DNA of 64,000 nucleotides from Kiritimatiellia bacterium (GCA_040767085.1 JAXGPF010000008.1:96001-160000); one strand, 5' to 3'; counted from the stretch's first letter, positions 1 through 64,000 are shown. The notes: a model not told the origin generated them from the letters alone. Program-made: numbers and translations.

Positions 1-753
1 GAGCCAGTGGCAAAGGGTGGTACGAACGACATACTGAACCTCATCACCGCCTGCAAAGACTGCAATGCGGGCAAGTCCGATCGCCAGTTGTCAGACTCCT
101 CGATTCTCGACAAGCAGCGGCAGCAATTGGAGGACTTGCAGGAGCGGAAAGAGCAGATCGAAATGATGTTCCAGTGGCAGAAGGGCCTACTTGACCTCGA
201 CGACCAGGTCGTTCAGCAGTTGACGGCGTTCTGGTCAGAGCAGGTTCCCGGATATAGCCTGAACGAGACCGGCATCAAGGGTCTCAAACGGCTTAAGCGG
301 AAGTTTGAACTTGATGAGATCCTGGCCGCCATGAAGATCGCCGCAGAACAGTACATCGAGTTCAAAGACGGGCAACCGACAAAGGAATCCGTTGAGGAGG
401 CATGGGGGAAGGTCGGCGGCGTCTGTGCCGTCAGGCGCGAAGAGAAGAAACGTCCCCACATGCAAAAGCTTCGTTACGTGCGGGGTATCCTCCGCAACAG
501 GCTAAGCTACCTGGACGAAGCACGCGCCCTTCAGTTGCTGGAGGAAGCCTTCGACGCAAGTGCGAGCCTTGAAAATCTGGAGAAGCACGCGAAGTCGCTA
601 CGAACTTGGACCGAATGGCGCAACGACATTGAGGCGTTTATCACCGAGCACGAAGAGAAACCGGAAGATGACGGAGAGGGCCAACAAACGGTCCGAGGCT
701 ACTCCGAAACCCGCGCCGCAAACGGCGCGTCTTCCGGATCGCCTCAACCGTAG
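1..753 (+). CDS. HNH endonuclease-domain protein, 5'-truncated by the window edge (integron cassette)
   Basis: Frame 1 is open from base 1: EPVAKGGTNDILNLITACKDCNAGK matches the HNH motif core (P.xxGG...NL...CxxCN..K). A coiled/helical C-terminus follows, and the 3' end overlaps attC-1. Confidence 0.8.
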   Translation, partial: EPVAKGGTNDILNLITACKDCNAGKSDRQLSDSSILDKQRQQLEDLQERKEQIEMMFQWQKGLLDLDDQVVQQLTAFWSEQVPGYSLNETGIKGLKRLKRKFELDEILAAMKIAAEQYIEFKDGQPTKESVEEAWGKVGGVCAVRREEKKRPHMQKLRYVRGILRNRLSYLDEARALQLLEEAFDASASLENLEKHAKSLRTWTEWRNDIEAFITEHEEKPEDDGEGQQTVRGYSETRAANGASSGSPQP

Positions 754-761
754 CGTTCTGT
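679..761 (+). other. attC recombination site 1
   Basis: R'' GGCCAAC (679-685), L'' CGGTCCGAGGC pairing with L' GCCTCAACCG, central stem-loop, R' GTTCTGT (755-761); next ORF starts at 789. Confidence 0.8.
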
Positions 762-788
762 TGAAAGAAACATAGATGGGAAGCACAA

Positions 789-2498
789 ATGGACCGTGAA
801 CGGATCATCCGCGAACTCGCCAAGTGCCGGCTGAAACCGGATGGACACAGGCGTCAGTACACGATAGCCGGAAAGTTGGGACAGGGAGGGAATGGCGTCA
901 CGTTCGTCGTTCATGTTGGCCGGCGGGAGCTTGTGGCAAAGATATATGTCCCTCCGGACAGCCGGGATCTCGACAATGCCGCCTTCAAGCGATTCACCCG
1001 CGAGATTGAACTCTCCAGTCGGACTCACCATCCCTTTGTCGTCCCGGTTGCGGGAACTGGCAACATCGCGGTGGGCGCTTATACGTTCCCTTTTTATCTG
1101 ATGCCCAAAGCGAAGGGCACACTTCGCAGTCTCATCCCCTCAGCGTTCACGCTTGACGGTCTCGGCTTCAGGCTCCGTACCTTTACGCAAGTCGTAAGCG
1201 GAGTCTCCTATCTGCACCACATCGGCATCTTTCACCGGGACTTGAAACCAGAGAATATTCTCCTGTCCGATAACGGCCTTCCGATGGTGGCCGACCTCGG
1301 CATTGCCCACGTTGCGCCCTCTTTCGTCGAATGGAGCAAGCTTACCCTCCCAAAAGACCATTTGATGAACTGGGATTACTACGCACCCGAACAGAGAGAT
1401 GGTGACGCTACCAAGGTCGATCATCGCGCCGATATCTATGCCTTGGGCCTAATCATGTATGAACTTATGACTGGCGTTTCCCCGTCACGCCCAAACCTCC
1501 CGGAATTGTACAGCTTTGACGTTCGACTCGCGCGGTTGGATAGCATCTTTGGAAAGATGACGGCCCATTATCCTGAGAAACGCTATCAGACTCTTGATGT
1601 ACTCCAGGACGAGTTGACATGGACACTGATTGCCTTGGGAATTCCAACGGAGGCGCCTTCTTCTGATGAGGCAGACAAACGGAGCCTGGTCAGGCTACTG
1701 CGCAGCACCAATGCCGCTAATCGTGCCCGCGCACAGGAGATTGTTCGGCGCCTAGCAGACAAGGCATTGCCCGAGCTTCACGAGATGACCGGCGACACGC
1801 GCGTGGACGTTGCCCTATCCGCGTACAAACTTCTTGGAAATCTTGTCCACAAGGAATCATTGCCGTATTTGTTGGCAGGATTGTACCCGCGACGCTCGGC
1901 GCAGAAGCCCAGATTTGTTACTGGCGAGGCAGCTGCAGAGGCCCTGCGCAACTACCCCGTTGAGGACAGACTGGCGACACTTAGGGCGATTAAGGACTTG
2001 GTTCTCGCCAGACACATCGGCCTCATCATAGAAGGTATTCCGGCACAAGATTCCTACCCACTCGCATCCCGACTGTACGAGTCTAAGCTGTTCTACGACG
2101 ACTGGAGTGAGGAATCAGGCCTCGCCTTCTTACTCCGTCTTGACCAGAATGAGGCTTGGCCGCTTGTCGAGCGCAAACTGGCAAGCGGCTCAACCGTTTA
2201 CTCCTTTACCGTCTTTCGAGACTTCTTCCCCAATGTGAATTCCGACCGACAGAAGCTCCTTATTGACTACATGCTCAATCGCGATAGCGATCTCAGCTCA
2301 TGGGAGCTTCCCAGGCTTCTGGATGCCATTGCGGCATCTTTCGTCCCCTCGCAATTTGCCTCGGAAGCACTATCACGACTCAAAGATGTTGCACAGCGGC
2401 GAATCCGAAAGTGGGATGAGCGGGAAGCATTTGTTCGCAAAGTGGAGGAGCTAGAGGTGAAAACGATCGCTCCTGCAAAGAGCCCAAAGAAATCATGA
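789..2498 (+). CDS. Hanks-type Ser/Thr protein kinase with C-terminal HEAT-like helical region (integron cassette)
   Basis: LGQGGNG, VAK, HRDLKPENIL, ADLGIA, YAPEQ and DIYALG motifs; HEAT-like repeats after ~aa 295; bounded by attC-1 and attC-2. Confidence 0.88.
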   Translation: MDRERIIRELAKCRLKPDGHRRQYTIAGKLGQGGNGVTFVVHVGRRELVAKIYVPPDSRDLDNAAFKRFTREIELSSRTHHPFVVPVAGTGNIAVGAYTFPFYLMPKAKGTLRSLIPSAFTLDGLGFRLRTFTQVVSGVSYLHHIGIFHRDLKPENILLSDNGLPMVADLGIAHVAPSFVEWSKLTLPKDHLMNWDYYAPEQRDGDATKVDHRADIYALGLIMYELMTGVSPSRPNLPELYSFDVRLARLDSIFGKMTAHYPEKRYQTLDVLQDELTWTLIALGIPTEAPSSDEADKRSLVRLLRSTNAANRARAQEIVRRLADKALPELHEMTGDTRVDVALSAYKLLGNLVHKESLPYLLAGLYPRRSAQKPRFVTGEAAAEALRNYPVEDRLATLRAIKDLVLARHIGLIIEGIPAQDSYPLASRLYESKLFYDDWSEESGLAFLLRLDQNEAWPLVERKLASGSTVYSFTVFRDFFPNVNSDRQKLLIDYMLNRDSDLSSWELPRLLDAIAASFVPSQFASEALSRLKDVAQRRIRKWDEREAFVRKVEELEVKTIAPAKSPKKS

Positions 2499-2569
2499 GC
2501 AGAACAATCGGCTTCACTCTTACGGTTGCCCCGGGGCGGATCAACCGAAGGTGAGCCGTAACGTTCGGC
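2499..2569 (+). other. attC recombination site 2
   Basis: R'' GCAGAAC immediately after the kinase stop, complementary to the preceding R' GTTCTG; L'' CGGCTTCAC / L' GTGAGCCG; R' GTTCGGC (2563-2569). Confidence 0.88.
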
Positions 2570-2578
2570 AGTAGAGAG

Positions 2579-3226
2579 ATGAAGGCAATAATCCATAGGG
2601 AACTATTGCTCCGTCCGCGTACTGGATACGCAATGGATGCCGTCCAAGCCATTGCCGACTTTTGTGCGCAGTCAGAAGACTACACCTATCTGCGAAAAGA
2701 AACGGACGAGTACTGCAGGCACATCAATGCAGATGCCTGCATGATTGCGGATCGATCCTCCAAAGTCTTCCCCGCGCTAGCCTTTGCGTCGTCTGACGGT
2801 GCTGTGCTCCAGGTTGTGAACATTGTTCCCGGCAGCGTTTCCGAAATCGGAATAGCGGACTACAACATGATACTTGACCGCTTCACCAAGGCATTCGCAA
2901 TATTTTGCGGGGCAAAACGGGTTAAGATGACTATAACACAGACATCGGACTCACTGACCCTCGAGTCGGCTATTCCGGGGAGAAAGACCCGCGACTTCTT
3001 CCAGCGTTTCCTCAATCTGCATCCGACGAGTTACCACCCATCTGACATCGAGCGGCTTGATGTCTTCATCTGCGCTGCTTCAAGATACCACTCTGGCGGC
3101 TTCAACACACATCGGCTCCGCAGGTATTTGATGGAGGTTTTGGAATGGAAAGAAAAGGACGCATCCTGGTGTTGTGACCGAATTGATGCCGGACTGGACA
3201 TTCTGAAAGTAAACAGGAAATTCTAG
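2579..3226 (+). CDS. hypothetical protein (integron cassette)
   Basis: 215-aa ORF starting 10 nt after attC-2; its stop abuts an R'' box GCCGAAC complementary to attC-2 R'. Confidence 0.75.
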   Translation: MKAIIHRELLLRPRTGYAMDAVQAIADFCAQSEDYTYLRKETDEYCRHINADACMIADRSSKVFPALAFASSDGAVLQVVNIVPGSVSEIGIADYNMILDRFTKAFAIFCGAKRVKMTITQTSDSLTLESAIPGRKTRDFFQRFLNLHPTSYHPSDIERLDVFICAASRYHSGGFNTHRLRRYLMEVLEWKEKDASWCCDRIDAGLDILKVNRKF

Positions 3227-3236
3227 CCGAACAAAC
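3226..3236 (+). other. truncated attC site 3 (R'' box only)
   Basis: GCCGAACAAAC right after the stop. No matching L'/R' half; it is followed by GTAAGCGTCCGG. Confidence 0.6.
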
Positions 3237-3308
3237 GTAAGCGTCCGGTGGAGCGCCCCCTATGCAAACACTCCGGACGTGGCAAACTGCTTTGGGTTAA
3301 ATTATGTA
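3237..3308 (+). mobile_element. probable IS66-family terminal remnant
   Basis: Begins GTAAGCGTCCGG, typical of IS66 terminal IRs; cut off by the HUH-element left end at 3309. Confidence 0.4.
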
Positions 3309-3336
3309 GGCGTGGGGTCGGACCGCGGCAAGTTGT
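3309..3336 (+). repeat. HUH-element left-end stub (28 bp)
   Basis: GGCGTGGGGTCGGACCGCGGCAAGTTGT, the same motif as at 3340, 3993, 4656 and 4892. Confidence 0.85.
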
Positions 3337-3339
3337 GGG

Positions 3340-3697
3340 GGCGTGGGGGTCGGACCGCGGCAAGTTGTTGTTTGATAGGTGGATAGCCCGATATTATGGT
3401 GAAAAAACGCCTTAAAGGTGTTTTTTGGCGGGCTTTTTGTGTTATAAGCACCTGTAGGCCGGGAAGGATTTGTAAATGAAATGGCCAAAACAATTATGAA
3501 CCGGAGGAAATTGGCGATAGAGCAAGAGCCGATTGCTGGTGAATCGGAAGCGTATATTCTAAGGGAGCAGCCCATTGGCTATGGTAATGCTTAATGTTTA
3601 TTTTGGTAATGAAAAAACGGCGCTAAGGGCCTTTAAAGTATCTGAAATATCTTTAAAGCATTGGTTTTTAGCATATTGCCGAGGTCCGACCCTGTGG
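3340..3697 (+). mobile_element. internally deleted (non-autonomous) copy of the HUH/Y1 element
   Basis: Left end plus leader (to ~3451) is joined directly to sequence matching 5617-5860 (3' end of the transposase and right end TTGCCGAGGTCCGACCCTGTGG at 3676-3697). Confidence 0.88.
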
Positions 3698-3738
3698 TGC
3701 GCACGGGAACCGTGTCCAGCGAAACCAGGAGAAACGCG

Positions 3739-4038
3739 ATGAATATCGAAATCATGCGAGCTTTCTTTGGGTGGTGTACCGTCATCAACGGTGCGTTTCT
3801 GCTTCTAGCATTCTTGTTGTGCGCGAAGGCGAGCGACTGGGTGTACAGGATGCACAGCAGGTGGTTCCCCATCAAAAGGGAGGCATTAACATTGACGATG
3901 TATTGCTTCATCGGAGGGATGAAGATTATCTTTATTATGCTAAACCTTGTGCCATATTTGGCGCCATATTTGGCGCTTGTCATTCTGGCGGGGGCGTGGG
4001 GTCGGACCGCGGCAAGATGTTGTTTGATAGGTGGATAG
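3739..4038 (+). CDS. DUF6868-like small membrane protein; C-terminus fused to the element left end
   Basis: AGGAG RBS, then MNIEIMRAFFGWCTVIN...LNLVPYLA, matching this family pattern. Carries a 12-bp tandem duplication GCCATATTTGGC; the last ~14 codons come from the repeat at 3993. Confidence 0.7.
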   Translation: MNIEIMRAFFGWCTVINGAFLLLAFLLCAKASDWVYRMHSRWFPIKREALTLTMYCFIGGMKIIFIMLNLVPYLAPYLALVILAGAWGRTAARCCLIGG

Positions 4039-4156
4039 CCCGATATTATGGTAAAAAAACGCCCTTAAAGGTGTTTTTTGGCAGGCTTTTTGTGTTATAA
4101 GCACTTATATTCGTATCATGCCGAGAAAAAATCGCTATTTCATGTGTGGTCATTTA
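3993..4156 (+). repeat. left-end-only partial copy of the HUH element (includes the first ~13 codons of the transposase)
   Basis: Aligns to 4892-5055; ATG at 4118 reads MPRKNRYFMCGHL, then similarity stops. Confidence 0.85.
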
Positions 4157-4213
4157 GCTTGGGGAAACTCTTAACCAGATATTCCAGCGCATGGCCGGTC
4201 CGCGCTGCGTGCG

Positions 4214-4290
4214 GCCCAACCATGCACTGGACCGTCAATGGTCCGCACACACGCAGTGTGCGGCGGCCCGCCGCCAGCGCCCCGTTCGGC
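4214..4290 (+). other. attC recombination site 4
   Basis: R'' GCCCAAC, L'' GCACTGG / L' CCAGCGC, central CCGCACAC..GTGTGCGG hairpin, R' GTTCGGC; next ATG at 4316. Confidence 0.68.
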
Positions 4291-4315
4291 CAGAAGGCCA
4301 GAAGGGAGAGGGGAG

Positions 4316-4702
4316 ATGAGAAGGATAGTCGTGGCAATGCTGGTGTTTGCGGTGGGCACGATGATCGCAGTGTCACACCCCGGTGGGCTTGATGCAAACG
4401 GCGGCCACTACAACCGAAAGACGGGCGAATATCACTATCACCGACAACCTGCGGCAAACCCGCAGCCGCCTGCGCGATTAACTCCGTCTGCATCGCAGTC
4501 CGTCTCGACAAACAAGACGCAGACGATAGAGAAGTCGTTTTGGCTCAACACGTCCTCAGGCGTCAGGCACAACAAAGGATGCCGTTGGTTCGGGAAGACG
4601 CAAGGCGGTCGCTACTGCGGGCCAAATGAGGGGCGAGCGTGCGGGCAATGTGGTCGGCGTGGGGGTCGGACCGCGGCAAGTTGTTGTTTGATAGTAGGAT
4701 AG
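4316..4702 (+). CDS. secreted YHYH-domain protein with Cys-rich C-terminus; tail fused to the element left end
   Basis: Signal peptide, HPGGLDANGGHYNRKTGEYHYH motif, WLNTSSGVRHNKGCRWF...ACGQCG; reads into the repeat at 4656. Confidence 0.75.
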   Translation: MRRIVVAMLVFAVGTMIAVSHPGGLDANGGHYNRKTGEYHYHRQPAANPQPPARLTPSASQSVSTNKTQTIEKSFWLNTSSGVRHNKGCRWFGKTQGGRYCGPNEGRACGQCGRRGGRTAASCCLIVG

Positions 4703-4891
4703 CCAGATATTATGGTAAAAATACGCCCTTAAAGGTGTTTTTTGGCCGGCTTTTTGTGTTATAAGCACTTATATTCGTATCATGCCAAGAAAAAACCGGT
4801 ATTTCATGTGTGGTCATTTATGGCACTTGACCCATAGGTGTCACAACCGTGATTTTTTGCTGAAATTCGGTAAGGACCGTGATGCTTACCG
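4656..4891 (+). repeat. left-end-only partial copy of the HUH element (includes the first ~36 codons of the transposase)
   Basis: Aligns to 4892-5126; ATG at 4782; ends abruptly at the next left end. Confidence 0.88.
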
Positions 4892-5860
4892 GGCGTGGGG
4901 CCGGACCGCGGCAAGATGTTATATGACAGGTAGATAGCCCGATATTATAATTAAAAAACACTCTTAAAGATGTTTTTTGGCGGGTTTTTTGTGTTATAAA
5001 TACTTATATTCGTATCATGCCAAGAAAAAACCGATATTTCGTGTGTGGTCATTTATGGCACTTGACCCATAGGTGTCACAACCGTGATTTTTTGCTGAAA
5101 TTCGGTAAGGACCGTGATGCTTACCGCAACTTGCTCCGAGCGCGGCTACAAGGTTCTGGGGTTGATTTATACGGTTATTGCCTTACTGGCAACCATGTTC
5201 ATCTCTTGGTGCATAGCGATGCCGGCCTGGATATACCTGCTCTAATAAAGTCAGTGGCCGGTGAATTTGCCCAAGCGTATAATCGGCGCAAAAGGCGCAC
5301 GGGCGCTTTTTGGGGAGACCGGTACCATGCTACGCTGGTTGATAGCGGAAAATATTTGTGGCGTTGTCTGCAATATATTGATCTGAACATGGTGCGTGCC
5401 GGGCGTGTGACGCATCCTGCGGATTGGCCATGGTGCGGATATCATGAATTGGTGGGGGAACGCAAGCGTTACTGTTTAATAAACAGGGATGGATTACGAG
5501 CGGCGTTAAATTTTTCTTCAATTGAGAGTTTTAGCGATGAATATCGGGCAGGCATTGTTGCGCGGTTGGCGGAGCAAAACCTGCTGCGGGAGCCCTGTTG
5601 GACAGAGGTCTTGGCCGTAGGCCGGGAAGGATTTGTAAATGAAATGGCCAAAACAATTATGAACCGGCGGAAATTGGCGATAGAGCAAGAGCCGATTGCT
5701 GGCGAATCGGAAGCGTATATTCTAAGGGAGCAGTCCATTGGCTATGGGAATGCTTAATGCTTGTTTTGGTAATGAAAAAACGGCGCTAAGGGCCTTTAAA
5801 GCATCTGAAATATCTTTAAAGCATTGATTTTTAGCATATTGCCGAGGTCCGACCCTGTGG
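4892..5860 (+). mobile_element. full-length HUH/Y1 (RAYT-like) transposase element with inverted end motifs
   Basis: Left GGCGTGGGGCCGGACCGCGGCAAG (4892-4915) and right TTGCCGAGGTCCGACCCTGTGG (5839-5860) enclose the transposase gene. Confidence 0.82.
5017..5757 (+). CDS. Y1 HUH transposase (IS200/REP-associated tyrosine transposase-like)
   Basis: MPR start, WHLTHRCHN, YCLTGNHVHLL (HUH), FWGDRY, YIDLNMVRAG (catalytic Tyr), WPWCGY. Confidence 0.92.
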   Translation: MPRKNRYFVCGHLWHLTHRCHNRDFLLKFGKDRDAYRNLLRARLQGSGVDLYGYCLTGNHVHLLVHSDAGLDIPALIKSVAGEFAQAYNRRKRRTGAFWGDRYHATLVDSGKYLWRCLQYIDLNMVRAGRVTHPADWPWCGYHELVGERKRYCLINRDGLRAALNFSSIESFSDEYRAGIVARLAEQNLLREPCWTEVLAVGREGFVNEMAKTIMNRRKLAIEQEPIAGESEAYILREQSIGYGNA

Positions 5861-6010
5861 CCGTGTCGTCCGACGGCATGACGATCCACTGTCTCAACGG
5901 TTTGCCGTGTCGCTGTGCGAGTGGGCGGAGACACAGGCAGGAGAGAAAAACGCGATTGATCCCCGTCCGTTGCTCGTGTAATCTATGCTTAGCAAAAGGG
6001 AGATAATGTT

Positions 6011-6199
6011 ATGCCAACCGTCATGAAGAAAGAATCAGCACACAAAATCATCGACCGCATGCCTCAGCAGGCGACATGGGATGACCTTATACACGAAATT
6101 TACGTTCACGAGGCGATCGAACGAGGGCTAGCCGATAGCAAGGCCGGAAGGACCAAAGAAGTTAAAGAAGTCCGTGCCAAATACGGCTTGCCGATATGA
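6011..6199 (+). CDS. antitoxin of a RelE/ParE-type TA pair
   Basis: 62 aa, ATWDDLIHEIYV..AIERGLADSKAGR pattern; ATGA overlap with the toxin. Confidence 0.75.
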   Translation: MPTVMKKESAHKIIDRMPQQATWDDLIHEIYVHEAIERGLADSKAGRTKEVKEVRAKYGLPI

Positions 6200-6538
6200 G
6201 AGTTCATTGGACAGACACGGCTCAATCCCATCGGCGCCATCCACGCATATATTGCCCAAGACTCCGCCGAGTACGCCATCTACACGATAGATCGCCTGAC
6301 GCGACGCTCTCAGCAAATTGCCGACTTTCCTCTTTCGGGTCGTCGTGTGCCGGAATATGAAATGGACCAAATTCGAGAGGTAATCGAAGCTCATTACCGG
6401 ATCATCTATTACATTAAATCAGACCAGATTGACGTTTTGGCTATCATTCATGAGGCAAGAAATATCCTGGCCGATTGCCAAGAAAACAACATAGCCGAAC
6501 CAGATTTTCCAGCGGATGGCGACCAGCGCCACCGCTGA
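6196..6538 (+). pseudogene. RelE/ParE toxin, frameshifted near 6230
   Basis: MRVHWTDTAQSH in one frame; GAIHAYIAQDS...FPLSGRRVPEY...YRIIY..IDVLAIIH continues in another frame (looks like 2 nt missing at CAT C|GGC). Confidence 0.8.
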
Positions 6539-6552
6539 AAATTATGTTCGGC
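6494..6552 (+). other. attC recombination site 5 (59 bp, terminal site of the array)
   Basis: R'' GCCGAAC, L'' TTTTCCAGCGG / L' CCGCTGAAAA with an extra base, R' GTTCGGC; host backbone resumes directly after. Confidence 0.9.
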
Positions 6553-6559
6553 GATTATT

Positions 6560-9500
6560 TTAGTCTCCAACCTTGCCCGTTCCCCGCCCATAGATCAGGT
6601 TGTAAACCACCGGGATCACCAGCAAGGTGAAGATGGTGGAGACGAATAAGCCGAAGATGATGGACCAGGCCAGGCCGCTGAAAATCGGATCGAGGGTGAT
6701 CGGCCAGGCGCCCAGCAGCGTGGTGCCGGCGGTCAGGAAAATCGGGCGGAACCGCGTGGCGCCGGATTCCAGGATGGCCTCGCGCAACGAACGCCCCGCC
6801 GCCGTGTTGACGCGGATGAAGTCAATCAGGATGATGGCGTTGCGCTGGACGATGCCGCCCAGGGCGATCATGCCGATCATGGCGGTGGCGGTGAAAAACA
6901 CGGGAGTGTCGAAACCGCCCACCGGGCGGTTCACCAGCAGGTTCAACAGCCAGAAACCCGGCATGATGCCGATCAGCGTCAGCGGGATGGACATCATGAT
7001 GACCAGCGGCAGCAGGTAGGAGCTGGTTTCGTAAACCAGCAGGACGTAAATGGCCAGGAGCGCCACGGCGAAGGCGATGCCCAGGTCGCGGAAGACATCC
7101 ACCGTGATCTTCCATTCCCCTTCACCGGCCCAGTCCGCCCTGAGACCCGCCGGCAGCGGATTGGCTTTCAGCCATTGCTGCATGGCCAGCACTGCCTCCG
7201 CCGGGCCGCGGCCCGCCATCTCGGCCGTGACGTACACCACCCGCTCCTGGTTTTTATGCATGATGGACTTGTCCTCCACCTGCTCCTCGAACCGGCCCAG
7301 TTCGCCCAGTTGGACAAATTGGCCCTGGCGGCCCTTGATGGGCAGGGTGGCCAGCAGGGCGGTGTCGGAACGCTTGTCGCGGGGCAGCCGCAGCACGAGC
7401 GGCAGTTCGTTCTGTTCGGACGGGGTATGAACCGTGCCGACCATCTGGCCGTCCAGCGCCAGCCGCAGCACCTGGGCGGCGTCCGCCGCGGCGATGCCGC
7501 TGCGTCCGGCGAGATCGCGGTCAACATGGAAAAACCATTTCTGCTGGTTGGTTTCGACCGAGTCGTCCACTTCGACGACTCCCGGCTCCTGTCGCAACCG
7601 CGCGGCCACCTGGCGGGCGCCGGCGATCAATTCGTCGTATTGCTGGTGCGGCTGGCCGTAGATTTCCGCCACCACGGTCGCGAGCACCGGCGGGCCGGGC
7701 GGAGCCTCCACGAGCTTGACCTGCGCGCCATGCCGTTCAGCGATGGCGGCGATGTCATTGCGGATGCGCAGGATGATATCGTGGCTGGATTGCGCCCGGC
7801 GCTGGCGCGGCAGCAAGTTGACGCGGATATCCCCGAGGTTGGGCGCTTGGCGCAGGTAATAGTGCCGGACCAGTCCGTTGAAGTCCATCGGCGAAGGCGC
7901 GCCCAGGGTCGTGGTGAAGTCCACCACTTCCGGTACGCCGCGCAGGTAATCCTCTGCGTCGCGCGCCAGGGCGTCGGTCATTTCCAGCGGGGCGGATTCG
8001 GGCAGGTCCAGCACGAGCTGGAATTCGTTTTTATTGTCGAAGGGCAGCATTTTCAGGGGCACGCGGCCGGTGGCGGCCAGCAGCAGCGCGCCGGCGAACA
8101 GCGCGGCCATCACCGCCAGCAGCAGCCAGGCGGCCCGGCGCGAATCCACGAACGGGGCGGCCAGCCGGCTATAAACCGCGTAGGTGCGGGTGGTCCGCAC
8201 ATCGTAAGGCTTGGCATTGTCCGCCGGGGCGCGCAGCAGCTTGTTGGCCAGCCATGGCGCCAGGGCGAACGCCACCAGCATGGAACTGATCATCGTCAGC
8301 GGCACGTTGAGGGCCATCGGGCGCATGTAGGGGCCCATCATGCCGCTGATGAAAAACATCGGGATGAACGAGACGATGATCGCCAGCGTGGCCAGCACGA
8401 TGGGCGGCATCACTTCTTCCATGGCCAGTTGCACGGCCTCCTCGCGGCGGTGGCGTTTCATGGCGAAAAAGCGGTAAATGTTTTCCACGCTGACGATGGG
8501 GTTGTCCACCAGCAAGCCCAACGCCAGGATCAGCGCGAACAGCGTCACGCGGTTGATCGTGTAGCCGAACAGGAAGTTGCACAGGAGCGTCAGGGCGTAG
8601 GTGATCGGGATCGCCAGCCCGACGATCACGCCGACCCGCCAACTCATGGTCAGGGCGATCAGGGCGACGACGGTGAGCATCCCCAGGCCGAGGTTGAGCA
8701 CCAGGTCGTTGACTTTTTCGTTCGCGGTGGCGCCGTAGTCCCGCGTAATGCGGACGGCGACATTGTCCGGGATGGTCCGGCCCTGCAGCGCCCGCAGGGC
8801 GCGTTCCAGTTCCCGCGCCACTTGCACGGCATTGCTGCCCTTCTTCTTGGCCACGGCGATGCTCACCGCGGCCCGGGGCGCGGCGCCGTCCGGCGCCGCG
8901 AACGCCGGGTCGGCCGGCCCATGGTGGAAGCGGGTCAGGGTGCGCGGTTCCGCCGGGCCGTCGGCGATCCGCGCGACGTCCCGCAGGTAAACCGGGCGGC
9001 CGGCATGCAGCCCCACCATCAGGTTGGCGACTTCGCCGGCATCCCGCAGAAACGGCCCGGCCGCGACCGTCGCCACGGCGTTGCCCTGCTCGAACGAGCC
9101 GGCCTGGAGCTGCAGGTTGCCCGCCTGCAGCGCGCCGGCGATTTCGCGGGGGCAGAGGCCGTGCGCCGCGAGTTGTTCCGGATCGAGGTAGACGGTCAAC
9201 TGGCGTTTTTCGCCGCCGTGAATGGTGATGGCGGCGCTGTCGGGCACGTGCTGGAGTTTGCCGACGACTTCCTCGGCGATTCGGTAGAGCGCGTGGGTGT
9301 CGCAACTCCGGCTGTGCAGGGTGGCGGTCAGAATCGGCACGTCGTCAACTTCCACCGGCTTGACCACCCAGCCGGCGATGCCGGGGGTGGCTTTATCCAC
9401 ATTCTGGAAAATCTTGTTGTACAGCTTGATCAGGCTGGCTTCGCGGTCCTCGCCCACGTAAAACCGCACGGTCACCACCGCCATTCCCGGGCGCGAGGTG

Positions 9501-9766
9501 GAATAGACGTATTCCACGCCGTCAATCTGGTACAGCAGGCGTTCCAGGCGCGACGACACCATTTTTTCCACTTCCGCCGCCGATCCGCCCGGATACATCA
9601 CCAGCACGTCGGCCAGCGGGACGACGATTTGCGGCTCCTCTTCGCGGGGGGTCACCATCAGCGCGATGGCGCCGGCCAGCAGGCTGACCAGGATCAGCAG
9701 CACGGCGAAATTGCCGGTGAGGAAGGCCCGCACCAGCCCGCCCATTACAGAGTGTTTGCCGTCCAT
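6560..9766 (-). CDS. RND efflux permease (AcrB/AcrD/AcrF family)
   Basis: 1068 aa, PREEEPQI, two blocks of TM helices, GLLVDNPIVSVEN, RFRPIFLT. Confidence 0.95.
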   Translation of the reverse strand: MDGKHSVMGGLVRAFLTGNFAVLLILVSLLAGAIALMVTPREEEPQIVVPLADVLVMYPGGSAAEVEKMVSSRLERLLYQIDGVEYVYSTSRPGMAVVTVRFYVGEDREASLIKLYNKIFQNVDKATPGIAGWVVKPVEVDDVPILTATLHSRSCDTHALYRIAEEVVGKLQHVPDSAAITIHGGEKRQLTVYLDPEQLAAHGLCPREIAGALQAGNLQLQAGSFEQGNAVATVAAGPFLRDAGEVANLMVGLHAGRPVYLRDVARIADGPAEPRTLTRFHHGPADPAFAAPDGAAPRAAVSIAVAKKKGSNAVQVARELERALRALQGRTIPDNVAVRITRDYGATANEKVNDLVLNLGLGMLTVVALIALTMSWRVGVIVGLAIPITYALTLLCNFLFGYTINRVTLFALILALGLLVDNPIVSVENIYRFFAMKRHRREEAVQLAMEEVMPPIVLATLAIIVSFIPMFFISGMMGPYMRPMALNVPLTMISSMLVAFALAPWLANKLLRAPADNAKPYDVRTTRTYAVYSRLAAPFVDSRRAAWLLLAVMAALFAGALLLAATGRVPLKMLPFDNKNEFQLVLDLPESAPLEMTDALARDAEDYLRGVPEVVDFTTTLGAPSPMDFNGLVRHYYLRQAPNLGDIRVNLLPRQRRAQSSHDIILRIRNDIAAIAERHGAQVKLVEAPPGPPVLATVVAEIYGQPHQQYDELIAGARQVAARLRQEPGVVEVDDSVETNQQKWFFHVDRDLAGRSGIAAADAAQVLRLALDGQMVGTVHTPSEQNELPLVLRLPRDKRSDTALLATLPIKGRQGQFVQLGELGRFEEQVEDKSIMHKNQERVVYVTAEMAGRGPAEAVLAMQQWLKANPLPAGLRADWAGEGEWKITVDVFRDLGIAFAVALLAIYVLLVYETSSYLLPLVIMMSIPLTLIGIMPGFWLLNLLVNRPVGGFDTPVFFTATAMIGMIALGGIVQRNAIILIDFIRVNTAAGRSLREAILESGATRFRPIFLTAGTTLLGAWPITLDPIFSGLAWSIIFGLFVSTIFTLLVIPVVYNLIYGRGTGKVGD

Positions 9767-9769
9767 GGC

Positions 9770-10804
9770 TCAATCCTCCAGCACGGGTTGCGCGAGCACC
9801 TGTTCGCCGTCCGCCAGGCCGCTGAGAATCGCCACCTGTTCGCCGTAGCGCGGGCCGGTTTTCACCAGGCGGGTCAGGCGCCGCCCGTGTTCCAGCACCT
9901 GAACGAATTCCAACTGGCCGGAGCGGTAAACGGCGCCGGCCGGCAGGAGGATTTGGCGGCGTTCGTCCGCGTTGACCCACAGGCGGCCGAAGGTGCCGGG
10001 CAGGAGCGTCCCTGTATTATCTTCCAGATCCACGCGCACAAGCTGGGTGCGGCTCATCGGATCGATTTCCGCGACGATCTCCGCCACCCGGCCGGCGAAC
10101 TTGCGGGACGGCCGTTCGAGCGTCACTTCCACTTCCTGGCCAAGCTGCAGCTTTTCGATCAAACGCAGCGGCGCCGGCACTTCCAGGCGCATGCGGTGCG
10201 GATCGTAAATGGCCATCAGGAGCTGGCCCGGGCCGGTCAGGTCGCCGGCTTCCACGCGGCGGTCGGTGACGATGCCGGCGATGGGCGAGGTGATCTGGGC
10301 ATAGGAAAGCATGACGCGCATGCGCTCCATCTGGGCCTTGGCGGCGTTAAACATGGATTCCGCCGCGGTCAAAGCCTGCTCGGTGGCGGCCTGGGTTTCG
10401 AAAAGCTGACGCGCGCGTTTGTACTCGGCTTCCGCCTGCTTCAATTGCGCTTCCGCGGCGCCGGCCTGCTCGCGGATTTCGCGGTCGTCCAGCGTCAGCA
10501 GCAGGTGGCCGGCCGGCACGGCCTGGCCGGCGGAGACGAACATTTCGTTGACATGCGCCGGGATGCGGGCGCTGATGTTCACCCGGTTGGCCGAAGCCAC
10601 CGTGCCCACCAGGTCCAGGCGCACAGGCACGACTTCCGCGCGGGCGGCGATCACGGCGGCGTTGTCCGGCGCCGGTCGGCCCGGCAGCGGCCGCGCCGCG
10701 GGGGCATCGGCGCGGGGCAGGCATCCGGCGGCCAGCATGGCGGAGAGAAGGGCGGCGGCGGCGGCCTGGCGGCGCCGCAGGTTCAGCGGGTAATCAGCAT
10801 GCAT
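9770..10804 (-). CDS. RND periplasmic adaptor (MFP)
   Basis: Lipoyl-hairpin motifs (ITSPIAGIVTDRRVEAGD, LLPGTFGR, ILSGLADGE). Confidence 0.93.
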   Translation of the reverse strand: MHADYPLNLRRRQAAAAALLSAMLAAGCLPRADAPAARPLPGRPAPDNAAVIAARAEVVPVRLDLVGTVASANRVNISARIPAHVNEMFVSAGQAVPAGHLLLTLDDREIREQAGAAEAQLKQAEAEYKRARQLFETQAATEQALTAAESMFNAAKAQMERMRVMLSYAQITSPIAGIVTDRRVEAGDLTGPGQLLMAIYDPHRMRLEVPAPLRLIEKLQLGQEVEVTLERPSRKFAGRVAEIVAEIDPMSRTQLVRVDLEDNTGTLLPGTFGRLWVNADERRQILLPAGAVYRSGQLEFVQVLEHGRRLTRLVKTGPRYGEQVAILSGLADGEQVLAQPVLED

Positions 10805-10818
10805 TTGACACCTCTTGA

Positions 10819-12159
10819 TTAATCAGGTTTGTGCGCGGGCTGTGCATATTTTTCAGCCAGTGCGCCGCGGGCGCGCTCCAGGTTCGATTGCGCGATCAGC
10901 AGGTCGTATTGCGCCGCCACGCCGCGCGTCTGCAGGGCATGCAGTCCGACTTCGGCCGTCAGCAGTTCGGTGATATCGGCCGCACCTTGCTGGTAGCGCT
11001 CGCGCGTAATGCGCAGCGCCTCGCGGGCGTTTTCCACATTCTTGCGCATGACCTCAATCCGTTCCCGGGCTTCGGCCAGGCTCAGTTGCGCCTGGGTCAG
11101 GTCGAATTGCACCGCCAGGCGGGTTTTGCGCAGTTCCGCCCGGGCGCGGGCCAGTTCGGCGGAAGCCTGGCGGATGGCGTTGGGTCGGCGGAAGCCGTCG
11201 AAAATTTCCCACTCTGCCATGATGCCGGCCATGTAACTGTTTTCGTAATCACGCCAATCGTCGCTATCCCAGTCCAGCGAGCCGAAGGCGTTGAAGGCCG
11301 GGCTGAATTCCCGTCGGGCGCGCCGCCACTGGTGCTGGCTCAAGGTTACCTGTTCGGCAGCCAGGCGGAGTTCCGGTCGGTTTTCCGGGCCGGCCTGTGA
11401 AGCGTCGTCTAACGCTGCCGGTTCCGGTTCCGGCGGGGGCTGCAAGTCGTCCGCCCGGGCTATTTCCACGCCGATGGCGGTGTTGAGCGCCGCTACGGCC
11501 AAGCGGAGTCCGTTGCGGGCGCGGATTGCATCCTCGCGCGCCTCGGCCAGTTTGACATCCAGGTTCAGCACATCGGTTTTGACCGCCGAACCGGCCTGGA
11601 AGCGCTCGCGGGCCACCCGCTGGCTTTCCTCGAGCGATGCGACCATGGCCGTTTGAACGTCCACGAAGGCGCGTGCCTGGAGGGTGTTCAGGTAGGCGCG
11701 GGTGACCTGGTGCACCAACTCGTTGCGCGCCGCGTCCTGCCCGGATTGCGCCAGGCGCGTGCCGGACAGCGCCGCGCCGCGGGCGGATTCGCGCTGGCCG
11801 CCGTCAAACAAACGGTATTTGGCGGCAACGCTCCAGCGGATATTGTCCGTGTCGTCCGGATCGTTAGGGTCGAACTCCGGCGCCATCATGTTCAGTTGCC
11901 GCTGGTTGAGCGTCATCATGAAGGCTTGCGGGGGATTGTCGGTGCGCATGTACGTTCCGTTCAGGGAGAGCCAGGGGTAATAACCCGATTCCGCCTGGCG
12001 CAGCGCAGCCTGCGCGGCCGTGATGCGTTGCGCCGCCGCCGCCATGTCGGGGTTCTCGCTCAGCGCGGTTTGAATGCAATCTTCCAGGGTGATCGCCGGC
12101 GCGGCCGCTGCCAGGACCGCGCCGCAAGCGGTTATGATGTTTGCCAAGCGTTGACGCAT
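10819..12159 (-). CDS. TolC-family outer membrane protein
   Basis: Signal peptide, ITLEDCIQTALSENPD, repeated OEP helices; start chosen after a GGAG RBS. Confidence 0.92.
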   Translation of the reverse strand: MRQRLANIITACGAVLAAAAPAITLEDCIQTALSENPDMAAAAQRITAAQAALRQAESGYYPWLSLNGTYMRTDNPPQAFMMTLNQRQLNMMAPEFDPNDPDDTDNIRWSVAAKYRLFDGGQRESARGAALSGTRLAQSGQDAARNELVHQVTRAYLNTLQARAFVDVQTAMVASLEESQRVARERFQAGSAVKTDVLNLDVKLAEAREDAIRARNGLRLAVAALNTAIGVEIARADDLQPPPEPEPAALDDASQAGPENRPELRLAAEQVTLSQHQWRRARREFSPAFNAFGSLDWDSDDWRDYENSYMAGIMAEWEIFDGFRRPNAIRQASAELARARAELRKTRLAVQFDLTQAQLSLAEARERIEVMRKNVENAREALRITRERYQQGAADITELLTAEVGLHALQTRGVAAQYDLLIAQSNLERARGALAEKYAQPAHKPD

Positions 12160-12243
12160 ATACTTGTCTCCGTAATGATTATTATTATTCTGCCGAAAAG
12201 AGCGAAAAAAACAAGCAAATTCAGCCGGCCAGGGCTGGCCGGT

Positions 12244-12506
12244 CACGGCTGCGTCATTCTCGGCGGCTCGCTCCCGCGCCAGGCGGGACAAGCCGGAGGT
12301 TTACCCCGCTTTGAGCAGGGTCTCGCTCTTCAGCAGATTTCCCAGGTGGGGCGAGCTCTCCGAGTCCGGCTTTGCCGGACGGCTCCGTCGGAGACGTCGC
12401 CCTACCTCCAGCAGATTTCCCAGGTAGGGCGAGGTCTCCCTGCTTCGCTGAAGCTATACAGGGCAAGCCGTACCGAGCCGTCTGTTCTGAGAATAACGCA
12501 GCCCTG
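12244..12506 (+). mobile_element. MITE family A copy 1 (REP-containing)
   Basis: TIR CACGGCTGCGTCATTCTC ... GAGAATAACGCAGCCCTG; internal GTAGGGCGAGGTCTCC REP-like units; flanks GCTGGCCGGT / GCTGGCCCGC. Confidence 0.75.
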
Positions 12507-12551
12507 GCTGGCCCGCTCAGAGCGGAATGCCGCGGACGCCGAAAAAGGGGG

Positions 12552-13103
12552 TTACCGCGGGATAAACAGCTTCTGGCCCTGGCGCAGATGGTCGGGATCT
12601 TTCAGGTTGTTGGAGTCAATGATGGATTTCACGGAAACCTTATAGGCGCCGGCAATGGCGGAAAGCGTTTCGCCCGGCTGCACGGTATGCTCGTACCCCT
12701 CGCCGCCGCCGGCATTGCCGCTGGGGACGGCCGGGCGGCTGCCGGCGCGCATGACTTCGGCGATCCGCCAGGAGAGTTGATCCACAATCGCCTGGCGGTC
12801 GCGTTCGCGGGCGGCATCGAGGGCCGCCAGCCTCTGTTCCAGAGCGTCCAGCCGCGCTTGCGCGCCGCGCTGCTGGGCGCCGGCTTCGCCGGTGCTGGCG
12901 GACATCCCGTGCATGTCCTGCATCAGCCGCTGGTATTCCATTTCCAGCGTTTCCAGGCGGCCTTCCGTGCGGGCCAGCCGATCCTGGAGCAGCAGCAAAT
13001 CTTCGCGTTCGCGCACGCGCACGGCGGGATCTTCCGTGGTGAGGCAGCCGCCGCCCAGGGCGGCCAGCAGCAGGACGATCAATCCAATGTTAGTTTTTTT
13101 CAT
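12552..13103 (-). CDS. LysM-domain lipoprotein
   Basis: Lipobox-like LGGGC, coiled coil, C-terminal HTVQPGETLSAIA...LRQGQKLFIP. Confidence 0.9.
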   Translation of the reverse strand: MKKTNIGLIVLLLAALGGGCLTTEDPAVRVREREDLLLLQDRLARTEGRLETLEMEYQRLMQDMHGMSASTGEAGAQQRGAQARLDALEQRLAALDAARERDRQAIVDQLSWRIAEVMRAGSRPAVPSGNAGGGEGYEHTVQPGETLSAIAGAYKVSVKSIIDSNNLKDPDHLRQGQKLFIPR

Positions 13104-13106
13104 GTT

Positions 13107-14306
13107 TTACCTCGCGTGCGCGTCTTTCAGTGTCGTTTGCATGATATCAAAGGCCAATCCCTGCGCCCGGCCGTCATGGACGCATTCGTCGAACGGCTGT
13201 TCCGCATCGGTCAGTTGCGCCGGGCCGTCGCAGACCAGCAGGGGCACCGGTTCGATCGTGTGGCCGCGGACGGCGACGGGCGTGCGGTGGTCGGTGGCGA
13301 CCACCAGGCGGCAGGGTTGGCCGCCGGCCTGCAACAGGCGCCAGGCCGGCCCGACGATTTCCCGGTCGAAAGCTTCAATGGCGCGGGTTTTCAGTTTGAG
13401 GTCGCCCATGTGTCCGCATTCGTCCGGCGCTTCCACGTGCAGGAAGACGAAGTCCCGGCCGGCGTCCAGCAGGGCGCGCGCCGCTTCCAGTTTGCCGGCG
13501 TAATTGGTGTCCAGGAAGCCGGTGGCCCCGGGAATGTGCGGGGCGTCCAGCCCTGCCAGCCGCCCGATCCCGCGCACCAGGTCCACGGCGGAAATGACGC
13601 CGCCGGTCAACCCGTAGAGTTCACGGAAGGATGGGAGAACGGTCCGGCGCCCCTGGCCCCAGAGCCAGATCTGGGTGGCGGCGGATTTGCCCGCGCGCCG
13701 CCGCGCGGCATTGACGGGATGATTCTGGAGAATCGCGCGGGAGTCCTCCATCAGGCGGATAATCGCGGCCGCGCCGCCGCCCTGCGGCAGGTTGTATTCC
13801 ACGCGCTGGCCCAGGACGTCATGCGGCGGAATGGTGGTCGTCGTCACGGGCCCGTTGCGCCAGAGCAGCAGGTGGCGGTAGCCGGCGCCGGGATGGAAAC
13901 GCATTTCCGGCGTGCCCAGCGCCTGCTGAACAGCCGCCATGATTTCCGCGCCCTCGGGCGTGGTGATATGGCCGGCGGAGTGGTCGGTGATGATGCCGTC
14001 CTGGACGTTGACCAGGTTGCAGCGGAAAGCGACGTCCTCCGGCGCCAGTTCCAGGCCGGCGCCGGCGGCTTCGATCGGGGCCCGGCCCGTATAGTAGCGG
14101 CGCGGATCGAATCCCAGCATGCTTAAATTGGCCACGTCGCTGCCGGGCGACATGCCGTCGGGAATGGTCTGCACGAGCTGGACCTGCCCGGCGGCGGCCA
14201 GCCGGCGGATATGGGGGATGTCCGCCTGCTGCAGCGGGGTGCGTCCGTTGTATTCCGGGGCGGGGTAATCGCCCATGCCGTCGCCCAGCAAAACCATGAT
14301 TTTCAT
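13107..14306 (-). CDS. apgM: cofactor-independent phosphoglycerate mutase (ApgM-type)
   Basis: LGDGMGD, PGSDVAN, YTGRAPIEA, HVEAPDECGH, ATDHRTP. Confidence 0.88.
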   Translation of the reverse strand: MKIMVLLGDGMGDYPAPEYNGRTPLQQADIPHIRRLAAAGQVQLVQTIPDGMSPGSDVANLSMLGFDPRRYYTGRAPIEAAGAGLELAPEDVAFRCNLVNVQDGIITDHSAGHITTPEGAEIMAAVQQALGTPEMRFHPGAGYRHLLLWRNGPVTTTTIPPHDVLGQRVEYNLPQGGGAAAIIRLMEDSRAILQNHPVNAARRRAGKSAATQIWLWGQGRRTVLPSFRELYGLTGGVISAVDLVRGIGRLAGLDAPHIPGATGFLDTNYAGKLEAARALLDAGRDFVFLHVEAPDECGHMGDLKLKTRAIEAFDREIVGPAWRLLQAGGQPCRLVVATDHRTPVAVRGHTIEPVPLLVCDGPAQLTDAEQPFDECVHDGRAQGLAFDIMQTTLKDAHAR

Positions 14307-14384
14307 AAACCGCCTCGTTCGAGTGGAGGGTAAGCATAGCGGTTTGCCCTGCCGCGGTCAAACTTGTTTGGGATTGATTTTTTT

Positions 14385-14765
14385 GGGTGTCAGATAAATT
14401 AGATGGGGTAGTGCGGAAGCAGGGATGCGTAGCGAATTCCGTTCGAAAAGGACGGCGGCCATTTTGGGGCGTCTGTCCGCTGCGCGGACCCTGCGGGCGT
14501 GGTTGCAGGCGATGGCGCAATCAAGAGATTAGCGCCATCGCCTGCGCCCACGCATCCACCCCAAACTTGCCTTGTCTTTTCGAACCCCTCGACAGGCTCG
14601 GGGAGCGGAATTCGCAACGCGATGGCCCAATTTCGGCCAGGATGGTGTTGCCTGGCCGAAATTACCGGAATTTACATAATTGTATTTAACGGATTCATAA
14701 ATCACACTGAAATCAACCGTGGAATTAAAGTTTATTCAAATCACCAACAAATTTGTCGTATACCC
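14385..14765 (+). mobile_element. MITE family B copy 1 (~380 bp)
   Basis: TIR GGGTGTCAGATAAATT ... AATTTGTCGTATACCC; collinear with 16736-17117. Confidence 0.78.
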
Positions 14766-14961
14766 GATTTTCGCAGGCCCGAATTTTTTTATTGTGTTGC
14801 GGCGGCTGGTTATGCGATAATCCAAAACAATCGCAGTGGGTATGGCTGCCGCGGGGCGCCGCCGCGCAAAGGATTTAAGCGCGAAGGTTGCCTGTAATTT
14901 CTGCAATCGGGAGTCACCGGCCCGCGGGAATCGTCAATTCAACAACAACAAGGAGCTGATT

Positions 14962-15753
14962 ATGAAGCGGATGGCTTGGGTGATGGGCGCAATGGCAATG
15001 GCGGCGGCAGTTACCGCGTCCGAATCGGAATTCAGCCGGACGCTGTTCACCCGCGAGAATCGTTTGCCGGAATTAAACCGCTGGGAGTTGGGCCTGTTTT
15101 CGCAATACGTGCAATACGATGAATCCCTCGGCGTATCGGGCCTGGATTGGAAGCGCAAGGATTTCACTGTCGGCCCATACGCGCGGTACGGGTTGTATGA
15201 AAACCTCACCGCCTACGCCGCGGTGCCGTTCGGCCATGTGGACTCGGACCGGACCAAAGACACGCACACCGGCATCCGCGACATCACCCTGGGGATGGAA
15301 TTGCTTGCCTACGAATACACTTTCGGTTATCCCTATATCATCCCGTACGTCGAGGTGATCCTGCCCACCGGCGATGAAGACGACAAGCTGGGCAACGGCA
15401 AAACGGACGCGGTTTTCGGCGCCTCGGCGGGCACGACGGTGTACGATGTGTACAATTACATCCTGGACGCCCGCTACAACGTCAACCATAAAAACAGCGG
15501 CGATGAAGACGAAGACGGGATGTTCACGCTGGCGGCGGCTTTCATCTGGGATTTGAACGAACGCTTTGCGCTGATGGCGGAAGCCAAGGGCACCAGCGAG
15601 GATATCGCCGGCGAGAGCGGCATCCCCCTGTATTTCCGCGGCGGCATGAATTACAAGGTTTCCGACCAGTTGTCGCTGAGCTGGTTCGGCGGCGGCGCGG
15701 TTAATTCCGATGAAGACGGCATGGGCGCCATCAAAGTCGGCTACCTGTTCTGA
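14962..15753 (+). CDS. putative outer-membrane beta-barrel protein (transporter family)
   Basis: AGGAG RBS, signal peptide, alternating beta strands, LPTGDE..LGNG motif, C-terminal YLF. Confidence 0.75.
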   Translation: MKRMAWVMGAMAMAAAVTASESEFSRTLFTRENRLPELNRWELGLFSQYVQYDESLGVSGLDWKRKDFTVGPYARYGLYENLTAYAAVPFGHVDSDRTKDTHTGIRDITLGMELLAYEYTFGYPYIIPYVEVILPTGDEDDKLGNGKTDAVFGASAGTTVYDVYNYILDARYNVNHKNSGDEDEDGMFTLAAAFIWDLNERFALMAEAKGTSEDIAGESGIPLYFRGGMNYKVSDQLSLSWFGGGAVNSDEDGMGAIKVGYLF

Positions 15754-15795
15754 TCCGGCGCACGGCCGGCCGGCGCTTCGGCTGGCGGATGTTGC

Positions 15796-16713
15796 ATGTT
15801 GAATTCGCAGCGCAACGCGGTGTCGGACGGACGCCCGCCGGTTCCGGCGCGGCGCCGTATGACCGCCTGGCGCCGGCCGGCCATGTTGATCGTGCTTTTC
15901 TGGCTGGCGGCCATGTTCTGGCTGGTGCGCTTCGAAGCCTTCCCGGGCTGGTTTAACCGCGGCTATCATTCTTACCGCGATGTTTTCCGCGACGGCTTGT
16001 TTGTCTTGGATTCGTGGATGCGGGTTTCCCTGCACGGCGAGCCGGCGGGCTACACGCATACCTGGTTGGACAGCGACCCGGCCGCCGGCCGTCAATTGTT
16101 CCGCCTGCGCAATCAGACCGCCCTGTCCGTGCGCCTGCTGGGCCAGCCGCGCGCGATTAACGCCAACCTGAGCGCGACCGTGGACGATGCCGGGCGGTTG
16201 CAGGATTTTTACGCCGTGCTGCGCATGGATGAATGGCGCACCCGGGTGGAAGGCCGCGCCGCCGGGGCCGGCCGCTTCCGGGTGACCGTCCGCGCCGGCG
16301 CCGCCGTCCGGGAACTGGAGGTGGCGGCGCCGGATGACATCCAGTTGCATCTGCCCATGACGGAACTGCTGGTCGGCCGCCTGGCGCCGGGCCGCACTGC
16401 CGCGCTGCGGGTCTTCAACCCGCTGACCATGGCCGTGGATGAGGTGCGTGTGTCCGCGGTCGGCCGCGAGACGCTGCGCCTGGACGGGCGCGAGTATGCA
16501 ACGACCCTGGTCAAGACATCCTACCAGGGCCTAGAGATGCGCGCCTGGGTGGATGCCCAGGGGCGCACGCTGCGGCAGGAGACGCCGTTCGGATTGACCA
16601 TGGAAATCTGCGATCCGGCGGAGGCCGTTTTACCCGCCGGGACGGGGCCGGCCCTGGATTGGCTGGCGCCGCCGGGCACCTGGCCGATGCCCTCTCTTGA
16701 GCCCGCATCCTGA
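15796..16713 (+). CDS. hypothetical membrane-anchored protein (resembles the N-terminal region of transglutaminase-like proteins)
   Basis: N-terminal TM; FNPLTM and WVDAQGRTLRQETPFG motifs; start uncertain (15796 or 15859). Confidence 0.6.
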   Translation: MLNSQRNAVSDGRPPVPARRRMTAWRRPAMLIVLFWLAAMFWLVRFEAFPGWFNRGYHSYRDVFRDGLFVLDSWMRVSLHGEPAGYTHTWLDSDPAAGRQLFRLRNQTALSVRLLGQPRAINANLSATVDDAGRLQDFYAVLRMDEWRTRVEGRAAGAGRFRVTVRAGAAVRELEVAAPDDIQLHLPMTELLVGRLAPGRTAALRVFNPLTMAVDEVRVSAVGRETLRLDGREYATTLVKTSYQGLEMRAWVDAQGRTLRQETPFGLTMEICDPAEAVLPAGTGPALDWLAPPGTWPMPSLEPAS

Positions 16714-16735
16714 TTCTTTCCGCCGGCTGGTGTGC

Positions 16736-17117
16736 GGGCGTAAGACAAATTAGTTGTGGTAATACGGCAGCAGGGATGCGTAGCGAATTCCGTTCGAAAA
16801 GTACGGCGGCCATTTTGGGGCGTCTGTCCGCTGCGCGGACCCTGCGGGCGTGGTTGCAGGCGGTGGCGCAATCAAGAGATTAGCGCCATCACCTGCGCCC
16901 GCGCATCCACCCCAAACTTGCCTTGTCTTTTCGAACCCCTCGACAAACTCGGGGAGCGGAATTCGCAACGCGGTGGCCCAATTTCGGCCAGGATGGTGTC
17001 CCCTGGCCGAAATTATCGGATTTACATGGTTGTATCTATAGCGGACTCATAAATCACACTGAAACCCGCCGTGAAATTAAAGTTTATTCAAATCACCAAC
17101 AAATTTGTCTTACACCA
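16736..17117 (+). mobile_element. MITE family B copy 2
   Basis: TIR GGGCGTAAGACAAATT ... AATTTGTCTTACACCA; flanks CTGGTGTGC / TAGGTGTGC. Confidence 0.78.
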
Positions 17118-17251
17118 TAGGTGTGCGGGCGGCCGATCCGGCGCTTGACTTGCCGGCGTCCGGTGGTGTAATTATATGCTTGTTGACAGTCCAGGGCCGG
17201 CGGCGGCTGGCCCGTGGGCCTTGGAAGTAACAATCAAGCTGGCAGGGAACC

Positions 17252-18289
17252 ATGTACCTGGACACTTTGTTTCACGGAGCGGAGAAATTCGGCGCATCGG
17301 ATCTGCACCTGATCGCCGGCATGCCGCCGGCCTACCGCGTCAACGGCGAGATCATCCTGGCCGACCAGGATCCGCTTGGCGTGGAAGAACTGAACGACAT
17401 GGTTGGCGCCATGATCAACGACGATCAGCGCAAAAAATACGAGCGGGAATGGGAACTGTGCGTGTCCATCCCCCGCGGCGATCAGGGGCGGGTGCGCGCC
17501 ACGATTTACCGCCGCAACGGGCATCCCGAGTTAAGTTTCCGCTTCTGCGGCAGCCGGATCCCCACCCGCGCGGAACTGGGTTTGCCGGCCAAACTGGACG
17601 ACCTGGTCCGCAACCGCAACGGCCTGGTCCTGGTTACCGGGCCGACCGGGTCGGGCAAGACCACCACTTTGAATTACCTGGTGGACCGGATCAACCACGA
17701 ACGCAACTGCAAAATTATCACCATCGAGGATCCGATCGAATACTCGCATGTCAACGACAAGTCCCTCGTGGTGCAGTTGGAAGTCATGACGGATACGCAT
17801 TCGTTCAACCGGGCGCTGGTGCATGTGCTCCGGCAGGACCCGGATGTGATCGTGGTGGGGGAACTGCGGGATTACGAGGCGATTGGCACCGCCCTGGCGG
17901 CCGCGGAAACCGGCCACCTGGTGCTGGCCACCGTGCATGCCGCCAGCGCCATCCAGACCGTGGAACGCATTGTCGGCGTGTACGAGGGCAACACCCAGCG
18001 GCAGATTCTGCTGCAGTTGGCCAATACCCTCCATGGCATCATCAGCCAGGAACTATTCGCCACCCCCGGGAATGAACGCCGGGTGCTGGCCTACGAGCTG
18101 CTGCTGGCCAATCCCGCCGTGCGGAACATTATCCGGCAGAACGATCTCGCCCAGCTGGCCTCGGTCATGCAGACCTCAGCCCGGGATGGCATGGTGCTGA
18201 TGGATACCACGGTGCGCGACTTGTACGACCGCGGCCTGATCAGTTACGACATGGCCATCAGCCGGATCCGCGATCCGGATGCAATTTAA
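17252..18289 (+). CDS. pilT: PilT/PilU-family twitching-motility ATPase
   Basis: ASDLHL, GPTGSGKTTT, TIEDPIE, LRQDPDVIVVGELRD, ETGHLV, AVRNIIR. Confidence 0.88.
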   Translation: MYLDTLFHGAEKFGASDLHLIAGMPPAYRVNGEIILADQDPLGVEELNDMVGAMINDDQRKKYEREWELCVSIPRGDQGRVRATIYRRNGHPELSFRFCGSRIPTRAELGLPAKLDDLVRNRNGLVLVTGPTGSGKTTTLNYLVDRINHERNCKIITIEDPIEYSHVNDKSLVVQLEVMTDTHSFNRALVHVLRQDPDVIVVGELRDYEAIGTALAAAETGHLVLATVHAASAIQTVERIVGVYEGNTQRQILLQLANTLHGIISQELFATPGNERRVLAYELLLANPAVRNIIRQNDLAQLASVMQTSARDGMVLMDTTVRDLYDRGLISYDMAISRIRDPDAI

Positions 18290-18300
18290 CCCGGCGGCGC

Positions 18301-19026
18301 ATGATTATCCTGGAAAATCTCGGCAAACAATTCGGTCCGGTCTGGGCGGTCCAGGATTTGACCTTGACCGTGCCGCCGGGCGAATTGTTTTGCTTCCTCG
18401 GACCGAACGGCGCCGGCAAGACCACCACCATCAAAATGGCCTGCGGATTGCTGCGTCCGACCGCGGGGACGGCGCGCGTGGCCGGCGGCGATCCAGCCGC
18501 CGACCAGGCCGTGCGCGCCGCCATCGGCTATATCCCGGACCAGCCGTTCCTGTACGAGCGGTTGACCGCCGCCGAGTTTTTCCAGTTTGTCGGCGACATC
18601 TACCGGCTGCCGCCGGAGCGTATCCGCCGGGAACGCGCGGAGTTGTTCGAACTGTTCGGCCTGCAGCCGGCGGCGCAAACCATGATCGGCGAGTTGTCCC
18701 ACGGGTTCCGCCAGCGCCTGATTTATGCCGCGACGCTGCTTCATCAGCCGCAGGTGCTCTTCGTGGACGAACCCTTCATCGGCCTGGACCCGTACACCAT
18801 CCGGCTGCTGCGCGAATTGCTGCGCGCACGCGCGCGCGCGGGCATGACGATCTTCCTCACCACCCATATCCTGGCGCTGGTGGAGGGGCTGGCGGATCGG
18901 GTCGGCATCCTGTCCGATGGGCGCCTGGCGGCGCTCGGCACGGTGGATGAGTTGCGCGCCCGCGCCGGCGGCGCCGGCGCGCTGGAGGATATTTTCCTGG
19001 GCCTGACCCGGGCCGATGCAAATTGA
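18301..19026 (+). CDS. ABC transporter ATP-binding protein
   Basis: GPNGAGKTT, LSHGFRQR, VDEPFIGLD, TTH. Confidence 0.93.
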   Translation: MIILENLGKQFGPVWAVQDLTLTVPPGELFCFLGPNGAGKTTTIKMACGLLRPTAGTARVAGGDPAADQAVRAAIGYIPDQPFLYERLTAAEFFQFVGDIYRLPPERIRRERAELFELFGLQPAAQTMIGELSHGFRQRLIYAATLLHQPQVLFVDEPFIGLDPYTIRLLRELLRARARAGMTIFLTTHILALVEGLADRVGILSDGRLAALGTVDELRARAGGAGALEDIFLGLTRADAN

Positions 19027-19046
19027 CTTTGAGCGATGGGACTGTT

Positions 19047-19532
19047 ATGAAAGCTGCTGCATCTAAAACCGGTCAAACCGGCCGCACCGTCCTGGCGGCC
19101 AATCGCCGCGCCCGCCATCATTATATCGTCCTGGAAACATTCGAGGCCGGCATCGCCCTGGCCGGCACGGAAGTCAAGTCCGTCCGGGCGGGCCTGGTTG
19201 ATTTGAGCGCCGGGTTCGCCGATTGCGGCCCGGGGGGGATCATGCTGCGCGACGTGCATATCAAGCCCTACGAGTTCGGCAACCAGTTTAACCACGAGCC
19301 GCGCCGGGCCCGCCGCCTGCTGCTGCACCGCCGGGAAGTCCACCGCCTGGGCGGGCAATTGGCGCGCAAGGGCTTGACCCTGATCCCCCTGTCGCTGTAT
19401 CTTAACCGGCGCGGGCTGGTGAAACTGGAGCTGGGTTTGTGCCAGGGTAAACTGGCGGCGGACAAGCGCGAAGCTCTGCGCCAGAAGGCCGCGGAAGACG
19501 ATGCCCGCCGGGAGTTGGCCGCCCGGCGGTGA
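19047..19532 (+). CDS. smpB: SsrA-binding protein SmpB
   Basis: NRRARHHY, EAGIALAGTEVKS, NHEPRRARRLLLH, DKRE. Confidence 0.95.
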   Translation: MKAAASKTGQTGRTVLAANRRARHHYIVLETFEAGIALAGTEVKSVRAGLVDLSAGFADCGPGGIMLRDVHIKPYEFGNQFNHEPRRARRLLLHRREVHRLGGQLARKGLTLIPLSLYLNRRGLVKLELGLCQGKLAADKREALRQKAAEDDARRELAARR

Positions 19533-19554
19533 TACGCTCCTGCAACGCGGGCGG

Positions 19555-19915
19555 CGGAGCGCAACGCAGTTGCGCCGCTACAGAAGAGGCGGAAATATTC
19601 AGGCCGGCTGTAGTGGCCGAACTGCGTTCGGTATCTGTGTCTGGGTGTAGTAGTCCGGCTTTGTCGGACATGCCGGAACGCAACGCAGTTGCGCCGCTAC
19701 AGAAGAGGCGGAAATATTCAGGCCGGCTGTAGTGGCCGAACTGCGTTTGGTATCTGTGTCCGGGTGTAGTAGTCCGGCTTTGCCGGACATGCCGGAACGC
19801 AACGCAGTTGCGCCGCTACAGAAGAGGCGGAAATATTCAGGCCGGCTGTAGTGGCCGAACTGCGTTCGGTATCTGTGTCCGGGTGTAGCAGTCCGGCTTT
19901 GCCGGACATGTCGGA
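19555..19915. repeat. 3 x 119-bp tandem repeat of inverted REP-like doublets (BIME/REPIN-like)
   Basis: GCAACGCAGTT recurs at 19561, 19680 and 19799. Each unit has GTAGCGGCGCAACTGCGTTGC (minus strand) facing GTAGTGGCCGAACTGCGTTCG, plus a GTCCGGCTTTGCCGGAC hairpin. Confidence 0.9.
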
Positions 19916-19943
19916 TAGTGTTTATTGATCAAGGAGAAATCAA

Positions 19944-20930
19944 ATGCGCAAGGTAACGTTATTCACGGGACAATTTGCCGATCTGCCTCTGGAACAACTG
20001 GCCGCCAAGGCCAAGGGGTGGGGATATGACGGGTTGGAACTGGCCTGCTGGGGCGATCACCTGGATGTCGCGCGCGCGGCGCGCGACAAAAAATACGCCC
20101 GCGGCCAGGTGTCTCTGCTGGCCCGGCATGGCTTGGAAGTGTTGGCCATCAGCAACCACCTGGCCGGGCAACTGGTCTGCGATCCGAACAACGACGCGCG
20201 CTCAGACGCATTCGCGCCCGGGGAATGCGCCGGCAATGCGGAAGCCAAGCGCGCCTGGGCGGTGGAATCAATGAAGAATGCCGCGCGCGCCGCGGCCAAT
20301 ATGGGCGTCAAGGTGGTCAATGGCTTCACCGGGTCGTCCATCTGGCACATGCTCTACAGTTTTCCGCCGGCATCCGCGGCGATGATTGACGCCGGGTACG
20401 AGGATTTCGCCCGGCGCTGGAATCCGATCCTGGACATCTTCGACGAATGCGGCGTGCGCTTCGCCCTGGAAGTGCATCCGACCGAAATCGCTTACGACCT
20501 GCACACCGCCCGCCGGGCCCTGCAGGCCATCGACAACCGCCCCGCCTTCGGGTTCAATTTCGATCCCAGCCACCTGTTCTGGCAGATGGTGGACCCGGTG
20601 CGTTTCATCCAGGCTTTCCCGGAACGCATTTACCATGTGCATGTCAAGGATGCGGCGCTGACGCTGGACGGCGCGAGCGGCATCCTGGCGTCGCATCTCA
20701 ACTTCGGCACGCCCGGGCGCGGCTGGGATTTCCGCACCCCGGGCCGGGGCGGCGTCCGTTTCGAGGAAATCATCCGGGCCTTGAACGTCATCAACTACCA
20801 GGGGCCGCTGTCGGTGGAGTGGGAGGATGCCTACATGGACCGCGAGCACGGCGCGGCGGAAGCCTGCCAGTTTGTGCGCCGGCTGGATTTTCCCAAGTCC
20901 GACCGCGTGTTTGATGAAGCGTTCGGGTGA
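19944..20930 (+). CDS. sugar-phosphate isomerase/epimerase (xylose-isomerase-like TIM barrel)
   Basis: LFTGQFADL, GYDGLELACWGDH, LEVHPTEIA, FDPSH, HVHVKD, SVEWED. Confidence 0.9.
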   Translation: MRKVTLFTGQFADLPLEQLAAKAKGWGYDGLELACWGDHLDVARAARDKKYARGQVSLLARHGLEVLAISNHLAGQLVCDPNNDARSDAFAPGECAGNAEAKRAWAVESMKNAARAAANMGVKVVNGFTGSSIWHMLYSFPPASAAMIDAGYEDFARRWNPILDIFDECGVRFALEVHPTEIAYDLHTARRALQAIDNRPAFGFNFDPSHLFWQMVDPVRFIQAFPERIYHVHVKDAALTLDGASGILASHLNFGTPGRGWDFRTPGRGGVRFEEIIRALNVINYQGPLSVEWEDAYMDREHGAAEACQFVRRLDFPKSDRVFDEAFG

Positions 20931-20938
20931 TAGAAGCT

Positions 20939-20967
20939 TTGACATAATGGCCGCCATTTGTTATCAT
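20939..20967 (+). promoter_or_regulatory. sigma70-like promoter
   Basis: TTGACA-17 nt-TATCAT with an upstream TG, ~40 nt before the ATG at 21007. Confidence 0.55.
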
Positions 20968-21006
20968 CAACCATTCAAAAATTTAACTGAACACAGGGGT
21001 GCTGCA

Positions 21007-22395
21007 ATGAAAATCGCAAAATTACTGGCGCTGGCGGCGGTGTGCACGGGCGTGTCGGTGGGCGGGCAGACGGTTTTCGTGGTGCCGCCGGAAACGCCCG
21101 GGGCAAGTCCGGGTTACCCGTTCTATTCGTGGGGCAATGCCGCCACCAGCATCCACGATGCCGTCGACGCCGCCGTGCTCGCCGGCGTGACGCAGGTGTT
21201 TGTTTCCAATGGCTTGTATCATATCACGAACGAAATCTCTGTGAAAAACGCCCTCTATTTGCGCAGTTGGAATAACGGGGCGATTGACCAGACCAACACG
21301 ATTATCAATGCCGGGGGGCTGTACCGCGGCTTTTTCGTCAGCAATGCCAATGCCGTCGTGGATGGATTCATGGTCACCAACGCGGCGACCAACGCGGTCA
21401 ACCTTTATCACGGCGTGATCCGGAATTGCGACCTGGCTTTCAACCTGGGGCGAGGCGCAACTATCGGCTTGAACGGGATTCTGGAAGATTGCCGCGTGCG
21501 GGAAAATTACATTGTCGCTCATGGCGGCGGCGTGTATTTGTCCGCCGGAACGGTGCGCCGGTGCGCCATTGTCGGCAACATCGGCAGCAGCTACTATGGC
21601 GGCGGCGTGTATATTATGGGGGGGGGGAAACTGCTGGATAGCAGCATCATCAGCAACCAGTGCGTCGGCACCGCAAACGGCTGGGGCGGCGGCGTGTTTG
21701 TGAGTGAGTTGGGGCTGGTTTCCAATTGCCTTATTCAAGCCAACCGGACCTTCATCCGTACTGCGGGGATTTTTTTGTCGGCTGGCGGCGGCGGCAATAT
21801 CGTGGTGGATAAATGCGTGATTGTTGACAATGTAATAACCGGGGCTACCGGCGGCGGCGGCTCTTACATGAATGGCGGCGTGTTGCGCAATTCGCTGATC
21901 GCCCGCAATTCCGGCGTACGTGGCGGTGGCATTTTTATGATCGTTGCGTCCAATCTAATCGAGAATTGCACGATTGTCTCCAATTCCGCATCCGAACGTG
22001 GCGGCGGGGTGTATGGCCCAGGTAGTGTTGCCACGGATGTGTTGTTGATGAATAATATCATTTACTTCAACAATTCTCCCAACGGAAGCAATTTATATAA
22101 CCAAGATATGGTGTTTTGGACCAACAACTGCACGGCGCCATCGGTGAATGCCTACGGCAGCGGCAACATCACCGATGATCCGGCCTTCGTCAGTTTTGCG
22201 CCGGACATGGATGCGGCCGATTATGATTTTCGGCTGACAGCCGATTCCCGCTGTGTCAATACCGGGACAAATCAGCCCTCAATGTCGTCGTGCGTGGACC
22301 TGGACGGGCGGACGCGGATTGACCGTTTCTACCGCCTGGTGGATATGGGCTGCTACGAATATGTCCCGGGCGGGATGCTTTTCGGCATACGCTGA
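21007..22395 (+). CDS. secreted right-handed beta-helix protein with choice-of-anchor-Q-like C-terminus
   Basis: Signal peptide, GGGVY/N-C-x-I repeats, DPAF...FRL...S.CVNTG.N...DLDG..R....DMGCYEY. Confidence 0.8.
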   Translation: MKIAKLLALAAVCTGVSVGGQTVFVVPPETPGASPGYPFYSWGNAATSIHDAVDAAVLAGVTQVFVSNGLYHITNEISVKNALYLRSWNNGAIDQTNTIINAGGLYRGFFVSNANAVVDGFMVTNAATNAVNLYHGVIRNCDLAFNLGRGATIGLNGILEDCRVRENYIVAHGGGVYLSAGTVRRCAIVGNIGSSYYGGGVYIMGGGKLLDSSIISNQCVGTANGWGGGVFVSELGLVSNCLIQANRTFIRTAGIFLSAGGGGNIVVDKCVIVDNVITGATGGGGSYMNGGVLRNSLIARNSGVRGGGIFMIVASNLIENCTIVSNSASERGGGVYGPGSVATDVLLMNNIIYFNNSPNGSNLYNQDMVFWTNNCTAPSVNAYGSGNITDDPAFVSFAPDMDAADYDFRLTADSRCVNTGTNQPSMSSCVDLDGRTRIDRFYRLVDMGCYEYVPGGMLFGIR

Positions 22396-22526
22396 AATTG
22401 CGGGCGCGCCAGTGGTCCTAAATAAAAGCCACAGGTATTTGGAGGGTTGGATTACACCCCAACCGTTCTGCGCGGACTTTTGAGCGGCTCTTTAAAAAGC
22501 CTGCCTGCGGCGCCGCGATTGCGGGG

Positions 22527-23327
22527 TCATGCGCATTTACCGCGTTGGAACAGACGGCAGGCGTTGGCCGTGGTTGATTGCGCGATTTCCGCCAGGGGCC
22601 GGCCGCGAATCTGCGCCAGGCAGGCGGCGGTGTGCGGCAGGCAGGCCGGCTCGTTGCGCCGGCCGCGCAACGGTTCCGGCGCCAGGAACGGCGCGTCGGT
22701 TTCCAGCAGCAGGCGGTCGTCTGGGACGAGGGCGGCTGCCGCGCGGATTTCCCCGGCGTTTTTGAATGTCAGGATGCCGCTGAAGCTGATATAGAAACCC
22801 AAATCCAGCAGGCGGCGGGCGTATTCCGGGCCCCCGGTGAAGCAATGCATCACGCCAATGCCATCCGGCGCGCCGGTCCAACCGGCGGCATGCACGGTCA
22901 AATCCTCCAAAATTTCCCGGTCGGCATCGCGGCTGTGGACGATCACCGGCAAAGCGTGGGCCCGCGCCAGTTCCAGCATGCGGCGGAACAGATTGCGCGG
23001 CGCCGGGTCGTCCCGGCGCCCGTGGAAATAATCCAATCCGGTTTCCCCAATGGCCGCAATCTCCGGCGCCGCCAGCAAGCCTTCCAACTCGGAAAGCGCC
23101 GCCGGTGCCGGCGCCTGGCTGCGGTCCATGGCCGCCGCGGCGCGGATATGGGCGGGGTATTGCCGGGCCAATGCCAGGGCCTGCTGGTTGGCGGCCGGGG
23201 ATCCCCCGATGGCCAGGATGCGGGTGACGCCGGCATCCCTGGCGCGCTGGAGCAGGGCTGGGATGCCGCCGTCGGGCGCGGCCGGATCAACCAGCAGGTC
23301 GAAATGCGCATGGGTATCGAAAAACAT
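22527..23327 (-). CDS. tatD: TatD-family deoxyribonuclease
   Basis: DTHAH, IGETGLDY, VHSRDA, MHCFTG, LETDAPFL. Confidence 0.92.
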   Translation of the reverse strand: MFFDTHAHFDLLVDPAAPDGGIPALLQRARDAGVTRILAIGGSPAANQQALALARQYPAHIRAAAAMDRSQAPAPAALSELEGLLAAPEIAAIGETGLDYFHGRRDDPAPRNLFRRMLELARAHALPVIVHSRDADREILEDLTVHAAGWTGAPDGIGVMHCFTGGPEYARRLLDLGFYISFSGILTFKNAGEIRAAAALVPDDRLLLETDAPFLAPEPLRGRRNEPACLPHTAACLAQIRGRPLAEIAQSTTANACRLFQRGKCA

Positions 23328-23374
23328 ATGCGCTAAAATATCCCTCCGCCCCGTGGAATGCAATCCTGGAATGC

Positions 23375-23604
23375 CAGGGCTGTATCATTCTCAGAGCAGA
23401 CGGCTCGGTCGGCTTGTCCTGCATAGCTTCAGCGACGCAGGGAGACCTCGCCCTACCGTTTCATAAGCATTTGTCGCGGGTAGGGCGAGACCTCCGGGCG
23501 AGCCGCTCCGGCGGTAGAAGGGCGAGACCCCGCTCAAAGCGGGGTAAACCGCCGGCTTGTCCCGCATGGCGCGGGAGCGAGCCGCCGGGAATGACGCAAC
23601 CGTG
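23375..23604 (-). mobile_element. MITE family A copy 2 (inverted)
   Basis: Reverse complement of the 12244 and 26914 copies; CAGGGCTGTATCATTCTC ... GGAATGACGCAACCGTG. Confidence 0.75.
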
Positions 23605-23670
23605 CCCGAATGCCAACCGGTGCGCGCGCGGCAACTTGTATTTTCGCAGGCGATTTGCTACGCTTTGCCA

Positions 23671-23949
23671 ATGAAACACAGTTCCAAGCCCGCCAAGCCC
23701 GTGCGCGCCTGCCATGCCTGTCTGCTCAACCTGGGCAAAGTCTGCTGGGTTTACGCCAATCCGCGGCGGCAATGGCGCAACCGGCGGTGTCCGGGGTTCG
23801 AAAACCCGGAATTGTACAACGCCCTGGCGGAATGGCAGGCGGCGCCGCATGTCAAAACCAGGAAACAATTGCGGCAGGCGTCCGGCCGTAAAACCAACCA
23901 GCCGCCAGCCTGGCGGCGGCATACTCAACATACAATCGGCAGCGGGTGA
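23671..23949 (+). CDS. small basic Cys-containing hypothetical protein
   Basis: 92 aa with CHAC..C..C spacing, directly upstream of hflX. Confidence 0.55.
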   Translation: MKHSSKPAKPVRACHACLLNLGKVCWVYANPRRQWRNRRCPGFENPELYNALAEWQAAPHVKTRKQLRQASGRKTNQPPAWRRHTQHTIGSG

Positions 23950-23952
23950 TTG

Positions 23953-25065
23953 ATGCAATCTGACGGCAACGCAACGGCAATTATCGAGCGAGCCCTGCTG
24001 GTCCAGGTGGTGATCGGCCGGCAAGCGCGCGCCGAGGCGGAAGACTCGCTCGCGGAGCTGGCGCGGCTGGCGGACACTGCCGGCGCCGCGGTGGTGGGCG
24101 CCATTACCCAGCATCGGGAACGGCCGGACCCGGCGTTGATGATCGGCCAGGGCAAATTGGCGGAGGTGCAACTGGCCGGCCGGGCGGCGGAAGCCAATCT
24201 CCTGATCTTTGACAATGAACTCTCGGCGGTGCAGGCCGCGAATGTGCGCCAGGCGGTCGGCCTCAAGGTGATTGACCGCACCGAGTTGATTCTCCGGATT
24301 TTCGCCCGGCGCGCGCAAACCGCCGAGTCTAAAATCCAGGTGGAACTGGCGCATTTGCAATACCTCGCCGGACGGATTCCCGTGCTGGAAGCCCAGCAGC
24401 GGTTTCAGGGCGGCATTGGCGTGCGCGGGCCGGGCGAGAGCCCGATGCAATTGCGGCGCGCGCCGATGCTGGCGCGGATTACCATTCTTAAAAGGAAACT
24501 CAAGGAAATCCAGCGGCGCCGGCAACTGACACGCCGCCAGCGCCGGATGCCGGAGGTGTGCCTGGTGGGGTATACCAATGCCGGGAAATCCACCCTCCTG
24601 AATGCCTGCAGCGCGGCGGACGCCTACGTGGATGACCGGCTGTTCGCCACGCTGGACACCAAGAGCCGCGCCGTGTTCCTGCCCGACCGCCGCCAGGTGA
24701 TGTTGACCGATACCGTGGGCTTTATCCGGCATCTGCCGCACGGCCTGGTGGCTTCTTTCCGCTCCACGCTGGAGGAGATCGGCGAGGCCGATCTCCTCTT
24801 GCTGGTGCTGGATGCCGGCCACCGCTACCTCCGGGAGCACCTGGCGGTGGTGGAGAAAACCCTGGCCGAAATCAAGGCCGAGCGCGCGCCGCGGCTGCTG
24901 GTGCTCAACAAGATTGATACGCCGGCCGCGCAGGCGGCGCTCCCGGAGCTGCGGCGGGATTTCCCCGAGGCCCTGGCGCTTTCGGCCCTGCACCGGGAAG
25001 GTGTGGCGGAGTTGAAGGAGCGCCTGGCGCAATTGCTGCCCGCGCGCCAGTTGTTGCCGGAGTGA
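23953..25065 (+). CDS. hflX: GTPase HflX
   Basis: DRTELILRIFARRA, GPGE, GYTNAGKST, LFATLD, DTVGFI, NKID. Confidence 0.95.
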   Translation: MQSDGNATAIIERALLVQVVIGRQARAEAEDSLAELARLADTAGAAVVGAITQHRERPDPALMIGQGKLAEVQLAGRAAEANLLIFDNELSAVQAANVRQAVGLKVIDRTELILRIFARRAQTAESKIQVELAHLQYLAGRIPVLEAQQRFQGGIGVRGPGESPMQLRRAPMLARITILKRKLKEIQRRRQLTRRQRRMPEVCLVGYTNAGKSTLLNACSAADAYVDDRLFATLDTKSRAVFLPDRRQVMLTDTVGFIRHLPHGLVASFRSTLEEIGEADLLLLVLDAGHRYLREHLAVVEKTLAEIKAERAPRLLVLNKIDTPAAQAALPELRRDFPEALALSALHREGVAELKERLAQLLPARQLLPE

Positions 25066-25068
25066 ACC

Positions 25069-25719
25069 ATGCCGGTTGAGTTAATTCTCGCATCCGCTTC
25101 CGTCGCGCGCGCGGATTTACTGCGCGCCGCGGGCATCAAGTTCCGCATCGCTCCCGCAAATGTGGCAGAGCCGCCGCCGGCCCCGTACGAGTCGCTGAAA
25201 CATTACCTGGAGCGCCTGGCGCAAATGAAGGCGCAGGCGGCGGCGCCGCGCCATTCCCGGGCGGCCATCCTGGCGGCGGACACGGTGCTATGCCTCCCGG
25301 GCGGCCGGGCTGACCGGATGCGCCTGCGGATTATCGGCAAGCCGTATGGGCGGACGCCCGCCGCGCGCGCCGCCTCAGCGGCGCGTCTGTTGCGGGAACT
25401 CGCGGGGCGTGAACACTTGATCGGCACGGGAATCTGCCTCCTGGGTCCGGAGGACGCGCGCGGGCGCCGGGTCATGCGCCGTGGATATGTTGCGGCGCGG
25501 GTGCGGCTGCGCGCCCTGGCGCCGGCGGAAATCCGGCATTATGTGGCGCAAGTCAAGCCCTGGCATTGCGCCGGCGCCTATGCCCTGCAGGGCGCCGGCG
25601 CGGCGATCATCGCGGCAGTGCGCGGCGACCCGACCACCATCATCGGGTTGCCCATGGAATTGACGCTCCGGCTCCTGGCGGGCTCAGGCGGATTGGCCCG
25701 CGCCGGCATTCTGCATTAA
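25069..25719 (+). CDS. maf: Maf-family nucleotide pyrophosphatase
   Basis: LILASAS, AADT, IGKP, AGAYALQG, IGLP. Confidence 0.88.
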   Translation: MPVELILASASVARADLLRAAGIKFRIAPANVAEPPPAPYESLKHYLERLAQMKAQAAAPRHSRAAILAADTVLCLPGGRADRMRLRIIGKPYGRTPAARAASAARLLRELAGREHLIGTGICLLGPEDARGRRVMRRGYVAARVRLRALAPAEIRHYVAQVKPWHCAGAYALQGAGAAIIAAVRGDPTTIIGLPMELTLRLLAGSGGLARAGILH

Positions 25720-26196
25720 AGCCGCCAGCGCCCTGGCTTCATGCGCCTGCAAGCGCGCCAACTCGGCGGGCGGCAGGTTGGTTTTGGCCGCTGAAAAAGC
25801 CAGTTCCATTCCCGGGAAAGCGCGTTGAAACAGGAATTGCGCGCGCGGGATGTGGAAATCGGAAGTGACGACGACGAGGGCGGTTATGCCGTGGCGGGCG
25901 ATAATCGGCCGGGATAATCCGGCATCCTGAATTGTGTTGGAGCTTTCCACGCACTCGAGAAACCGGTCCGGGGGAATGCCCTGCGCCTCCAGGAAGCGCC
26001 TGGTGTAATAACCGTGCGGCTTTTCGGTGGTGTTGAAGTGCGTCCCCCAGCCGCCGGTGGGGAGGATGCAGGCGTCCGGATGCCGCGCGAATTCGAACAA
26101 AGCCTGGCGGCAGCGTTCGACGGCCATGGCCGACAGACGGCCGGCGGCGTCATTTGGCGCGCCCAGCACCGCAATGGCGGTTTTTTTTGGGTGCAT
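25684..26196 (-). CDS. YdcF/DUF218-family protein
   Basis: AVLG, LPTGG, ESSNTIQDA, VVTSDFHIPRA. Confidence 0.82.
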   Translation of the reverse strand: MHPKKTAIAVLGAPNDAAGRLSAMAVERCRQALFEFARHPDACILPTGGWGTHFNTTEKPHGYYTRRFLEAQGIPPDRFLECVESSNTIQDAGLSRPIIARHGITALVVVTSDFHIPRAQFLFQRAFPGMELAFSAAKTNLPPAELARLQAHEARALAALMQNAGAGQSA

Positions 26197-26242
26197 ATTC
26201 CTGTGCTTTATCTCCGGCGCGGCCTTGATGGGACAGACTGGA

Positions 26243-26824
26243 TCATTCCTTCTTGCCTCCGCGCCGCGCCGTTGCCGGCGGGGTGGCGGCGGGCGGGTTA
26301 TGCCGGCGGTAATCCTGCATGATGTCGCGGATATAGCGCCGGGTGAGGGGATAAGTGATATTATGCCAGAACACGTTCGGGTCGTTGCGGTCGTTTTTGG
26401 CCCAGCGCAGGGCGTTGGAACGCCCGGCATTGTATTCCGCCAGCGCGTAAGGCAGCGGGTTAGCCTTGGCGCTCCAGTAGTTGCGGGCGCGGCTCAGGTA
26501 CCAGGCGCCGGCCTGAATGTTGATTTCGGGTTGGAATAGTTCGTATTTGCTGAAATTGGAACGGCCGGTGCCGGCGGCCCAGTCGGCCGCGGCGGCAGGG
26601 GTGACCTGCATCAGGCCGATTTCGCCGGCCCGGCCGATGCTGCGATGGTTGAACCCGCTTTCATGGCGGATCACCGCGCGCAGGAGCGCCGGCGGCAAGT
26701 CATGTTCCCGCGCGGCATCGAGGATCATGGCGTCGAAGGCATGGTTGCGCCAATGCCAGTAGGCCGCGTAAAACATCGCGCTCGCGATGACGGCGGCGGT
26801 CGCGGCGGCAATTAACCAGCGCAT
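26243..26824 (-). CDS. lytic transglycosylase (SLT domain)
   Basis: AVIRHESGF, GLMQV, NIQAGAWYL, AEYNAG. Confidence 0.92.
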   Translation of the reverse strand: MRWLIAAATAAVIASAMFYAAYWHWRNHAFDAMILDAAREHDLPPALLRAVIRHESGFNHRSIGRAGEIGLMQVTPAAAADWAAGTGRSNFSKYELFQPEINIQAGAWYLSRARNYWSAKANPLPYALAEYNAGRSNALRWAKNDRNDPNVFWHNITYPLTRRYIRDIMQDYRRHNPPAATPPATARRGGKKE

Positions 26825-26913
26825 GGTATTTGACAAACCCTTTGGCATAGTTTAAATTTAACGCGAAAGGAAGCTCGCGTCAATTTTATATCACGGGCGG
26901 ACGGATGTTCCGT

Positions 26914-27035
26914 CACGGCTGCGTCATTCTTTGCGGCTCGCCCGGAGGTCTCGCCCTACCCACGACAAATACTTATGAAACGGTAGGGCGAGGTCTCCGT
27001 ACCGAGCCGTCTGTTCTGAGAATGACGCAGCCCTG
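26914..27035 (+). mobile_element. MITE family A copy 3 (short, 122 bp)
   Basis: Same TIRs; flanks GATGTTCCGT / GATGTTCCGC. Confidence 0.8.
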
Positions 27036-27099
27036 GATGTTCCGCGTCGGAATTTTTTGAAATTACCCCAGGTGAAGGATATTACATAAGGAGGTTGGC

Positions 27100-28608
27100 A
27101 TGCGCGAAGTCAAAGCGATTAATCCGGCCTGGTTCAGCCCCATGACCTGGCTGGGACTCGCGATCCTGGCGGCGGTGCTGCTGGGTCCGGGATGGGTCTG
27201 GTTTTTCTGGCGGATCGAACCGGGGCCGGACCAGTTGGCGGTGTTGATCCGGAAAGTCGGGCAGGACCTGCCCTCCGGCCAGATTCTGGCGGAAGCTCCC
27301 GAGCAGAAGGGCATCCAGATGGAAGTGCTGCCTGAGGGCCGTTACTTCCGCAATCCCTACGTCTGGGGGTGGCGGATCGCGCCGATTACGGATGTGCCGC
27401 CCGGCAAGGTGGGCGTACTCGTCCGGCTCTATGGCCGGGACCTGGAGGCCGGCCAGATCATTGCCGGCCCCGATACCAAGGGCATCGTGGCGGAAGTGCT
27501 CCGCCCCGGGAAATACCGCATCAATCCCTTCGCCTACAATGTCCGCTTCTTCGATGCCACGGCCATTCGCGCCGGTTATGTCGGCGTGGTGACTTCGCAG
27601 GAAGGGCGGGACCCGCTGAACACGGATTTGCCCGCCGCCGAACGCAATGTGTTCCTGGTGCAGGATAGCATGAAGGGCGTGCTGCCGGCCGTGTTGGATC
27701 CCGGCACCTATTACCTGAATCCCTACTTGTTAAACGTGGTGGAGGTAAACCTGCAGAGCCAGCGGTTCGAGATGAGCGGGGAGGATGCCATCAGCTTCCT
27801 GACGCTGGACGGATTCACGGTGAATGTCGAGGGCACCCTGGAATTCGCCATCATGCGGGAGTCGGCCGCCTTGCTGACCCACCGGGTGGGCGACATGGAG
27901 GACGTGGTGAAGAAAGTCATTCTGCCGCGCGCCCGGGGATTCAGCCGGCTGGAAGGCAGCAAAAATCCGGCGATCGATTACATCGTGGGCGAGACCCGGC
28001 AGAAATTTCAAAATGTGCTGCAGCAGCATCTGCAGGAGCAATGCGAGGAGTGGGGCGTGGCGATCAAGTCGGTGCTGATCCGCAACATCCTGCCGCCCGA
28101 CCAGATCGCCAGCATCATCCGCGACCGGCAGGTGGCGGTGCAGAATGCCTTGAAATACGAGCAGCAGATCGAACAGGCGCGCTCCAAGGCCGAACTGACC
28201 AGGCAGGAAATGCTGGCGGAACAGAACAAGGAAAAAGTGGTCGCCGAAACCGCGCGCATCCAGGCGGTCATTGAGGCCGAGCAGAACCAGGCGGTGCGCG
28301 TCGTGGCCGCCCAGAAGGATTTGGAGGTGGCGCAGTTGGAAAACGCCGCGGCCGCCTTCCAGGCCGAGGCCCGTCTGCGCGGCGCCCGCGCCGAGCGGGA
28401 CGTGATCGGCCTGCAAAACAAGGCCCAGGCCGATGTGTATGCCGAGCAGGTGCGGGCCTTCGGCACGGGGCTGAATTTCGCCCGCTATACCCTGTACCGC
28501 AAAATCGCGCCGCGCATTGACTCGCTGCTGGCCGCCGACAGTCCCGACGGCCTGGGCGGAATTTTCACCCCGCTGCTGCCGGCGGCGGGCAAGGAGGGCC
28601 AGCCATGA
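27100..28608 (+). CDS. SPFH/band-7 domain membrane protein with three N-terminal beta repeats
   Basis: TM, repeats VL.(E/P)G.Y..NP x3, ISFLTLDGF SPFH start, AEQ-rich coiled coil. Confidence 0.8.
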   Translation: MREVKAINPAWFSPMTWLGLAILAAVLLGPGWVWFFWRIEPGPDQLAVLIRKVGQDLPSGQILAEAPEQKGIQMEVLPEGRYFRNPYVWGWRIAPITDVPPGKVGVLVRLYGRDLEAGQIIAGPDTKGIVAEVLRPGKYRINPFAYNVRFFDATAIRAGYVGVVTSQEGRDPLNTDLPAAERNVFLVQDSMKGVLPAVLDPGTYYLNPYLLNVVEVNLQSQRFEMSGEDAISFLTLDGFTVNVEGTLEFAIMRESAALLTHRVGDMEDVVKKVILPRARGFSRLEGSKNPAIDYIVGETRQKFQNVLQQHLQEQCEEWGVAIKSVLIRNILPPDQIASIIRDRQVAVQNALKYEQQIEQARSKAELTRQEMLAEQNKEKVVAETARIQAVIEAEQNQAVRVVAAQKDLEVAQLENAAAAFQAEARLRGARAERDVIGLQNKAQADVYAEQVRAFGTGLNFARYTLYRKIAPRIDSLLAADSPDGLGGIFTPLLPAAGKEGQP

Positions 28609-30365
28609 AAAAATCTATTTCCAGCATTTTTACCTTGGCGGCCATGGCCGCCCTGGCCTGGTTGTTCTGGCAGTGGGGATTCTGCCGGTTCTATGTCGCG
28701 CCGGGATACATGGCCGTGGTCACTGCCAAAACCGGCCAACCCCTGGAACCGGGCCAGATCCTGGCGCGCTCCGGCCAGAAAGGCGTGCGCGAGGATGTAC
28801 TCGGCGAAGGCCGGCATTTCCTGAATCCGGTGCTTTTCGACGTGGAGATCGTGCCGATCGTGACGATCCCCGTCGGCAAGATCGGCATTGTCACCGCCAA
28901 GATCGGCGCGGAATTGCCGGAAGGCGAGTTTTTAGCCGATGCCGGCCAGAAAGGCATCTGGCGGCACGTGCTGGGGCCGGGCAAGTACCGTTTGAATCCC
29001 TACGGGTACATGATTGACGTCACCGATGCCGTCAGCATTCCCGTCGGCTACGTGGGCGTGCTGACATCGCTGTCCGGCAAGCAGCCGGCCGCGGGCGCAT
29101 TTGCCCGCGCCGGGGAGAAAGGCGTGCGCGCCGATGTGCTGCAGCCGGGCTTGTATTACGTCAATGCCCGCGAATACAAGGTGGACGTGCTGGAAGTGGG
29201 GGTCAACCAGGTGTCGCTGCTGGGCGTGGGCGGCCAGGTCATCACCAAGCGCCAGATCATCACCCAGAGCAAGGCCACGGATGAACTGCAGCGCACGACG
29301 CTCATGGAGCAGCAGCAGCAGCGCCGCGTGTACCTGGAAAAATCGGAAAACCTGGCGGCGCTGGATAAGCGCCCCAGCCGCGCGCTGATGGCGCAGAGCG
29401 ATGCCCGGGCGGAGGGCGCGGCGCCGGCGGCCAAGCCGCTCGGCCGTTCCGACGACACGCTGGCCACGTTTGCCTTGAACCAGATGGTGGAATTTCCTTC
29501 GCGCGACGGATTTGACATCAGCCTGGACATGACGGTGGAATTCGAATTGCTGCCGGAAGCCCTGGCGGAAATATTCCGCAATTACGGCGATCTGCCGGCG
29601 GTGGTGGAAAAAATCATTCTCCCGCAGATTCTTTCCGTTTCGCGCCTGAAAGGCTCCGCCTACGGCGCCAAGGATTTCGTGGTCGGCGAAGGCCGGGAAA
29701 AATTCCAGAAGGACCTGACGGAAACGCTGGCCGGCACGCTCAAGGAAAAACGCATCATCGTGCATAACGCCTTGATCCGCCATGTGGGCGTGCCGATGCA
29801 GATTCTCGATCCCATCCAGCAGGCCAGCATTGCGGCGGAACAGGATCTGACCAACCGCGAAATGCAGAATACCGCGCGCAAGCTGGCGCAGTTGAACACC
29901 GAGCAGGCGCTGATCGAACAACGCCGCGCCCAGGTGGCCCAGGAGACGGAAAAATTGAAGGCGGAAATCAGGGCTGACCAGGAAAAACAAGTCGCCTTAA
30001 CCCTGGCGGAGGCTACCCGCCGCGTGGCGGAAATCGAGCAGCAGACCGCCGGCGTCCGCGCCGAGCGGACGTTGAAGCTCGGCCAGGCGGAAGCCGAGGT
30101 GATTCAGTTGGTCGAGGGCGAGAAGGCCAGGGGGCAGGTCATGAAGGTGCAGGCTTTCGGCGATCCCCAGGCCTACAGCCTGGCGGAGTTCGCCGCGGGT
30201 TTGAACGACCGGCTCAACATTAACATCATCCATGCTGGCGATGGCACCTTGTGGACGGACCTGGAAAACGCGCGCCTGGGCGACCTGGGCGGCGCCGGCG
30301 TGCTTTCCGGCCGGCCGGCCGCGGGCGGGCCGCCGGCGCGGCCGGCGCCCCGGCAGGTTAAATGA
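28605..30365 (+). CDS. SPFH/band-7 domain membrane protein, paralog of the upstream gene
   Basis: ATGA overlap; same three repeats, VEFPSRDGF, long coiled coil. Confidence 0.8.
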   Translation: MKKSISSIFTLAAMAALAWLFWQWGFCRFYVAPGYMAVVTAKTGQPLEPGQILARSGQKGVREDVLGEGRHFLNPVLFDVEIVPIVTIPVGKIGIVTAKIGAELPEGEFLADAGQKGIWRHVLGPGKYRLNPYGYMIDVTDAVSIPVGYVGVLTSLSGKQPAAGAFARAGEKGVRADVLQPGLYYVNAREYKVDVLEVGVNQVSLLGVGGQVITKRQIITQSKATDELQRTTLMEQQQQRRVYLEKSENLAALDKRPSRALMAQSDARAEGAAPAAKPLGRSDDTLATFALNQMVEFPSRDGFDISLDMTVEFELLPEALAEIFRNYGDLPAVVEKIILPQILSVSRLKGSAYGAKDFVVGEGREKFQKDLTETLAGTLKEKRIIVHNALIRHVGVPMQILDPIQQASIAAEQDLTNREMQNTARKLAQLNTEQALIEQRRAQVAQETEKLKAEIRADQEKQVALTLAEATRRVAEIEQQTAGVRAERTLKLGQAEAEVIQLVEGEKARGQVMKVQAFGDPQAYSLAEFAAGLNDRLNINIIHAGDGTLWTDLENARLGDLGGAGVLSGRPAAGGPPARPAPRQVK

Positions 30366-30368
30366 CCT

Positions 30369-30815
30369 ATGGGTGCCGGACGCGATATCCCCCCGCCGCC
30401 TCCCCGGGCATTGCACCGTGACCGCAGCGCCTGGATGATTCAGCGCGAACGGCTGGGGCTGGACTATCTTCCGCCGGCCGGGCGGGAGGCGGTGCCGGCG
30501 GGCGATGTCATCATGGATTTTTGCCGCAAGCTGGAAACCAGCACGGATTTTGCCGTCTTGCGCAAGATTCAGACTGATTGGGAGGACCTGGCCGGGCCGG
30601 CGCTGGCCCGGCATGTCTGGCCAGCCCGGCTGGAGCGGCAGACTTTGACGCTATGCGTGGAAAATTCCGTTTGGCTCTCGGAAGTGGCGCGGGTGGAATC
30701 GCCGCGTTTGTTGAAGCGGCTGCATGTCCGCATTGCCGCCGCCAGGAAATTGGTGAAAAAAATGCGCCTGACGGTGGATGCCGCCATGGTGCGCCGCAAT
30801 CGCCCCGGCGCCTAG
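30369..30815 (+). CDS. DUF721/DciA-family protein
   Basis: WEDLAGPALARHVWP...L.LCVENSVWLSE. Confidence 0.72.
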   Translation: MGAGRDIPPPPPRALHRDRSAWMIQRERLGLDYLPPAGREAVPAGDVIMDFCRKLETSTDFAVLRKIQTDWEDLAGPALARHVWPARLERQTLTLCVENSVWLSEVARVESPRLLKRLHVRIAAARKLVKKMRLTVDAAMVRRNRPGA

Positions 30816-30838
30816 CGCCAAACCGTCCGCGGCCAGGC

Positions 30839-31507
30839 TTAAGGCAGCCCGCCGGGCGGGCGGGCGCCGCCGCTGTTGACGAACTGCGCGATGGCCGCCA
30901 GCGCCGGCCCGGCATCCGGACCGGTGGCGATGAATTCCAGTTGTTCGCCCTGCACGGCATCCAGGGTCAGCAGGTTGATGATGGATTTGACATTGACGTA
31001 CGGCCGGCCTTGCAGGAGAAAATTGTAATAGGGCATGTCCGGCCGGTGCAGGTAAACCTCGCAGTCGTAGCGCCGGATCATTTCCACCAGGCGCGAAGAG
31101 GGGCGGGTATGCAGGCCGTGGGCATTGGCGACCACGGCGCTGATTTTTAAGAAGCCGTTGCGCTCGAGCGATTCGCGTTCCGCGCGCCAGATGGCGGCAT
31201 AGTTGGCGCACCATTCCTCGGCCGCCAGGGCCCGGCCGATATCGCGGCCCTCGTTTTGCGATCGGAAATATTTATGGCGCTCGATTTCCTGCATCTGGTC
31301 GCGGTTGTCGCGCCGGTGTTTTTCCTTGAGCCATTCCAGGCGAAAGTGCAGAATGAAATGCTCAATCGCCTCTTCCAGGGTAACAGCCGGGTTGCCGGCG
31401 GCGGCCATCCGGCGCTGGTGATCCAGGATGGCCAGCAATTCCGCGGGGGTCAGATTGATGTCCCTGAAATTCAGCGGGCGTTCGGCTGGCGTACCCGTGT
31501 TTTGCAT
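30839..31507 (-). CDS. DUF4032-like domain fused to an HPr phosphocarrier
   Basis: EIERHKYFRSQNEGRDIG..A..EW, then NAHGLHTRP (His15) and VNVKSIINLLTL (Ser46). Confidence 0.8.
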   Translation of the reverse strand: MQNTGTPAERPLNFRDINLTPAELLAILDHQRRMAAAGNPAVTLEEAIEHFILHFRLEWLKEKHRRDNRDQMQEIERHKYFRSQNEGRDIGRALAAEEWCANYAAIWRAERESLERNGFLKISAVVANAHGLHTRPSSRLVEMIRRYDCEVYLHRPDMPYYNFLLQGRPYVNVKSIINLLTLDAVQGEQLEFIATGPDAGPALAAIAQFVNSGGARPPGGLP

Positions 31508-31537
31508 AAGACGATATTATATTGAAAAGACGGACGC

Positions 31538-32086
31538 ATGCAATCCCAAACCCACCCCCATGAACGGCATTGCCGGATTACGCTGCGCTGGCCGGAACCG
31601 CCGCTGCGCGTGGCGCTCGTCGAGCCGGAAATCCCGCCCAATACCGGCAATATCGCGCGCCTGTGCGCCGCCACCGGTTCGCCGCTGCACCTGATCGGTC
31701 CGCTGGGATTCCGTCTGTCCAGCGCCGCCGTCCGCCGGGCCGGCCTGGATTACTGGGATGCGGTGGAACTGGTCCGGCACGATCGGCTGGAGGATTTTTT
31801 CGCCATTGCGCCGCCGGCCCGCTGCCATTTTCTGAGCACCGGCGGCCCGGTGTCATACGCCGCGGTGACTTACCGGCCGGGCGATGCCCTGGTTTTCGGC
31901 AGTGAAAGCCGGGGCTTGCCGGCGGCCTTGCTCGCTGCGCATCCCGACCGGGTGCGGGCCATCCCGCTGCGGGCCGACCGGGTGCGTTCGCTGAATCTTG
32001 CCACGGCCGCCGGCATCGTGTTGTACGAAGCCTTGCGCCAGTTGCAAAACGGCGGTCCTGCGGCTGCCGGACTGCGTCTGCCATAG
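31538..32086 (+). CDS. trmL: tRNA (cytidine34-2'-O)-methyltransferase TrmL
   Basis: EPEIPPNTGNIARLC, RRAGLDYW, FGSESRGL, RSLNLA. Confidence 0.93.
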   Translation: MQSQTHPHERHCRITLRWPEPPLRVALVEPEIPPNTGNIARLCAATGSPLHLIGPLGFRLSSAAVRRAGLDYWDAVELVRHDRLEDFFAIAPPARCHFLSTGGPVSYAAVTYRPGDALVFGSESRGLPAALLAAHPDRVRAIPLRADRVRSLNLATAAGIVLYEALRQLQNGGPAAAGLRLP

Positions 32087-32120
32087 CTTTTGCGACGGCA
32101 GATTGTGGCCGCAGGCCGCC

Positions 32121-32804
32121 TCAGTATGGTTGCAAGGCGCGGGGCTTTTCCACGACTTCGCGCCAGAAGATGGCGCGGCGCATGCCGGCGGCGGATTTCA
32201 AGGCCGCGGTTAAGGCGTGCGGCGGCCGGTTGGTGAATGGCTGCGGCTGCATGGCGGGCATAGCCGGCAGCGCGGCGTTGCGCAGGCTGGCGCCGGCTTG
32301 CAATCCCCGTATCCCTTGCGCCAGTTGGGGCGCCCGCGCTTTGGCCGGTGCGGTTTGCAGGCCGGCCGGTTGCCGGGCGGGCCGGCTCAGTGCAGCGGCA
32401 GGCGCGGCTGGCTTGGACGGGGTGGGGGCCGCGGCCCGGGCCATTGCCGGGCGAGCCGGCATGGCAATTTTCCGCTTGTGAGATTTATCCGCCAAGCCCG
32501 CAGGCGCCGGACGCGCTACCGGACGCGGAACGGGCGGCGGCGCGGCGGGCGGCGTGGCGGGCTTGATTTCCGGCGCCGCTCTTTCCAGCATCTCCGCCAG
32601 GAAATCGTCCAGGTCGCGGTGTTCCGCATCGCCCGGCAGACCGGGCAGCGTTGGCGGACCCGGCGCGCGCCGGTTTTTTTTCATGGAGCGTTGGAGCAAC
32701 TGGGCCGCCACCCAGATCAAGCCGAATACCAGCCAGATCACGCCCTCCAGCGACGAAGCCAATACAACTATGCCGCTTCCGGGTTTTGTGTGGGTAGCCC
32801 CCAT
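32121..32804 (-). CDS. membrane-anchored Pro/Ala-rich protein downstream of floA (YqfB-like position); 5' end interrupted by ISL3
   Basis: TM, then low-complexity region, ending RRAIFWREVVEKPRAL. The original start MFSLIP lies at 34158; an in-frame ATG at 32804 sits inside the IS end. Confidence 0.68.
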   Translation of the reverse strand: MGATHTKPGSGIVVLASSLEGVIWLVFGLIWVAAQLLQRSMKKNRRAPGPPTLPGLPGDAEHRDLDDFLAEMLERAAPEIKPATPPAAPPPVPRPVARPAPAGLADKSHKRKIAMPARPAMARAAAPTPSKPAAPAAALSRPARQPAGLQTAPAKARAPQLAQGIRGLQAGASLRNAALPAMPAMQPQPFTNRPPHALTAALKSAAGMRRAIFWREVVEKPRALQPY

Positions 32805-34132
32805 ATGTAGTGGTGTCAGCATGCGAAAAGGCGGATCATTGGAGACGCGGGCGCTTTCGGCATGAGATCGAGTCCTCCACAATGAAAATAAATGGCTTTT
32901 TTATAGTGATCCCGGTTGCGGAAACCGCAGGCCATCCGTTTGACCTTTTCTATCTTGCTATTAAGGCTTTCGCCCATGGCGTTGGTAACGCGGAGTTTGG
33001 CAAAGGTGACGATGTTAGCCATATGTGCCATCAAGGTCTTCGCCGCCTTGACCATAGCAGGCAACCGGGAGTGTGTTGCCCAGTGATACCACCGCTTAAA
33101 GAACTTCCGCGCCCAGGCCACCGAACGATACGACCACAGATGCCGCAGATTCTCCTTGATCGCCCACGCCCGGCAAACCTTCAAATCTTGGGATTTGAGT
33201 TGTTCGAACTCCACACGACGCCAATCGGGAATATTTTCTTCATTCCAAAGCCAAAGATACTTCGTGTGTTTCAAATCCTCTCGGCCCACTTGCATCAATT
33301 GCCGGTGTTCGATCTTGCGAACCTCGTCGACTGCCTTGGAAACATAGGCTGTCACATGGTATCGATCAAAGACGATCTTCTGGTGGGCAGCGGAAATCCA
33401 AGCGCGTGTCGCCGCGATGTACGGATCCCACATGTCCATGGCCACGGCTTCCACCGCCGCGCGCTCTTCCAGCGTGAACTGTTTGTAATATCCTTCCAAG
33501 CTTCCCTGCTCCCGATTGTCGGCCACATATTCCACCGTCGCTTGCTCCAAATCATAGACCAGCGTCTCGTACTTGTGGCCTTTTGCAAACGATTTCTCGT
33601 CCACCCCGATCCGTGCCGGCAACTTATGTTCCTTGCGATCCCAGCCGCGCGCTACACCACGTTCCACCACCGCCCACGCCTGCTCCCAGCTAATCCCCGT
33701 CAATCGACTAGCTCCACTCAAGCTGCATTCCTCAAGCACTGTAATAATCTGTCGTTCAAAGGCATATGTCATCGGCGAACCATTCTCGCCAAACTCCGAA
33801 AGAATCTGCTTAACCCCGTGCCGAGCGCACTGCGCACGCGGCAGTCGCACATGCACATACGTCGCCATTTCACAACTGTTAAGATGCCGATATTCGCGTT
33901 CCGCCGTGTGGTCGTACACTGGCCCAAATTGCCCACATTCCGGACAGGCCACTTGCACTCCCGGTTCATGCTTAACCCATACGTCCACACGACGGGCACT
34001 CTCGTTCACCTCAACCCGACTAACCAACCAAGGCCCTCGCAATCCCAACAATTTCGCGTATAATGTATTTGCATTCATTCACCACTATTACCACAACCTG
34101 TAGGGGGTGCCCATTCAAAAGTCTGAAGCCCC
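32772..34132 (-). mobile_element. ISL3-family insertion sequence
   Basis: Imperfect IRs GCCGCTTCCGGGTTTTGTGTGGGT / GGGGCTTCAGACTTTTGAATGGGC; 8-bp TSD ACAACTAT at 32764-32771 and 34133-34140. Confidence 0.93.
32816..34078 (-). CDS. ISL3 transposase
   Basis: CPECG zinc finger, IGVDEKSF, AMDMW, FDRYHV, NAMGESLNSKI..KRMACGFRN. Confidence 0.95.
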   Translation of the reverse strand: MNANTLYAKLLGLRGPWLVSRVEVNESARRVDVWVKHEPGVQVACPECGQFGPVYDHTAEREYRHLNSCEMATYVHVRLPRAQCARHGVKQILSEFGENGSPMTYAFERQIITVLEECSLSGASRLTGISWEQAWAVVERGVARGWDRKEHKLPARIGVDEKSFAKGHKYETLVYDLEQATVEYVADNREQGSLEGYYKQFTLEERAAVEAVAMDMWDPYIAATRAWISAAHQKIVFDRYHVTAYVSKAVDEVRKIEHRQLMQVGREDLKHTKYLWLWNEENIPDWRRVEFEQLKSQDLKVCRAWAIKENLRHLWSYRSVAWARKFFKRWYHWATHSRLPAMVKAAKTLMAHMANIVTFAKLRVTNAMGESLNSKIEKVKRMACGFRNRDHYKKAIYFHCGGLDLMPKAPASPMIRLFAC

Positions 34133-34246
34133 ACAACTATTGGGATGAGGGAAAACATGGTGTTCAGTGTGCGGCGGAAGTCGTTCCTTCGAACCCCCTA
34201 AAACCGTAAACCTGAAAAATTTCAAAACGTTAGTTTTAAAAGATGC

Positions 34247-35272
34247 TCAGGCATCTTCCTTGCGGGCCGCCGGCTTGTCTTCGCCGGAGATGGATTCACG
34301 CATGCTGGTGTCGGCGATCAGGTTTTGCATGCGTAGATAATCCATGACGCCCAGTTTGCCTTCGCGCAGGGCTTGCGCCAGGGCGCGCGGCACTTCCGCC
34401 TGGGCTTCCACCACCTTGGCCTGCATCTCCTGCACCCGCGCGCGCATTTCCTGCTCGGCGGCGGTGGCCATGGCGCGGCGGCCTTCCGCCTCGGCCTGGC
34501 GCAGTTTCTTGTCGGCTTCGGCTCTTTCCGTTTCCAGCAAGGCGCCGACGTTGGCAGCGTCCGCTATGCCGGCGACGCTGATATCGGCGATGTCAATCGA
34601 GACGATTTCGAAGGCCGTCTGCGCGTCCAGGCCGCTTTCCAGCACCTTGCGGCTGATGAAGTCGGGGTTTTCCAGCACGTTTTTATAAGAAGCCGCCGAG
34701 CCAATGGCGCTGACGATCCCCTGGCCGACGCGGGCGATGATCGTTTCCTCCGTGGCGCCCCCGACGACTTTCTCGATGTTCATGCGCACGGTGACACGCA
34801 CTTTGACCAGCAACCGGATGCCGTCCTTGGCCACGGCGTCGAGCATGCCGGTGGTGCTTTTGTTGGGGTCGGGGCATTCAATGACTTTGGGGTAGACGCT
34901 GGTGCGCACGGCTTCAAACACATCGCGCCCGGCCAGGTCAATCGCGGCGGCGCGCTGGAAAGTGAGGGAGATATCCGCCTTGTCGGCGGCGATCAGGGCG
35001 TTGACCACGCTGCGGACATCGCCGCCGGCCAGGTAATGGGCTTCCAGCGGATCGGTTTCAATGTTCAAACCGGCCTTGACCAGTTGGATGCGGGTATCCA
35101 CGATCATGGCCGGCGGCACGCGCCGCAGTTTCATCCCGATCAGCGACGCCAGCGATACATGCGCGCCGGACATCAGCGCGCGGATATAGACGCCGATGAA
35201 GTAGAAGAAAATCGAGCCGAGAATAATAACCAGTATGGCGGCGAGAATCAGAATCAGCGTGATGAATGACAT
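34247..35272 (-). CDS. floA: flotillin-like protein FloA (YqfA)
   Basis: [49 protein letters not shown]. Confidence 0.93.
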
Positions 35273-35469
35273 GGCGGCGCGCTCCTGTATTTGGTTGGGG
35301 ATGGCGTCCGGCGGATTGCCGTTAATTGCGGCGCGGTGCCATCCAGCATCGAAGGGCAATATATGCGCCGGCCGGCATGAAGGCAAGCGAAAATTGCCGG
35401 ACGATGCGCGGATTGGAACAGAAGGAGAAATAACGGATCAGGGGGAGGAGCAGGGATTTGAACAGAAAG

Positions 35470-35514
35470 CCCACCTTGTTCCGCCCTTGTGCTGCCTTAT
35501 GTTTAAAATTCCGG
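35470..35514. repeat. ~45-bp dispersed intergenic repeat (inverted copy at 52822-52866)
   Basis: CCCACCTTGTTCCGCCCTTGTGCTGCCTTATGTTTAAAATTCCGG. Confidence 0.75.
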
Positions 35515-35533
35515 GTTTCATGCGCCGCGGGAG

Positions 35534-36382
35534 TCAAGGCTGCGCCGGCCCGGCGGCACGGACAAATTGCCGGCGGAAGGCGGCCGGGCTGATTCCTTGC
35601 AGCTTGCGGAACCGGTAGGAAAAATAATAGCGGTCGCAGAAGCCGGCGGCTTCGGCTACCTGCTTGATGCTGAGCTTGGAAAAATGCAACAGGAGACAGG
35701 CGCGGTCAATGCGCCGGATTTGGCCGTAAGTTTGCGGCGGCGCGCCCACCGCCTGGCGGAAGCAACGGCAGAAGGCGGTAGGATGCATCCGCATGCGTTC
35801 CGCCAGCGCGCGGTTGGTTGCCGGGCGCCAATCCTGGCTTTCCCACCAGTTGAGCAGTTCCCACAGGCGCGGCGGGTAGCAGTCGGCCGGTGGCAACGAT
35901 GCGTCCGGCAAGGACGCGAGCGCGTGCCAGCATAGATTCAAGGCCGTGGCGGCGCAGCGCGCCTGGGTGGCGGGATCGGCGGCCGCGCCTTGCCGGGGAT
36001 ATATGCCGCGCATGGCCGCCAGCAGCGGCGCTGCCGCCGGGAATTGATGGACCTGGTTTTGGACATGCGCGAAGGGCAGGCCCACGGTAAAATGTGTGAA
36101 GTAATGCTCTACCGTTTGCGACAGTTCCTGGGAAAGCGTGGTATTGGGCGCCACCAGCATAAAATGGTCCGGCTCCAGGTTGTGGCATCGACCGTCTTCG
36201 GCGCGCAAACAGGCGCCGGGCCGGTCGTTCCAATAAAGCCGCCAATAAGGGCTGCGCACATTCTGAGTGCGCCATTGCCGCGGTTGCAAGTTCAGGTGTG
36301 CACAGCATAGCAGTGTCAACTGGGGCGTGTGGCCGATGTTGACGTGCCCCCAGGTCAGCGGCTTGACCTGATTTGTGTTCAT
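35534..36382 (-). CDS. AraC-family transcriptional regulator
   Basis: Cupin N-terminus; SIKQVAEAAGFCDRYYFSYRFRK..GISPAAFR. Confidence 0.92.
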   Translation of the reverse strand: MNTNQVKPLTWGHVNIGHTPQLTLLCCAHLNLQPRQWRTQNVRSPYWRLYWNDRPGACLRAEDGRCHNLEPDHFMLVAPNTTLSQELSQTVEHYFTHFTVGLPFAHVQNQVHQFPAAAPLLAAMRGIYPRQGAAADPATQARCAATALNLCWHALASLPDASLPPADCYPPRLWELLNWWESQDWRPATNRALAERMRMHPTAFCRCFRQAVGAPPQTYGQIRRIDRACLLLHFSKLSIKQVAEAAGFCDRYYFSYRFRKLQGISPAAFRRQFVRAAGPAQP

Positions 36383-36584
36383 GCTAATTTTACGAACAAC
36401 TTGGCTAATTCCGTTAATTGCATAAATTCTGGATGCATGATAACTTGATTGTAGAAAAAATCAAGTATGCAGCGTTCGGCGGAACGGTTTGGTTCGTATG
36501 TTTTATCCGGCATGATGTTATTTTGACGTATATGCTTCCGCCAGCAAGTTGATAATATTTCTGTTGATGTAAGGACGGTTTTGC

Positions 36585-39470
36585 ATGATCACCCTGGAAA
36601 CTAAAACCTTCGCCTGGCACATTGACGAGGCCGGATGCACCCGCGCTTTCTCCGCGGCGGATTCCGGCCAAAACCTCCTGGATGATGCCGCAGTGCCGGC
36701 GGCGTTCTGCCGGCTGGTTCAGGATGAACGCGAAATCATGCCGGCGGGCGTGGTCTTCCGGGGCGGGCAGCTGATCGTGGATTTCCCGGGCGCCGCCCCG
36801 GTCCGTCTGGACGTGGAAATCCGGGAACATTACCTGGTGTTGCGCGTGGCAGCGGCGCCGGACGGCTACGACCGCCTGGTGTTCCTGGATGTGCCGCTGC
36901 GCCCGGGCGCGGCCGCCGCCGATGAGTTCGTCGCCTGCGCCGTGTCCCTGAACCTGCGGACGCGTGTGGACGAACTGCCCGGCCCGCAATCCCGCCTGGC
37001 CGCCCGGTGTTACCGACGGTTCGGCCTGACGGGCGCGGCGGTGGCGGTGGCGGCCGCGCCATTCCATCAATTGCGGGAGATTTTAAAAACGGTGGTCAAC
37101 GCCGCGCCGGATTTGCCCAAATCGCCCCGGGGCGGCCCGTGGGCCATGGATGCCCGGGAAAATTACACTTCCTATCTTTTCGGCGTGGCGACGGAAGAAA
37201 CGGTGGACGAGTGGATTGGGTTGTGCCGCGATTTCGGGATGGATCAACTGCATTTCTGCGGGCAGCAGGGATTCCGTTACGGCGATTACCTGCCGGACCC
37301 CAAAACTTTTCCCCATGGCATGGCCGGCGCCCGCAAGGTTGTTGACCGCCTCCACCAGGCCGGGATCATGGCGGGACTGCATACCCTGTCGTTCTCGATC
37401 CGCCAGAACACGCCCTATGTCGCGCCCGTGCCGGACAAGCGCCTGGCCAGGGAGGCGTCCTACACGCTGGCGGCGCCGCTGACCGCGGCGGATGGCGCCG
37501 TGCTGCTGGCGGAAAACACCGCCGGCCTGCCCCAAGAAATCAGTTATCATATCCGGCGCAGCATGACCTTGCAGATTGACGATGAGTTGATTGAGTTCAC
37601 CGGGGTCAATGACCGGCCGCCTTTCGGCGTCGGCGGATGCCGGCGCGGCGCCTGGGGCACGCGCGCGGCGCCGCATGCCCGGGGCGCGGTTGCGCATCAT
37701 CTCAAGGCCTGCTGGGGGATGTTCGCTCCCGATGGCGAGTCCACCCTCTTCAGTGAAATCGCCGGCAATATCGCCCGCACGGTGAATGAATGCGGGTTTG
37801 ACATGATTTATCTCGATGGGCTGGACGGCATCCACATCCTGGGCGGCGAGGAAGCCCGCTGGCATTATGGCGGCCGGTTTGCCTTCGAAGTTTTCAAGCG
37901 CTTGAACCGGCCGGTGATCATGGAGATGGCGGCGTTCCTGCACCACCTCTGGTTTTTACGGTCGCGCATGGGCGCCTGGGATCATCCCATCCGCGGATAC
38001 ACTCCGTTTTTGGATCATCATGTGCGGTCCAATGCGCAATGCGCGCGCATCTTTCTGCCGGCGCATCTGGGCTGGTGGGCGCCGCGCACAGCCGCGGCTT
38101 CGAACATGACCACCACCGATATCGAGAACATGGGCGGCCTGGCGTGCAAAAACGAGACCACCCATGTCGAAGATGTCGAATACTTGTGCGCCAAGGCCCT
38201 GGAGTCGGGCGCAGGCTTTTCGCTGCAGGGGCTCTCCCCGCAGGCAGTGCGGAATACGCCGCACTTGCAGCGCCTGGCGCCGGTTTGCAAGCGCTACGCG
38301 GCCGCGCGCGCCGCTGCCGTCCCTGTAGCGGCGCCACTGTGTGGCGCAAAAGCCGCACCCCGTGCAGCGACGACAGATCATTCCCCGCTGGTAGTCCGGC
38401 CGCCGTCCGCTGGCCGGGGCGCATCTTGCGTAAAACACCTCGTCACCGGTCTGGACGACAGTTCCGACGCCTGGCGGGTGCATTCCGATGCCGCGCGGCC
38501 GGCGAAAATCCGCGTGGAAGCGCTCTGGTCGGTTGCGCCATTCGAGGACGAGCGCGGCATAGTTGTTGCCGATTGCGCGCATCCAATGGAATTCAGCCCG
38601 GGATGGGAACTCGTCCGTATCCTTAACAGCGGCAAAAAATATTCCTGCCCGGGCGCGGCGCCCGGTTTGCGGATCTGGCTGGAAGCGGCGCCGGCGAACG
38701 CGTCCGGCGACGGCCGCGCCCGCGCGTGTTTAAAAGCCGAGCGTCAAAGCGGCAGCCGGTTTCCCGTTTCCTCGCCGGCCGACCGCCTTTCGCTGCTCGA
38801 TCATGGCGAACGCATTTACGAAGCAGGCCCGGCATCCTGGGGTTGGCTGGGCAAGCGGTTCACGTCGGAACTGGATTTGTCCAAATGTCCGGCTTTGGGA
38901 TTGTGGGTGCAGGGCGACGGCAGCGATGCGGTCTTGAACGTCCAGCTTGCCGGGCTGGAGCGCACCCAGGCGCTGGAAGATCATTACGTGCCGCTGGATT
39001 TTACCGGGTGGCGTTATGTGGAGCTGGTGGAGCCGGAGGCGGAGCGGTTTGAAAATTACAGATGGCCTTACGGACGGTGCGTGTATGACATTTACCGCGC
39101 CACAATTCAGTACGCCCAGGTGGCCGGCATCAAGCTGTGGCTTAACCACGTGCCGGCTAAAGGCGGTACTACCTGCCTGATCTCGCAGATTCGCGCGCTG
39201 CCGCTGGTCCGGACCAAACTCAACCAGCCGGTTTTGACCATTAACGGGCGCGAGCTTACCTTGCCTTTTGCCTTGGCCGCCGGCGACTGGGTGGAAATTG
39301 GTGCGGATGGAATGGCGGCCGCATTTGCGCCCGATGGCCGGGAAATTCAGTCCGCGCCGTTGCCGGGCGGGACGATCCGGATGAAGGCGGGCGCCAATGA
39401 ACTGGCTTTCAAGGCTGACGCGCTTGCAGGCCGATGCCGGGCGCGGGTGACGGTGATATGCAATTCTTAG
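36585..39470 (+). CDS. large putative glycoside-hydrolase-like (TIM-barrel plus CBM-like) protein
   Basis: 961 aa; FPHG....VDRLHQAGIMAGLH, GFDMIYLDG, C-terminal LGLWVQGDGS...LDFTGWRY; divergent from AraC. Confidence 0.6.
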   Translation: MITLETKTFAWHIDEAGCTRAFSAADSGQNLLDDAAVPAAFCRLVQDEREIMPAGVVFRGGQLIVDFPGAAPVRLDVEIREHYLVLRVAAAPDGYDRLVFLDVPLRPGAAAADEFVACAVSLNLRTRVDELPGPQSRLAARCYRRFGLTGAAVAVAAAPFHQLREILKTVVNAAPDLPKSPRGGPWAMDARENYTSYLFGVATEETVDEWIGLCRDFGMDQLHFCGQQGFRYGDYLPDPKTFPHGMAGARKVVDRLHQAGIMAGLHTLSFSIRQNTPYVAPVPDKRLAREASYTLAAPLTAADGAVLLAENTAGLPQEISYHIRRSMTLQIDDELIEFTGVNDRPPFGVGGCRRGAWGTRAAPHARGAVAHHLKACWGMFAPDGESTLFSEIAGNIARTVNECGFDMIYLDGLDGIHILGGEEARWHYGGRFAFEVFKRLNRPVIMEMAAFLHHLWFLRSRMGAWDHPIRGYTPFLDHHVRSNAQCARIFLPAHLGWWAPRTAAASNMTTTDIENMGGLACKNETTHVEDVEYLCAKALESGAGFSLQGLSPQAVRNTPHLQRLAPVCKRYAAARAAAVPVAAPLCGAKAAPRAATTDHSPLVVRPPSAGRGASCVKHLVTGLDDSSDAWRVHSDAARPAKIRVEALWSVAPFEDERGIVVADCAHPMEFSPGWELVRILNSGKKYSCPGAAPGLRIWLEAAPANASGDGRARACLKAERQSGSRFPVSSPADRLSLLDHGERIYEAGPASWGWLGKRFTSELDLSKCPALGLWVQGDGSDAVLNVQLAGLERTQALEDHYVPLDFTGWRYVELVEPEAERFENYRWPYGRCVYDIYRATIQYAQVAGIKLWLNHVPAKGGTTCLISQIRALPLVRTKLNQPVLTINGRELTLPFALAAGDWVEIGADGMAAAFAPDGREIQSAPLPGGTIRMKAGANELAFKADALAGRCRARVTVICNS

Positions 39471-39502
39471 TGGTTAGACAAATAATTGATGATGAGTGTA
39501 AA

Positions 39503-42250
39503 ATGCGATTTATTACACGCCTTTTTCGCAAATCGGTTCTGTTGGCATGCATGGTCGTGGGCGTGCGCGGTATGACCGCGGATTCGGCTCCGATGGCCGT
39601 GACTAATTGCGCTACCCCGCCGGTTATTGACGGCGTATTAAGCGACTCGGCCTGGCAGAAGCCACCGCTGGTTGACGAATTGTTCCTGAAAAACAGCAAT
39701 CAATCATCATCCGCCACCCGGGTCTGGATGACTTTTGACCGGCAATATCTGTATTTGGGATTCCATTGCGCAAATTCCAACATGTCCCGGGTGATCCAAC
39801 GCACGTTCGATCATGACAGCCCCGCTTATAAAGACGATTCGGTTCAGTTGTTCGTCCGGCCGTCCGCTGCGCGCGAGCGCTATGACCTGTTCGTGCTGAG
39901 CTTCGCCAATGTGGTTTATGACGAACAGTGCACAACCGGGGGTTGGCGCAATCGCGGATGGACTCCGCCGCTGCGTTCCATGACCGCGCAGCAGGCGGAC
40001 GGCTGGACCGCCGAGCTGGCGATTCCGCTCTTTATTTTCGATTGCGACGATTTCGGCGATATGGAAATCGGGCTGGTTCGCAATTATAACGACATCACGC
40101 TTGATGTTTATGGCGCGTTACAGGAGGAAAAAATTGTTGCTTATGCATTGTCGCCCGATACTAAAAATTTTCATGATGTCAGCCGGTTCCGGCCGGTAAA
40201 GGGCGCGGGCGGCTTCAAGCCGGATGTGCCTTTTGCCCCGCAAGTCGTTGCGGCCGAGATCGCCGGTTATCACCAGCAAGATGACCGTATATGCTACGTA
40301 ATAAACGCGCTCCTGAAATCGGGTTCGCCGATGTGCGGCATGGCTGAACTCCAGGTCGTCGAAGACGACGGTCGGGCTGAAACTGTTCGACATCGCGAAC
40401 AAGTAAAACTTGCTCCCGCCGAGTCCCGGCTGCCAATCATAATTCCTGTGACGGAATTCCGCGACCGCAAAGTAAAGTTGCTGCTGGTGGCGCCGGATAA
40501 TCCCGCCAACGTGCTGGCTTTTAACGAGATCACCGATGTGTCAGCGCTGAGTGTGATCCGCCGGGCGTTTGCCGGCCGGAGTTTTTATTCGTCAGAAGAC
40601 GCCGCCGATATAATACTGGAGTTGGGGTTGCCGGATGCAATGCTGGCCAAAGCCATACTGAAAGTCGAACTTGCCGGCCAGCCGGCTTTGGAATGCAAGG
40701 GAGTGCGGACGGTCATGACTCCAAAACTGCCGTTGAAAATGCTGGCGCCGGGCGATAACCAGGTGGATTTGCGCATTCTGGTGGATGGCCGGGAATTGGC
40801 CGCGCGACGGGTGAATGTTTTGCGCCTGACCCCGCGGCCCGGATATGAAACCAAGGCGGATTTCATCAGGGGTGTGGTGTTAAAGGATCAAAAGCCGTTT
40901 TTCCCGGTGGGCATTTGCTGCCATGTGTTGTATGGCAATGAAGATGATGCCTGGCGGTTTGATTTTCTCAAGCGGATTGGTTTGAACACATTGGTGAAAA
41001 TGCGCATTGCAACCAACACGGTTTCGTTCATGAACCTGGCCGAAGCGCGCGGGTTCAATGTCATTACCTGGAATTATCCCAACGTGGACCACTATATGAG
41101 TGCGTTGCCAAAACTCTTTAATCTGGATTTTCAGGATTTAGCGGTTCCGGCGCGGATCAAGGAGGCCATGACCAATGACCCGCAATTCTGGTCCGGCATA
41201 CATGGAACCATGGCGTTGCCGGAGCGGCTGCTGCTGCGCCGGGCCTTGTACGAACAGGTGGAGCCTGGTGTAGTCAAGGAGGTTGAAGTCCTGCGCGACT
41301 ACAAGAATTTTGTCGGATACTGGAATGTGGATGAGCCCAATCTCATCAATTCCGACGATAGAATCGCGCTGGCGGAATGGTATTGGAAGACAACGCGCCG
41401 GCACGATCCGCATCATCCGCAGTTCCTCCTGTATTCAATGAATATTCCGTTTGGCGATAATTGGACGCGCTGGGGCGATATCTTGGGGTTTGACATTTAT
41501 CCCCGGCCTTATACCGGGGGATTGCTGAGCGAACCGGGCTTGTATACCGCGTATTATGCCTGCCAATTGCGCGAGCGATGCCGGCGCGACAATAAGATCA
41601 TGTGGTTTGTCCCCTTGGCCAACATGCTCGACTTGGGGCGTACGCCCATCGGCATGAGCAAGGCCCAGATGCTCTGCCAGGCATATACCGCCATCATTTA
41701 CGGCGCGCGCGGATTGCTCTATTTCGCGTTGAACGCGGTGGTCGGCGAGGAGGCCTGGGACGCCTTGTCCGTCATCTCCGCCCGGGTGTCGGAACTTGCG
41801 CCGGCCTTGCTCAATGGCGATGTGCCCCAGACCGTAAAATACACGCCGGATAATTTTTATCCGCGCGAGCAAAAATTCCCCATGATCAACGCCGCGGTGT
41901 TTCAATATCCCGCCGGCGATTATCTGCTGCTGGCGGCAAATATCATGCCGTTTGCCGTAGATACTAAATTTAACTTGAGGGGCATGCGCCAGGCGGCGCG
42001 GCTGTTTGAAGATGAAGACCCAAAGGCGCAAAGTGAAATTGAGTTGATGGACGAGTCGTTTGCCGAAAAAATCGAGCCATGCGGCACGCGCGCTTACCGG
42101 ATTAAGCTCCGGCAATTGCCCGCTGCCGCGGGCGATGACCGCGGTTCCGGAGAACCGCCGCGCCCAGCGGACGCGGCTACAGCCGGGGCAGGGCCGCGCA
42201 GCGGCTTGGGCCATCCCTTGCCGGTGGAAGTAGCCGCAGGCGTTTCCTGA
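39503..42250 (+). CDS. secreted CBM9-like plus glycoside-hydrolase-like protein (probably frameshifted before its last domain)
   Basis: PPVIDGVLSDSAW, DDSVQLF, WTAELAIP (CBM9-like); KPFFPVG, WNVDEP, DILGFDIYP, AIIYGARGLLYF. Confidence 0.68.
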   Translation: MRFITRLFRKSVLLACMVVGVRGMTADSAPMAVTNCATPPVIDGVLSDSAWQKPPLVDELFLKNSNQSSSATRVWMTFDRQYLYLGFHCANSNMSRVIQRTFDHDSPAYKDDSVQLFVRPSAARERYDLFVLSFANVVYDEQCTTGGWRNRGWTPPLRSMTAQQADGWTAELAIPLFIFDCDDFGDMEIGLVRNYNDITLDVYGALQEEKIVAYALSPDTKNFHDVSRFRPVKGAGGFKPDVPFAPQVVAAEIAGYHQQDDRICYVINALLKSGSPMCGMAELQVVEDDGRAETVRHREQVKLAPAESRLPIIIPVTEFRDRKVKLLLVAPDNPANVLAFNEITDVSALSVIRRAFAGRSFYSSEDAADIILELGLPDAMLAKAILKVELAGQPALECKGVRTVMTPKLPLKMLAPGDNQVDLRILVDGRELAARRVNVLRLTPRPGYETKADFIRGVVLKDQKPFFPVGICCHVLYGNEDDAWRFDFLKRIGLNTLVKMRIATNTVSFMNLAEARGFNVITWNYPNVDHYMSALPKLFNLDFQDLAVPARIKEAMTNDPQFWSGIHGTMALPERLLLRRALYEQVEPGVVKEVEVLRDYKNFVGYWNVDEPNLINSDDRIALAEWYWKTTRRHDPHHPQFLLYSMNIPFGDNWTRWGDILGFDIYPRPYTGGLLSEPGLYTAYYACQLRERCRRDNKIMWFVPLANMLDLGRTPIGMSKAQMLCQAYTAIIYGARGLLYFALNAVVGEEAWDALSVISARVSELAPALLNGDVPQTVKYTPDNFYPREQKFPMINAAVFQYPAGDYLLLAANIMPFAVDTKFNLRGMRQAARLFEDEDPKAQSEIELMDESFAEKIEPCGTRAYRIKLRQLPAAAGDDRGSGEPPRPADAATAGAGPRSGLGHPLPVEVAAGVS

Positions 42251-42257
42251 TCAGCGC

Positions 42258-42836
42258 TTGCCATTGCTTAACGTCCCGGCGATTGCCGAACGATTGCGCC
42301 GGAGTAAAAATCACTGCCCCAATCCCTGTTTCCGGCATCAAACCAATCGAGGCGTACCGGACTTTACGCGCAAACTCGGCGGCGGATGGGCGGTGGACGG
42401 GGAAATGCAATGGAACGGCTACCCGTCTTTGCGTTTGCATAATGCTTCCGACACCAATGCTTTGGGATTCAAACCCGGCAATTTGCAGGGAACGCTGGGA
42501 TATGTTCCGGCCACCACACAACCGGAGAAAATGACTTTTTCGTTTTATGCGCGGAGCGACCAGCCGTCGGGTATTTTTGTCGGCTTGCAGATCGGGAATT
42601 ATTATGCGCCGGCGTCAACGCAAAAGTCATTTACCGTGACCACCGAATGGCAACGGCACCATATCACTTTTGACCTGCCGGCCACGGCGGACGCGAATCT
42701 GTGGCAGCGCGGTTATGAGATGGTTCCCCGGCGCGATACGACCGTCTGGATTACCGGGTTACAGTTGGAGGCCGGCGGCCAGCCGACGGCATTCCAGGAT
42801 GATTATCAGGCAGCGCTGGATGCAATTGGCCGTTAA
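42258..42836 (+). CDS. galactose-binding/CBM-like domain; probable C-terminal part of the upstream gene
   Basis: NHCPNPCF, TFSFYAR, TTEWQRH, WITGLQLEAG..PT; TTG start without an RBS. Confidence 0.55.
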   Translation: MPLLNVPAIAERLRRSKNHCPNPCFRHQTNRGVPDFTRKLGGGWAVDGEMQWNGYPSLRLHNASDTNALGFKPGNLQGTLGYVPATTQPEKMTFSFYARSDQPSGIFVGLQIGNYYAPASTQKSFTVTTEWQRHHITFDLPATADANLWQRGYEMVPRRDTTVWITGLQLEAGGQPTAFQDDYQAALDAIGR

Positions 42837-42853
42837 AACCAAACGAGGAGCTA

Positions 42854-44338
42854 ATGATGAAATGGGTACGATTAATTATGATGATATGTGTTTGTTCGTC
42901 CTCATATTCCGCCACTCGTTATGTGGCGCTGGGGGGCGGCCATGACGCCGTCGGCGGCTATACCAACTGGACCGGCGCCGCCACCAGCATCATTGACGCG
43001 GTAAACGCCGCTCAGCCTGGCGAGACAATCCTGGTTTCGAACGGCTTGTACAAATTGACAAACCAGATCACTTTGGGCGCCAATAGCATGCGCAGTTGGA
43101 ACAACGGCGTCACCGACCGGGCCGGCACCATTATTGACGGTGATTTTTATGACAGCAAGCCGGTGACCAACCGCTGCGTGGAAATTACTGGCGCCAGCGC
43201 CCGGCTGGACGGATTCACGATTTCCAATGGCTGCGTCAGGTCCGCCGGCGGCGCCGGCATTCTGGTCGCCGCCGCCGCGGACTATGTCATAATCACCAAT
43301 TGTTTCATTACCCAAAACACCACAACGATCACAACTACGTCGTCCGGCGCCGGCGTGCGCATGAACGGCGTGGGCGGGATATTGACGCATTGCCTTGTTG
43401 TTTCCAATAGTGCGCCCATGTCCAGCAGCGCCGCCGCCGGCGGCGCGTATTTGTTCGGAACTGATAATACAATGGAATTTTGCGATGTGGGTTATAACCA
43501 AGCCCAGACCGCCGCCGGAGTCGCTGTTAATGCCGGTAACCGGGTGTCCAATTGCCGGATATATGGCAATAGCGCCGGCAGTTGGGGCGGCGGATTTTAC
43601 CTGAACGCTCCGGATGCAGTGCTGGAGGGCTGTGTTGTCAGCAATAATTCTGCCGGGGGTACGGGCGGTGGCGCCGCTTATTTGCGCCGTGGTGCTCTGC
43701 GCAATTGCATCCTGGTTGACAATCGCACTCCCGCCAATTATGGCGGCGGGCTCTACGTCAATGATCCTGTCGCCGAATTGACGATCGAAAGCTGCTTGTT
43801 TGTCAATAATGTCGCGTCAAACGCCTCTGCCGCTTACGGTGGCGGCCTGGCGATCCGGCATGTCGGCGCGGGAACCGGCAATGTGCAGTTGTTGAACTCC
43901 ACCTTCACTGGTAACTGGGGCCGCAATGGCAATGGCGGCGGGATATGGATGGAAGTCAGCGCGGCGAATGCGGATAAAGTCGCCATTAAAAACACCATTG
44001 CCGCCGGGAACAAAGTCGGGGCGTTTGACCGGGATATTGATGCGGTTGGCACCATCGGGGATGCTGCCGCCACAAATGGTTTTGTGTTTTGCTGTTCCCC
44101 GACTTTCGACTACTTTCCCCCTGGTCAAGGCAGTCTGCGCACCGATCCTTTGTTCGTATCGTCAACCGATTATCGCCTGCAAAGTGTTTCGCCTTGCGTT
44201 AACGCCGGCACGAACCAATCCTGGATGGCGGAATCGCTGGATTTGGATGGACACTCGCGGATTGACCGGTATTCAGGCCGGGTTGACATCGGGTGTTATG
44301 AATATTTTTTAAAGGGAACTCTGTTTGGAATACATTGA
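42854..44338 (+). CDS. secreted right-handed beta-helix protein with choice-of-anchor-Q-like C-terminus
   Basis: Paralog of 21007-22395 (AATSI.DAV, VSNGLY, RSWNNG, DLDG..RIDR, D.GCYEY). Confidence 0.8.
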   Translation: MMKWVRLIMMICVCSSSYSATRYVALGGGHDAVGGYTNWTGAATSIIDAVNAAQPGETILVSNGLYKLTNQITLGANSMRSWNNGVTDRAGTIIDGDFYDSKPVTNRCVEITGASARLDGFTISNGCVRSAGGAGILVAAAADYVIITNCFITQNTTTITTTSSGAGVRMNGVGGILTHCLVVSNSAPMSSSAAAGGAYLFGTDNTMEFCDVGYNQAQTAAGVAVNAGNRVSNCRIYGNSAGSWGGGFYLNAPDAVLEGCVVSNNSAGGTGGGAAYLRRGALRNCILVDNRTPANYGGGLYVNDPVAELTIESCLFVNNVASNASAAYGGGLAIRHVGAGTGNVQLLNSTFTGNWGRNGNGGGIWMEVSAANADKVAIKNTIAAGNKVGAFDRDIDAVGTIGDAAATNGFVFCCSPTFDYFPPGQGSLRTDPLFVSSTDYRLQSVSPCVNAGTNQSWMAESLDLDGHSRIDRYSGRVDIGCYEYFLKGTLFGIH

Positions 44339-44719
44339 TCGGCATGATGGCCTGCCGTTTAATCCTCGGGTTTTGCCGGATTGTCGGCTTGCGCGGCCCG
44401 GTAATGCAAGCTGTAATTACGGCCAATTGTGTTTGGGCGGGATCGACATTAGCCGGTGGTGATCGGCGCCCAAAAGCTTGGCGGTGGCGGCGGCGGTGCC
44501 CGCGGCAAAGGCGCAGCAATGGCTGCGCTGGGCCATTCCCCGGCCGCACATGGCGGCGGTCCAGCGTAAGTTGGTCATGCCGGCCGCGGATGTGGGCTGC
44601 TGAGAATACATCTCCCACGGCACGCTGTTCCATGTGCGATGAACACCGTTTTTCAGGGCCTGAATGATACGCCACGGTCTGCCGGCAGCGCCAGCCGGCG
44701 CGGCATAATCATGGCCGGG

Positions 44720-45148
44720 TCAGGTAGGGCGCCGTTTCAGGAAAGCCGCCAGTTTGCGGTCGTCGGTTTGCACCTGGTCGCAGAACCATTCGATCAGCCA
44801 CCGGCTCATCTGGACGGTGAATGTGTCCATGTCGGTCAAGTCTTTCATGCCGGCGGAAAGCGAATCCGTGCGATCGCGGAAAATGTTATGCTTGGCGCGA
44901 TGCTCGGCGTAGGCAGGATATTGATGCTCGAGCATGACCAGTTCCTCCGCGTCAAAATGCTCCATGGCGTATTTTAACACGGCATCCATGGCGCCGGACA
45001 ATTCCCGGCGCGAGACGCCCCCGCGCATTGCCTGCGCAAAGAGACTTTCCACCAGGTTGGCGTATTCCGCATGTTGCCGGTCAATCAGGGGGATGCCGGT
45101 TATCAGCAATCGCCGGTCGAATTGAATGACTTTTCCGGTAATTTTCAT
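44720..45148 (-). CDS. bacteriohemerythrin-family protein
   Basis: TGIPLIDRQH, EHFDAEE..M, YPAYAEHRAKH. Confidence 0.85.
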   Translation of the reverse strand: MKITGKVIQFDRRLLITGIPLIDRQHAEYANLVESLFAQAMRGGVSRRELSGAMDAVLKYAMEHFDAEELVMLEHQYPAYAEHRAKHNIFRDRTDSLSAGMKDLTDMDTFTVQMSRWLIEWFCDQVQTDDRKLAAFLKRRPT

Positions 45149-45367
45149 GGGCCGTAACTTGTGCCGAACCGGTTAAACAATGAAAATCAGAGCATATTAG
45201 AATCATTTCGGACTGTCAAATCATAATCGCGGGATGACGCAGCCGTGATGCAGCCGCAACCGGGGATTGACATTGCCGCGGCAATGTGTCAGATTAATTG
45301 CGAAGATGCAACGCCGGAGTGGCGGCGGCTTACAGCGGGATGCTTGAATCATATATGGGAGGTAGCC

Positions 45368-46072
45368 ATGAAAAGCGGATTGACGATGATCGCGGCGGCA
45401 TTTCTGTTGGCGGCATGGGCGCCATGGGCGCGCTCGCAGGATAAGGTCCCGGCCGGTTTCGAATTTCCGGCCTTGCCTTACGCCTACGATGCGCTGGAGC
45501 CTTACATTGACGCGCAGACGATGGAAATCCACTACAGCCGGCATCACAAGGCCTATTACAATAATTTTCTCAAAGCCGTTGCCGGGACCGATTACGAGCG
45601 GCAGGCCATGCCGCAGATTTTCGCCGGCATCAGCCAGGCGCCCGCCGCGGTGCGCAACATGGGCGGCGGCTATTACAATCATAACCTGTTTTGGGCAAAC
45701 CTGTCGCCGGCGCCGGGCGAACCTTCGGATGCCTTGAAGAACGCTCTGGATGCCAGCTTCGGCTCGATCGCGGCCTTTCAGGAAGCATTCAGCAAGGCGT
45801 CGTCATCAGTTTTCGGCAGCGGCTGGACCTGGCTGGTGCTGGCGGACGGCGGGAAACTGGAGATTGTTTCCACCGCCAACCAGGATAACCCGCTGATGGA
45901 TGTAGCCGCCGTGCGGGGCGCGCCGCTGCTGGCGCTGGATGTCTGGGAACACGCGTACTACCTCAAATATCAGAACAAGCGCGGGGATTACATTGCCGCC
46001 TTCTGGAAGGTGGTCAACTGGGCCGAAGTCAGCCGGCGCTATGCCGCGGCTTTGGATGCTGGGGTAAAATAG
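45368..46072 (+). CDS. sodA: Fe/Mn superoxide dismutase (Mn-type signature) with signal peptide
   Basis: LPYAYDALEP, HH..Y, GGGYYNH, FGSGW, NQDNP, DVWEHAYY; hydrophobic N-terminus. Confidence 0.9.
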   Translation: MKSGLTMIAAAFLLAAWAPWARSQDKVPAGFEFPALPYAYDALEPYIDAQTMEIHYSRHHKAYYNNFLKAVAGTDYERQAMPQIFAGISQAPAAVRNMGGGYYNHNLFWANLSPAPGEPSDALKNALDASFGSIAAFQEAFSKASSSVFGSGWTWLVLADGGKLEIVSTANQDNPLMDVAAVRGAPLLALDVWEHAYYLKYQNKRGDYIAAFWKVVNWAEVSRRYAAALDAGVK

Positions 46073-46264
46073 ATTTTTTGCCGGCAAGCCGGCCAGCATC
46101 ACCGGCGCGGTCCGCCGGAGGCTGTCCTCCACTGGTGGAGCCGGGACGCCCTCGTCCCGGCCTGCCGTGTTACAGTCGGAATCAAAATCGGCGCCGGGAC
46201 CATGGCCGCCAAAGCAGATCATTCATAACAGCGCGCCCATGGCCCGCCGCCGCGGAAAATTTAG

Positions 46265-47665
46265 TGTTCGTAACAAGTCAAGTGTCCGCTTTTTGTAACA
46301 AGTGATCTGTCCGATTTGTTATTGTGTGTTGTTGCTCCTGGGGTGAGGATTTTCCTCCCCCGCGGGGGAGGAAAAAGTTTATGCGACGTCCTCCAGCGAC
46401 GCCGAAATGTTCAACGGTCCTTGGTAGCGGCCAACCACATGCGGGCCATAACGGATGGACACCGTGCCATCGAGGTGCTCGCAGACTTTAACCCGGCACT
46501 TGGCGAAGCTGAAACGCCATTTTGATGGTCCAATCTGCAAGCGGCGACTCCCGACAGCCACGGTATTGTCATTTTGAACCTCTCGCGCATGCTGCACACA
46601 GAAAATGCTGTCCAAATCCTGCTCACCGCAAGGCACGAAACACGTTCCTGTTTCCCGCGCCTTCACCTTCATGTTGCGATTGAAGGAAGGCAGAAACTGT
46701 TGTTGAATATAGACGTTGGCCTCGGCCATCGTCCGGATTCCCGCCTGCCTTAATTCCTGCGGCAGGCGCCCTTGCCAGGTCTTAAACATCCGCTCTATTC
46801 GCCCACGTCCCTGGGGGCTATAGCTCGGAATATGTTCGATCCCCAACTGTTGCAACGCCCGTCCAATTTGCGTCAATTGACGCCGGTCCACCGCCCCGCC
46901 TTCTTTGGGCGTATAAAAGAAATGACTGCCACGATCCGTGTACAGACTGCAGAAAACCCCATGTTTAATAATGACTTCTTTCAACCCCTTCATCACCGTT
47001 AATGTCCCTTCCTGGGGCACAAGATAGGCCGTGTAGACTTCGCTGGTGGCATCGTCCATCACCAGGATCAGATCCTGCTTCTGGCCCGCCAGCAGGGGCA
47101 ACCAGGCATGGGTGCTGCCATCCACCATCAACATCATCCCCGCCATTGGTCGCCGTTCCCGCTGCTGCCGATGCGGCCCTCGTTTCCGGGCCTTCGCCAC
47201 CAACCCGGCCGTCTGCAAGGCGCTCTTGACCCACTGATAACTGAGCTCGATCCCATGCTCCGCCTGCAGCTTCTCGTGAAAATGCCTCACATTGAAATCC
47301 ATGTATTCTTCTCGGTACAACCTCAGCACCTGCTTCACCGTCGCAAGGGGCACGCGCCGCGGCCCCGGTATCTTCCGCCGACGATCCAGCAGCCCGTCGT
47401 AACCATACCGCTCGTAGCGCCCTTTCCAGCGCCGCATGGTCCGGTAGCTCACACCTAGTATCTCCGCCGCCTCCCACCACATTAACCGCCCTTCAATCGC
47501 ACGCAAGATCACTTCCTGTACCTTCATTGCCCGCTCCAGTGCTGCCTTCGGATATTCATCCATATAACCCCCCTTTGAATGCACCATCCTGACAGCTTTA
47601 AGCGGACAAATCATTTGTTAATTATGCGGCCAAGTCATTTGTTTACGACACATTTGTTTACGACA
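46265..47665 (-). mobile_element. IS1202-group (ISNCY, IS481-related) insertion sequence
   Basis: Ends TGTTCGTAACAA / TTGTTTACGACA with internal GCGGACA repeats; 16-bp direct repeat GCCGCGGAAAATTTAG at 46249-46264 and 47666-47681. Confidence 0.88.
46379..47563 (-). CDS. DDE transposase (ISNCY/IS1202-like)
   Basis: HTH, VDGSTHAW, MDDATS, YTDRGS, SPQGRGRIERMFKTWQGRL. Confidence 0.93.
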   Translation of the reverse strand: MDEYPKAALERAMKVQEVILRAIEGRLMWWEAAEILGVSYRTMRRWKGRYERYGYDGLLDRRRKIPGPRRVPLATVKQVLRLYREEYMDFNVRHFHEKLQAEHGIELSYQWVKSALQTAGLVAKARKRGPHRQQRERRPMAGMMLMVDGSTHAWLPLLAGQKQDLILVMDDATSEVYTAYLVPQEGTLTVMKGLKEVIIKHGVFCSLYTDRGSHFFYTPKEGGAVDRRQLTQIGRALQQLGIEHIPSYSPQGRGRIERMFKTWQGRLPQELRQAGIRTMAEANVYIQQQFLPSFNRNMKVKARETGTCFVPCGEQDLDSIFCVQHAREVQNDNTVAVGSRRLQIGPSKWRFSFAKCRVKVCEHLDGTVSIRYGPHVVGRYQGPLNISASLEDVA

Positions 47666-47759
47666 GCCGCGGAAAATTTAGTTGACAATCATGCAATAAA
47701 GAATATAAGGCAAAATCAAGATGGTACTAAGTCATGGAGGACCAATTAACGGAGGCGGT

Positions 47760-49430
47760 ATGCACCACTTGAAATTTGCGGTTTGGTCAGCGTTCATGGC
47801 GGGCGCGGTCATGACTGCTTCGGCGGCCATCAGTTTAACCGATATCGGTTTTAACGATGCCAACGCCGGCCCGGTGGAAATCACCGCCGATGTGGCTGGC
47901 ACGGGGTCCAGCGGCGGCATCGTGTCCTGGGAGGCCGCGCTTGACAGCGGACTCCTGAAATTGTACCGGGCGCCGGAGATGCTGGAGCCGGGGACGAATT
48001 TCTGGTCCTCATCGTGGAATCCCTATTTCCGCGGCAGGTATGATTTCGATCTGACCGCGGTGGATTTTCCCCCCACCGCGCCGCCGGCGGAATACCAATG
48101 CTCCCACACGGTCGGCGCGGCGCGCGCGATTTCCGGCGCGTTGAATGCCCTGCAATACAGCAACAGTTTTTCCGGCGGCGCCTGGGCCGGCCTGGATCTC
48201 TCCAAGGTGACCCTCCATTGCATCGGCTACAATGCGGATGAAACGGAAGTGGCTTCCATCGGCTGCAACCTGCTGAACGCCAATTTTGAGCCAACATCGG
48301 GGATGTCGCCGGAAGTGACGGACATCGGTTTTACCGATATCAGTTCCAATTATCCGGCCGGCACCGTGTTCCGGTTTGATGTTGACCTGCATGCCCGCCC
48401 GACATCCATCATGGGATTTGGCGGATTATCGCGCTTCGTCTGGGCGCCGCAGGATCAGGGCAATCCCGCCGGGGCGGGCAACCTGTCCGTGGATGTCGCG
48501 AGTTGCAGCCCCTGGCGCAGCTCTTACACTTACCCGCTGGGAGCGCATGCCGGCTTTGCGCCGCTGTTTTTCGGGGACCCGGAGGACGCGGAGGAATTCG
48601 AAGGCGCGCTGATGTGCACCACCGCCCATTACCTGGATGTCGCGCCTTCGCTGTCGGAGGACGAGGCCGATCGCATCGGGCTGGTGGTGGACGGCCATGC
48701 CGGCACCACCAATTATCTGCAGATTTTCCTGCCGGACCGGATTCTGGAAGCCTGGGGGATCACCAACCTTGAAAACGCCGCCGCGGTGCAAGCGCAACTC
48801 GGGTATTTTGTGGATGGACTGGAATTGGACGAGGACGTCGCCGCGCCGGTCGTCATGCGGCTGGAAGATGCCGGCGGAATTTTTCAATTCGACTGGGATG
48901 GCGACGGCGCCATGGACGACGGCTGCCTCGTGCGTTTCACTTTCGTGTTTCCGGCGGAACCTTTATCGGCCGGCCGCGCCAATCAGCGGGGCTTGGCCGT
49001 GGAAGTCGGGCCGCACGCCACGCCCCCCGCGCCGAAGCCGGGGCCTTCCATCCAGGTCAACGGCCGGACCGGCGAGGTAGCCCTGGCGGTCGGCGAGTGG
49101 ATGAACATAACCGTGGCCATGAATGCAGGTCAATACGCGGGGGCGCCGGTGGACTGGTGGTTTGTGGTTTGCTCCCTTTCCGCGCAGCCCGTCTGGTATT
49201 GCATGAACACCGCCGGTCAGTTGGAGGTGTTTGACGGCAATAACCTGGCGACCTGCCGGCCGGCGTTGCAAGTGCCGCTGTTCGACCTCCCGCCGTATTC
49301 CGTCGTCAACATGCCCATGCCCCCCGGCAATTACCAGATCTGGTTCGCCGTGGATTATCCCATGGATGGGGTGCTGGATGTGCAGGGACAGTTTTTGATG
49401 GACACCGTCACCATTAATGGCATCCAGTGA
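47760..49430 (+). CDS. secreted hypothetical protein
   Basis: GGAGG RBS, signal peptide ending ASA, acidic body, Pro-rich linker, C-terminal Ig-like region (PVDWW...FAVDYPMDG). Confidence 0.7.
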   Translation: MHHLKFAVWSAFMAGAVMTASAAISLTDIGFNDANAGPVEITADVAGTGSSGGIVSWEAALDSGLLKLYRAPEMLEPGTNFWSSSWNPYFRGRYDFDLTAVDFPPTAPPAEYQCSHTVGAARAISGALNALQYSNSFSGGAWAGLDLSKVTLHCIGYNADETEVASIGCNLLNANFEPTSGMSPEVTDIGFTDISSNYPAGTVFRFDVDLHARPTSIMGFGGLSRFVWAPQDQGNPAGAGNLSVDVASCSPWRSSYTYPLGAHAGFAPLFFGDPEDAEEFEGALMCTTAHYLDVAPSLSEDEADRIGLVVDGHAGTTNYLQIFLPDRILEAWGITNLENAAAVQAQLGYFVDGLELDEDVAAPVVMRLEDAGGIFQFDWDGDGAMDDGCLVRFTFVFPAEPLSAGRANQRGLAVEVGPHATPPAPKPGPSIQVNGRTGEVALAVGEWMNITVAMNAGQYAGAPVDWWFVVCSLSAQPVWYCMNTAGQLEVFDGNNLATCRPALQVPLFDLPPYSVVNMPMPPGNYQIWFAVDYPMDGVLDVQGQFLMDTVTINGIQ

Positions 49431-49459
49431 CAGCGGCGCGGGATGGCTGCGCCGGGACG

Positions 49460-50449
49460 TTACCCGGCGCGCCCGTGGCGTTCCATTGCGGATTGAACAA
49501 TCTGGCAGAGCATGCGCCGGTATCCTTCGGCCGGGTCGCTGGTTGGATGATAAAGCGCGTAAATCTGCGGACTCCAGCTCTTCAGCGGTTTCAAGCCGGG
49601 GATGCCGTTGACCTCAATCACCTTCAATCGTCCGCCGGCATCCATCCGCATGTCAATGCGGATGTGATCATGACAATCCAGGGCCGCCGCGGCTGCCCTG
49701 GCCAGTTGCCGCGCTGCTTCATCCTGCTCTGCCGGGATGCTGATTTTCGTGACGCCGACCCCGCGCAAATCGCTGCGTAAAATCCGGTGTTTGCCGTAGA
49801 GCGCCTCATCCACCGTGACCAGGCCGGGTAAAAATTCCTGGCCTGCGCCGTTGCCCAGCATCAAGACCGTGTATTCCCGGCCCGGCAGGTATTCCTCGAG
49901 CAGCGCCGCCTGTTGAAATGTGTCGTGAATATACTTCACCCGCCGCGCCAATTCCTCCAGCGAATGCACCACGCTTTCATCGCTGATGCCCACGGAGCGG
50001 GATTCCGCGCAGGGCTTGACGAAAGCCGGGTAGGCGACCTCCGGCAAATCCGCGGCGGGAAGCGCCAGCCAATTGGCGGGCACGCGCACTCCATGGGCCT
50101 GCAGGATGCGATGGGTGGCGGCTTTGTCGATCAGGTTTTTCATGGTTTGCGCGTTGGGCCCGATATAGGGAATGCCGCGCGCATCCAGCAGGTCCGCCAC
50201 CCATAAATTGCCGTCGGCGTTCAGGCCGATAATATCCGCGCGCGGCGTGATGTAATACAGGGCCGACCAGACCAGGCCGCCGGCTTGGCCGGCGATGGCT
50301 TGTTCGAAGTCCGCAAGTGTTTCCACCCAGGCGATGCGCGCGTCGAACCCGCCCGCGGTCAAGGCGTCGCGCATGCATTCCGTCACGCGCATATCGCCCC
50401 AACCCTGGGCGTCGCCGCCCGGCCCGGTGATTAATAAAATCCTCTTCAT
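49460..50449 (-). CDS. ATP-grasp ligase, D-Ala-D-Ala-ligase-like
   Basis: IPYIG, FVKP..E.RSVGI, LEEYLPGREYTV, RIDMR, IEVNGIPGL; N-terminus differs from canonical Ddl. Confidence 0.82.
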   Translation of the reverse strand: MKRILLITGPGGDAQGWGDMRVTECMRDALTAGGFDARIAWVETLADFEQAIAGQAGGLVWSALYYITPRADIIGLNADGNLWVADLLDARGIPYIGPNAQTMKNLIDKAATHRILQAHGVRVPANWLALPAADLPEVAYPAFVKPCAESRSVGISDESVVHSLEELARRVKYIHDTFQQAALLEEYLPGREYTVLMLGNGAGQEFLPGLVTVDEALYGKHRILRSDLRGVGVTKISIPAEQDEAARQLARAAAAALDCHDHIRIDMRMDAGGRLKVIEVNGIPGLKPLKSWSPQIYALYHPTSDPAEGYRRMLCQIVQSAMERHGRAG

Positions 50450-50490
50450 GATAGAACTCCTTCCGGCAGAATCAAAATGAATGAATTGAA

Positions 50491-51399
50491 TCAGCAGACA
50501 AACAGCCCGGGATCGTGCCGGTACTGCCGCAGCGCCGCGGCCGTTGCCGGCGAGACCGGCGCCAGCGCCCGGCTGATGGCCCGGATTTTCTCAGCGGTGA
50601 ATGTGGTTTTCGCCACCATGGTTACGGAGATGCGCGGCGCTGGAAATGTACCGGCCCGCCCCGGTCCCGCCAGGCAGGCGCTCATGGCGCGGTTGGGATT
50701 CAGGATGACCGCGGGGCCTTGCGTATGGCGCGCCAGGCTTTTCTCGAACAGTTGCCGGCTGTAGCCGAAATGCGTGCAGCAGAGCGCCGCCGCCAGCGGT
50801 TGCCGCCGGTCCGGCAGTCGCGCCACCGCCTGGCGGACGTAATCCTCGATCATGCCGGCCACCAGCGGCCGCTCCGGGCCGTTTTCGATTTCGCCGGCCA
50901 GTCGGTCGCAGGGTTGGGTGATTATCCGGTCGGCGTCTGTGCCGCGCGCGATCAATCGCGCGGCATGCGTGTTGGCTTCAATGGTAGTCGGTGTGCCGAA
51001 TATGATCACCCGCCCGGCCGGCGCGGCCTGCAGATACGTCTGCATTAATTCCACGCCGAAATCAATGATGTCCACCACCGGGATGGCGGCCCGGCGACGG
51101 AAGGGCGTATGTTCATACAGGACGGACAGCGTATTGCAGGCGATCAGGATCGCGTCGGGTTGCAGCCGCTGCATGCCTTCCAGGGCGCAGTTGAAAACAC
51201 GGATTTTTTCCGCCATGTCCGGCAGCATGTTGTAACCCCGGCGCTGCTCCGGGCGGGCGTCAAAGCAGACGATCTCCGCCGCCTCGAAATCGCCGCGGCG
51301 CGCCAGGTTTGCCGCCAGTTCCGCGCAAACGGAGAGGCCGCCGAGGCCGGAGTCGGTGATGATTATTCTGACCGCTTTTTTATCCAATACGGTATGCAT
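50491..51399 (-). CDS. aspartate/glutamate racemase (MurI-like)
   Basis: TDSGLGGLS, IACNT, LCCTHF (both catalytic Cys present). Confidence 0.85.
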   Translation of the reverse strand: MHTVLDKKAVRIIITDSGLGGLSVCAELAANLARRGDFEAAEIVCFDARPEQRRGYNMLPDMAEKIRVFNCALEGMQRLQPDAILIACNTLSVLYEHTPFRRRAAIPVVDIIDFGVELMQTYLQAAPAGRVIIFGTPTTIEANTHAARLIARGTDADRIITQPCDRLAGEIENGPERPLVAGMIEDYVRQAVARLPDRRQPLAAALCCTHFGYSRQLFEKSLARHTQGPAVILNPNRAMSACLAGPGRAGTFPAPRISVTMVAKTTFTAEKIRAISRALAPVSPATAAALRQYRHDPGLFVC

Positions 51400-51443
51400 A
51401 AGTTTTTGGCGCACGCGCCGGCCAGCATGCCGCCCGGCGCAGC

Positions 51444-52667
51444 TTAGCGCCTGGCCGTCAGCCACTCCCGCGCCAGGTCGCAAGCCCAATCCGGCGCGTC
51501 GTCCAGCGTCCCTGCCATGATCCGCGTCAGCGCGGCCTCCCAATGCTGCCGGTGCTGCATGGTGGTGAGCCGGTTGCGGAACATGGCCGCTCCCTTGGCC
51601 GGGTCCGACGCGAGCCGGTCCATGATCATCCGGACTTCCGCCTGAAATCCGGGAATGCCGTAATAGCGCAGAAATCCGCGCCAGGCCTGTTCCGCGCCTT
51701 CGCGGCGCTGCAGCGGGCGGGAAACCCGGGCCAGCATTCTGAAAAAATGCGCGCGGCGAAGGCCCTGCAGCCGGCGCAGTCCATCGGCCGCAATTTCGTA
51801 AGGGATGATCTCCAGGCGCGCCAGTGTCCCCCGGGCGATGCCCGCCCGCACCAGGTAGCCGATTTTGCGGCAGGCCAGGTCGGTTTCCTGGTAAAAGACG
51901 AAATTGCCCAGGCTGTAGCAGATCGGCGTGTTCCGATGAATTTGCACGCCTTGGGGCACATGGGGATGGTGGCCGATGACCAGGTCGGCCCCGGCCTCGG
52001 CAATGCGTTCAAATGCGCGCGCCACATACGGCGGGGGGAACGGGATGTATTCCAATCCGCAGTGGCCTATGGCCAGGACGAAATCGGCCCGTTGACGTTC
52101 CGCGCGCACCTGCTGCGCGATGGCGTCAATTTCCCAGCCGCGGACGCCCGGGCCATCCGCCGCCGCGGTCAAGTCTTCGGCCTCGCTGAAATTGACGATC
52201 GCCAATCGCAGCCCCTTGACTTTCAGGCGCAGCGGCTGGCTGGCCGCCTGGCCCGTCAGGCCGGCGCCGGCGGCGCGGATGCCGTGCGCGCGCAAGACCC
52301 GGCAGGTTTCCCGAAATCCGGCGACGCCGTAGTCGAAAACGTGATTGTTCGCCAGGGTGGCCGCTTCGAACGGCACGGCGGACAGCGCGCGGACATCCGC
52401 GGGCCGACCGCGCAGCACGGAGCCGCTCTTGCACGCCGGCGCGCCCCTGGTTGTCAGCGGGCACTCGAGGTTGACGATCCGCAGGTCGGCCCGGCGCAGG
52501 TCCTCCAGCACGTCGCCGTAAACGGCTGCCGGATCGCGGGCGATAACCGGCGCGAAGTTGCGGATTGGCGCCCAGTCGGATGCAATCATGACTTCCGCCG
52601 CCGGCGCCGGCGCCCCGGTCCGTTCCCAGCAGCCCTGCCGCCAATCCATGAACCAGTTTTGTCGCAT
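51444..52667 (-). CDS. CapA/PgsA-family metallophosphoesterase
   Basis: NLECPL, LANNHVFDYG, GHCGLE, IGHHPHVPQG, YSLGNF. Confidence 0.88.
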   Translation of the reverse strand: MRQNWFMDWRQGCWERTGAPAPAAEVMIASDWAPIRNFAPVIARDPAAVYGDVLEDLRRADLRIVNLECPLTTRGAPACKSGSVLRGRPADVRALSAVPFEAATLANNHVFDYGVAGFRETCRVLRAHGIRAAGAGLTGQAASQPLRLKVKGLRLAIVNFSEAEDLTAAADGPGVRGWEIDAIAQQVRAERQRADFVLAIGHCGLEYIPFPPPYVARAFERIAEAGADLVIGHHPHVPQGVQIHRNTPICYSLGNFVFYQETDLACRKIGYLVRAGIARGTLARLEIIPYEIAADGLRRLQGLRRAHFFRMLARVSRPLQRREGAEQAWRGFLRYYGIPGFQAEVRMIMDRLASDPAKGAAMFRNRLTTMQHRQHWEAALTRIMAGTLDDAPDWACDLAREWLTARR

Positions 52668-52821
52668 AAGTTACGCCTCGCGCATGCCGGCCGCAGCGCC
52701 TCCGGGAACCGCTTGAAGTCAACCCGACATGTACAGGGCAAATTAGCAGAATCGCTTTCCGGCCGCAATGCTATTCACCACAAAGCAAATTCTCTGACTC
52801 CGCCCGCTTCGCGTTGGCAAT

Positions 52822-52866
52822 CCGGAGTTTTGAACATAAGGCAGCACAAGGGCGGCACAAGGTGGG
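52822..52866. repeat. inverted copy of the 35470 repeat
   Basis: CCGGAGTTTTGAACATAAGGCAGCACAAGGGCGGCACAAGGTGGG. Confidence 0.75.
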
Positions 52867-52988
52867 ATTGTTGAAGATATCCGCCATGCACGTTCCCGGC
52901 GAAGCGGTTAATCCGGCCTGCGAATTTTGCTCGCATTCCGTTCTGAATTTGGGTTTTATCTTATACCGCCGCCTGCCGGCGGGAAACC

Positions 52989-55900
52989 ATGACTGATGCA
53001 AAAGTGAAATCCGACTTGAAATTCAACCGCGAATTGCTGGCGCGGCTGCGGATGGCTTTGGCGCGGGACGGCGTCCGCCGGATTCCCGCCCTGCCGTTTT
53101 CCGCGGCCGCGTTGCTGGCGGCGGAAATCCGCCGCGCGCTGCAACGCGGCGTGGTGGCGGTGACTGACAGCCTGCGGACGCTGGAAGAATTCCAGCGTCA
53201 CCTGGAAGTCTTCTGCCCGGCGGATGAGATTCTGCGTTTCCCGGCGGAGGAAGACCCGGAAGGCGCCGCCCGGGATCGGAACGCCGTCGCCGGACGCCTG
53301 GGCGGGGAACGGGCGCAGGTTTTGTACAAGCTGGCGCAAACGTCCCGGCCGCTGGTGGCAACCTGTATCCAGGCCTTGATGCAGACGGCGCCGCCGGCGG
53401 CGAGTCTGCGGCAGATGGCCCTGCGGCTGCGGCCGGGCGCCAGCCAGGATCCTGTCGCCTTGTTGGAAAAACTGGCGGAGCAGGGGTACGACGTGGCGGT
53501 CGAAGTCCAGGCGCCCGGCCAGGCGGCGCGGCGCGGCGGACTGCTGGATGTCTGGCCGCCGGGCACGGAAGGGCCATGCCGCATTGAATTTTACGGCGCA
53601 AAAGTGGAGACGCTTCGCTGGTTCGATCCGCTGACCCAGCGCTCGCAGGCGCGGGCGGAGGAACTGGTCATCCTGACGGAACCGTCCGGCTCAGGCAGCC
53701 GGGATCAGCCTGCAACCTGGGAGTCACCCGTGAAGCAATTGCCGGCGGACGGCATTTACCTGTGGCTTGAGCCGGCCGGCGACGCCGTCCCCGGCGTGCC
53801 GGGCGGCATCACCGGGATTGAAGCGCACGCGGAAATGTTCCTCCAGGCGGCCCCGGAAGCCGCCGCCGCCGGCCGCCTGGTTTCATTGCCGCAGGTGCGG
53901 GCCGACCTGGCGGAATTTACCCGGGGGCCTTCGGGCGCGCGGGAACTGCATATCGGGGGCATCGAGACGCCGGACCCGGCGCAGATTCTGGATCTGGCAT
54001 TCCGGCCGTTGCCGCCTTTGTTCAGCGGCGGCGAACGTTTGTTGACGCCGGACGTTTTTGAGTCGGAGCGGCGCAAGTGGTTGGAAGACCTGGAGCGCAT
54101 GGCCCGCCATGGCCGGCGGGTATGCTTGTTTTTCGGTTCGGCCGGCGGCTTGGAACGTTTCCGCGAGTTGTATCCCCGCCTGCCGTTCGAGTTGCGCCTG
54201 GGAGCGCTGGCGGACGGATTCGAAAACGACCTGCTCGGTCTGACGGTGGTTTCGGAATCCAACCTGATCGGCCGGCGCAAACGGCTGCCCGGCGGATTCA
54301 GCCGCCGCGCCGCGCGCCGGGCGGCATTAAGCGCGGCCGGCGAAACCATTACCGACGCGATGAAGCTTGAACCCGGCGACCTGGTGGTGCATGTCGAACA
54401 CGGGATCGGGCGCTACCTGGGCATTTACGAAGTCGAGTTCAACGGCAAACGCCAGGAGGCGCTGACGCTGGAATATGCCGACGAAGCCCGCTTGTATGTG
54501 CCGGCCTCCCAGGCGCATCTGCTCAGCCGCTATGTCGGCGCCGGCCGGCCGCATACGGTGGTCCTGCACCGCCTGGGCGGCGGCCGCTGGCGCCGCGAAA
54601 AACGCGCGGCGGAAATCGCCGTGCGCGACCTGGCCGCCGGCCTGCTGGAAACCCAGGCTTTGCGCAGCGCCCGGCCCGGTTACGCGTTTCCGGAAGACAC
54701 GGCCTGGCAGCATGAATTTGAAGCCGCCTTCCCGTTCCAGGAAACCGAGGACCAGGAACGCGCCATCCGGGAAGTCAAGCGCGACATGCAGGCGCCCCGT
54801 CCGATGGACCGGCTGGTATGCGGCGATGCCGGCTACGGCAAGACCGAAGTGGCGATGCGCGCCGCTTTCAAATGCGTGCTCGCGGGCCGCCAGGCGGCGG
54901 TGCTGGTGCCGACCACTGTTCTGGCCCAGCAGCATTTTGACAGTTTCCGCGAGCGCCTGGCCGCCTATCCCCTGCGCGTGGAATTGCTTTGCCGGTTTCA
55001 GCCGCCCGGCGTTCAGGCGCGCATCATCCGGGATTTGCGCGCCGGGGCGGCGGATATCGTCATCGGCACGCATCGCCTGGTGCAGAAGGATGTGGCTTTC
55101 AAGGACCTGGGCCTGGTGATCATTGACGAGGAGCAGCGCTTCGGGGTCGAGCACAAGGAGCGCCTGAAAAGCATGAAGCAACTGGTGGATGTGCTGACGC
55201 TCACCGCCACCCCCATCCCGCGCACCCTCTATCTGAGCCTGACCGGCGCCCGCGAGATCAGCGTCATCCAGACGCCGCCCCGCGAACGCCAGCCGATCGA
55301 GACGATTATCGCCCGCGATGACGATGCGCTTATCCGCGCCGCCATCCTGCGCGAATTGAACCGGGGCGGGCAGGTGTATTTCCTTTACAACCGCGTGATG
55401 ACGATCGAACGGATGGCCGAACGGTTGCGCCGGCTGGCGCCGGAAGTGCGGCTGGGCGTCGGACACGGCCAGATGGCCGCCGGCGAGCTGGCGCGCGTGG
55501 TACGGGATTTTGCCGCAGGGCGCCTGGACCTTTTGCTCTGCACCACCATCATTGAAAGCGGCATGGATATTTCCAACGCCAATACCATCATCATCGACCG
55601 CGCCGACCGCTTCGGCATGGCGGAACTTTACCAGTTGCGCGGACGGGTGGGGCGCGCCAACCGCAAGGCCTATGCCTACCTGCTGCTGCCCGCCCACGGG
55701 CATCTGCTTTCCGATGCCCGGCGCCGGCTCGGCGCCATTGTCGAATACAGCGGCGCCGGCGCCGGGTTCCGCCTGGCCTTGCGGGATTTGGAAATCCGCG
55801 GCGCCGGCAATCTGCTGGGCGCCGCGCAGAGCGGCCATATCGCGGCGGTGGGATTCGAGCTTTATTGCCAGCTCCTGCGCCAGGCGGTAGCGGCGGTGAC

Positions 55901-56408
55901 CGGCGCAAGCGGCGGCAGCACGCCGACGCCGCTCGGCAACGCGGAGTTGAACCTGGATTTCATCGAGTTTTCACCCCTGGCGGCGGATGCCGGCAACGGC
56001 GCCTTCCTGCCGGCCGATTACATCGAGGATGAAAGGCTGCGGTTGGAGTTTTTCCGCCGGCTGGCGTCGGCCGGGCTGGACGAACTGCCGGCCTTGCGCG
56101 AGGAACTGGCCGACCGGTTCGGCCCGCCGCCGCCGCCGGCCGAACGGCTCTTGCGGATGGCGGACTTGCGCCGGCGCGCGGCGGCGGCCGGGATCGTCAG
56201 CGTGGAGGTGCGCGCCGGCCGCGTCATGCTGCGCCGCGGCGGCGGTTACGTGCAGAAGCAGCACCAATTCCCGCGGTTGCGCGCCGGCAATGCCGATGCG
56301 CGCCTGGCGGAACTGGCGGAGTTGCTCGCGGAGGCCACGGCTGCGTCATTCTCGGCGGCTCGCCCGGAGGTCTCGCCCTACCCACGACAAATGCTTATGA
56401 AACGGTAG
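52989..56408 (+). CDS. mfd: transcription-repair coupling factor Mfd
   Basis: [62 protein letters not shown]; the last ~23 aa are MITE-derived. Confidence 0.96.
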
Positions 56409-56457
56409 GGCGAGGTCTCCGTACCGAGCCGTCTGTTCTGAGAATGACGCAGCCGTG
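56336..56457 (+). mobile_element. MITE family A copy 4, inserted in the mfd 3' end
   Basis: Perfect TIR CACGGCTGCGTCATTCTC / GAGAATGACGCAGCCGTG; flanks TCGCGGAGGC / TGGCGGAGGC. Confidence 0.85.
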
Positions 56458-56573
56458 TGGCGGAGGCGTAAGCCGCCACTTCTGGATTGACCTTGGTCCA
56501 ATATCATGTAAACTACATCATTAATGGCTGGCGGTGAGAGGATGGCCCCGGGAATTCAACAGGACGTCGGTAT

Positions 56574-56966
56574 ATGGCTGCGCTCAATGTTTTAATTGTT
56601 GACGACGAAGCATGCGTCCGCCGGTTGCTGGCCAGAATCTTGCAGCGCGAATTGCAACTGACGCCCAGCGAGGCCGACTGCGGCCGGCAGGCATGCGCAC
56701 TGGCGGCCCAGTCCGCATTTGACGCCATCATTTGCGACTTGTACCTCCCGGATATTGACGGAGTGAAATTGATTAAAAAATTGCAAAAAGCCGGCCGTTG
56801 CCCGCCCTTGATCATAATGCTTTCCGGCGCCATACCGCCGCCGGCGGAAACCATGCCCGCCGGCACGATATTCATCAGCAAGCCATTCAACCCCGGCGAC
56901 ATCATCGCGCCCCTGGCCGCTGGCGCGCGCCGCGCGGCAGACCCCGGCGCCGCCAGGTTAGACTAA
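56574..56966 (+). CDS. single-domain response regulator
   Basis: LIVDDE, ICDLYLPDIDG, LSG, SKPF. Confidence 0.8.
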   Translation: MAALNVLIVDDEACVRRLLARILQRELQLTPSEADCGRQACALAAQSAFDAIICDLYLPDIDGVKLIKKLQKAGRCPPLIIMLSGAIPPPAETMPAGTIFISKPFNPGDIIAPLAAGARRAADPGAARLD

Positions 56967-56981
56967 ACGGAGCACCCCCCC

Positions 56982-58655
56982 ATGTCCGAAGGGAACAAAT
57001 TATCTCAGACCATGCGTATCAAGATCGACGCGGACTCGGATGCGCCGGTCACGCGGCGCATGCCTTCCATTCGCGCCCGCTCTTTCAGCACCCGCCTGCC
57101 GGTCAAGGCGCGCCTGAGTCCGGCCGAGAACACGCTCTACCAGCAATTCATGAAGAGCATCTATGACGCGGTGCTGATCACCGATCCCCAGGGCGCGTTA
57201 GTGGACGCCAATGGGCGGGCCTACGAATTTTTTCTGTATGATTTGGACGAACTGTGCACCAAGACCATTTTCGATATCGTCTGCGGCTTCAATGCCGTCG
57301 TCCTGGGGACGATCATCAGCAACCTCAAGAACGAGCGTTTTACCTTGATCGAGGCCTGTTGCCGGCGCCAGGACCAGACTTTGTTCCACGCCGAAATCGC
57401 CACCAGCCTGCTGCACCTGGGCCAGGCGCCGCATTTGTGCTTTTTCGTGCGCGATATCAGCAAGCGCAAGCAGGACGAAGCCGACCTGGCGCAAACCCGC
57501 GCCCAACTTGACCGGGCGGAGCGGCTGGAAATGGCGGGCAGCATTGCCGGCCATATAGCGCACGATTTCAACAACTTGCTCACGCCGCTGCTGGCCTATC
57601 CGCATTTTATCCGCGAAGCCCTGCCGCCTGATTCCCAGTGCCGGCAGGACCTGGATATCATCGAAAAAACCGCCCAGCAGATAGCGGACATCAACCAGCA
57701 GCTGCTGGCGCTGTCGCGCCGCGGCTATTACGAGCAGCGGGTGCTGGACATTAATGCCGTGATCGAAAACGTGATGGTGCTGTTCAAGCGCAGCGGCCAG
57801 ATGCAGGGCATCGAAGTCGATTTGCGCATGGAGGAAAACCTCTTGCACATCAAGGGCTCATCCGAACAGTTGCTGCGGGTGATTCACAATCTCTGCCAGA
57901 ACGCCCTGGATGCCATGGAGAAGCAGGGGCGGCTGGTTATCCAGACCGAGCAGGTTTACCTGGAAGCGCCATTGAAAAAATACGAATCGGTGGCCCAGGG
58001 CGAATATATCAAGGTCACGGTGGCCGACACCGGCCATGGCATTCCCCCGGAAATCCAGGACAAGATTTTCGATCCGTTTTTCACCACCAAGGAGGCCACG
58101 CGCCAACGCGGTTCCGGCCTGGGGCTGAGCGTGGTGCATGGCATCGTCAAGGACCACCAGGGCTACATCGATCTGGAAAGCGCGGTGGGACAGGGCTCCG
58201 CCTTCAGCCTGTATTTCCCGGTCTGCCGCGAAGAAGTGACCGAGGCGGCGGTGCAGGAATGCATGGGCGGCAAGGAATTGATTCTGGTGGTAGATGACGA
58301 TAAGCTGCAAATCGAGGTTACCACGCGCATCCTGGCCAAACTGGGTTACCAGGTGCTCAGCGCCATGAGCGGGGAGGAAGCGCTCGCCCTGATGCGGCAG
58401 CGGAAGGCGGAAGGCCGGCTGCCCGCCCTGGCCGTGCTGGATATGATCATGGGCGGCGGCATGGACGGCACGGAAACCTTCCGCCAGATGAAGGAGATCA
58501 ATCCCCGGCAGCGCGCCATTATTTTTTCCGGCTATGCCGAATCCGCGCGGGTGGGCCTGGCCCAGGAACTGGGCGCCGGGGCTTACCTGCGCAAGCCGGT
58601 CAGCCTGGAAAAGCTGGCGCAAGCTGTCCGCTTTGAGCTTGACCGCCAGACGTGA
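56982..58655 (+). CDS. PAS-domain hybrid sensor histidine kinase
   Basis: PAS, IAHDFNNLL, NALDAM, DTGHGI, PFFTTK, GSGLGL, C-terminal receiver. Confidence 0.93.
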   Translation: MSEGNKLSQTMRIKIDADSDAPVTRRMPSIRARSFSTRLPVKARLSPAENTLYQQFMKSIYDAVLITDPQGALVDANGRAYEFFLYDLDELCTKTIFDIVCGFNAVVLGTIISNLKNERFTLIEACCRRQDQTLFHAEIATSLLHLGQAPHLCFFVRDISKRKQDEADLAQTRAQLDRAERLEMAGSIAGHIAHDFNNLLTPLLAYPHFIREALPPDSQCRQDLDIIEKTAQQIADINQQLLALSRRGYYEQRVLDINAVIENVMVLFKRSGQMQGIEVDLRMEENLLHIKGSSEQLLRVIHNLCQNALDAMEKQGRLVIQTEQVYLEAPLKKYESVAQGEYIKVTVADTGHGIPPEIQDKIFDPFFTTKEATRQRGSGLGLSVVHGIVKDHQGYIDLESAVGQGSAFSLYFPVCREEVTEAAVQECMGGKELILVVDDDKLQIEVTTRILAKLGYQVLSAMSGEEALALMRQRKAEGRLPALAVLDMIMGGGMDGTETFRQMKEINPRQRAIIFSGYAESARVGLAQELGAGAYLRKPVSLEKLAQAVRFELDRQT

Positions 58656-58656
58656 C

Positions 58657-59358
58657 ATGTCCGCCGCCATCCAGATAGCGCGGATTTGCGGGATTCCGCT
58701 CCGCGTGCATTATTCCCTGCTGGCGCTCTTCCCGTTGTTTGCCTGGCATTATGCCGCTGCCTTCGGCGGGGATGTCCGCGCGTGGTGGTGGGGCGGGGCG
58801 CTGGCGGCGCTGTTGTTCGCCTGTGTGGCTTTGCATGAATTCGGCCACTCGCTGGCGGCTCTGGCGATGGGCGGGCGTGTGCGGGATATTTTGCTCCTGC
58901 CCATCGGCGGGGCGGCCCGTCTGGAGCACATGCCCCGGCGATTCTGGCAGGAACTGCTCCTGGCTGCCGCCGGCCCGGCGGTCAGTTTGGCGCTAGCCGC
59001 GGCCCTGGCCTGGGCGGCGGGCGGGGTTGGCCAGACTTGGCCGCGCGCCGGCCGCGCGTTGGATTACCTGTTCTGGGTCAATCTGGCGCTGGGAGTGTTT
59101 AACCTGTTGCCGGCCTTTCCCATGGATGGCGGCCGCATGCTGCGCGCGATATTGACGCCGTGGCTGGGGCGTCCGGGCGCCACCCGTCTGGCGGCCCGGA
59201 TCGGCCAGGGGCTGGCCGTGCTGCTGGGCGTTATGGGCGCCTATCCGCCATTTCAGCCGGTGCTGGTGGCAATAGCTTTTTTTGTTTATACCGCAGCCGG
59301 CGCGGAGTATCGTCAGGTCTTGCGCGAAGAATCCGCGCCGCCGCTCCCCGGGTTTTAA
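58657..59358 (+). CDS. site-2 protease (M50) family
   Basis: LHEFGHS, AAAGP, FNLLPAFPMDGGR. Confidence 0.92.
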   Translation: MSAAIQIARICGIPLRVHYSLLALFPLFAWHYAAAFGGDVRAWWWGGALAALLFACVALHEFGHSLAALAMGGRVRDILLLPIGGAARLEHMPRRFWQELLLAAAGPAVSLALAAALAWAAGGVGQTWPRAGRALDYLFWVNLALGVFNLLPAFPMDGGRMLRAILTPWLGRPGATRLAARIGQGLAVLLGVMGAYPPFQPVLVAIAFFVYTAAGAEYRQVLREESAPPLPGF

Positions 59359-59403
59359 ACCGGCAAGCGCCGGAGAGCGTTCCCGCTCATCCGTCATTCC
59401 GTT

Positions 59404-61635
59404 TTATTCCCCGAGGTAAATGATCAGCTTGTCGTGCGCCAGCAGCGCCAGGTCGCCTGTGCCGTCGCCGTTGAAATCGCCGGAAGCGGCCGCGCGCGGT
59501 TCCATCCCGCCGTGTTGGCCCGCGAAGCCGGGATCTTCAAACACGGCAAAGGCCAGGCGTTCCGTCAGCCGGCGGGATCTGCGCTCGATAATTTCGAGCG
59601 CGCGGTTGCGGGTGTCGGTCAAAGCGATCAACGGGCGCGGCGGACGGCCGAGTTGGACCAGGCGCGCGTCGGCTAAGGACGGCTCTTCGGCCGGGGAAGT
59701 GTATTCCGCGTCATGCTCGATTTTGAAGGCGGCCGGCGTATCGTGAAACACATAAATTTCCTGGGCCGTAATCAGTAAAAGCCCCGCATCCCGGCCGTCT
59801 GCCCCGGCGGCGCGCAGCGGGTGCAGGCCGACCGGCTGGGCCAGGGTGGCGCCAACGTGCATCCGGCGCGGCAGGTCCGCCCCCGGGGCGAACCAGAGCA
59901 GGTCGTTGCCATCCTGGTCAAAAACCAGGGCGCCGGCGGCGCCGGGTGTTTGCCGGAAAAACGCCGCGGCGGCCAGGTTGGCATTGCCGGAGGTTGAACT
60001 GAATTGCCGGCGGGGCTGCCAGGCGCCGGCGGACCAGTTGAATTCCCGGGCGACTTTGCCCAGCGCCAGCAGCATGGCCCCGGCCCGGGCATCGTGCATG
60101 GCCGGACGCAGCGAGGCGCCGGCGGCATTGAAGGATGCGGCCTTGACTTCCGCCAGTTCCTCGGCGGCGGAAAGGATGTAAAATGCCGGCGGCTGGAAAG
60201 GGATAAAAAGCATGATGCCCAGGGCCCGGTCCGCCAGCGGCCAGATGCGGATGGCGTCCGGATCGTTGGGCAGATCAATGGGGTGGGCGTAGGGCGCCTG
60301 GGCGGGCTGGTCCGGAGCTTCCGCCAGCGGTTGCAATGTCATGGTGGCCGCGCGGGTAATCGCATCGCGGCAGACCCAGACCGCTGCCGGCCGGTCGGGC
60401 AGGGCGGCGGCGATCAGCGGCCCGGGAAAAGGTGGCGGCAGGAGCCGGGGGAAGTCGGCCGGCTGGCTGCGGTCATGCAGCGCGGCGGTTTTTTCGGCCG
60501 CGCTGAATACCAGCAAGTCGCCGCCGTCCGTGAGGCTGATCGCGCTGGCGCCGGCCAGCGAATTGCAACAGAGCGGCTCGGCCGACAAGCCGGAGGCATT
60601 GCCGTTATAAATGTGAATTTGTCCCGCTTCCGGCGCCGCGACGCAGCAATCGTTGTGTCCGTCGGCATTGAAATCGCCGACAGCCCACGCCGTCGCCAGG
60701 CGCGGATTGACGCCCCGCAGCGGAATGCGCACCGGCAGAATTTCGTCACGGTCAAGAAAACTCGACGCCGCCTCCGGCTGGACGGCATACAGCCGCAGGC
60801 CGCGCCCGCTGGTAATAATGCTGGCGATCTGCGCCGGAGCGTCCGCCCGGAGCTGCAGGGCCGCGGAGCGGCGCGCGGGCGTGATGGACAGGATGCATTC
60901 GGGGCCGAATTCCCGGTCGCCGACGCCGGGACGGAGGCGGAGCAGGGCCGGGGCGTCCGCCATGAAAATCAGCAAATCGGTCAACCCGTCGCCCGTGAAG
61001 TCGGCGGCTTCGATTTTCAGGGCTTCCGGCGGCGTGATGGGAATTTCCGTGCGCCGGGTGAAATGGCCGTCGCCTTCGTTCCATAACAACTCCAGTTTAT
61101 CCTTGCGGCAGACGGCGATGTCCAACCGACCGTCGCCGTCCAAATCGGCGGCATGCAGGTCCATCAGCCGTTCCGGCGCTTGCAGGAAAATTTTTTGGGC
61201 AGGCAGCAGCGCGCCTTCGCTGAAAGGATAAAGATGCAGGCCCTGTTCCCGGCCGAGCGCCAGGATGGCCGGCCGGCCGGGGCCGTAGACATCGTCCGTG
61301 CGGCAGGCGATGATCTGCTGATCCACCACGACGCCCAGGTTGGTGAAAGTTTCCTCCAGCCGCGGGGCGCGCCCGGCATCCGGCGGGGCCGCCGGCTGCG
61401 CGCGGAGAAGCACTTCCAGGCGCGAGGCCTGGTTATTGGCGAAGATGACATCGTCCATGCCGTCGCCGTTCAGGTCATGGGTATGCAGGAGCGCCGCGCC
61501 ATTTTCAAACCGGTAGATTTCCATGCCGCCGAAGCCCAGTTCCGCGTCCGCCGGCGGTTCGCCGGCCGGCAGGTTGGCGTGCGCCAGCATGGCGGCGAAG
61601 ACCGCCGTCCAACAGGATTGTCTGAATGGTTTCAT
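59404..61635 (-). CDS. secreted FG-GAP/VCBS-repeat protein
   Basis: Multiple D(L/F)(N/D/T)GDG..D repeats; signal peptide. Confidence 0.85.
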   Translation of the reverse strand: MKPFRQSCWTAVFAAMLAHANLPAGEPPADAELGFGGMEIYRFENGAALLHTHDLNGDGMDDVIFANNQASRLEVLLRAQPAAPPDAGRAPRLEETFTNLGVVVDQQIIACRTDDVYGPGRPAILALGREQGLHLYPFSEGALLPAQKIFLQAPERLMDLHAADLDGDGRLDIAVCRKDKLELLWNEGDGHFTRRTEIPITPPEALKIEAADFTGDGLTDLLIFMADAPALLRLRPGVGDREFGPECILSITPARRSAALQLRADAPAQIASIITSGRGLRLYAVQPEAASSFLDRDEILPVRIPLRGVNPRLATAWAVGDFNADGHNDCCVAAPEAGQIHIYNGNASGLSAEPLCCNSLAGASAISLTDGGDLLVFSAAEKTAALHDRSQPADFPRLLPPPFPGPLIAAALPDRPAAVWVCRDAITRAATMTLQPLAEAPDQPAQAPYAHPIDLPNDPDAIRIWPLADRALGIMLFIPFQPPAFYILSAAEELAEVKAASFNAAGASLRPAMHDARAGAMLLALGKVAREFNWSAGAWQPRRQFSSTSGNANLAAAAFFRQTPGAAGALVFDQDGNDLLWFAPGADLPRRMHVGATLAQPVGLHPLRAAGADGRDAGLLLITAQEIYVFHDTPAAFKIEHDAEYTSPAEEPSLADARLVQLGRPPRPLIALTDTRNRALEIIERRSRRLTERLAFAVFEDPGFAGQHGGMEPRAAASGDFNGDGTGDLALLAHDKLIIYLGE

Positions 61636-61655
61636 TGGCATCCCCCCCCGTGCCA

Positions 61656-63377
61656 TCAGGGTTCCGTCCAGACCGTGACGCTTTCCCAGCCGTCCGCCGT
61701 AGCCGCGCTGTAAGAAAGCAGCGGCCCGAAAAAAGCGGCGATTTTGTCCGCCGGCGGCATGCGGTCAAAATTCAGCATGGCGCAAGCTCCGGAGCGAACC
61801 TGTTTTTTGGCGTTCCACTGCTCGCAATGCCGGCGGATTTCCCGCCATTGGGGGCCGGCCAGGTAGGCGCGGATGGCGGCGGCCAGGTTCAGCATTTCAT
61901 AAGAGCAAGCCTGGGTTGGCTTGAGGCGCAGCAAGGCCTGGTAGCCGGCGCTGCCGTAAAACTCCGCGGCGGCGCCCGGGGCATCGGCGGCGCGCAGCGC
62001 GGCCCGCACCATGGCGTCATCGCCGCACACCAGGAATTGCCCGGCCACGGCCAGGCTCCAGGCGTTGGACCCGGCGGCGGCCGGCGTGATGGTATAGAGG
62101 GGACGCCCGCGGAAATCCGCGGCCTGGAGGCGTTCGCCCAGTTGCATGCGCAGCGGCGCGGCATCCGCCAGCAGGCGCCCCAGCGCGGCGGCGGCCTCCG
62201 CGGGCTGCTTGAGTTGCCAGTACAACAGCATGCGGCTCTCGCCGCCTTCCATGCGGCTGCAGGTGGCGTATCCGCTTTCCAGGTGCCGGATGACATCGTT
62301 GGACAAATCCACGCCGAAAGACTGCTGCAGCATGCCCTGGAACATCATCTGGGACGCGGCCAGCGCCGGATTGATCTGGCTGAGCATCCCCGGCAGCGCT
62401 TCCCAGAAAGCCGCCAGGTTCAGCCGGTTGGCGCTGTAGGCGAAGGCATCCGCCGGGATGTATGGCAGGCGCCAATCCGCGGGCAGCGGCGCGGGGTCCA
62501 GCAGCGTCCAGATGCCCTGGCGGCAGCCGCGGTTTTGAATGCGCACGGCCGTGCGCAACTGGCGGTCCTGCTCGGCGATGGAAAACGTCACCTCCTGCAG
62601 TTCGGAGATTTTCAAGGCATTGATCAAGTCGCCGGGCTGGAAAAGCGGAGGGGTATTGGTGGCGGCCGCGGCGGCTGGCCGCCGCGGCCTGGGCGCGAGC
62701 GCTTTTTCAATGAGCGCGCGGATGCCGTCGCCAGACACCCGGGCGTGCAGCAGGTAGGCGGCCGCCGCGCCGGACGGCGGCCGGGCCTGGAGCCGGCTGA
62801 TGCTTTTTTCCATCCAGGCGCGGTCGTTGGAGTACAGGAAGGTGTCGTTCACCAGCGCCTGCCAGGTGATGTTGGTGGCATGGCGGGCCGACACGCGGGT
62901 GGCGCGCAGCAGCTCCACGCCTTGAAAATTCTCGCGGACCAGCGCCATGGCCTCCGGCAGCAACCGGTTGATGCGCTGGTCCAACTCCTGCAACCTGGCA
63001 TATTGCGGCGCCGCCAGTTGCGCCGCCAGGCAGATCCCGGGGATTGTCCCCTGCGTCAGCCCGAGGGCCGCTTCGCCCTGCAACAGTTGCATCTGCTCCC
63101 GCTGCAAGTGCCGTACTTCCTCCCGCGCCGGCGCGGGCGCGTCGCGATGCGGCAGCCAGCGGGCGGGATCGGGATGTCCTAAAAATTCCTGGATCGCCGG
63201 GTCGCGCCAGCAGCGTCCCGGCGGCGATGCCGCCAGCGCGGCGCACAGGTTGGAAATGTTGGGCGCATGCAGTTGGATGGCGCTGTCGCCCGGCAGCAGT
63301 TCCAGGCGGGCGGCGGCGGGGAGCGCCAAGGCGGCCAGCGCGGCGGCGGCCAGCGGCAACAGGCGTGATGGTTTCAT
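61656..63377 (-). CDS. secreted hypothetical protein (DUF3352-like)
   Basis: Signal peptide, LLPGDS/YIPADA duplicated halves; co-oriented and overlapping with neighbours. Confidence 0.6.
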   Translation of the reverse strand: MKPSRLLPLAAAALAALALPAAARLELLPGDSAIQLHAPNISNLCAALAASPPGRCWRDPAIQEFLGHPDPARWLPHRDAPAPAREEVRHLQREQMQLLQGEAALGLTQGTIPGICLAAQLAAPQYARLQELDQRINRLLPEAMALVRENFQGVELLRATRVSARHATNITWQALVNDTFLYSNDRAWMEKSISRLQARPPSGAAAAYLLHARVSGDGIRALIEKALAPRPRRPAAAAATNTPPLFQPGDLINALKISELQEVTFSIAEQDRQLRTAVRIQNRGCRQGIWTLLDPAPLPADWRLPYIPADAFAYSANRLNLAAFWEALPGMLSQINPALAASQMMFQGMLQQSFGVDLSNDVIRHLESGYATCSRMEGGESRMLLYWQLKQPAEAAAALGRLLADAAPLRMQLGERLQAADFRGRPLYTITPAAAGSNAWSLAVAGQFLVCGDDAMVRAALRAADAPGAAAEFYGSAGYQALLRLKPTQACSYEMLNLAAAIRAYLAGPQWREIRRHCEQWNAKKQVRSGACAMLNFDRMPPADKIAAFFGPLLSYSAATADGWESVTVWTEP

Positions 63378-64000
63378 GGTTCCTCCGTATGGGTTGCTGG
63401 GGGTGTGTTTGCCGCGCGGCGCGGCGGGTCAAGATACAGGAATCCCGATTCGGCATTGGATTCGTCGAAGGCATAATCATCCAAATGCTCCAGCAGGAAG
63501 CGGGCATGGCGCACCGGGATGGCGAAGTTGAGCCCCTGCCGGATGGGAATCTGCATGTTGATAATGCCAATCACCTGTCCGCGCGCGTTGAACAGCGGTC
63601 CGCCGGAATTGCCCGGATTAACCGGAGCATCCGTTTGCAGAAACAGCAGGCCGTTGATATTCCGGGCCGTTTGACTGATCACGCCCTGGGTGACGGATCG
63701 TTCCAGGCCCAGCGGGTTGCCGATGACGAACACCGCTTCCCCGGGCTGGCTGCGGTCGTGCGGCGCCAGCACGGCCGGGGTAACCGGGGCATCCGCCGCG
63801 ATTCCGCCGATCCGCAGCACGGCCAGGTCATGAAAAGCGTCCACCGCGACAATCGCCACATCCTGGTGCACGATCCGCCGCAGGATTTGCCGGTCCCGCA
63901 CAAAACGGGTCACCACCGCCCGGCGTTCGCCGCGGATGACGTGAAAATTGGTGAGCAGGTAACCCTGCCGGTTGACGAAAAAACCAGACCCCAGCCCGCG
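63374..64000 (-). CDS. trypsin-like (S1C) serine protease, 5'-truncated by the window edge
   Basis: GLGSGFFV..GYLLTNFHV, DLAVL, IGNPLGL, QTDAPVNPGNSGGPL. Confidence 0.9.
   Translation of the reverse strand, partial: RGLGSGFFVNRQGYLLTNFHVIRGERRAVVTRFVRDRQILRRIVHQDVAIVAVDAFHDLAVLRIGGIAADAPVTPAVLAPHDRSQPGEAVFVIGNPLGLERSVTQGVISQTARNINGLLFLQTDAPVNPGNSGGPLFNARGQVIGIINMQIPIRQGLNFAIPVRHARFLLEHLDDYAFDESNAESGFLYLDPPRRAANTPPATHTEEP

What the first reader, a model, noticed from the sequence alone, without database searches (positions are those of the whole stretch)
3309..5860. HUH/Y1 transposase element with inverted ends forming a ladder of one-ended copies interleaved with gene cassettes
Seen: the motif GGCGTGGGG(G)(T/C)CGGACCGCGGCAAG occurs five times (3309, 3340, 3993, 4656, 4892). 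Its inverse TTGCCGAGGTCCGACCCTGTGG occurs twice (3676, 5839). Every copy starts at the same left boundary but stops at a different point: 28 bp, ~164 bp, ~236 bp, an internally deleted 358-bp two-ended copy, and a full 969-bp copy. The copies differ by many substitutions. Small passenger genes sit between them. Known: IS200/605 TnpA and RAYT are ssDNA HUH enzymes that recognise hairpins; IS200/605 lack TIRs, and RAYTs are usually non-mobile with REP flanks. Inference: a fixed nick site joined to variable partners suggests an HUH-driven, one-ended strand-transfer system that captures, trims or reshuffles neighbouring genes. It may act as an integrase-independent cassette-remodelling system inside an integron array.
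Basis: partly seen in the sequence, partly recalled or inferred. Interest (0 to 1): 0.85.

Follow-up and report, generated by a model that had tools for sequence, protein, structure and literature searches.

The report
Worn transposon copies among gene cassettes
A small jumping gene of a known but little-studied kind has landed several times in one row of swappable gene cassettes, leaving stumps that all keep the same left end, and its relatives in other bacteria leave the same kind of stumps.

Summary
There are five left ends (3309, 3340, 3993, 4656, 4892) and two right ends (3676, 5839). One 969-bp copy is intact, one 358-bp copy is internally deleted, and three are left-end-only remnants of 28-31, 165 and 236 bp.

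The element is not a new class. It is a TIRtron: a RAYT-like Y1/HUH gene (TIRYT) flanked by terminal inverted repeats (Di Nocera 2013; Quentin 2018). Thirty-nine distinct relatives from many phyla share the end core GGGGTCGGACC.

The setting is an attC cassette array without an integrase. The passenger genes are ordinary cassettes. The YHYH cassette occurs in a congener with the same G|TT boundary and no transposon sequence. Gene capture by the HUH enzyme is therefore not supported.

- A complete Desulfosarcina genome has identical 288- and 426-nt left-end fragments head-to-tail before a full copy.
- 12 of 39 left flanks and 11 of 39 right flanks carry 8-16-nt tandem duplications at the element tip, against 1.6% of control windows.

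Best reading: a decayed same-orientation TIRtron cluster whose junctions are by-products of the transposase's own end processing. Interest is moderate.

The parts
2499..2569 (+). attC-like site after the Ser/Thr kinase ORF (boxes GCAGAAC ... GTTCGGC, single bulged hairpin)
   Evidence: 71 nt, -31.7 kcal/mol, intergenic
2579..3226 (+). 215-aa ORF with no family match, a cassette gene
3226..3302 (+). weaker attC-like site (GCCGAAC ... GTTAAAT). Stub A starts 6 nt after it.
   Evidence: X1 and X7 contigs diverge at 3250.
3309..3339 (+). copy A: solo left-end TIR stub (28 nt plus GGG), head-to-tail with B
3340..3697 (+). copy B: two-ended, internally deleted copy (left 109 nt plus right 244 nt)
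   Evidence: X5 contig 3000-3483.
3739..3992 (+). DUF6868 cassette gene. It runs into copy C at its last codons and contains a 12-nt tandem duplication at 3952-3975.
3993..4156 (+). copy C: left-end-only fragment (about 165 nt)
   Evidence: X1 contigs 3668-4025 and 4093-4777.
4214..4290 (+). attC-like region with box GTTCGGC at 4284-4290. The cassette boundary is G|TT at 4284/4285. 4184-4290 is 91% identical to a repeat on the IntI-bearing contig G002:C38.
4316..4655 (+). YHYH-domain cassette gene, cut two codons before its stop by copy D
   Evidence: 83% to G001:C58
4656..4891 (+). copy D: left-end-only fragment (236 nt) abutting E
4892..5860 (+). copy E: full TIRtron (969 bp). The left core carries a T-to-C change (GGGGCCGGACC).
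5017..5757 (+). tnpA (TIRYT), 246 aa. HUH at H60/H62, Tyr120. dN/dS 0.11 against the G016 copy.
5835..5855 (+). right TIR (21 nt, 90% complementary to left TIRs)
   Evidence: I3, I7-I10
6011..6538 (+). ParD-like antitoxin (6011-6199) and ParE-like toxin split over two frames (6196-6360, 6347-6538). This is the last cassette.
6494..6552 (+). textbook 59-nt attC (GCCGAAC ... GTTCGGC, two extrahelical bases), next to the conserved RND gene
   Evidence: Conserved DNA starts at 6584.

Best explanation
Window 2499-6552 is a small integron-type cassette array with no integrase gene in this genome. A roughly 970-bp TIRtron has colonised it repeatedly and always in one orientation. A TIRtron is a RAYT-like Y1/HUH transposase gene between imperfect terminal inverted repeats, here with the core GGGGTCGGACC.

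Only copy E still encodes the enzyme. B is an internally deleted derivative. A, C and D are left-end remnants. The left boundary is constant because it is the true tip of the element, where the enzyme cuts.

Inferred mechanism, by analogy with HUH chemistry. The enzyme nicks at the outer edge of a TIR and stays bound to the 5' end. That end is then sealed to whatever 3'-OH is at hand. Often this is a strand that has been copied or nicked only part of the way through a neighbouring copy. The result is a head-to-tail junction: left end 1..p, then a new left end. A|B and D|E are such junctions. Relatives show the same series, from 8-16-nt tip duplications through 30-nt TIR stubs to fragments of several hundred nt.

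C is more likely a separate insertion at the 3' end of the DUF6868 cassette that was later truncated.

The passenger genes are pre-existing attC cassettes, not captured cargo. The repeats then act as homology for cassette loss.

Shown: element type, boundaries, orientation, cassette nature, recurrence in the family, the natural deletion variant.
Inferred: nick position, strand-transfer origin of the junctions, reason for clustering.
For: Element type:
- Pfam Y1_Tnp 2e-11.
- HUH and Tyr are invariant in 30 homologues.
- AF2 pLDDT 87.6. The best structural match is TnpA_REP 4er8 (E 7e-8, TMt 0.75), ahead of IS608 and ISDra2.
- 39 distinct relatives among 88 loci carry both cores 850-1150 bp apart.
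- The literature describes TIRYT/TIRtrons.

Functional gene: dN/dS 0.11.

Cassettes:
- attC folds.
- Homology to G001 starts at the TT of G|TTCGGC and stops at D's left end. That G001 locus has no TIR core.
- Integron integrase above the cut-off is found in 14 of 31 genomes of the bacterial family, including G002:C38 and G003:C4, and in 0 places in G000.

Fixed end with variable partner in relatives:
- Desulfosarcina alkanivorans has left-end fragments of 288, 426 and 672 nt that are identical where they overlap (287/288, 424/426). Each ends 1-2 nt before the tip of the next left end.
- L031, L062, L073, L074 and L042 have TIR stubs directly before the left end.
- 4 of 39 elements have left-end-anchored pieces within 60 nt upstream.

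Tip duplications: 12 of 39 left and 11 of 39 right outer flanks, against 265 of 16739 control windows. Inner sides give 1 and 0 of 39. Binomial p is 6.5e-13 (left flanks) and 1.7e-11 (right flanks).

Chemistry precedent: TnpA_REP joins an added 3'-OH to its cleaved 5' end in vitro (PMC8266576, passages).

Repeat-mediated cassette loss: X4 contig joining 3339 to 4656.
Against: - No TIRYT has been studied biochemically in the papers I could find, so the nick site and strand are unknown.
- D and E are not recent duplicates. They differ at 21 of 126 positions in the first 125 nt and at 3 of 111 afterwards (Fisher p 3.6e-4). The D|E pair is therefore a mosaic and could equally come from insertion of a second subfamily into D.
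- C and B are separated from the next left end by cassette DNA, which the head-to-tail model does not explain.
- Right-end-only fragments occur in G002.
- Most relatives (30 of 39) show no partial copy within about 4 kb.
- No empty site was recovered for the C23 copy.
- The order of the repeat units rests on one assembly.
Confidence: 0.45

Rival explanations
1. Passive decay only. Related elements inserted into or next to one another in a dispensable region. The remainders were then lost by ordinary deletion, by homologous recombination between direct repeats, or by transposase excision between two like right ends. No special one-ended joining is involved.
For: - Two left-end haplotypes exist (B, C, D and C18 against E), with C23 intermediate.
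- D against E is a mosaic.
- Copies are 3-16% diverged, so they are old.
- A natural deletion occurs between two left ends.
- Both left-only and right-only fragments occur in the genus.
- Internally deleted copies have three different breakpoints.
Against: - Random deletion does not predict that three independent junctions in D. alkanivorans end within 1-2 nt of the next element's tip.
- It does not predict the strong excess of 8-16-nt duplications exactly at both tips.
- It does not predict whole-TIR stubs in tandem in several phyla.
Confidence: 0.35
2. One reading: an HUH-driven one-ended strand-transfer system whose role is to capture, trim or reshuffle cassettes without an integron integrase.
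For: - Copies are interleaved with cassettes in an array without IntI.
- Left-end fragments of at least 60 nt carry a promoter-like site pointing into the next cassette.
- A variant lacks two cassettes between left ends.
- A Brocadiia locus (L042) has left-end fragments in front of paralogous RHS genes.
Against: - Cassette boundaries are integron boundaries, and the YHYH cassette exists elsewhere without the element.
- Both cassette genes are damaged at their 3' ends by the insertions rather than carried intact.
- No cassette is found moved together with an end. The two other genomic copies carry no passenger.
- Promoter-like sites are not above shuffles (4 found, 4.1 expected).
Confidence: 0.08
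3. The left-end fragments are parts of cassettes or larger segments that were multiplied or brought in by integron or homologous recombination (segmental duplication), not by separate transposition events.
For: - B, C and D share one left-end haplotype at 94-95%.
- In L042 a left-end fragment plus an RHS piece recurs as a unit.
- The X4 arrangement could be the ancestral state into which a circle carrying one left end and two cassettes recombined.
Against: - The fragments end at different element positions and sit at different places relative to gene and attC.
- The flanking cassette DNA shows no duplication.
Confidence: 0.07
4. Assembly artefact: repeats were collapsed or mis-ordered in a metagenome-derived genome.
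For: The units are separated by repeats longer than short-read k-mers. Three junctions are covered by only 29-30 letters on the repeat side.
Against: - Six junctions are bridged by contigs of independent runs with 0 differences.
- The copies differ by many substitutions, which lets them be told apart.
- The contig is 278 kb.
Confidence: 0.03

Closest known systems
TIRtron / TIRYT (Di Nocera et al. 2013, PMC3733652) and subclass 2.1 of TnpA-Y1 (Quentin et al. 2018, PMC6006769). Passages read.
   Same: A RAYT-like Y1/HUH gene longer than classical RAYTs. It is flanked at about 100 bp by terminal inverted repeats beginning with a G-run motif, not by REP hairpins. Solo and paired TIRs occur elsewhere in the genome. 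The taxonomic spread is wide and patchy.
   Different: - The end motif reads GGGGTCGG, which matches the published GGGGWSAS at 7 of 8 positions.
- The Tyr motif reads Y-x3-N-M, whereas class 2 is described as Y-x3-N-P.
- No Pfam HTH was found in the C-terminal part.
- Here the element behaves as an insertion sequence, with internally deleted and one-ended copies. The family shows tip duplications and head-to-tail ladders. The passages I read do not mention these. Di Nocera's text has 0 occurrences of 'duplication' or 'target site'. Quentin's has 0 of 'tandem', 'direct repeat', 'integron' and 'MITE'.
REPtron: RAYT (TnpA_REP) with REP/REPIN repeats
   Same: Closest solved structure (4er8). The intact gene is single-copy with non-coding derivatives of its ends. 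The enzyme class cuts DNA and joins a free 3'-OH to the cut 5' end.
   Different: - There is no high-copy REP family: only 7 close motif copies in 4.08 Mb.
- There is no hairpin-type REP.
- The NCBIfam equivalog score is below the cut-off (69 against 80).
- Partial copies include pieces of the gene itself.
IS200/IS605 (IS608, ISDra2)
   Same: Y1 HUH transposase fold. Strand- and orientation-biased copies. No classical target-site duplication (left and right flanks are unrelated).
   Different: - That family lacks TIRs and uses subterminal hairpins.
- Here TIRs are conserved across phyla, and the right end shows no significant fold (z 0.31).
- The protein is about 100 aa longer.
IS91/ISCR rolling-circle elements with one-ended transposition. 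The mechanism is recalled, and it is also summarised in PMC7923331 passages.
   Same: HUH chemistry. One fixed end with a variable other end.
   Different: Those elements overrun their terminator end and carry adjacent DNA along, so the copies are longer than the element. Here the copies are shorter than the element and carry nothing. The enzyme is a small Y1 protein, not the larger IS91-type one.
Mobile elements that live in attC arrays (IS1111-attC group and group IIC-attC introns: recalled; an IS200/605 element beside a CALIN: PMC7923331 passages)
   Same: Occupation of integron cassette arrays, including arrays without an integrase, by elements that work on single-stranded or folded DNA.
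   Different: Here the insertion points are not inside attC. They lie 6 nt after one attC and at the last codons of two cassette genes. Targeting of attC is not shown.

Membership tests
TIRtron / TIRYT | RAYT-like Y1 protein with an HUH motif and a catalytic Tyr | tested here: met
   Pfam Y1_Tnp 2e-11. H60, H62 and Y120 are invariant in 30 sequences. Foldseek top hit is 4er8.
TIRtron / TIRYT | gene flanked by terminal inverted repeats instead of REP hairpins | tested here: met
   17-21-nt arms, 90-94% complementary. The same core is found at both ends of 39 distinct relatives.
TIRtron / TIRYT | TIR motif GGGGWSAS (as printed in PMC3733652) | tested here: inconclusive
   The window has GGGGTCGG, which matches 7 of 8 positions.
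TIRtron / TIRYT | solo, paired or grouped TIR copies in the genome | tested here: met
   Stub A, the stubs before the C23 copy, and a solo TIR in G001:C90.
TnpA-Y1 subclass 2.1 (Quentin 2018) | C-terminal extension with HTH similarity (Bac_DnaA_C, HTH_23, HTH_28) | tested here: inconclusive
   The extension is present (246 aa, helical C-terminal part). No Pfam family was found at E up to 10 for residues 141-246.
TnpA-Y1 subclass 2.1 (Quentin 2018) | class-2 Tyr motif Y-x3-N-P | tested here: not met
   Y120-I-D-L-N124-M125. N and M are invariant in alignment A1.
TnpA-Y1 subclass 2.1 (Quentin 2018) | assignment by the authors' clustering or HMMs | not testable with these tools
   Their models are not on hand.
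IS200/IS605 | no TIRs; subterminal hairpins at both ends guide cleavage | tested here: not met
   TIRs are present. The right end folds no better than shuffles (z 0.31), and the left end has one hairpin 60 nt inside.
REPtron (RAYT) | flanking REP hairpins that belong to a high-copy REP/REPIN family | tested here: not met
   With the 19-nt motif at up to 2 mismatches, 10 places were found in the genome, 7 of them exact. The reversed-pattern control also gave 10. All true copies are parts of the longer element.
REPtron (RAYT) | NCBIfam NF047646 equivalog cut-off | tested here: not met
   69 bits against a cut-off of 80.
Integron cassette array / CALIN | attC sites: inverse boxes pairing around a bulged hairpin | tested here: met
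   6494-6552 (59 nt, -35.1) and 2499-2569 (71 nt, -31.7). 3226-3302 and 4214-4290 are weaker. The box consensus used for the scan was recalled.
Integron cassette array / CALIN | cassette boundary inside the 3' box (G|TT) | tested here: met
   Homology of the YHYH cassette to G001:C58 begins at 4285, the TT of GTTCGGC.
Integron cassette array / CALIN | integron integrase next to the array | tested here: not met
   TIGR02249 scores at best 101 bits against a cut-off of 265 in G000, which is 95% complete. It is present above the cut-off in 14 of 31 genomes of the bacterial family. The array is therefore CALIN-like.
IS91/ISCR one-ended rolling-circle transposition | copies share the origin end and extend beyond the other end into flanking DNA | tested here: not met
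   The one-ended copies stop inside the element at positions 28, 165 and 236.

The most novel reading that the evidence does not exclude
TIRtron transposases work unlike IS608-type enzymes. They nick the G-rich strand at the outer edge of both inverted repeats, and the covalently held 5' end is frequently sealed to a nascent or nicked 3' end that has travelled only part of the way into the element. This would leave a graded, polar record that can be read in genomes of many phyla:
- 8-16-nt duplications at both tips;
- 30-nt TIR stubs;
- head-to-tail ladders of left-end fragments that grow towards the full copy (28, 109, 165, 236 and 969 nt here; 288, 426 and 934 nt in Desulfosarcina).

The same reaction would seed the dispersed TIR and REP-like repeat families. 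In cassette arrays it would scatter promoter-bearing left ends that serve as portable homology for cassette loss or gain.
Probability: 0.3. Interest if true: 0.65.

Novelty: new member of a known kind. Interest (0 to 1): 0.42.

Why it matters
TIRtrons make up one of the largest groups of RAYT-like genes. Quentin et al. put subclass 2.1 in 14.9% of strains. Yet I found no biochemical study of them in the held library.

If the tip duplications and left-end ladders are footprints of the enzyme's reaction, they give a sequence-only handle on three things: where it cuts, which strand it holds, and how solo TIR or REP-like repeats are born.

For integron biology the case shows an insertion sequence decaying inside an integrase-less array. 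Its repeats already mark one natural two-cassette deletion.

The finding does not reveal a new class of cassette-shuffling machine.

Tried and rejected
- Classical target-site duplication. The left and right flanks of 39 relatives are unrelated, and the duplications are tandem on each side. Rejected.
- A terminal hairpin pairing the outer 5 nt with the bases after the core. By eye it does not hold in relatives (L058, L032, L073, L024; sequences). Dropped.
- Empty site for the C23 copy. The left flank is conserved in the genus but synteny ends at the gene stop. No empty site was found.
- Empty site for copy C. One X4 contig joins 3962 to 4187 with only 30 letters on one side and unknown letters between. 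This is too weak to use.
- Stretches of 3000-6600 without contig cover in X5 and X7. No inference was drawn.
- attC scan of C27:60000-112000. Most hits lie in GC-rich coding DNA and are taken as chance. Only the intergenic ones were kept.
- Promoter and terminator scan. There were 4 promoter-like sites against 4.1 expected, so it is not evidence.
- Rfam on 2400-6700 gave 0 matches.
- Plasmid collection, protein mode. The best identity is below 40% and all hits are annotated only as 'transposase'. No named IS was found.
- Pfam on the C-terminal 106 aa found nothing.
- Full-text search for the 9-nt core gave 91 papers; none of the 15 listed concerned transposons.
- Left-end against right-end polarity. 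There are 5 left-only pieces (A, C, D, G002:C2, G001:C90) against 2 right-only (G002:C76, C68). The numbers are too small to claim polarity.
Full report
**1. What is there**

Its imperfect inverse occurs twice (3675-3693, 5838-5856). Dinucleotide shuffles of the window give 0.31 expected.

I used the longest copy (E, 4892-5860, 969 bp) as the BLASTN query against the whole genome. The window is G000:C27:96001-160000, and the genome has 4.08 Mb in 28 contigs. The pieces are:

| Copy | Window position | What it is |
|---|---|---|
| A | 3309-3339 | 28 nt of left end plus GGG |
| B | 3340-3447 + 3454-3697 | left 109 nt joined to right 244 nt |
| C | 3992-4156 | left end only |
| D | 4656-4891 | left end only, ends exactly where E begins |
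| E | 4892-5860 | full copy |

- All copies point the same way.
- Two more copies exist. C23:155654-156097 is internally deleted at other breakpoints and is preceded by 8-nt and 22-nt left-end stubs. C18:2-143 is cut by the contig end.
- Only E encodes a full protein. The genome's other Y1 homologues are 27-33% identical.

**2. Is the structure real?**

I laid Logan contigs of four runs from four studies on 3000-6600.

- Contigs with no differences bridge these points by at least 31 letters on both sides: the attC-1/A/B region and B's deletion point (X5, 3000-3483), the gene/C junction (X1, 3668-4025), and C's right end through the YHYH gene into D (X1, 4093-4777).
- The junctions at 3697/3698, 4891/4892 and 5860/5861 are reached by only 29-30 letters on the repeat side. 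That is what a k-mer assembler leaves at a repeat (my inference). They are consistent but not strictly bridged.
- Short contigs cannot prove the order of units.
- One X4 contig joins 3339 directly to 4656. The two sides share 39 identical letters. This is a natural form lacking B, both cassettes and C.
- Joints 4881-to-5651 (X4, X5) and 4878-to-5644 (X1, X4, X5) are internally deleted copies. The first fits the C23 copy.

**3. What the element is**

The ORF 5017-5757 (246 aa) gives these results:

- It matches Pfam Y1_Tnp (2e-11). It matches NCBIfam REP-associated tyrosine transposase below its cut-off (69 against 80 bits).
- In an alignment of 30 homologues H60, H62 and Y120 are invariant.
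- The AlphaFold model (pLDDT 87.6) is closest to E. coli TnpA_REP (4er8: E 7e-8, TM 0.75 on the target, rmsd 2.4). IS608 and ISDra2 transposases come next.
- The word-indexed database holds 2279 homologues with E at most 0.001 among 3000 candidates. Many sit on contigs of about 1 kb. The best, at 85%, is named a Lentisphaerota transposase.
- Against the 86%-identical copy in G016, dN/dS is 0.11.

Among 88 related loci (8, 80), 39 distinct elements have the core GGTCGGACC-like at the left and its complement 850-1150 bp to the right. They come from Verrucomicrobiota, Lentisphaerota, Planctomycetota, Acidobacteriota, Desulfobacterota, Gammaproteobacteria and others.

This is the published TIRtron. 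Di Nocera et al. 2013 named RAYT-like genes flanked by TIRs 'TIRYT'. They gave the motif GGGGWSAS and noted solo, dimeric and grouped TIRs (passages). Quentin et al. 2018 equate most of them with subclass 2.1 of TnpA-Y1, which is Bertels' RAYT group 1 (passages).

Membership is not perfect:
- The motif fits 7 of 8 positions.
- The Tyr motif is Y-x3-N-M rather than the Y-x3-N-P given for class 2.
- No Pfam HTH was found in the C-terminal part.

**4. The surroundings**

- Position 6494-6552 is a textbook 59-nt attC. It has complementary 7-nt boxes, a stem with two extrahelical bases and a small loop.
- Position 2499-2569, just after the kinase ORF, is a second good attC.
- Positions 3226-3302 and 4214-4290 are weaker.
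- The window's YHYH cassette is 83% identical to G001:C58 from exactly the TT of GTTCGGC (4285) to 4653, two codons before the stop in G001 and three bases before D's left end at 4656. That G001 locus has attC-like repeats and no TIR core.
- The DUF6868 ORF aligns over residues 1-76 with homologues of 80-82 aa. Copy C therefore sits at its last codons.
- Conserved chromosome (an RND pump) begins at 6584.
- No integron integrase reaches the TIGR02249 cut-off in G000 (best 101 against 265 bits).
- However, 14 of 31 genomes of the same bacterial family have one. Among them are G002:C38, the contig that also holds a 91% copy of 4184-4290, and G003:C4.

The array is thus a CALIN-like cassette row. 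The 'passenger genes' are ordinary cassettes that the element damaged. They are not cargo it brought.

**5. The ladder**

The copies are old. Left-end parts are 84-95% alike and right-end parts 94-97%.

There are two left-end haplotypes: B, C, D and C18 against E, with C23 in between.

D and E differ at 21 of 126 positions in the first 125 nt but at 3 of 111 afterwards (Fisher p 3.6e-4). D|E is therefore a mosaic, not a fresh duplication.

E's left core has a T-to-C change. It is seen 2 times against 37 for the usual form in the related loci.

In the genus, G002 has a 76-nt left-only fragment next to a minimal attC-like palindrome, and two right-only fragments. G001 has a solo TIR. Decay therefore leaves both kinds of end.

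**6. What recurs in the family**

Three things go beyond simple decay.

(a) Whole-TIR stubs lie in tandem directly before the left end in L031, L042, L062, L073 and L074. They lie after the right end in L055 and L075.

(b) Short tandem duplications abut the tips.
- With periods of 8-16 nt and at most 1 mismatch, they occur in 12 of 39 left and 11 of 39 right outer flanks, and on at least one side in 17 of 39 elements.
- The rate is 265 of 16739 (1.6%) in random 36-nt windows of the same loci. On the inner sides of the cores it is 1 and 0 of 39 (binomial p 6.5e-13 for the left flanks and 1.7e-11 for the right).
- The repeated unit usually includes the first 2-4 G (or last C) of the element.

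(c) The complete genome of Desulfosarcina alkanivorans has ladders.
- One locus reads left-end fragment of 288 nt | the same element's fragment of 426 nt | a full copy of a 25%-diverged relative.
- A second locus reads a fragment of 672 nt | full copy.
- The three fragments are identical where they overlap (287/288, 424/426).
- Each stops 1-2 nt before the 8-nt outer tip of the next left end. No right end of that element is found.

Because the same 8-nt tip precedes the core in different contexts there, the tip belongs to the element.

In 39 elements, 18 of 20 nearby partial matches are in the same orientation, and 9 elements have at least one.

A Brocadiia locus (L042) shows left-end fragments before paralogous RHS genes. 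That is another array of swappable gene ends.

**7. How it most likely works**

Established knowledge: HUH enzymes cut one strand, stay bound to the 5' phosphate through Tyr, and reseal to a 3'-OH. TnpA_REP joins an added oligonucleotide in vitro (PMC8266576, passages).

Inference:
- The TIRYT cuts at the outer edge of a TIR.
- The held 5' end is sometimes sealed to a 3' end that lies part-way inside a neighbouring or sister copy.
- This gives the junction: left end 1..p, then a new left end.
- With p of about 10 this is a tip duplication. With p of about 30 it is a TIR stub. With p in the hundreds it is a ladder rung.
- The mirror pattern at right ends suggests action on the G-rich strand of both TIRs.

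This accounts for A|B, D|E, the stubs at C23 and the Desulfosarcina loci in single steps. I put it at about 0.45.

The main rival (0.35) is nested insertion followed by loss of the remainder. That loss could come from recombination, from deletion, or from excision between two right ends.

C and B need a separate insertion plus deletion in either case.

Clustering in one orientation fits strand-biased reinsertion into a dispensable, hairpin-rich region. This was not tested.

**8. What is not supported**

- No cassette is seen travelling with an end.
- Promoter-like sites in the left end are no more than chance in number.
- The element inserts beside attC and at gene ends, not in attC itself.
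- A role as an integrase-independent remodelling system (0.08) rests only on the one deletion variant.

**9. Verdict**

The element is a new member of a known kind (TIRtron) decaying inside a CALIN.

The modestly novel part is the polar junction signature at the family level. The passages I read in the two TIRYT papers do not mention it. Their supplementary alignments and figures were not seen and might bear on this.

Noticed in passing
window 2499-2569, 3226-3302, 4214-4290, 6494-6552: There is a cassette array with attC sites but no integron integrase anywhere in this 95%-complete genome. Congeners G002 and G003 have integrases on contigs that share repeats with this window. A 569-aa Ser/Thr kinase gene (789-2498) is followed by an attC and may itself be a cassette.
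   Followed up: partly
window 6196-6538: The ParE-like toxin reading frame is split over two frames (6196-6360 and 6347-6538) behind an intact ParD-like antitoxin ORF (6011-6199). It is probably a frameshifted toxin gene in the last cassette.
   Followed up: no
window 3952-3975: There is a 12-nt perfect tandem duplication (adding PYLA) inside the DUF6868 gene, 17 nt before the left end of copy C. Homologues lack it. It resembles the flank duplications seen at relatives' tips.
   Followed up: partly
window 4897-4907 and 4923-4951: The only coding copy (E) has a T-to-C change in its left core that is rare in the family. Its substitutions also turn the left-end promoter-like site from 9/12 to 11/12 matches. 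This may be a master copy with an impaired end and a stronger promoter.
   Followed up: no
L160 (G169:C1:600830-602480) and L159 (G169:C1:588898-590505): The complete genome of Desulfosarcina alkanivorans has ladders of identical left-end fragments (288, 426 and 672 nt) head-to-tail before full copies of a diverged relative. The right flank repeats a 9-nt unit 2-4 times.
   Followed up: yes
L042:2088-4825 (Candidatus Brocadiia contig): Left-end stub, 192-nt left-end fragment, RHS-repeat ORF, 190-nt left-end fragment (91% alike), then a full element of another type, followed by a paralogous RHS-repeat ORF. This is the same architecture in a polymorphic-toxin-like array.
   Followed up: partly
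run X4, joint 3339 to 4656 on the window: This is a natural structural variant lacking 1316 bp (B, DUF6868 cassette, C, attC, YHYH cassette) between two left ends that share 39 identical nt. Contigs for the missing genes occur in the same run at other depths.
   Followed up: partly
G000: C24:12610-13038, C22:154375-155001, C22:375220-375657, C3:163324-166475, C25:228338-228703, C26:85976-86341: There are eight further distant Y1-transposase-like matches (27-33% identity) in long open frames of 199-485 aa. Two adjacent ones on C3 each carry a TAG stop. They may be other RAYT/TIRYT-type genes.
   Followed up: no
G000:C5:117640 and C5:121057: Two TIR-like cores with similar inner sequence lie 3.4 kb apart and face outward from each other. 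They are not the ends of one element.
   Followed up: no
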